The notes below the pieces were generated by a model. The model saw only the letters and a list, made by a program, of their open reading frames with translations, did not search any database and was not told where the DNA came from. A DNA stretch of 20,000 bases, from positions 55,478 through 75,477 of the IMG/VR virus record IMGVR_UViG_3300031993_000052; one strand, written 5' to 3'. The position numbers and the translations under genes are program-made. Positions 1 to 20,000 of this stretch are shown here, piece by piece. Source of the stretch: an uncultured virus (IMG/VR IMGVR_UViG_3300031993_000052). Its lineage: Duplodnaviria > Heunggongvirae > Uroviricota > Caudoviricetes. Position 1 is the stretch's first letter. The number at the start of each line of letters is the position of its first letter.

Positions 1-2
1 TG

Positions 3-116
3 TCAATTTCGGCAAATGTTGTACTCGCTGATATTTTGAAAGACTTTGACAATGAATTTTTTAGGAAGAATGAACTCATATCAATCGACATAATAGTAGG
101 TGACGATGTTTTTTAG
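3..116 (+). CDS. 3' end of a convergent plus-strand gene (partial, hypothetical)
   Basis: Frame open from the window edge (SISANVVLADILKDFDNEFF...VGDDVF) to TAG at 114-116, followed by a terminator. Confidence 0.55.
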   Translation, partial: SISANVVLADILKDFDNEFFRKNELISIDIIVGDDVF

Positions 117-129
117 ACATTCGATACAA

Positions 130-179
130 TTTTGAAACAAAAAAGGGGAGCACATTGTGCCCCCTTTTTTGTTTCAAAA
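130..179. terminator. Bidirectional intrinsic terminator
   Basis: Long palindrome tttgaaacaaaaaagggg-agcacattgtgc-cccctttttt-gtttcaaa between convergent genes. Confidence 0.8.
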
Positions 180-303
180 AATCCAAATTGGCAGATAAGC
201 AGAAATCGCCGCTTTTACGGCATTTTATCTTTTTTATGTACACAGATACCATTTTTTGAACATAGTGTCCAAAACAGGCGAAAACACGCCTAAAATTAAA
301 AAT

Positions 304-816
304 CTATACCCAAGTTATCTTTTTGTATTCTCCGTCTTCGTAGTAACCGAACGAAAAGCACATCGGGGTTAGGAAAACTGGTTCTGTGATGATGTTCTTT
401 TTGTATTTGTCCGCATACCCCTTGTTCATATATGCGATTGTGATATGGGGTTTGTAGGTCGTGAACTCCGTGTGGAGGGTGTAGTTCGCCTTTATCGCGG
501 AGTTTGTCGTATGAAGCGCTTGGCATACCACGCCGCATTTCAGGACGTCGTAGTTGTCGTTGCTGAACACGCTCACGTCTGAAAGCATTGTCTTGTAGTC
601 GTTGAGAGGAAGCAGGTGCTTTTTCAACTGTTCAAGGTTGACGTCGTTGTCGAGACAGGGAGCGAGCGTGACGTGCGTCTCGGTTTCAAGTCCATAGACG
701 AACGGTGAATCTGGGTCGCTCGGTTTGTACAGTTCATAGTCCTTGATGCTGTTTTGGATTCCCTTTATGTAGTCAGGTGTTTGGAAGTCCACCATCAAAA
801 ATGCGTATTTGTCCAT
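304..816 (-). CDS. 2H phosphoesterase, T4 gp57B/Acb1-like
   Basis: 170 aa with two HxT motifs (ETHVTL, KPHITI) at 2H-family spacing; TATAAATA upstream. Confidence 0.8.
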   Translation of the reverse strand: MDKYAFLMVDFQTPDYIKGIQNSIKDYELYKPSDPDSPFVYGLETETHVTLAPCLDNDVNLEQLKKHLLPLNDYKTMLSDVSVFSNDNYDVLKCGVVCQALHTTNSAIKANYTLHTEFTTYKPHITIAYMNKGYADKYKKNIITEPVFLTPMCFSFGYYEDGEYKKITWV

Positions 817-844
817 ATCTGTTTTTTTTATTATTGTCGGTTTG

Positions 845-852
845 TATTTATA
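845..852 (-). promoter_or_regulatory. T4-type late promoter TATAAATA
   Basis: Exact TATAAATA about 30 nt upstream of the 2H gene start. Confidence 0.6.
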
Positions 853-868
853 AACCGCTGCTTGTTAG

Positions 869-941
<73 letters not shown>

Positions 942-942
942 T

Positions 943-1242
943 TTACACGTCCTTTGACATAAGGACGCCTATTTTTCCTTCCGTGAAAAGTCTTGCCTGT
1001 TCGAGCGTGCAAAAGATTGCGGGTCGTTCGTTGAACTCATTGTCTATGCAGATTGCGACTCTCGGTTCGGACGGTTCCTCCACATCCTCAAACCAACCGC
1101 TTCCGTTCATACAGACCTCGCTTTCATCATCGACCTCATATACGACATAGCGTTTTGCCGTTGAAATTTCAATGCTTCCGTCAATGGCGGTTCCGAAAAT
1201 ATAGTTCACGCTTTCTTCTTTGATAATGTATTTGCTTTCCAT
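943..1242 (-). CDS. Hypothetical protein (99 aa, acidic) inside the tRNA array
   Basis: ATG start with A-rich leader; fills the gap between tRNA-Gln and tRNA-Pro exactly. Confidence 0.7.
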   Translation of the reverse strand: MESKYIIKEESVNYIFGTAIDGSIEISTAKRYVVYEVDDESEVCMNGSGWFEDVEEPSEPRVAICIDNEFNERPAIFCTLEQARLFTEGKIGVLMSKDV

Positions 1243-1268
1243 ATTCTTGATTTTTGTTTTTTAATTTG

Positions 1269-1339
1269 TTGTCGGTCAGAGGGTCGAACTCCGATTAGCG
1301 GAACCAGAATCCGCTGTGCTGCCATTACACCAACCGACA
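1269..1339 (-). tRNA. tRNA-Gln(CUG)
   Basis: Cloverleaf; GCGGA-TTCTGGT-TCCGC. Confidence 0.95.
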
Positions 1340-1345
1340 TTACAA

Positions 1346-1537
1346 GACCATTTGAGACAATGCCGCCAACTCTTCCACGTCGTTTCCGATACGCTTAAAC
1401 AAGGGGTTACATCAATGCTCACCCCCCAACGGACAGTACGTCCGCTGTATCCGACCCGTATCTCAAATCTTGGGGTGACGTCACTTCCCCGTGAGGACAC
1501 GTTGTTCTCGGCATAGTCGTCATTGCCCACTTTGGTC
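1346..1537 (-). ncRNA. Candidate structured ncRNA (~190 nt)
   Basis: End pairings GACCA/TGGTC and GGCAATG/CATTGTC; inner TCACCCC/GGGGTGA and hairpin CAGCGGAC-GTACT-GTCCGTTG. Confidence 0.45.
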
Positions 1538-1543
1538 ATTGTG

Positions 1544-1615
1544 AGCGGTGGACGGGATTTGAACCCGCAACCCCGACCTTGGCAAGGTCGTATTCTGCCG
1601 TTGAACTACCACCGC
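1544..1615 (-). tRNA. tRNA-Gly(GCC)
   Basis: Cloverleaf; CGACC-TTGCCAA-GGTCG; U73. Confidence 0.95.
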
Positions 1616-1760
1616 ATCGTCTCTTTTCATCAGACTTCCTTGCAATATCCGAATCTTGTACTACCGGGCATCAATAAGCACATCCGTCCTATTGACATTT
1701 TGAGACACACCCGTTTAATTGTTGTCTATCGTGAAACAATCTAAAGACCGCCTATGTGTT

Positions 1761-1834
1761 TGCAAGACCATAGGATTTGAACCTCCATTTCATCATTGGA
1801 CGGATGATATTCTACCAAATTGAACTATCGCCGC
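1761..1834 (-). pseudogene. Degenerate tRNA (probably Gly(UCC)-derived)
   Basis: D arm GTTCAATTTGGTAGAAT and T loop GGTTCAAATCC present; acceptor and T stems poorly paired; anticodon loop ambiguous. Confidence 0.6.
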
Positions 1835-1861
1835 CGGACGAAATTTTGGACATTTCGTTTG

Positions 1862-1932
1862 CAGGAGTGGAAGGACTCGAACCTCCGTCTACGGTTTTGG
1901 AGACCGTCGTTCTACCACTGAACCACACTCCT
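1862..1932 (-). tRNA. tRNA-Trp(CCA)
   Basis: Cloverleaf; ACGGT-CTCCAAA-ACCGT; G73. Confidence 0.95.
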
Positions 1933-1958
1933 ATTCACCGTTGAACTACAGACTCAAG

Positions 1959-2041
1959 TGCGGACGGTGAGAGTCGAACTCACACGGGGATACCCCCACC
2001 ACCCCCTCAAGGTGGCGCGCCTGCCATTTCGCCACGTCCGC
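1959..2041 (-). tRNA. tRNA-Leu(GAG)
   Basis: Class II cloverleaf; CCACC-TTGAGGG-GGTGG; long variable arm. Confidence 0.95.
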
Positions 2042-2051
2042 ATAATCTCAT

Positions 2052-2220
2052 AGATGCAACCAATCACTTTCCGCTTTGGCGGTGTATTCGGACTACGGGT
2101 CGATTACCTCCGACGTCCTAATTACGTCCATTCTCTCTAACGGGCACTCGATGTCCATCAGTGAAGTTCTATTCGGGGCGTCGTCACGTTTCCCGCTACG
2201 GGTCTATATTGGTTGCATCC
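2052..2220 (-). ncRNA. Candidate structured ncRNA (~168 nt)
   Basis: Perfect 12-bp terminal inverted repeat GATGCAACCAAT/ATTGGTTGCATC plus inner hairpin CCGC-CAAA-GCGG. Confidence 0.55.
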
Positions 2221-2232
2221 GTTTAAGAAATT

Positions 2233-2350
2233 CGGCAAACGAGTTTTGTATCGTCATCTTAAACTAAATGTTGACACAACCGCATCGCATTCTGCGGTCG
2301 CTTTGAAACGCCAACAATGTGCCCACAACGAAGGGTCACAAATCTTGCCG
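2233..2350 (-). ncRNA. Candidate multibranch ncRNA (~118 nt)
   Basis: CGGCAA/TTGCCG closing stem; TGTTGGC/GTCAACA and ACCGCA/TGCGGT helices. Confidence 0.4.
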
Positions 2351-2360
2351 TATCCCATTG

Positions 2361-2434
2361 TACCGGCAGGTGGATTTGAACCACCGTCTCCGCCTTATGA
2401 GGGCGGCGCAAGAAACCGACTCCGCTATGCCGAT
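2361..2434 (-). tRNA. tRNA-Met(CAU), probably elongator
   Basis: Cloverleaf; CCGCC-CTCATAA-GGCGG. Confidence 0.85.
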
Positions 2435-2608
2435 GTTTTGAAAACAAAAACCAACAGGTGTTTTGATTAAACTATGTATTCCTTTTTCTTGCTTATCGGG
2501 TCTCGATGACCCGTGGAACCCACCTCTGATTTGCCTTGCAGCGTCAGTGATTCTCTGTTGTCAATGCACGGAACAGTTATGCCCTATCGCAATGTTTTTG
2601 TTTCCAAG

Positions 2609-2697
2609 CGGAGGGGGTAGGATTTGAACCCACGGAACCCTTGCGGGTTCGGCGGTTTTCAAGACCGCTGCAATAAACCAGACTCTGCCACCCCTCC
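2609..2697 (-). tRNA. tRNA-Ser(UGA)
   Basis: GGAG start, GCGGT-CTTGAAA-ACCGC, long variable arm, G73. Confidence 0.95.
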
Positions 2698-2760
2698 AAA
2701 AATACTCCTGCTTTAAGGCAAGTCAGGTGAACCTTTGATATATCATTGATATATCGCTTG

Positions 2761-2834
2761 TGGAGCGTGGGGGAGTCGAACCCCCGACCCCCTGCGTGCA
2801 AAGCAGGTGTTCTGGCCAACTGAACTAACGCCCC
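2761..2834 (-). tRNA. tRNA-Ala(UGC)
   Basis: GGGGCGT/ACGCTCC acceptor with G3-U70; CCTGC-TTTGCAC-GCAGG. Confidence 0.95.
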
Positions 2835-2947
2835 GTTTACAACCTTTACAGACCGTATGGTTACACACGGGAAGTATAACCGAACCATACGTCGGTGTGC
2901 GCTGAACCCGTATCCGCAAACGGCAGCAACCGTTCCTAATCGGACAT

Positions 2948-3333
2948 CACGGACTTTACTTTTTTATGCACCTCGCCTTTACAGCGGCACGCACACCATT
3001 TCACGCAAACCATAAAGATTGTGGACAGACTCTTTGGTGTTTATCGCTTTGTCTCCGACTTGCATCGTCGCACTTGCGGTGTGCGAGACCGTGCCTTCTT
3101 TTTTATATATGTCATCCCTTCGGGCATTGGGCAGAAAGGAAAACATAATATATTTGAGAATTTCTCTCTCACGCGCTTGCGTGGTTCCTGTCGGAATGCT
3201 CCTTTCCAATACATTGCAGGGAACACGTCCCCGCGACCGACAGTGGTCGCCCATATATCATTTCAGGGCATTGCTCCGACAACGGGATGAAAAAGCAAGC
3301 GAATCTTATGTTCGCCAAAAAATAAAGTCCGTG
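2948..3333 (-). ncRNA. Candidate large structured ncRNA (~385 nt) or cluster of smaller RNAs
   Basis: Long-range inverted repeat CACGGACTTTA/TAAAGTCCGTG encloses subdomains 2986-3095 (GGCACG/CGTGCC) and 3174-3301 (CGCTTGC/GCAAGCG). Confidence 0.45.
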
Positions 3334-3339
3334 TCGGAA

Positions 3340-3417
3340 TGGTAGCGCGGACGGGACTCGAACCCGCAATCTCCACCTTGAAAGGGTGGCGACTTAAACC
3401 AGTTTGTCCACCGCGCC
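3340..3417 (-). tRNA. tRNA-Glu(UUC), CCA encoded
   Basis: Cloverleaf; CCACC-CTTTCAA-GGTGG; ends ACCA. Confidence 0.95.
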
Positions 3418-3570
3418 GTTCAGTGCGGTATAACCCGCACGTCCAACTGTTTGTTCATCTTGGAAAGTTGTCAACCTGCACGACTTCCTTTTTTGAGTTT
3501 TCCGCGCACTGCCGAGTTGTACGGACGAAACTTGAGAATGAAAAAAAAATAGTCAAATAAAAAAACATTG

Positions 3571-3644
3571 GGTGGAGAGTGGGACTCGAACCCACGACCT
3601 ACGGAACCACAATCCGCCGTTCTGCCAACTGAACTATCCCCACC
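3571..3644 (-). tRNA. tRNA-His(GUG)
   Basis: GCGGA-TTGTGGT-TCCGT; encoded G-1 opposite C73. Confidence 0.95.
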
Positions 3645-3648
3645 AAAT

Positions 3649-4071
3649 AAGTGATTGATGTGTTGTTACACCAAATTCTCCGACGGCGGTTTCACGGACA
3701 TCTCAACGGGCGACTAACTTGGCAACTACGCCCTGCGCCGAACTTTTCTTCATAGTTCGGACACCCCCGCTTTCGCGGTGAAGATTAAGAGCAATCTCCT
3801 CTCGTACTGTCGCTCCTTATCCGTCGTACCTGTCTCCGACACCGAATTGCACTTGCGCCACATCAAGGAGACACCCGTGTTTCAACGGGATTTTAATTGA
3901 GGACAACCGTGTATTCGTGCTTGTGACTCCGTGAGGTTGCCCATACCGCACCAAGTTCGCTGGTATGGTGTTCTTGTGACGTAAATCAACTATGCGCATA
4001 GTAGTATGTAGTCACTACCTCTTGAAACTCTTTAGAGGATGGACACTATCAGTCCCACCTTTCAATCACTT
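3649..4071 (-). ncRNA. Candidate large ornate ncRNA (~423 nt)
   Basis: Perfect 10-bp terminal stem AAGTGATTGA/TCAATCACTT filling the whole His-Ser spacer; many inner hairpins (CCGAACT/AGTTCGG, CCGC-GAAA-GCGG, GTCTCC/GGAGAC, CCATACC/GGTATGG, CCTCT/AGAGG). Confidence 0.6.
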
Positions 4072-4072
4072 G

Positions 4073-4160
4073 CGGAGAGTGAGGGACTTGAACCCCCGCG
4101 CCGTTTTCACGACCTATCTGTTTAGCAAACAGACCCCTTCACCGACTTGGGTAACTCTCC
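4073..4160 (-). tRNA. tRNA-Ser(GCU)
   Basis: TCTGT-TTGCTAA-ACAGA; long variable arm; G73. Confidence 0.95.
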
Positions 4161-4165
4161 AAAAA

Positions 4166-4325
4166 AGCAAAATCTTACACAAGACGAGTTGCGCTTTAAC
4201 TCTCTTGTCCTTCGCTGTGGCGAGACCACGGATTGCTCCGCACTTTTGTTGTTAAACTTCCACAGACCCCATTCTCATCGGAATCCCAAGCGGAAAAGAT
4301 TTTATCCGCACCCTTTGATTTTGCT
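4166..4325 (-). ncRNA. Candidate structured ncRNA (~160 nt)
   Basis: 9-bp terminal stem AGCAAAATC/GATTTTGCT with several inner hairpins. Confidence 0.5.
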
Positions 4326-4327
4326 AT

Positions 4328-4472
4328 GCTGTTATGGCGGGACTCGAACCCGCAGTACCGCAGTAATCCTGAACCGCGGGCAACCTTTACGTCTCACTCC
4401 CAAGACTTCTAATCTGACCGACAATGGTGACGGTTTCAAGCGAGGGTTTGCCAATTCCCCTTCACATAACAG
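4328..4472 (-). ncRNA. tRNA-like RNA with 8-bp acceptor and a large structured insert in place of the anticodon arm
   Basis: CTGTTATG/CATAACAG acceptor, Leu-like D loop GGAATTGGCAAAC, T arm GCGGG-TTCGAGT-CCCGC; no canonical anticodon loop. Confidence 0.7.
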
Positions 4473-4491
4473 TTGTGTGTTGATGAATTTG

Positions 4492-4570
4492 TAGGGGAGG
4501 TGGGACTCGAACCCACATACACCAATTACAGAATTAACGACTGTATATAAGACAGGACTGATACACCCCT
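4492..4570 (-). ncRNA. D-arm-less tRNA-like RNA (UAU loop, long variable arm)
   Basis: AGGGGTG/CTCCCCT acceptor, CTGT-CTTATAT-ACAG hairpin, perfect T arm GTGGG-TTCGAGT-CCCAC. Confidence 0.65.
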
Positions 4571-4658
4571 ATGCGATGCCGAGAATCCCTGTCATAAATT
4601 TGCCCGCCAACGGCGGACACCCATCAACAGATGGGGCAAGGCATTGCTTGTGAAAGAG

Positions 4659-4732
4659 TGCTCCCAGCAGGACTTGAACCTACGACCCCCTGATTATGAG
4701 TCAGGCGCACTAACCAACTGTGCTATGGGAGC
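4659..4732 (-). tRNA. tRNA-CAU, probably Ile2 (lysidine) type
   Basis: Cloverleaf; CCTGA-CTCATAA-TCAGG; the Ile2 versus Met assignment is inference. Confidence 0.85.
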
Positions 4733-4738
4733 ATAGAA

Positions 4739-5099
4739 ACAAGGCGGTTTTTTTAGCGAGTACAAATTAACGGTTTGTTGCTTGAAAATAGTGGTTTGCG
4801 GAATCCGCCTTTATATGTTCAGTATTATGGAAAAAGAGAAAATTCAAAAAAACAAGGCAGGGGTTGTTAGCGAGTACAAATTAAAAGTTTGTTGCTTGGA
4901 TAGGTTTGCTGCACCTGCCTTTATTATTCAGTATTATGGAAAGAGAAGATTCAAAAAAAAAACAAGGGAGATTTGTTGCGTTTCAAAGTTACAGTTTGAT
5001 GCCTACAATGTTTGCTGAACCTCCCTTTAGATACAAGGTGATTTTTTTGCTTGGTTGAATTTGGATTTCACTTTGCAATGCGTTTGCTGCAATCACCTT
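4739..5099 (-). repeat. Four tandem CAGCAA-module RNAs with anticodon-like hairpins (4739-4811, 4852-4921, 4962-5027, 5033-5099)
   Basis: Each reads AAAG-stem-C(A/C)GCAA...hairpin...stem-CTTGT; stems differ between units but stay paired; duplicated linker ttcagtattatggaaa. Confidence 0.8.
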
Positions 5100-5112
5100 T
5101 TTGTTTTAATTG

Positions 5113-5185
5113 TATCCCCGCAGGGACTCGAACCCCAATCTTGAGTTCCGTGGACTCACATTCTAATCCATTGAACTACGGGGAC
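5113..5185 (-). tRNA. tRNA-Arg(ACG), atypical C33
   Basis: Cloverleaf; TGAGT-CCACGGA-ACTCA. Confidence 0.9.
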
Positions 5186-5290
5186 TTATATGGGCGGGGT
5201 TATCGTCATACCTTACTATAGTTATACGCCGAATATGATGTTATCCCCTGCGTAAACTTGTTCCAATGTACGGTTGGAGTTTACGTTTAG

Positions 5291-5363
5291 TGGGAAGGGG
5301 TGGAGTCGAACCACCATCATCGGATTTTCAGTCCGCTGCATAGACCTGCTTTGCTACCTTCCC
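5291..5363 (-). tRNA. tRNA-Phe(GAA)
   Basis: CGGA-CTGAAAA-TCCG; canonical T arm. Confidence 0.95.
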
Positions 5364-5442
5364 GTTTTGCGGATGTGTGTCTCGCGACAGGCGTCCGCAA
5401 CTGATAAATATAAAAAAACACAAATAAAATGATTATCACAAG

Positions 5443-5513
5443 AGCGGCATATCAGAATCGAACTGACATATCCAGATTGGAAGTCTGGCGCACTGCCTTT
5501 GTGCTAATGCCGC
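5443..5513 (-). tRNA. tRNA-Gly(UCC)
   Basis: CCAGA-CTTCCAA-TCTGG; U73. Confidence 0.95.
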
Positions 5514-5536
5514 GTGAGGCGCGCGTCCGCGCCCGT

Positions 5537-5599
5537 ACAAGAGGCGTGATGAAATGACTTATCCCAAAAGTTTTTCTTGTTTTTTGCCGAATGCCTCTT
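5537..5599 (-). ncRNA. CAGCAA-module RNA copy 5 (CGGCAA variant)
   Basis: AAAGAGGCATTCGGCAA...ACTT-TTGGGAT-AAGT...GCCTCTTGT. Confidence 0.65.
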
Positions 5600-5605
5600 T
5601 TTTTG

Positions 5606-5719
5606 CCGCGGAGATTGGAGTCGAACCAATGTCAGGAGTTCCCAATAGCGAAAATTGCTGATAGGTTCTTTGAACAAGAATCATTTGCTACTCCCGTTCT
5701 GCCGTTAAACTACTCCGCG
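5606..5719 (-). ncRNA. tRNA body with a permuted CAGCAA module inserted in the anticodon loop
   Basis: CGCGGAG/CTCCGCG acceptor, D and T arms; GGAGT/ACTCC stem encloses ...TTCTTGT-TC-AAAGAACCTATCAGCAA...TTGGGA. Confidence 0.75.
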
Positions 5720-5721
5720 AT

Positions 5722-6058
5722 GTTCCGACATAATGTGGTGTGAACCGCTGAAACCACAATCGCACTTTCGCTGTCGGGGCGAACTCCGCTTTGTTTCTCC
5801 GGAGCGGAAAACCATCACTGCATTCGTTTTGATTAACAATATACAGCATCACGGTATCGCACCGTGCTCTCTCCGCAGGGTCGCGGGCGTGTCACTTGAC
5901 ACCTATGTTGCAGTGATTGTATGTCCTCCCGCCCGTGCCTTTGCACATTATCTGCGGATTTGTATGGACACGTTTCAAGGTTGTGCTGAAACCCGACGCC
6001 ATTCTAAATGTTATTTTAAGGAAGCGTTTAACTCTCCTAAAACTATGTGCGGCATAGT
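5722..6058 (-). ncRNA. Hairpin-dense spacer, candidate ncRNA(s)
   Basis: 9-bp ATCACTGCA/TGCAGTGAT (5814-5917) encloses three hairpins; further stems at 5722-5808. Confidence 0.45.
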
Positions 6059-6063
6059 CTTTG

Positions 6064-6134
6064 TTGAACTTGGAGGACTCGAACCTCCACCAACAGAACC
6101 AAAATCTGTTGTGCTGCCATTACACCAAAGTTCA
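6064..6134 (-). tRNA. tRNA-Gln(UUG)
   Basis: ACAGA-TTTTGGT-TCTGT. Confidence 0.95.
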
Positions 6135-6139
6135 ATATG

Positions 6140-6211
6140 TGGGTCGGGCGGGACTCGAACCCGCAGTCCCCTGATTAAGAGTCAGGTGCAGTGCCATTTT
6201 GCTACCGACCC
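6140..6211 (-). tRNA. tRNA-Lys(CUU)
   Basis: CCTGA-CTCTTAA-TCAGG. Confidence 0.95.
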
Positions 6212-6215
6212 GATG

Positions 6216-6371
6216 TGGGCAGGGAAGGATTTGAACCTCCGAACCCGAATGGGAGCGGATTGGCAATGTGGGAAATTACGAATTTCCGAAACTTCATTAT
6301 TCACATTGCGGTTTAACGTGTAACCTTCACGTAGTACAGTCCGCCGCGTTTAACCACTTCGCTACCTGCCC
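6216..6371 (-). tRNA. tRNA-Tyr(GUA) with 73-nt anticodon-loop intron/insertion (6262-6334)
   Basis: Removing 6262-6334 restores GCGGA-CTGTAAA-TCCGC and an intact class II cloverleaf. Confidence 0.9.
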
Positions 6372-6383
6372 TTATAGAATTTG

Positions 6384-6454
6384 TGGACATTACGGGAATC
6401 GAACCCGCTTTCACGCCTCCCGTTGCAGTGGGACACGCTACTGCCGTTATGCCC
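6384..6454 (-). ncRNA. D-stem-less tRNA-like RNA with Ala-type acceptor
   Basis: GGGCAT/ATGTCC with G3-U70 and A73; T arm GCGGG-TTCGATT-CCCGT; extended stem closing loop ACTGCAAC. Confidence 0.65.
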
Positions 6455-6465
6455 TTGTTGTTATG

Positions 6466-6537
6466 TGTCACGGATGAGACTCGAACTCACAATCCCCTGA
6501 TTAAAAGTCAGGTGCATCGCCATTATGCTACCGTGGC
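6466..6537 (-). tRNA. tRNA-Lys(UUU)
   Basis: CCTGA-CTTTTAA-TCAGG; C2-A71 mismatch. Confidence 0.93.
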
Positions 6538-7362
6538 ATTTTTTATTTTTTGTATTATATTTTTAATGAATCGTTCTTTACATTCTTTTGGCATTTTTTT
6601 ATACCGAGACCATCTTATTCTAAATAAACACGTCCATCCATTTTTTTGTAATACTTCAGTTCGTTTTTTGTCGTGTTTAACAATACGCTTGTCCAAATAA
6701 TGTTGTTCCCCATCAACTTCAAAATATGTTTTTGTTATTGGAAATGCAAAATCCAAAAAATACCCAAATTGATAATAATTTTGTTCATATTCAATATGTT
6801 CATCATTCAAAATTTGCTTAAAATACTTTTCACAATAACTATCACCGTGTGAATGATGATTTAATACATAAGGAACTTTATTCGGGTGCTTTTTCAAATA
6901 CTTTTTTCTAATATCAGAAAGGTGCTGTTTTTCTTGTTCAGTATGCTTTATTCCTTTTTGTGGACTTTTTAATTCACCGTTTTCATAACGGAGTTTAAGT
7001 GAAATTGCTGCTTGTTTAACACGCTCATCTGTCTCTTTTGTTAAACCTTTGTTCCACGGACGCTTACCCATCATACCATTACGATATACTCTATTTTTGT
7101 TTTGTGGACACTTACATTCGTGTGCTTTAAGTGATTTTACACTATAACATTGTTTTCCACAGTATTTACAAACAAGACTTTCATCTTTGTCGTAATGATA
7201 ATTTTCATTACTATGTTTTTTTGAATATACCGCATAACCACAAACGTGATTTTCCAAAGGTTTTCTATTTGGATTCAACTTACAAGTTCTTTCGTGAATA
7301 CCCAATGCACAAGAACGTTTTAACATTTTGTTACAATACCTACAAATATACATCATTTCCAA
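6523..7362 (-). CDS. Putative free-standing homing endonuclease (zinc fingers + NUMOD3-like + DUF559/Vsr-like nuclease)
   Basis: Two CxxC...H...C fingers, PWNKGLTKETDERV and KHTEQEK motifs, C-terminal FLDFAF...FEVDGEQH; visibly AT-richer than its neighbours. Confidence 0.8.
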   Translation of the reverse strand: MEMMYICRYCNKMLKRSCALGIHERTCKLNPNRKPLENHVCGYAVYSKKHSNENYHYDKDESLVCKYCGKQCYSVKSLKAHECKCPQNKNRVYRNGMMGKRPWNKGLTKETDERVKQAAISLKLRYENGELKSPQKGIKHTEQEKQHLSDIRKKYLKKHPNKVPYVLNHHSHGDSYCEKYFKQILNDEHIEYEQNYYQFGYFLDFAFPITKTYFEVDGEQHYLDKRIVKHDKKRTEVLQKNGWTCLFRIRWSRYKKMPKECKERFIKNIIQKIKNATVA

Positions 7363-7372
7363 TATATTATTA

Positions 7373-7380
7373 TATTTATA
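7373..7380 (-). promoter_or_regulatory. T4-type late promoter TATAAATA
   Basis: Exact motif just upstream of the endonuclease ORF. Confidence 0.6.
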
Positions 7381-7409
7381 AGTACGCTAACATTGAGTTA
7401 TCATCATTG

Positions 7410-7482
7410 TAGCGGGAGCAGGACTCGAACCTGCGATTACGAGATTATGAGACTCGTGAGATGACCACTTCTCCATCCCGCT
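7410..7482 (-). tRNA. tRNA-Met(CAU), initiator-like body
   Basis: AGCGGGATGGAG start resembles fMet; arm CGAGT-CTCATAA-TCTCG lacks the three consecutive G-C pairs; 1-72 paired. Confidence 0.85.
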
Positions 7483-7488
7483 ATGTTT

Positions 7489-7558
7489 ACAAGGTGGCAT
7501 AACCATTAACCTTAAATTAAATAAATACTATGGAAACTGTTTTGCTGAAAACCACCTT
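7489..7558 (-). ncRNA. CAGCAA-module RNA copy 6
   Basis: AAAGGTGGTTTTCAGCAA...CCACCTTGT. Confidence 0.7.
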
Positions 7559-7563
7559 TCTTG

Positions 7564-7637
7564 CTGGGATGGAGGGACTTGAACCCCCGACTTACGGATT
7601 AACAGTCCGCCGTTCTGACCAACTGAACTACATCCCA
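7564..7637 (-). tRNA. tRNA-Asn(GUU)
   Basis: GCGGA-CTGTTAA-TCCGT; G73. Confidence 0.95.
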
Positions 7638-7643
7638 TTGTTG

Positions 7644-7718
7644 TGGGCAAGGCAGGACTTGAACCTGCGACCCCCGCCTTATCAGAGCGGTGTTCTGACC
7701 AAACTGAACTACTTGCCC
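7644..7718 (-). tRNA. tRNA-Ile(GAU)
   Basis: CCGCT-CTGATAA-GGCGG. Confidence 0.95.
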
Positions 7719-7796
7719 GTGAAAATTGAGTTGGTTTATGGTCTAACTCAAGACTAACGACCGCTCTTATTATGAAAAACAATAATATGGTTTTTG

Positions 7797-7880
7797 TGGT
7801 CGGGGCGGGAATTGAACCCGCACGTCCTTTCGGACAAAGGTTTTTGAGACCTTCGCGTCTACCAATTCCGCCACCCGACC
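7797..7880 (-). tRNA. tRNA-Leu(CAA)
   Basis: AAGGT-CTCAAAA-ACCTT; long variable arm. Confidence 0.95.
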
Positions 7881-7923
7881 GCAGGCGTCAATGCGGCAAA
7901 GAGAGCGTAAAAAGGATTTATAG

Positions 7924-8004
7924 TGCGTCAGAAAGGACTCGAACCTTCACGCCTCTCGGCATCGGTTCCTAAAACCGACGTGTCTGCCATTCCACCACAG
8001 ACGC
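7924..8004 (-). tRNA. tRNA-Leu(UAG)
   Basis: TCGGT-TTTAGGA-ACCGA; long variable arm. Confidence 0.95.
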
Positions 8005-8009
8005 ATTTT

Positions 8010-8063
8010 ACAAGATACTTAAAATTTCCTATAATTTTTTTAATAGATTGCTGAATGTATCTT
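8010..8063 (-). ncRNA. CAGCAA-module RNA copy 7 (short)
   Basis: AAAGATACATTCAGCAA...GTATCTTGT. Confidence 0.7.
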
Positions 8064-8072
8064 TATTTCTCG

Positions 8073-8150
8073 CGTACCGTACGGGACTCGAACCCGCATT
8101 TACCTCCGTCACGATGACAGCGTGCTTACCGCTATTACACCAAACGATAC
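8073..8150 (-). ncRNA. Aberrant tRNA (possibly Asp-derived) with rearranged anticodon arm
   Basis: Intact acceptor, D and T arms, G73; anticodon arm CTGTCA-TCG-TGACGG has no U33-type 7-nt loop. Confidence 0.65.
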
Positions 8151-8226
8151 TGACGGGAGATTGAACGCTAAAGAATGCGGTATCGCGATTACCGCGAAGC
8201 GTCTTGTACAACCTTTGTCCCGTTTG

Positions 8227-8298
8227 CGGTCACACTGGGAATCGAACCCAAATCTCGTGATAGACAGTCACGCATCTTAACCTTTAGACGATGCGACC
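8227..8298 (-). tRNA. tRNA-Asp(GUC), atypical U37
   Basis: CGTGA-CTGTCTA-TCACG; G73. Confidence 0.93.
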
Positions 8299-8624
8299 GT
8301 TTGTCGGTTTATGTCCGCGCCTCTCCACGACGCTTCCAATCTTTTGCATAATTTCAGCGATTTATACACGCAGTTCCGACTACTTTGCGTGTGCCCCGTA
8401 AAAATGTGGAACATACATCTACGGACATAACTCCCCGCAGCGGAGCAGGCGTTTTTTCACGCAACGCCCCTTGCGTACCATTACGGCGGTATTGGAGACG
8501 CCGCAAGGAATTTGACCGTTTTTATGGAGACCGCCACCTGACAGGCGGTTTGTCCAATTTCTTTTTAGAATGCGGATTTCCGATAACCTTGCATTCCATT
8601 TTAAGCGTTTTTAACTTGTCAGGA

Positions 8625-8665
8625 TTTTTGGCGCGTGTTACGCCGTTTTTGGCGCGTGTTACGCC
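8625..8665. repeat. 20-bp direct tandem repeat, 2 copies
   Basis: tttttggcgcgtgttacgcc at 8625-8644 and 8646-8665. Confidence 0.85.
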
Positions 8666-8715
8666 CACGCCTTACGACCGCGACGCGAACTTATAAGAAC
8701 GCACCGGGGGATTTG

Positions 8716-8788
8716 AGCCGCAGGGGAGACTTGAACTCCCAACTTTCGGTTTACAAAACCGATACTCTACCAGTTGAGTTACAGCGGC
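8716..8788 (-). tRNA. tRNA-Thr(UGU)
   Basis: TCGGT-TTTGTAA-ACCGA; U73. Confidence 0.95.
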
Positions 8789-8895
8789 ATTTGAAGGGGT
8801 GGATGCTCACTGATGGTGGGACGCCGCTGAATTTTGTGCGTATATGCCCGACCTGTTCGTTTTACATACACCCCTTTTAGGTGTTTGCTTTCTGC

Positions 8896-8940
8896 CAATA
8901 TGTCAAAGAACTTTCGTTCGTCGGCGGCGTTAAGACCGCC
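8896..8940 (-). promoter_or_regulatory. rRNA-type antitermination leader (boxB hairpin + boxA)
   Basis: GGCGG-TCTTAACG-CCGCC hairpin followed by AAGTTCTTTGACATATTG at the head of the tRNA array. Confidence 0.7.
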
Positions 8941-8996
8941 TGCATTTGAATATAATAAAAAAAATCAACTTTTTTACAGATATTGAAAAAAATCTC

Positions 8997-9034
8997 AAAA
9001 AAAAATCGGAGGTTGCTTTCACATACCTCCGATT
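8997..9034 (-). terminator. Intrinsic terminator upstream of the tRNA array leader
   Basis: AATCGGAGG-loop-CCTCCGATT followed by a T run. Confidence 0.7.
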
Positions 9035-9058
9035 CTATTTGGTTTCAGTGGGGTATGG

Positions 9059-9211
9059 TCATTCTTCCTTTGAGTATTCATTATCTTGTTTCTGTCCGAA
9101 ACTTGCACCATTGCCGTCAAAAATGCCGCAATACGCCTGTTTCGGGGATATGTGCTTCCCTGTTTTTGGCGTGCGGTTGTCGGTTGCGATGTTTGTTTTG
9201 GAAAGAATCAT
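9059..9211 (-). CDS. Possible 50-aa small protein
   Basis: ATG at 9211 with A-rich leader, between TATAAATA (9241-9248) and the terminator at 9034. Confidence 0.3.
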   Translation of the reverse strand: MILSKTNIATDNRTPKTGKHISPKQAYCGIFDGNGASFGQKQDNEYSKEE

Positions 9212-9331
9212 TGAGTTCTTTTTATTATTTTTTCGGAATATATTTATACAAGTGTTTTTGCACTGTTTCCAATGGGTGTGAAAATGGTGCAAAACCTCTG
9301 AAAATGAATATATCGCAGATATATCTGACAT

Positions 9332-9363
9332 AAAAAAAGCGTGTGGGTGCACACACGCTTTTT
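9332..9363 (-). terminator. Intrinsic terminator of the AAA/VWA block
   Basis: AAAAAGCGTGTG/CACACGCTTTTT hairpin with T tract about 20 nt after the stop codon. Confidence 0.8.
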
Positions 9364-9384
9364 GTCTTGTTTTGGAAGTTTTTG

Positions 9385-11715
9385 TTACTTTTCAGTGTCG
9401 TTGAGTTCTATGTAGCATTTTTTCAGTTGGTCGTAATCCGGTTCAATGCACCAAGACAGGTATCCAAGTAGTTGTTCTTTGATGTCGTGCTCGTATATGA
9501 CAAACATAATTTTGTTTTTCATAGGCAGTAGTTTCTTCAAAGGAGTGACGTCCCAAAAGCCGCCGTCAGTCAAAAACAACCATACTGAATTTCTGTCGCT
9601 CTGTCTTGTTTTCAAGATATAGTCAACACAGTCTTTCACTTCGGTTCCACCACCTGCGTCGTTGTTCGTTGCCATTTCGATGACAAGTTTCATTGCTGCC
9701 TCCTTGTTTTTCTTCACCTCATCGGCAACCATATATATACCTGATTTGAGGTCTATTGTGTCTGCGAACGGGATGAGTGTGATTCCGCTGTATTGGAGTT
9801 TTGTACAGCAATTCACCAAAGTGTCGGCAAAGAGTTCAACAACGTCAAGGTTGACAGACCCTGATGTATCCACAAACACGTTGATGTTTTGTGGGGCGGC
9901 GTCTCCCTTCGGGTGATATGGGCGCATAAGGTCGTGTGCAAGCACTCGCTTGTCACCCCATCTTGTACGGGTGTTGTCTTTGAGTTTGTGTTTTCTGTTG
10001 GCATAGATTGTGTTTGCTTCAAGGAATATCTTTACGATTTCATCCCACATTTTATGGATAGTGGTATCGTTCATCTTTATCCTTCTGCAAATTTTCCCGA
10101 TTGCTGATTTGGGTTTTTGTCTGATGATGTTGTTTCGCAATTCTTTCACCTCTTCCCTTGAAATGACGTTCTTTGAAGCGACTTCGGTGAGTGTTTCTTC
10201 AATTTCCCTGTCGCTGAAACCGCTGTTTTTCAAAGCGCCTTTCAGTTTCTCCTTAACTTCGGACTGCTTTACGATTTTTCCGACTGCTGTCGGTTTGAAT
10301 TTATAATCACCCCTTATTTGCGGACGAAGTTCCTTGCGCTTTTGGTTTTTGTTTTTTCTTGCGGCAGACCTGTTTATTTTTCCGCCGCCGCCTGCACCAA
10401 GTCCTTTTTCACCGTAATTCTTTGAATTTCCACCGCTTCCGCCGTTTGTGCGTTTGCCGTCACGATTGCCTTCTTTGTTTTGTTGACTGCCTTGACTTCC
10501 CTGTTGGTCGCTTTGCTGACTGCCTTGCTGACCGCCTTGTTGGTTGTCTTGCTGACCGCCTTGCTGACTGCCTTGCTGACTGCCTTGTTGGTTGTTTGAA
10601 AAATCACCCATAGCGTTGTCGGCGGAATTTACGGCGTCGTCTGCCGATTGTTGTGCATTTTCATTTTCATCGCGTGCTTTCTGTGCTTCCCGTCTTGCCT
10701 TGTTTACATCGCCGTTTTCAGACGCTTCAAATGCCTTGTCCGCGGCTTCTTGTGCGGCGTTTGCTGCATCCTGCGCCTTGTCAGCGAGTTCCTGTGTTTT
10801 ATCGGCGAGTTCCTGTGCCTTGTCCGCTTTGTTTTTTGCATCTTTGTATTTGGGGGAATCTTCGCCGAAACGGGATTTCGCCTTTCTTGCATTGTCTCTT
10901 GCGTCATCGGCAAGTTCCTGTGCGTCGTTTGCCGCGTCCTGTGCGTCGTTTGCCGCGTCCTGTGCTGCGTTGGCTGCGTTCTGTGCTGCACTTGCGGCAT
11001 CCTGTGCATTCATTTTTGAAACATCCCTGTTGTCGGAGTCGCTTCCGTATTTTTCAAGGGATTCCTTTGCCGCGTCCTGTGACATCCAAGATTCCATAGC
11101 GGCGTCCTGTGCTGCGTTTTTCGCATCCTGTGCTGCATTCTGCGCGTTCTTCGCTTCTTTTCTTGCAGTTTCGTCGTCACCGTTTTGTGCGGCGGATTTT
11201 GATTTGTTTGCTGCATTCTGCGCAGCGTTTGCTGCGTCCTGTGCTTCTTGTGCTGCTTTTTTTGCATCTTTTGCCGATTCGTTTGCTTCATCGGCAAGTG
11301 CCTTTGCGTCTTTATACTCATCGGAGCTTTCGCCAAATTCAGACTTGATTTCCTCTGCTGTGTTCTGTGCGTTCTCGGCTGCGTTCTTTGCGGACTGTGC
11401 TGCGTTGGATGCCTTGTCAGCATCTTTCTGCGCCCTGTCCGCTGCATTCTGTGCCTCGTTTGCTGCGTCGTCCGCGTTCATTTCCGAAACATCGGCGTCG
11501 TTGACGTCGTTGCTTTCACCCTGACCATTTTGTGGAACGATTGGTTTTTCCTTGTCTGTTTCTGGTTTTGGTTCGTTGTTTTGGTCTTCGTTGGAACCTC
11601 CGCCAAGCAATGCGTTTTGAAGTTCACTCACGGCATCGTCAAACCCCTGTTCGAGACCACTTTCGTATGTCGAGTATTCTTTTGGTGCAACTGAATTTTC
11701 ATTTATTATTTTCAT
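9385..11715 (-). CDS. Coiled-coil repeat protein with C-terminal VWA domain (DUF2201 C-terminal-like)
   Basis: MIDAS motifs VFVDTSGSV, GGGT, LFLTDG; duplicated Ala-rich heptad region; Q/G linker; SD AAGGAG. Confidence 0.85.
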   Translation of the reverse strand: MKIINENSVAPKEYSTYESGLEQGFDDAVSELQNALLGGGSNEDQNNEPKPETDKEKPIVPQNGQGESNDVNDADVSEMNADDAANEAQNAADRAQKDADKASNAAQSAKNAAENAQNTAEEIKSEFGESSDEYKDAKALADEANESAKDAKKAAQEAQDAANAAQNAANKSKSAAQNGDDETARKEAKNAQNAAQDAKNAAQDAAMESWMSQDAAKESLEKYGSDSDNRDVSKMNAQDAASAAQNAANAAQDAANDAQDAANDAQELADDARDNARKAKSRFGEDSPKYKDAKNKADKAQELADKTQELADKAQDAANAAQEAADKAFEASENGDVNKARREAQKARDENENAQQSADDAVNSADNAMGDFSNNQQGSQQGSQQGGQQDNQQGGQQGSQQSDQQGSQGSQQNKEGNRDGKRTNGGSGGNSKNYGEKGLGAGGGGKINRSAARKNKNQKRKELRPQIRGDYKFKPTAVGKIVKQSEVKEKLKGALKNSGFSDREIEETLTEVASKNVISREEVKELRNNIIRQKPKSAIGKICRRIKMNDTTIHKMWDEIVKIFLEANTIYANRKHKLKDNTRTRWGDKRVLAHDLMRPYHPKGDAAPQNINVFVDTSGSVNLDVVELFADTLVNCCTKLQYSGITLIPFADTIDLKSGIYMVADEVKKNKEAAMKLVIEMATNNDAGGGTEVKDCVDYILKTRQSDRNSVWLFLTDGGFWDVTPLKKLLPMKNKIMFVIYEHDIKEQLLGYLSWCIEPDYDQLKKCYIELNDTEK
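10481..10590 (-). repeat. 12-bp coding tandem repeat (GSQQ/GGQQ)
   Basis: ttgctgactgcc / ttgctgaccgcc units. Confidence 0.8.
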
Positions 11716-11792
11716 AATTGTCTCCTTTTATTGAATCTAATGGAAACGTGGATGTTTCCGTTGTTTTCTCTGTGTGTTTGCTAATGGCAGGG

Positions 11793-12680
11793 TTATTCTT
11801 CGCTGACAATCCCCTTGATTTCGTCGATTGACTTCATTATGTCGCCGTTGTTGTTTGCGGTTATGTTGTCGATTTCTGTCAAGGTTCCTGAAACGTTGCG
11901 GTTGTTTTTTCTGTACAGTTTGCGTATGAGTTCCCTTGCTTCTTTGTGACCTTTTTTCCAATCACTCGTTGTAGGTATTTTCCCCTGTTGCTTCCGTTGC
12001 TGATTTTGTTTCTGATTTTGTTGTTGCTGCGACCTTGGTGAAATTGATTTTTCCTTTTTGAATTGGTCTACAATGTTTCTGTAGTATTCAATTATGGTTT
12101 CAAACGGGCGACCGATGACATTTTCATCATAGCAACCTTTTTGCTTTATCCAAAAATCCTTTGTACACACTTTGTCCGTGACCATCATAGTGTTTATTTC
12201 CAAATCACCTGCAATGTTCATATCTTCCCACGTCGCTTTCTGCATACTGTGCTCATTCCACATTTTCATTCTATGAATGTGTTCGAGCATAGCGTGCATT
12301 GCCTCGTGGTACAATATGTTGAAAACATTCATCATATTCATACCCAATCCATAAGGTGACGGAAGGTACAGGAAACTTATGTTGATGTAATACACCATAT
12401 TTGCGTCCACCATCATAGTCGGGCAAAATTCAAGGTCGCTGACGTATATGATTGTGGCGTTTCTGAAGAACGTGTATTCGTCAGGATATTTGTTTTTGAA
12501 ATATGCGAGGGCGCCGTTCACCAAGTCCACGAAATCGTGTCCTTCCACGAGTTTGCCGTCAAGCATCTGTATTTTTCCGAGTCTTATCAACGCCTTTGCA
12601 TTCCCGCCTTCGATGTTGTTGTAACTTTCCAATATCGCGGAATACTGCGTTGTGTTGAATATGTAATTTTTCATAATCAT
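11793..12680 (-). CDS. Putative zincin metallopeptidase (DUF2201 N-terminal-like)
   Basis: ILYHEAMHAMLEH followed by NIAGDLEIN; upstream PTMMVD. Confidence 0.8.
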   Translation of the reverse strand: MIMKNYIFNTTQYSAILESYNNIEGGNAKALIRLGKIQMLDGKLVEGHDFVDLVNGALAYFKNKYPDEYTFFRNATIIYVSDLEFCPTMMVDANMVYYINISFLYLPSPYGLGMNMMNVFNILYHEAMHAMLEHIHRMKMWNEHSMQKATWEDMNIAGDLEINTMMVTDKVCTKDFWIKQKGCYDENVIGRPFETIIEYYRNIVDQFKKEKSISPRSQQQQNQKQNQQRKQQGKIPTTSDWKKGHKEARELIRKLYRKNNRNVSGTLTEIDNITANNNGDIMKSIDEIKGIVSEE

Positions 12681-12698
12681 TCCTTTTATTTGACAGGA

Positions 12699-12724
12699 AA
12701 CGGGGTTCTTGAAGGAACCCCGTT
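12699..12724 (-). terminator. Intergenic hairpin (weak terminator or stabiliser)
   Basis: AACGGGGTTC/GAACCCCGTT 10-bp stem, short U tract. Confidence 0.45.
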
Positions 12725-12736
12725 CATTCCGTTCCG

Positions 12737-15637
12737 TTATTTTTTGTTTTGACGTGATTTTGGTTGTGATGAAATCAAGACTTGCATATTGTCTTTCGGA
12801 TGGTTTTTGCCGAAGTCAATCAAAATCTTCGTGTATTCTGGTTTCGAGTTTGTGTTCATCAGGTCGCAGTATGCGTATATGCCTGCGATGAGGTTCACAA
12901 CTCTTCCGCCGTCCGCTTGGTCTGAATAGTTGTTCTCAAGGAACTGTATGATTTTTTCGAGTTCATACGGCGGGATTGGCTTGCGTATGCTGTATCTGTT
13001 TTCAATTTCTTTTCTCAATGTGTTGGTGCATACGACTGCTGTTGCATCGACCTGCATAGTCGGGTTCTTTATGACATCGTCGTAGTCGAGGTCGAAGAAT
13101 GCGCCGTTCACATTGTCGAGGTATGCACTTACATAGTCGTCTGCGATGTTTGCAGGAAGGTACATACCGACGATACGGCGGAAGATGTTCGTTCCCTTGA
13201 GTTGGTCGTACGTTTTCACACCCTGTCGTTTGCATTCCCTGTTGAGTGCCGCGATGCAGTTAGTCCAGTTTCTCGGAGTGCATTTTCTCACACCCTTTCT
13301 GTCTCGCAATGCCTCTGGGTCGATGTTGTGCCAACGTGACTTCGGACCGTCTGCGTCGAATTGGAGGTATTGGAGGGTGAAGTCGTCGAATCCGCCTTTG
13401 TCCTTTGCCCATTTGCGCCATTCTTGGAATTTCGGCACAAAGTTGCAGGCACAGGTTCTGTCTGAAAGTGCGGCAGGCATTCTCTCGAAGTTTTCCTCAA
13501 CTTTAAGGTCGTCCGTAGGACGGTTGGAACATCCCATACAGAACCATTTTGAACCGAGTTTGTAACCTGACGCCGTTTCACGTTCCATCATAATCTGGGC
13601 GATGCCGAACAGTGTGTCGGGGTCGCAACGCAGGAACTCGTCGAAGATGATGATTCCGCCACCGCCGCGCACTTCAGTTTTAATGAGATTTTTGTTTTCA
13701 TCGTAAATGGCGTTGACGTGTCCGTTTGCGACGTCGTTTCTAACCTTGTCGGTTTCATCGTCGCCTGTCGGGATGAACATCGGCAACCAAGTTTTCGGCG
13801 CGTCCGATGATTTGGCACTGACGATTTTCACCAATTCGCTTGTCTTTGTAATGCCTGTTGCTTTCATCCATCTTTGAATGACAGGGTTGTTCGCTGCTTC
13901 GGCGATGTTGTTTTCGTCTATTTTGACGGGCATAGGCATAGAAAGGTCGCCCGCCTGCAAGGATGAGCAGTCTATTACGATGATTGACATCTTATCACCT
14001 TCGTCACCGCCGTTCTTTTCAATTTCCGCATTCACTTCTTTGATGATTGTCTTCGGGATTGTGGTCTTTCCGATACCAGGCGCTCCCCATACGATGAACG
14101 GGTTTTCCTGCGACGCTCCGTATTTAACCACATCGTCGAGGCAGGTTCTGATATGTTCGGTGAGTTCTTCAGTGTTCCAATCGTCGAGGTCGATGTTGTA
14201 GTATTCTTGGTCGTCAATGTCATCCGTTGCGTGGAGACCGACACGTCTTTCGTTGACTTCGACGGATTCCTTGAGACTTCTGCGGGTTCCTTTCGGTTTG
14301 AACACTTCAAGGAATTTGATGAAGTTGCTGTATTCTTGACTTCCGTCTTTCATTTCTTCGTAATACCCCTGTTTGTCAGGATAGTTTACGCCCTTTCCAT
14401 ATTCGGCATATACACCGTTGATTGGATTTTCTTTGAGAGATGTCACGATGTTTTGAGGAAGGTTGGCGCCGAACAAGTCCATAGTCTTGTCGAATAACAT
14501 TATGAAACCGTCTTTCAGTTTGATACCGACGCTTTTCAAAGATTCTTTGATTTTATTGAATGCTTTTTTGGCGAAATCACCGATTTTGCCTTCGTTCACA
14601 CCGTAGCGTTCGTTAATGAACTGTGATGTTGACATCACATATTTGTTGTTGCTTTCTTCCTGTTTCATTGCTGCTTGAAGTCTATATTGTTTGTTTTGTT
14701 GAAGTTTTTGTTTCATTTCATCCGGGTTTCCGAATATGACTTGGAAATGTTTCTTTCCTACTTCTGCGTCATCCGACGCGGACTGCCCGATTATGGGAAG
14801 GTATCCAAGTTGCGGGTTTATTGTATCTTCCCATCCGTCGATTATGTATTGCTTGTCGAAATCGCAGGCACAGAACATATTTACAATGTTTGTCGCCCTT
14901 TTAAGTTCCCAATCCTTGATGCTGTCATTGTTGAATGTCGATTTATAGAACATACCTTCAAAGATTGTTCCTTTCGACACGTTCCAATCGCTCAAGTCGA
15001 CATTCGGGAGGTCTTTGAAAGCAAAGACCGCGGTAAAGTCCCTGACGTCTGTCACATCGAACAATGAATACGGAAGTATTGCGTCTTGGGTTGTGAGTCC
15101 AGGATATTCTCCGTTGATGAGCATATTGTATGTCAAATCCGATGCGTAGTTGATGTCGTCATAGTCGCCTTTTATGTATGCGCTTCCGTTTTTGTCGGTG
15201 TTGATGACGCGTTTTGATTGCTGCGGTGCCACTGTTGTGTTTCGCTTGCTTGTTGAATTTTGTTTTTTCACCTGCGACTTTTCAATGTCGTCCGTTGTGT
15301 TGTATTCCTTTTCGTCATCATCATCGTCATTTTCAGTTTCATCGTCAGGGATGTCGTCTTCAAATTCGGACATTGCCTTCTGATAGTCGCTCCAAGCGTC
15401 CTCGTTGATTGGCTCCCCGAATGGTTTTGAGTTCAACATTTCATTGACAGAAACTGTCACTTCGTTTTCATTTTCTGAAATAAACTGCTCATACAGTTTT
15501 TTTATTTCTGAAAGCGGAAGGGTTTTGTCGATTTTCCCCCAAAAGTTCTCCGCCACGAACTTTGTGGCGTGTGACATATTGTAGATGTTTGCGTTCATAT
15601 CTTTGTCTTTATTATATTGTATGTTAAGGTTATTCAA
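12737..15637 (-). CDS. MoxR-like AAA+ ATPase with N-terminal DUF285/BspA-like repeats
   Basis: Walker A WGAPGIGKT, Walker B IIIFDE, sensor CSNR, PAALSDR and TPRNW; DLSDWNVSK...FEGMF repeats. Confidence 0.85.
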   Translation of the reverse strand: MNNLNIQYNKDKDMNANIYNMSHATKFVAENFWGKIDKTLPLSEIKKLYEQFISENENEVTVSVNEMLNSKPFGEPINEDAWSDYQKAMSEFEDDIPDDETENDDDDDEKEYNTTDDIEKSQVKKQNSTSKRNTTVAPQQSKRVINTDKNGSAYIKGDYDDINYASDLTYNMLINGEYPGLTTQDAILPYSLFDVTDVRDFTAVFAFKDLPNVDLSDWNVSKGTIFEGMFYKSTFNNDSIKDWELKRATNIVNMFCACDFDKQYIIDGWEDTINPQLGYLPIIGQSASDDAEVGKKHFQVIFGNPDEMKQKLQQNKQYRLQAAMKQEESNNKYVMSTSQFINERYGVNEGKIGDFAKKAFNKIKESLKSVGIKLKDGFIMLFDKTMDLFGANLPQNIVTSLKENPINGVYAEYGKGVNYPDKQGYYEEMKDGSQEYSNFIKFLEVFKPKGTRRSLKESVEVNERRVGLHATDDIDDQEYYNIDLDDWNTEELTEHIRTCLDDVVKYGASQENPFIVWGAPGIGKTTIPKTIIKEVNAEIEKNGGDEGDKMSIIVIDCSSLQAGDLSMPMPVKIDENNIAEAANNPVIQRWMKATGITKTSELVKIVSAKSSDAPKTWLPMFIPTGDDETDKVRNDVANGHVNAIYDENKNLIKTEVRGGGGIIIFDEFLRCDPDTLFGIAQIMMERETASGYKLGSKWFCMGCSNRPTDDLKVEENFERMPAALSDRTCACNFVPKFQEWRKWAKDKGGFDDFTLQYLQFDADGPKSRWHNIDPEALRDRKGVRKCTPRNWTNCIAALNRECKRQGVKTYDQLKGTNIFRRIVGMYLPANIADDYVSAYLDNVNGAFFDLDYDDVIKNPTMQVDATAVVCTNTLRKEIENRYSIRKPIPPYELEKIIQFLENNYSDQADGGRVVNLIAGIYAYCDLMNTNSKPEYTKILIDFGKNHPKDNMQVLISSQPKSRQNKK

Positions 15638-17636
15638 AATCTTCTGTGTCCTTTCTTACGATTATCGAATCGCGGAGCGGTTCTCTCCAATCCCTTCCGC
15701 ATTTGAAGTATTGTTCAAGCGTACCGCTTGTGAAAGTACCCCAGTTGACACTGACTTGCTCGTCATTCACCTTTGCCTCTTCAAATGTCTTTTCGATGAT
15801 TTCGATGACTTCATCAACGCATTCAGGCGGAACAACCCAACCTTCATCGTTAGTGTCCCTTATCTGTATGAGTTTGTCCTTTATTTTAGACCAAATTGCA
15901 AGGACAGGAGGTGCGATTCTGACAAAATACGTCCTTCTTTTGATTGCTTCCCATTGACCGCCCATCATCTTTGCAAGTTCTTTCTGTGTCATATTCGTCA
16001 TTATAATGAACCTGCTCATAACTTCGGTTTCATTTGGAACCTTGCGTTCAACCGTAGTTTGGTTCTCTTCGGTGTCATCGTCGGATGTGTGTCTTTTTGA
16101 AGAGCTTTTCGCTTTGTTTATTTTGCCAGGGCATTCTTTGAAGTATCTTTTTTTGCAGTTCATAATGTCGCCGTTTGTCACTTCACGCATACTGTAGAAA
16201 CCTCCGCCGCCGCCTTCGTTTGCGTTCGGTGCCTCGATGGTCACAAAATCATCACCCTTTGCCTCAAGGACGTGCAGCCACAAAGACCGTTGGTATGCCG
16301 TTTTGAACAAGTCGGCTGTGTCGTCGAACACAAGAACCCTTCCGTTGTTATGGTATATGAAACTGTAGAGTTCCTTTGCGTTGCAGGCGCCGCTCCCCCT
16401 TTCTGCATAGTCTTTCACCTTTTTCAGACCCATACTGTCCTTGATGCTTTCCCAAGTGTAGGATTTTCCGATACCGCCAGTTCCAGAAACAAAGACGGCT
16501 GAAGCACCGACGTGAAGGTCTTTGAGTTTTTCGGGTCTTGTCTTTTTGCAGAATTTCACAAGTTCCTCGATTTGGAAATGAAGTTCGTCCAAATCTTTGA
16601 AATATCTGTCCGTAAGTTTTTTGAACTGCTTGAAGTCCATATTGAAATATTGGAGCATAGACGTGTCTATTCCCCTGTATGTCGCAGGTGTCTGCAACTC
16701 TGTGATGTAGTTGCATTCTTGGACTTCAACTTCGCTGTGTTCTTCCGTTTCAACATCCATACCGAATTTGTCCATATCAAATATGCAGCGTACTATTGCC
16801 GTGCAGGTTTCAAGACCAGCGCCTTTCCAACCTTTCGGTACGGATTCCAAATTTGCGATTATTCTTTTGTAATCTTTCGCCTGATTGTCTTTTCTTTGGA
16901 AAATCTGCACCAAAATCGCAGGGTTCGTCACCTTTTCCTGTCTTATGATTTCTGCAAATTTCTTAATACCTTCAATGGTTACTGCGTCTGCGCTGACACG
17001 TCCCTCCCTTTCTTTTCCGTCAGTTCTTATGAACCTTTCAATCGGAGCGAATATATCGGATTTTTTTATTTCGCGATAATATTGCGAAGCGTTTGTGTAT
17101 TCAAGTTTTTCATTGATTGAACCCTCGAAACCTGTATTGTTGTTTTCGTAAACACCTTTGAGATAAATGTCCGGATTGTTTATGATTTCAAACATAAACG
17201 AGAACATCCTGACAAGTCCCATTTTGTTTGAACTTACCGTATAGTCTGCGGTCTGCTCCTTTTTCGTGGTGTCGAATTTCGTATAATATCTTATGATTGC
17301 CGATGTTCCATTCTGTGTGGGCGATATTGAAACCGCGCTTTCGTCCTTTCCGCTGAAAACCAAAATGGTGTCAAGACCGTCAATGCTTTTGAAAAATGTG
17401 TGTGTGTATGCGTTCCAACCGCATTTTCTGTTTACAAGCGAAACAAATTCATCCGCGATTTTTTTCATTTTCGGATTGTCCGCAACAACGAGTTTGGGGT
17501 TCGTTTCACTCCCTGAATTGATGAAATCATTGAGTATGGTGTCAACGTCAACTCCGTCATCACCGTTCGCTTCCATAACAGGTTGTGTATAGTCGGCGAA
17601 TTTTTTCGAGTCGATTATCTCTGAAAATTTTTTCAT
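15630..17636 (-). CDS. P-loop/AAA-type ATPase
   Basis: Walker A SGTGGIGKS, Walker B VLVFDD, FIIMTN, AIKRR; overlaps the next gene by 8 nt. Confidence 0.8.
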   Translation of the reverse strand: MKKFSEIIDSKKFADYTQPVMEANGDDGVDVDTILNDFINSGSETNPKLVVADNPKMKKIADEFVSLVNRKCGWNAYTHTFFKSIDGLDTILVFSGKDESAVSISPTQNGTSAIIRYYTKFDTTKKEQTADYTVSSNKMGLVRMFSFMFEIINNPDIYLKGVYENNNTGFEGSINEKLEYTNASQYYREIKKSDIFAPIERFIRTDGKEREGRVSADAVTIEGIKKFAEIIRQEKVTNPAILVQIFQRKDNQAKDYKRIIANLESVPKGWKGAGLETCTAIVRCIFDMDKFGMDVETEEHSEVEVQECNYITELQTPATYRGIDTSMLQYFNMDFKQFKKLTDRYFKDLDELHFQIEELVKFCKKTRPEKLKDLHVGASAVFVSGTGGIGKSYTWESIKDSMGLKKVKDYAERGSGACNAKELYSFIYHNNGRVLVFDDTADLFKTAYQRSLWLHVLEAKGDDFVTIEAPNANEGGGGGFYSMREVTNGDIMNCKKRYFKECPGKINKAKSSSKRHTSDDDTEENQTTVERKVPNETEVMSRFIIMTNMTQKELAKMMGGQWEAIKRRTYFVRIAPPVLAIWSKIKDKLIQIRDTNDEGWVVPPECVDEVIEIIEKTFEEAKVNDEQVSVNWGTFTSGTLEQYFKCGRDWREPLRDSIIVRKDTEDFE

Positions 17637-17661
17637 ATCTTTGTGTTTATTTTTTTATTCA

Positions 17662-17700
17662 AAAACAAAAATGCGGCACATTGTGCCGCATATATTTATA
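17662..17700 (-). promoter_or_regulatory. TATAAATA late promoter abutting a terminator hairpin
   Basis: TATAAATA (17693-17700), then ATGCGGCACA-A-TGTGCCGCAT and a T tract. Confidence 0.65.
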
Positions 17701-17734
17701 TGATTTGAAAATTCAGAGATATATCAGTGATATA

Positions 17735-18634
17735 TCAATCCTTTTTGGACTGCCTTCGCTCTGACAACCAATCCATATAGTCGTCAAGTGCTGTGGGACA
17801 GTATTTTTCGATGAGGTCTTTGCTCCACCATTGGAAGTGACCGCTCTGCGGCATAGGTTCGTTGAATGAAACCTCTATGCCCATTTCGTTGTAGAGTTCA
17901 TCGAACCCCTCAAGACCGAAGTCGTATCCGAGTCTCGCCGCCACCATAAACTTTTGGATGAGGTCGAACAGTTTCGGTTTTGAGTTCTCGGAAGGAACGC
18001 CTCCGCAGTAGTAACGCCAATCGAGCATAAGTTTGTAGTCCTTCTGTGTATACTTCATCTGCGTGATATACTCGAACGCAAGTCCAAGTCTGTTGAGCAT
18101 TTCCTTGTGCACTTTCGTCGCCTTGATGCTCCGCTCGACCGACGTGTTCAGGATTTTGTCGAACTCTTCGTCGTCGGTGCCCTCAAGTTCTATGTTCATA
18201 TTCCTTGTCCATTCAGGTATCGGCATAGTGTCGTCGTATGAATTGATGACGCTGTCAAGGAACTTTTCCCTCATACATTGGTCAAACATTTTCTGCTTGA
18301 CGTTTTCTTCATACTTTTCCCTGTTCTTGTCTGTGAACTCGCCCATCCTAATTTTAGTCATAATGGTGACAATTTCCTTGTACTGCTGTTTCGACACATT
18401 GATACCGAGCATATCGCTGACGGTCGTGTAATCCTCCTCCATAATGGCATTGGTCTCGTCAAGCATCGCCTGCATCTCCTCAATGCCGACTTTGAGAAGG
18501 ACTTGGACTTTCATACGCCAATCCATTTCGTCAGGAATACCGACCTTGTTGGACACGTCAAGGTATGCTTCCATCGCCTTGGTAAGCCGTTTGTTTGTTT
18601 TTTTGTTTTCCTTTTTGTCTTTTTTATCTTTCAT
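17735..18634 (-). CDS. Hypothetical helical protein (~299 aa)
   Basis: Long ORF; ATG at 18634 preferred over TTG at 18658; no recognised motif. Confidence 0.75.
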   Translation of the reverse strand: MKDKKDKKENKKTNKRLTKAMEAYLDVSNKVGIPDEMDWRMKVQVLLKVGIEEMQAMLDETNAIMEEDYTTVSDMLGINVSKQQYKEIVTIMTKIRMGEFTDKNREKYEENVKQKMFDQCMREKFLDSVINSYDDTMPIPEWTRNMNIELEGTDDEEFDKILNTSVERSIKATKVHKEMLNRLGLAFEYITQMKYTQKDYKLMLDWRYYCGGVPSENSKPKLFDLIQKFMVAARLGYDFGLEGFDELYNEMGIEVSFNEPMPQSGHFQWWSKDLIEKYCPTALDDYMDWLSERRQSKKD

Positions 18635-18661
18635 AGTATGGTTGTTTTGTTTATTCAAAAA

Positions 18662-19093
18662 TCACTTGACAAAAGTCCTTTCCCCGTATAGATGCTTCAG
18701 CGACACAACAAGGTACAGTTTCATAGGAAACGATGATGAATAGTGGGGGTTTTTCATATATGCGCACACAGGCGCCTTGTCTGCAATGTCTTTGCCATAG
18801 GTCTTGACAACAGTCCCCTTTGAGACAAGTTCAAGTTTTTCCACATTTTCCCTGACAACTCTTGCAGCGTCGTTTCTTGCCTTTTTTGTATCCTTTTCGA
18901 CAAATACACTTGTGAGAAGCATCCAACTTTTTTTCAACCTTTCGTTGGTTATGAGTATCTTGTCGTTTTCAAGGTCTGCAACTGCCATATATACTCCGAC
19001 AGGCAACTCCATCAATTCATCCCTTCGCCATTTGTATTCTATGCAAATAACTTCTGATAATTGCTCTGCAAAGTCCGAATCGCTGAACCTCAT
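18662..19093 (-). CDS. Hypothetical protein (~143 aa)
   Basis: ATG at 19093 just after the upstream stop avoids a 200-nt overlap. Confidence 0.7.
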   Translation of the reverse strand: MRFSDSDFAEQLSEVICIEYKWRRDELMELPVGVYMAVADLENDKILITNERLKKSWMLLTSVFVEKDTKKARNDAARVVRENVEKLELVSKGTVVKTYGKDIADKAPVCAYMKNPHYSSSFPMKLYLVVSLKHLYGERTFVK

Positions 19094-19106
19094 TTCGGTT
19101 GTTTTA

Positions 19107-19622
19107 TTAGTTTCCTTTTCTGAATGTGATGTAGTCCCCTGAACTTTCCTTCGCGTCAAGTTCATTTTTGAACGGAAGGTCGTCATAATCCATATTGTCG
19201 TTGTATGTATATACAACACTGCCGTCGCCGAAAAGATAGTTGAGCAATGTCTCTTTGGACTCAAGAACCGCTCCGACAAAGTTGCTTGTTCCGCCGCCGT
19301 GGTCAATGTAGTGCCAATCGCCGCTTTGCGGTTTTACAAACACCGCTTCGCAACCGTTTTCGGCAAGCGTGTTTTTGATAAAGTCCATACCCGTTGTGGT
19401 GATGTCTCCGATTACACACCCGTCCACACTGTACATTGCGGTGTAGAGATAGGAACCCCTTTCAACAGGTGTCGAAAGTTTTTCCACTTCCCATCCGTAT
19501 TCACCCATATAAAATTCAAAGCATTTGGGGATTTCCATTTTTTGCGGTGCCGCGGCAATCGCGATTGTATGCACTGAACTTGAATTGGTCTCGAAGACCG
19601 ATTTTCTGATTTGCTGTTTCAT
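19107..19622 (-). CDS. Conserved phage hypothetical protein (FETNSSSxH motif family)
   Basis: N-terminal IRKSVFETNSSSVH and internal YIDH. Confidence 0.75.
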   Translation of the reverse strand: MKQQIRKSVFETNSSSVHTIAIAAAPQKMEIPKCFEFYMGEYGWEVEKLSTPVERGSYLYTAMYSVDGCVIGDITTTGMDFIKNTLAENGCEAVFVKPQSGDWHYIDHGGGTSNFVGAVLESKETLLNYLFGDGSVVYTYNDNMDYDDLPFKNELDAKESSGDYITFRKGN

Positions 19623-19643
19623 AATTTAACGGAATTTAATAGT

Positions 19644-20000
19644 TTAACTGTGATAATAGTTGCCGATGATATGAATGCCCTGTTCTGTGGAATCGTGCTC
19701 GAACGGTGAATCGCAGTCGTTGTTCCTGATGTAACTGTTGTAGAACTCGTCGTATGTCATCCACATCCCGTCGTCAATGCTCATTTCGGTTTCCTTGTAA
19801 AGGTCAAGACCCATATTTTTCCATTTCGCGGTTTCACTGTTGTAGTGTTTTTCCTCGAATGTATAGCAATCGTAGTCTTTGTCGCGGTTCTCGAAACTTT
19901 TTTTGTATAGTTCGAGCGATTTCACCCGTTCGTCCACGATTTTCTGCAACAATAACGCATTCTCCATTGCCGCACTGCTGTTGTCTTCGGTGAACTCAAG
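19644..20000 (-). CDS. Hypothetical protein, 5'-truncated by the window edge
   Basis: Frame stays open from 19967 to 20000 (LEFTEDNSSAA-MENAL...). Confidence 0.7.
   Translation of the reverse strand, partial: LEFTEDNSSAAMENALLLQKIVDERVKSLELYKKSFENRDKDYDCYTFEEKHYNSETAKWKNMGLDLYKETEMSIDDGMWMTYDEFYNSYIRNNDCDSPFEHDSTEQGIHIIGNYYHS

Follow-up and report, generated by a model that had tools for sequence, protein, structure and literature searches.

A structured RNA gene in a phage tRNA array

The DNA analyzed here (hereafter the window, a stretch of 20,000 nt) is the end of a virus record of 75,477 bases that is estimated to be 26% complete. Its first 9 kb carry 26 tRNA genes (ARAGORN), all on the minus strand, and two of them—tRNA-Ser(GCT) upstream (4072..4160, minus strand) and tRNA-His downstream (3570..3643, minus strand), both found by ARAGORN and Rfam—frame a non-coding RNA gene of 423 nt (3649..4071, minus strand), which we delimit by its terminal stem, its homologs, and RNA contigs. 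The gene is present in single copy, with one match to helix 43 of 23S rRNA (H43) in the 75-kb record. Sequencing runs containing the stretch are mostly from bovine gut and belong to 15 studies; the carrier is a cattle-gut jumbo phage. Judging from the layout, 3' processing of tRNA-Ser(GCT) would free the 5' end of the 423-nt RNA, and RNase P cleavage at tRNA-His would free its 3' end.

A preliminary description, made from the letters of this DNA, had singled out the spacer between the two tRNA genes as a large, ornate non-coding RNA, and this much holds: the RNA is conserved, lies in a phage tRNA array, and is contained in RNA libraries. Both tRNA genes flank the 423-nt spacer on the minus strand, the end-to-end stem is a perfect 10-bp inverted repeat (3649-3658 with 4062-4071), and the GAAA tetraloop hairpin is present on the minus strand (3778-3767). 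An open reading frame of 60 aa (3817-3999, minus strand) is not kept in a 72%-identical homolog; because that homolog has different open frames and many gaps, the frame is not a gene, in agreement with the earlier view that the spacer has no credible ORF. Searched against Rfam, the region returned only the flanking tRNAs at thresholds and nothing within the stretch at E ≤ 10, and neither Rfam nor ARAGORN gave a match over it that would betray a tmRNA, an RNase P RNA, or a group I intron. In folding energy the RNA does little better than shuffled sequence: the minus strand is borderline (z -1.49, with 6 of 100 shuffles equally good), and the plus strand scores slightly better (z -1.99, 2 of 100) yet is without any conserved motif. 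The structure described below rests on covariation, not on folding energy.

A phage-borne family with long and short forms

A complete virus record of 413 kb, reached through a neighboring vWA protein, holds the 72%-identical homolog among other tRNA genes, and the 5' end of this homolog aligns to 23S rRNA positions 1055-1105 (helices 43 and 44, H43-H44), with 3 of 500 shuffles as good. When the 5' end of the window's copy was aligned plainly with 23S rRNA on its own, H43 did not stand out; with the homolog and the family profile it did. A pattern joining the H43-H44 element to the sarcin-ricin loop (SRL, helix 95 or H95) at the spacing seen here then matched 17 viral loci, all of which are homologs with tRNA genes within 1.5 kb and share one anatomy—closing stem, H43, junction, H44 as far as U1090, a long insert, 1091-1104, closing stem. 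From the other side, a search with the SRL and the 3' half of H44 gave 30 viral loci, many of them close kin, and all 30 have H43 upstream, 240-260 nt before the SRL in 29.

A pattern for the 5' half, designed to exclude rRNA, matched 59 viral, 115 metagenome, and 3 genome sequences (177 in all, with full flanks for 80 of the 115 metagenome loci). Both halves were held by 141 of these, corresponding to 92 distinct cores (193-436 nt) in 46 clusters at 80% identity; the remaining 36 were dropped because the 3' half lay outside the DNA or had diverged (the Lak-like L092, L098, and L114) or because the match was due to chance (L113, L246). Among 185,579 prokaryote genomes, two of the three matches are true and both lie in one metagenome-assembled bin, and the family is therefore in effect phage-borne. 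An SRL-type hairpin, a feature absent from this pattern, occurs in 42 of the 47 cores of at least 340 nt as against none of the 45 shorter ones, and 28 of the 46 clusters are without it. The SRL defines the long form (~340-440 nt), which adds it to the same split H43-H44 core that the short forms possess.

In 11 of the 18 long clusters the distance to a tRNA gene is at most 50 nt, never with the two on opposite strands, and the long form is carried by Lak megaphage records as well as by many other gut phage contigs. In two related gut phage contigs (L082 and L066), one and the same site between two tRNA-Arg genes is occupied by either a 211-nt core lacking the SRL or a 410-nt core with it; the flanks are 91% and 96% identical, and short and long inserts have been swapped at this locus. 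Seven inspected cultured phages—Milchi, Aeromonas 4_4572, pf16, UNO-G1W1, XacN1, CBB, and XaC1 (L247, L249-L253, and L256)—carry short forms, unannotated and lacking the SRL, and a search for the SRL form in cultured phages found none. Two-piece matches suggest short forms in RSP15, ME3, GAP32, and several Erwinia and Serratia phages too. The annotations of two cultured-phage records place a spurious ORF antisense to the short-form RNA.

Several other searches were set aside. BLAST of the 423-nt RNA against GenBank phages and E. coli genomes gave no match, a 16-base SRL pattern returned one identical copy and six chance matches, and relatives were found at none of seven non-identical loci reached through the neighboring 2H protein, compared with the one reached through the vWA protein. 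A match in a Paenibacillus phage seems to be host rRNA, and the same probably goes for those in small Staphylococcus, Listeria, and enterobacterial records; one match (L248) is intact host rRNA.

The two ends of the RNA resemble the GTPase-associated center

By their sequence, the two ends of the RNA rebuild the GTPase-associated center of 23S rRNA (1051-1108; H43 and H44, the site of uL11 and thiostrepton), closed by the 10-bp stem, a likeness that the preliminary description missed along with the SRL inside. Reading along the minus strand, the 5' arm of the closing stem (4062..4071) stands in place of the top of H42, its last base being equivalent to 1055, and pairs at 10 of 10 positions with the 3' arm (3649..3658), its inverted repeat. 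It is followed by the H43 copy (4036..4060, E. coli 1057-1081) with the 1067 loop, placed by the family profile and mapped pairs (G1067 = 4050, U1072 = 4045), and by the strand of the three-way junction together with the 5' strand of H44 (4027..4035, 1082-1090), placed by family counts and mapped pairs. A 3-bp graft helix (4024..4026 with 3676-3678), recognized by covariation, inserts a further domain into H44 between 1090 and 1091; the rest of H44 (3658..3671, 1091-1104) bears the 1095 loop and was placed by triple covariation and pairs (U1092 = 3670, A1099 = 3663). As in the ribosome, H43 and H44 meet at a helix-closed three-way junction, with the same sequence and pairing. The differences are that the phage RNA is free-standing, with a terminal stem of its own where the ribosome has H42 and kink-turn 42, and that its H44 is split by an insert of ~350 nt; below the junction, where kink-turn 42 forms the uL10 stalk site, there is a plain 10-bp helix.

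Family-wide comparison supports this assignment. Closing arms pair at eight or more of 10 positions in 37 of the 46 cluster representatives, compared with 4.5% of swapped arms, and on average 8.5 of 10 positions are paired between an RNA's own arms and 5.0 between swapped ones. The graft helix exists in eight versions; it is fully Watson-Crick in 44 of the 46 clusters and has a G-U in two, and 100% of its cells are paired. The purine-rich tandem mismatches after it may form a kink-junction-like element at the H44 insert. In the ribosome, C1072 contacts C1092-G1099 and G1071 contacts G1091-C1100, as described in PMC2952862. The first of these triples is U1072, U1092, and A1099 in the window's copy and reads U:U-A in 22 and C:C-G in 21 of the 46 clusters, covarying in 43; its bases sit at opposite ends of the RNA, and 1072 is absent from all search patterns. 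The second, 1071:(1091-1100), is G:G-C in 43 of 46 clusters.

Part of the conservation of H43 and H44 is forced by the search patterns. This applies in some measure to G1087-C1102 and U1090-A1101, found in 46 of 46 clusters, and among the retained loop bases (U1094 in 46, A1095 in 43, and U1066 in 45 of 46) the 3' ones were partly favored by the regular expression. U1060 and A1088 are also shared with the ribosomal domain. The junction pair U1082-A1086 is U-A in 42 of 46 clusters and C-A in this copy, where C replaces U at 1082, and in three others. Overall, this copy differs from the E. coli domain at 1061, 1067, 1069, and 1082. Its G1067 and C1097 match the 23S rRNA of Bacteroides finegoldii and Segatella hominis, not that of E. 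coli, which may be a weak hint at a Bacteroidota host.

The insert carries an exact sarcin-ricin loop

The ~350-nt insert, likewise on the minus strand, consists of two domains. Domain I (3933..4021) is bounded by a closing helix of 4-5 bp that is 100% paired with changes on both sides, and contains variable hairpins that are only predicted. Domain II (3684..3931) is multibranched, with helices paired at 98.6, 87.0, and 92.2%, and includes a hairpin with a UGAAA loop (3874-3889) and a helix (3819-3824 with 3694-3699) that carries the SRL hairpin (3787..3817), a copy of H95 recognized by its match to 23S rRNA and by covariation. The variable region after the SRL holds the GAAA tetraloop hairpin (3767..3778), at which position the closest homolog has a GUGA loop.

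The 12-nt core of the SRL, AGUACGAGAGGA at 3797-3808, is identical to E. coli 23S positions 2654-2665; allowing up to one mismatch, 0.04 matches would be expected in a shuffled window. Compared with the whole 23S rRNA, a shared 12-nt word is not significant on its own, as 6.7% of shuffles share an equally long one, and its weight comes from the particular word that is shared, from the stem it sits on, and from its conservation. The stem is 97.1% paired across the family, with six of six pairs changed on both sides and eight of eight formed in this copy. All elements of the ribosomal loop are present—bulged-G motif, C-G cap pair (in 23 of 23 aligned members), GAGA tetraloop, and stem—and the hairpin shares with H95 (2646-2674) the exact core and an 8-bp stem in the same register. 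It differs in that it lies ~220 nt from H43 and inside H44, as against ~1570 nt in rRNA, in a stem unrelated in sequence, and in a tip that varies among members.

This tip is not invariant, the exact 12-mer occurring in 26 of the 47 long cores. In 15 of the 18 long clusters the representative has the SRL hairpin, on freely covarying stems, with GAGA tips in nine, GGGA in five, and GAUA in one; the base equivalent to A2660 is hence G in five of the 15. In a sixteenth cluster, 27 of 29 members have the SRL, in another the loop is larger by one base, and the last is without the SRL, having lost it; AAGA and AAGC tips also occur, GAAA is found at one locus, and two long members have internal deletions through the SRL. 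The range of tips is narrower than a generic GNRA loop would need. Speculatively, escape from cutting or a shift in the target could explain the variation equally well.

Covariation and resemblance to 23S rRNA

On an alignment of 23 long members, RNAalifold proposed 50 pairs, 39 of them with compensatory change. In a 42-pair model, 95.3% of 955 cells are paired and 30 of the 42 pairs have changed on both sides, a level reached by none of 500 shuffles and compared with 33-48% in slid controls, although the model was built from the same alignment, in which six rows come from one cluster, and such counts are inflated accordingly; the cluster-level counts (46 clusters, closing arms) are free of the one-cluster fault. 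The comparative structure has an energy of -109.9 kcal/mol, compared with -132.9 for the unconstrained fold.

Against five real 23S genes, a profile of the long family matched the H43-H44 segment (E 1e-12 to 2e-9; E. coli 1054-1088 at E 9e-13) and, weakly, H95 (E 0.002-0.009), the sole regions of the long family with a likeness to 23S rRNA. This comparison gave no sequence counterpart of H42 and its kink-turn or of H89, H91, or H97, and nothing in domains V-VI beyond the SRL aligns better than shuffles. The RNA is thus not a colinear 23S gene or fragment: just H43-H44 and H95 match, in rearranged order, and no LSU model does. A resemblance to the peptidyl-transferase region noticed by eye (H93 and the 2500 region) was rejected, as alignment to 23S 2401-2780 was no better than shuffles, and the corresponding pattern retrieved, besides one identical copy, 13 matches lacking tRNA or homology.

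Presence in RNA libraries

Four rumen RNA runs from four studies, chosen for containing the stretch, yielded contigs across it, which give no expression level and to which DNA in the libraries may contribute. In one of them (X14), a single contig of 457 bases spans 3656-4064 with two substitutions, and its 3' end is joined back to its 5' end. The joint comprises 18 self-complementary letters, equivalent to a variant of the closing stem, in which three pairs are changed, plus a link of 4 bases; should one arm be a copy of the other, these changes would not count as independent evidence. The contig marks a discrete unit of ~427 nt, and the joint may be a true circle or a library artifact of ends held together by the stem. 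It was seen in one study only, and the neighboring spacer has the same kind of joint.

Comparison with known RNAs

Kinship with GOLLD and ROOL, to which the preliminary description had pointed, is not borne out: both are large, ornate phage RNAs near tRNA genes, a matter of setting and not of defining structure, and their Rfam models (RF02032 and RF03087) match this RNA neither at gathering score nor at E ≤ 10. They matched none of 20 diverse relatives at gathering score either, where Rfam reported only tRNA and tmRNA. Size and architecture differ too. ROOL, first found in rumen, averages ~581 nt with six junctions and three pseudoknots (PMC5737381), and GOLLD is often longer than 800 nt, both forming RNA-only cages (bioRxiv 2024.12.08.627333); at 423 nt, with family cores of 193-436 nt, the phage RNA is shorter than both. 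The sections of these sources drawn on here describe no rRNA domain in GOLLD or ROOL, though ROOL is reported to contain a sarcin-ricin-type internal loop, which in many RNAs is plain architecture (PMC13085918).

In imitating an rRNA site, the phage RNA is like leaders of the rplJ type. Ribosomal-protein leaders such as that of rplJ (L10) mimic an rRNA site to bind a ribosomal protein. They act in cis on the host mRNA, whereas the phage RNA, which belongs to a tRNA operon and has no adjoining ribosomal-protein gene, reads as trans-acting. The literature searched, outside which most subscription papers fall, describes in the text covered no phage RNA that copies H43-H44 or H95, and a survey of 10,006 viral candidate RNAs found, according to its main text, none overlapping predicted rRNA (PMC10690425); the supplements of that paper and of PMC5737381 could contain part of the family unrecognized. 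Set against Rfam and this literature, the RNA appears to be new: conserved, phage-specific, and carrying what look to be both rRNA halves of the factor-binding center.

Possible roles

In the ribosome, the site for translational GTPases is made up of H43-H44 and H95 (PMC5829649, PMC2952862); the RelA-activating tRNA is in contact with the thiostrepton loop as well as the SRL, and the SRL is a target of ribotoxins (PMC5829649). We consider it very probable that the phage RNA is a structural mimic of this factor-binding center, and the H43-H44 fold makes it likely, if less so, that it binds host uL11. As to what such a mimic does, we favor a decoy that absorbs host defense or stress proteins directed at the ribosome, a tentative reading to which we give a probability of roughly 0.45. 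Cut from the phage tRNA operon, the RNA would fold as a free-standing copy of the center, with uL11 bound to H43-H44 and the SRL held nearby by the insert, and the resulting particle would absorb host proteins that read this surface to stop translation in infected cells. Candidate targets would be SRL- or stalk-directed nucleases, glycosylases, and Rel-type ribosome sensors, and the decoy would act by analogy as phage tRNAs do in backing up those of the host. Domains of translational GTPases, uL11, and RelA/SpoT were each found in none of 18 carrier records, and a bL12 domain in one (G019:C1:131047-131247, in a record classed as a provirus); the partners would therefore be the host's. The swapping of short and long inserts is as expected of a module in an arms race. 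Against a decoy, sarcin-ricin motifs are widespread among RNAs (PMC13085918), the SRL is optional and varies at its tip, the helices that position the two elements in the ribosome have no sequence counterpart, and the proximity of the SRL to H43-H44 is something we infer. A literature search on SRL-cutting anti-phage systems gave nothing clearly on point, which leaves the attacker hypothetical.

An alternative that we consider unlikely is that the RNA draws host uL11 off ribosomes, with poor activation of the stringent factor or altered termination as the outcome and the SRL as an optional module. The loss of uL11 gives a relaxed phenotype, H43-H44 is the only universal part of the family (92 of 92 cores, by definition, as against 42 with an SRL), and all seven inspected cultured-phage copies are short ones lacking the SRL. 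For a mere uL11 binder, however, the register of the SRL, its invariant C-G pair, and its mostly GAGA or GGGA tips over 15 clusters below 80% identity exceed what architecture needs, and removing uL11 would presumably slow translation of the phage as well. No more probable is a working platform that, with uL11, docks EF-G, EF-Tu, IF2, RF3, BipA, LepA, or tRNA off the ribosome, storing these factors or triggering GTP hydrolysis and so retuning translation for phage tRNAs and mRNAs. Isolated SRL RNA is reported to bind EF-G and IF2, the affinity being micromolar, and A-site tRNA on the ribosome makes contact with both the 1067 loop and the SRL (PMC5829649); the phage RNA joins the two elements and is encoded among tRNAs. 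Yet the base equivalent to A2660 varies, a phage GTPase partner is missing from the 18 records, as are the positioning helices by sequence, and draining elongation factors would harm the phage itself. Somewhat less probable again is a miniature GTPase-activating center of ribosome-like geometry, in which the long form with uL11 would bind GTPases and trigger or block hydrolysis without a ribosome.

We give still less credence to capture of the 23S pieces simply as stable folding units of an RNA-only assembly like those of GOLLD and ROOL, with no ribosomal partners. The phage tRNA-array setting is common to all three, and sarcin-ricin motifs are widespread building blocks (PMC13085918), but exposed loop bases that matter to proteins (U1094, A1095, and U1066) are kept, and inserts ranging from ~120 to 370 nt would be hard to fit to one cage geometry. 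That the RNA is an inert spacer or a decayed rRNA fragment seems very improbable: the folding z is weak and rRNA contamination does occur in phage records (L248), but compensatory change throughout the molecule refutes the idea, 46 clusters share a split H44 with, in the long form, H95 inside it, an order found in no rRNA, and only two true copies exist in 185,579 prokaryote genomes.

Should phages indeed keep so conserved and modular a gene for a copy of the factor-binding center, hosts probably attack or monitor this surface of the ribosome during infection in ways that have not been described, and the 423-nt RNA would be a ready bait for the proteins involved. With the long form, nature offers a way of testing whether the uL11 domain and the SRL can cooperate outside the ribosome, and the short forms in cultured phages make genetics possible now.

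Other features of the tRNA array

Several further features lie nearby, all on the minus strand. Upstream of tRNA-Ser is a second stem-closed spacer RNA of ~165 nt (4161-4330; z -1.9, no Rfam match), a diverged version of which forms an end-joined contig in RNA run X14. Beyond it lies a tRNA-framed RNA (4330-4470) with a long arm at the position of the anticodon loop, missed by default ARAGORN and Rfam and with a 74%-identical counterpart in another genome (G006), and then a degenerate tRNA (4492-4570) that scores 29.1 bits, at the Rfam threshold, and has no ARAGORN call. A tRNA gene of 156 nt (6216-6371), Tyr-like by eye, has an insert of ~73 nt in its anticodon arm (Rfam 47 bits, with an intron call).

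A DUF559-type endonuclease gene (6523-7362) sits inside the array and shares 68% DNA identity with G006; an ARAGORN tmRNA call at 6383-6765, which overlaps tRNA-Lys and this gene and has a 16-bit Rfam score, is probably false. At the end of the array, a 2H phosphoesterase-like gene (304-816) has sub-cut-off matches to 2'-5' RNA ligase and to the anti-CBASS protein Acb1, and the short-form RNA of XacN1 likewise follows a gene annotated as 2'-5' RNA ligase. Two spacers of ~500 nt lacking a credible ORF (2835-3339 and 5514-6062), each represented by a long contig in RNA run X5 and with no Rfam family at gathering score, are possible further non-coding RNAs. Finally, the region 4735-5080 holds several related short elements, each closed by a stem that ends in a T-run, with counterparts in one of the homologous loci (L036).

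What the first reader, a model, noticed from the sequence alone, without database searches (positions are those of the whole stretch)
6216..6371. tRNA-Tyr with a 73-nt structured intron too small for group I or II
Seen: the only Tyr gene in the window is split just 3' of the GUA anticodon, with exons fully intact. The insert folds as ACGTG/CACGT plus GCAATGTG/CACATTGC enclosing GGAAATT/AATTTCC. Known: bacterial tRNA introns are typically self-splicing and much longer. Inference: protein-dependent splicing (endonuclease plus RtcB-type ligase), an unknown small ribozyme, or a nuclease-protected precursor.
Basis: partly seen in the sequence, partly recalled or inferred. Interest (0 to 1): 0.8.

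Follow-up and report, generated by a model that had tools for sequence, protein, structure and literature searches.

The report
tRNA-shaped intron in phage tyrosine tRNA
A large gut bacteriophage carries a tyrosine tRNA gene split by a 73-base insert built from a small hairpin and a shrunken tRNA; it is a compact member of an unexplained intron class first seen in Lak megaphages, and its fixed build predicts where it is cut out, although splicing itself has not been shown.

Summary
Confirmed: tRNA-Tyr(GUA) at 6216-6371 (minus strand) is split at 36/37 by 73 nt. The insert is N-U-A, a hairpin, an A-rich linker, a 13-bp tRNA-like acceptor/T helix and an unpaired C. Five Tyr homologues show compensatory changes in all three stems. 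It is the class of the 'enigmatic' Lak introns (PMC6784885); this scan described that build before in a Lak-type phage (e1-5959538). I collected 33 inserts from 16 phage records, 11 anticodons, sites 33/34-36/37: final C 33/33, U+2/A+3 32/33, 13-bp helix 29/33. In two complete genomes 7 of 7 split genes fill anticodons missing from the intact set. Not group I, group II or BHB. No spliced product in 4 RNA runs (contigs only). Best model (0.4): an RNase Z-type cut behind the tRNA mimic, a U+2-reading (RNase E-type) cut at the 5' site, and sealing by a phage ATP-dependent ligase; RtcB and EndA were not found. A KptA/Tpt1-like gene tracks the introns imperfectly. Mechanism inferred, not shown.

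The parts
6335..6371 (-). 5' exon of tRNA-Tyr: acceptor 5' strand, D arm, anticodon stem 5' strand, positions 32-36 (anticodon GUA)
6262..6334 (-). 73-nt intron-like insert between positions 36 and 37
6332..6334 (-). 5' boundary motif N-U-A (here C-U-A); U+2 and A+3 kept in 32 of 33 family members
6316..6332 (-). P1 hairpin, 4-5 bp with 7-nt loop; one pair changes G-C to A-U among homologues
6310..6315 (-). A-rich single-stranded linker, 6 nt here, variable in length
6302..6309 (-). mini-tRNA acceptor stem, 5' strand (8 bp with 6263-6270)
6288..6301 (-). 14-nt remnant replacing the D and anticodon arms, no D-loop GG; relatives carry up to a whole nested tRNA here
6271..6287 (-). mini-tRNA T-arm, 5 bp, 7-nt loop with a pyrimidine at the position of A58; two compensatory pairs
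6263..6270 (-). mini-tRNA acceptor stem, 3' strand; two compensatory pairs
6262..6262 (-). unpaired discriminator-like C, last base of the insert, C in 33 of 33 members
6216..6261 (-). 3' exon: A37, A38, anticodon stem 3' strand, long variable arm, T arm, acceptor 3' strand, A73
304..816 (-). Context gene, link unproven: 2H phosphoesterase directly after the tRNA array (2'-5' RNA ligase-like/Acb1-like)
   Evidence: (below curated cut-offs); not found in intron-bearing complete genomes G008 and G010

Best explanation
A true tRNA intron of the Lak-megaphage class, here near its minimal size, removed by protein cut-and-seal steps whose sites are set by the intron and not by the tRNA body. Shown: the anatomy, its covariation, the boundaries, the class membership. 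Inferred: (1) the 13-bp acceptor/T helix plus unpaired C is a tRNA mimic, cut straight after that C by an RNase Z-type 3'-processing enzyme of the host, which frees the 3' exon with a 5' phosphate; (2) a single-strand nuclease that reads a uridine two bases downstream (RNase E/G type) cuts in front of N-U-A, positioned by hairpin P1, leaving the 5' exon with a 3' OH; (3) the exons stay paired in the tRNA fold and one of the phage's ATP-dependent RNA ligases seals them. The intron looks like a spacer-plus-tRNA unit that has moved between anticodon loops. Odds by step: member of the Lak class 0.95; actually spliced 0.8; 3' cut directed by the tRNA mimic 0.6; this exact enzyme set 0.4.
For: Covariation in 5 Tyr homologues: 18 pairs, 97.8% of 90 cells paired, 5 pairs with two-sided changes, 0 of 500 shuffles reach the score, slid controls 26-49%. 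Mean identity 0.875 in the mini-tRNA, 0.82 in the insert, 0.71 and 0.77 in the exons. One boundary rule fits 33 inserts; 17 of 18 found without a pattern obey it against 8.5% expected by chance per gene. The site follows the intron: 36/37 x15, 35/36 x15, 34/35 x2, 33/34 x1. The rule yields isotypes that match the tRNA body or synteny (Glu, Lys, Trp, Tyr by nearest intact tRNA; Thr, Lys, Arg by intact genes at matching places of a relative) where the 36/37 register would give stop anticodons for three of them. Complete genomes: 5 of 5 split genes in G010 and 2 of 2 in G008 supply anticodons absent from their 22 and 19 intact tRNAs. The 3' domain is exchangeable: same Tyr exons and P1, different 84-nt and 115-nt inserts in G005 and G007. 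RNase Z cuts after an unpaired discriminator, binds T-arm and acceptor stem, and does not need D or anticodon arms (PMC7479834, passages). RNase E uses a U+2 ruler (PMC5222698, passages). Both families ring in the Bacteroides control genome and in 0 of 5 phage records. ATP-dependent RNA ligases occur in G004, G005, G008, G010 and Lak A1, one inside the G005 tRNA array.
Against: No spliced form: 0 joints in 4 of 4 RNA runs, and run X1 holds an unspliced contig identical over 6218-6414 (contigs only, DNA not excluded). No ligase in the 134 kb held for this phage. The 5' site fits RNase E only at U+2: positions -2, +1 and +3 here depart from the RN/WUU consensus, and the invariant A+3 is unexplained. 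RNase Z is said to ignore the discriminator base, so the invariant C is unexplained; the helix is 13 bp where ordinary tRNAs have 12 (recalled); the Glu members have a C right after the cut, which suppresses RNase Z. Four of 33 inserts lack a clear T-arm helix, and one (G016) breaks the 5' rule. This member has no D-loop GG and no A58. The ligase families are also in intron-free genomes. Split genes are not always sole copies: intact Asn in Lak A1, G005, L183, L185 and intact Glu in G016. P1 is not enriched outside introns. The host is unknown.
Confidence: 0.4

Rival explanations
1. [quoted passage not shown]
For: A family whose C-terminal lobe matches the NAD lobe of KptA/Tpt1 (VIA Z 10.6, rmsd 2.1 over 97 residues; Foldseek E 5.6e-4; PDB profile E 3.6e-4) is encoded by this phage (G001, L199:9927-10934), G005, G008, G010, G015 (weak, E 2.8e-10), Lak A1 and L281, all intron-bearing, and was not found in intron-free complete genomes G012, G019, G022, nor in G009. 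Checked afterwards: G015 has two introns, G009 none among 36 tRNAs. It sits next to RNA ligase genes in G005 and G008 and beside or inside tRNA arrays in G008 and Lak. Kinases of family AAA_33 in 6 of 7 records. Invariant U+2, A+3 and final C suit a dedicated reader.
Against: The family was picked from 342 clusters using these same genomes; 4/4 against 0/4 gives p = 0.029 uncorrected and the genomes are related. Not found in intron-bearing partial records G004 (67%), G007 (41%), G002 (29%); present in G014, where 18 of 33 tRNAs were examined and none was split, and in G016, whose one insert is deviant. The N-terminal lobe does not align with the Tpt1 RNA lobe and has no conserved Arg or His; DarT1 and other ADP-ribosyltransferases also match. 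No candidate endonuclease emerged. The 2H gene is missing from G008 and G010 and present in intron-free G012.
Confidence: 0.25
2. The RNA is not spliced but is functional as it stands: a decoy or nuclease-resistant tRNA-shaped RNA, or a precursor whose useful product is the released mini-tRNA.
For: Only the unspliced form was seen in RNA-library contigs. The insert is more conserved than the exons. Several genomes keep an intact copy next to the split one.
Against: Removal by one rule restores a canonical 7-nt loop with the right anticodon at four different sites, and split genes fill gaps in the tRNA set in complete genomes, 7 of 7; neither is needed for a decoy.
Confidence: 0.13
3. RNA-catalysed: the N-U-A/P1/A-rich junction self-cleaves at the 5' site, or the whole insert is a very small self-splicing intron, with proteins needed at most for sealing.
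For: Invariant single-stranded bases at both boundaries; site set by the intron alone; no phage nuclease candidate found.
Against: No Rfam ribozyme match (the best non-tRNA match over the insert is drum at 13.5 bits against a cut-off of 43). The conserved non-tRNA part is about 25 nt, the 3' domain is exchangeable, no exon-guide pairing was seen, and a possible P1-loop/linker pseudoknot is lost in homologues.
Confidence: 0.13
4. A dead insertion: a pseudogene made by a nested tRNA or an integration scar.
For: No spliced product seen. One family member (G016) looks decayed at its 5' end beside an intact Glu gene.
Against: Exons are intact and show compensatory changes; the insert covaries; the inner acceptor strand pairs inside the insert, not with the outer tRNA as an att-site duplication would.
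Confidence: 0.05
5. A degenerate group I intron or an archaeal/eukaryal endonuclease (EndA) substrate.
For: Anticodon-loop position; compact group I introns of about 180-200 nt are noted in bacterial tRNA-Tyr (earlier scan note e1-1059607, unchecked).
Against: Ends in C, follows an A, 73 nt, no Rfam group I or II match. BHB central helix 0 of 4 pairs. EndA in 0 of 5 records while 4 archaeal controls rang.
Confidence: 0.02

Closest known systems
'Enigmatic' tRNA introns of Lak megaphages (Devoto et al. 2019, PMC6784885; passages and Supplementary Table S6 read)
   Same: Short anticodon-loop insert in a huge gut-phage tRNA gene, intact exons, no Rfam match, boundary offset from 37/38. The three Lak A1 inserts that I fetched have the same N-U-A, hairpin, linker, 13-bp helix and final C. 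The major capsid protein is 32% identical to Lak's.
   Different: Standard genetic code and about 45% G+C; 73 nt against 79-114 nt; no D arm or GG and a non-canonical T-loop; a true Tyr gene, whereas the Lak A1 gene published as Tyr reads as Asn(GUU) at 35/36 under the rule (G73, short variable loop). The paper noted a tRNA inside the Thr intron only and gave no mechanism.
Archaeal/eukaryal tRNA introns removed by EndA/TSEN (PMC4090602, passages)
   Same: Short, protein-dependent, cut-and-ligate logic; archaeal sites are also transplantable to other positions.
   Different: No BHB motif, site 36/37, no EndA gene found, 3' site defined by an internal tRNA mimic.
Bacterial group I tRNA introns (PMC4090602 passage; boundary features recalled)
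   Same: Anticodon-loop location in a bacterial-type tRNA.
   Different: No terminal G, no U before the 5' site, no catalytic core, a third of the size or less.
tRNA-like processing signals cut by RNase P/RNase Z (mascRNA, plant mitochondrial t-elements; recalled, PMC1920247 seen as a search listing only)
   Same: A shrunken tRNA fold used as a cut signal inside another RNA.
   Different: Here the element sits inside a tRNA anticodon loop and the flanks must be rejoined; 13-bp helix and invariant C.
Phage tRNA repair (T4 Pnk/Rnl; jumbo-phage ligases, 2H and KptA enzymes; PMC7824862, passages)
   Same: ATP-dependent ligases that seal anticodon-loop breaks, with kinases and KptA-type enzymes, are present in these phages.
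   Different: Repair mends one break made by a host nuclease; here two programmed cuts must remove an insert.

Membership tests
Lak-type phage tRNA introns | Short insert in the anticodon loop of a huge-phage tRNA gene with intact exons | tested here: met
   capsid and other phage genes
Lak-type phage tRNA introns | No match to a known intron family in Rfam | tested here: met
Lak-type phage tRNA introns | Insert strongly conserved between genomes | tested here: met
Lak-type phage tRNA introns | Same build as the Lak inserts (N-U-A, hairpin, linker, 13-bp tRNA-like helix, final C); feature derived here and in note e1-5959538, not in the paper | tested here: met
   3 of 3 Lak A1 inserts fetched and this one
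Lak-type phage tRNA introns | Removal of the insert from the RNA | tested here: inconclusive
   0 joints in 4 RNA runs kept as contigs; one unspliced contig. Not shown for Lak either in the passages read.
Group I introns | Last base G and U before the 5' site (recalled) | tested here: not met
   last base C, preceding base A
Group I introns | Catalytic core (Rfam group I models) | tested here: not met
   no match at gathering score or at E up to 10
Group II introns | Domain V/VI and GUGYG start (recalled) | tested here: not met
   no Rfam match; starts C-U-A
Archaeal BHB introns | 4-bp helix flanked by two 3-nt bulges at the splice sites | tested here: not met
   0 of 4 and 0 of 3 pairs in the canonical register; definition
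Archaeal/eukaryal tRNA introns | EndA/TSEN endonuclease available | tested here: not met
   PF01974 in 0 of 5 records, one of them complete; 4 archaeal controls rang; own genome is partial
Eukaryal tRNA introns | Position 37/38 | tested here: not met
   unique canonical register is 36/37
HDV-like/theta and other small self-cleaving ribozymes | Known ribozyme fold | tested here: inconclusive
   drum 13.5 bits against 43, E 7.6; pseudoknot not conserved; an unknown fold cannot be excluded
RNase Z substrates | Acceptor stem plus T arm, unpaired discriminator, no C directly downstream | tested here: met
   by inspection for this gene against PMC7479834; helix is 13 bp; cleavage not tested
RNase E sites | U at +2 in a single-stranded segment | tested here: met
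   32 of 33; PMC5222698
RNase E sites | Full RN/WUU consensus | tested here: not met
   here U at -2, C at +1, A at +3
Tpt1/KptA (associated protein L199:9927-10934) | NAD-binding ART-fold lobe | tested here: met
Tpt1/KptA (associated protein L199:9927-10934) | RNA-binding lobe with conserved Arg/His catalytic residues (recalled) | tested here: inconclusive
   no conserved Arg or His before residue 215 in 19 sequences; N-lobe not aligned to Tpt1; N-terminal model partly under pLDDT 60

The most novel reading that the evidence does not exclude
A further mechanistic class of tRNA intron, confined so far to large phages and mobile between anticodon loops, that is spliced without a ribozyme core or EndA: a nested tRNA mimic and a 5' hairpin signal recruit ordinary processing nucleases, phage RNA ligases rejoin the exons, and a new KptA/Tpt1-like NAD enzyme family serves as its dedicated cofactor. 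It would be protein-mediated tRNA splicing inside a bacterial cell.
Probability: 0.4. Interest if true: 0.88.

Novelty: new variant of a known kind. Interest (0 to 1): 0.68.

Why it matters
Bacteria are described as having self-splicing group I introns in tRNA genes, while protein-dependent tRNA splicing is described for archaea and eukaryotes (PMC4090602). The Lak inserts were left unexplained in 2019, and my 8 literature searches returned no mechanism. This 73-nt member has boundaries that cannot slide, so it is a clean substrate for a one-tube test. The rule also corrects annotation: genes called Tyr or ochre suppressor in such phages read as Asn, Glu, Lys or Arg, which matters for studies of phage recoding. 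If RNase Z, RNase E/G and a ligase are enough, it gives a portable RNA-splicing module made of host parts.

Tried and rejected
Pattern scan of 185,579 prokaryote genomes: 21 matches, 0 in tRNA genes; the pattern covers only the Tyr 36/37 form. BLAST against cultured phages: 31 records, exon fragments only. Pseudoknot between P1 loop and linker: lost in homologues. Idea that P1 is an ordinary 3'-processing signal of tRNA arrays: hits outside introns near shuffled levels in 12 arrays; descriptor recall 13 of 18, computed on a table in which three inserts were mis-parsed and later corrected. Alternative cut one base earlier on both sides: gives Asp on a Tyr body. Nearest-neighbour isotype calls were noisy: own gene and two other Tyr genes scored nearest to Ser or Phe, and most Asn genes to His, with only 4 Tyr references. 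Intronless alleles: the relative G007 has different, not intron-free, Thr/Lys/Arg genes, and the two Phe genes are unrelated, so no direct presence/absence boundary was obtained. 226-aa ligase family: in 15 of 15 Lak records, G004, G005, G008, G010, but also in intron-free G012, G019, G022, so not specific. T4 Rnl1 searches are uninformative, controls silent. The whole-genome pattern missed most introns later found in G008 and G010, so its blanks do not show absence. MAFFT misaligned the 18-intron set, so no covariance model was built. 2H gene as splicing CPDase: not tied to introns. Intron status of G011, G017, G018, G020, G021, G025 and LR756500 remains undetermined, and that of G014, G016 and G023 is partial. 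No complex prediction was run.

Full report
OBSERVATION. The window is part of a 75-kb virus record, 26% complete, with a minus-strand array of 26 intact tRNA genes called by ARAGORN, a T4-like capsid gene, tail sheath, DNA polymerase B, IF-1 and Thg1. Its capsid protein is 43% identical to that of a 462-kb uncultured phage and 32% to Lak phages. It uses the standard code. A second record, G001, is identical over 65.8 kb and extends the sequence to about 134 kb. The finding is real: 6216-6371, minus strand, 37-nt exon, 73-nt insert, 46-nt exon. Removing the insert gives a regular tRNA-Tyr with long variable arm and A73. The boundaries cannot slide: only 36/37 gives a canonical Tyr loop. No intact Tyr gene was found in the sequence held.

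ANATOMY. The insert reads C-U-A, a 4-5-bp hairpin (P1), a 6-nt A-rich linker, an 8-bp stem, 14 unpaired bases, a 5-bp T-arm stacked directly on the 8-bp stem, and one unpaired C. The last 48 bases are the top half of a tRNA: a 13-bp acceptor/T helix with a discriminator, ending exactly at the 3' boundary. I saw this after reading the Lak sequences and scan note e1-5959538, which describes Lak inserts as a small hairpin plus a miniature tRNA, and I then tested it.

CONSERVATION. Pattern scans gave four diverged Tyr homologues. Across the five genes, 97.8% of 90 cells in 18 intron pairs are paired, 5 pairs change on both sides, spread over all three helices, 0 of 500 shuffles reach the covariation score, and slid controls give 26-49%. 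Five related sequences are few, and the structure was drawn from the first of them, so this is strong but not formal. The mini-tRNA is more conserved (0.875) than the exons (0.71, 0.77). A loop-linker pseudoknot possible in our copy is lost in others.

THE CLASS. A split-tRNA detector run over the fetched loci gave 33 inserts from 16 phage records, 68-136 nt, in 11 anticodon types. Final C 33 of 33; U+2 and A+3 32 of 33; T-stem of at least 4 pairs plus acceptor of at least 7 in 29 of 33; sites 36/37 (15), 35/36 (15), 34/35 (2), 33/34 (1). The register was chosen by the rule where possible, and 12 members (the query included) came through patterns that impose part of it, so the fair test is the 18 found without a pattern: 17 have a register that satisfies the rule, against 8.5% per gene in shuffles, and 14 have the helix. 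Inserts of other builds that the detector listed as 'other' were left out of the count; G004 Trp, G008 Met and Thr and G016 Glu were kept although deviant. The rule turns apparent ochre suppressors into Glu, Lys and Arg and apparent short-arm Tyr genes into Asn; Glu, Lys and Trp agree with the nearest intact tRNA, Thr, Lys and Arg with intact genes at matching places in a relative. The Lak A1 gene published as Tyr reads as Asn at 35/36. The 3' domain ranges from a whole nested long-arm tRNA to our remnant and to plain hairpins. In the complete genomes G010 and G008, 5 of 5 and 2 of 2 split genes supply anticodons missing from 22 and 19 intact tRNAs; G012, G019 and G022 have no such insert. Against that, Lak A1, G005, L183, L185 and G016 keep an intact copy. 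A scan of prokaryote genomes for the Tyr form gave 21 matches, none in a tRNA.

RNA EVIDENCE. Ten runs hold part of the region, 9 on record as RNA, 8 labelled bovine gut. I laid 4 of them, all contigs: no joint in any; run X1 has an unspliced contig with no differences over 6218-6414 and X7 an unspliced relative. Contigs drop rare forms and may come from DNA, so this neither shows nor excludes splicing.

WHAT IS KNOWN. Devoto et al. (bioRxiv 10.1101/356790 passages; PMC6784885 passages and part of the supplementary spreadsheet) reported introns in Lak tRNAs, noted a possible tRNA inside the Thr intron and a one-base offset, and gave no mechanism. Crisci et al. mention them once in methods (PMC8346664, one passage). 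Eight searches returned no explanation; subscription papers are largely outside the library and bioRxiv supplements were not seen. Group I, group II, BHB and 37/38 tests fail.

MACHINERY. RtcB: none in any of the 12 phage records searched, including complete G008, G010 and Lak A1, with 10 of 14 controls ringing. EndA: 0 of 5. RNase Z and RNase E/G: 0 of 5 phage records each, both ringing in the Bacteroides control. ATP-dependent ligases of PF09414: 2 each in G004 and G005, 4 over cut-off in Lak A1, one gene inside the G005 array; three ligase families recur in intron-bearing and intron-free genomes alike. None lies in the 134 kb held for this phage. Kinases of family AAA_33 are in 6 of 7 records. 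A contrast of 342 protein clusters picked out one family with a KptA/Tpt1-like NAD lobe, encoded by this phage about 12 kb from the array. A profile found it in 7 of 28 records. It is present in intron-bearing G001, G005, G008, G010, G015, Lak A1 and L281, and absent from G009, G012, G019 and G022; G015 and G009 were checked afterwards and fit. It was not found in partial intron-bearing G002, G004 and G007, and it is in G014 and G016, where no clean intron was seen in the part examined. Its N-terminal lobe is not Tpt1-like, so it is not filed as Tpt1. Jumbo-phage KptA enzymes and RNA-repair kits are described in PMC7824862 (passages).

MECHANISM. The splice site moves with the intron, so a ruler on the tRNA body is out. 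The 3' site lies where RNase Z cuts a tRNA, after an unpaired discriminator, with D and anticodon arms dispensable (PMC7479834, passages). The 5' site has the U+2 that RNase E uses as its ruler (PMC5222698, passages; PMC10503654, passages). From established chemistry (recalled in part) these cuts leave 3' OH on the 5' exon and 5' phosphate on the 3' exon, the ends that an ATP-dependent ligase joins without healing. This is my best model at 0.4. It leaves the invariant A+3 and final C, the thirteenth pair, the hairpin-only variants and the poor fit to the full RNase E consensus unexplained. A dedicated phage system with the KptA-like protein gets 0.25, an unspliced decoy 0.13, an RNA-catalysed step 0.13, a pseudogene 0.05, group I or EndA 0.02. 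No enzymatic step is shown.

VERDICT. A real, selected, compact variant of a reported but unexplained class of phage tRNA introns. New here: the class reaches beyond Lak, to four positions and 11 anticodons; a boundary rule tested on pattern-free members; the sole-copy pattern in complete genomes; a candidate cofactor gene. The build itself was noted before by this scan on a Lak-type phage. Interest 0.68.

Noticed in passing
window 6384-6455 (-): tRNA-Cys(GCA)-like gene with an irregular D arm, missed by ARAGORN and below the Rfam tRNA cut-off; the ARAGORN tmRNA call over 6383-6765 overlaps it and tRNA-Lys and looks spurious.
   Followed up: partly
window 4328-4471 and 5606-5719 (-): Two tRNA-shaped elements with normal acceptor and T arms but enlarged, irregular middles; not of the N-U-A class. 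Similar elements occur in the arrays of related phages.
   Followed up: partly
window 4492-4570 (-): Weak Rfam tRNA match (29.1 bits) with an extended anticodon arm.
   Followed up: no
window about 4735-5100 (-): Four similar 70-80-nt units in a row, each apparently closed by a stem and sharing a short internal motif, between tRNA-Arg and tRNA-Met; seen by eye.
   Followed up: no
window 6523-7362 (-): 279-aa DUF559/very-short-patch-type endonuclease gene inside the tRNA array; relatives sit in the arrays of L166, L191 and Lak.
   Followed up: partly
window 304-816 (-): 2H phosphoesterase (2'-5' RNA ligase-like/Acb1-like) directly after the array; same place in L191.
   Followed up: partly
L199:9927-10934 (G001): Undescribed family with a KptA/Tpt1-like NAD lobe and a different N-terminal lobe, up to three copies per genome, near RNA ligases and tRNA arrays.
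   Followed up: yes
L256:14985-15148 (Lak A1, MK250016.1): The gene published as intron-bearing tRNA-Tyr reads as tRNA-Asn(GUU) with the intron at 35/36; Lak A1 also has intact Asn and Tyr genes.
   Followed up: yes
L307:11834-12052 and L234:4943-5141: Tyr introns of 136 and 115 nt that contain an almost complete nested tRNA.
   Followed up: partly
L179:7721-8091 (-): tRNA gene with a 298-nt insert, probably a group I intron, in the same array as two N-U-A class inserts; not tested.
   Followed up: no
L202 (G001, about 114.8-124.2 kb): A tandem run of more than ten related 140-170-aa genes with similar N-termini and no Pfam match.
   Followed up: no
L191: Close relative of this phage with higher coding density under table 15 and a CUA-anticodon tRNA, while this phage uses the standard code.
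   Followed up: no
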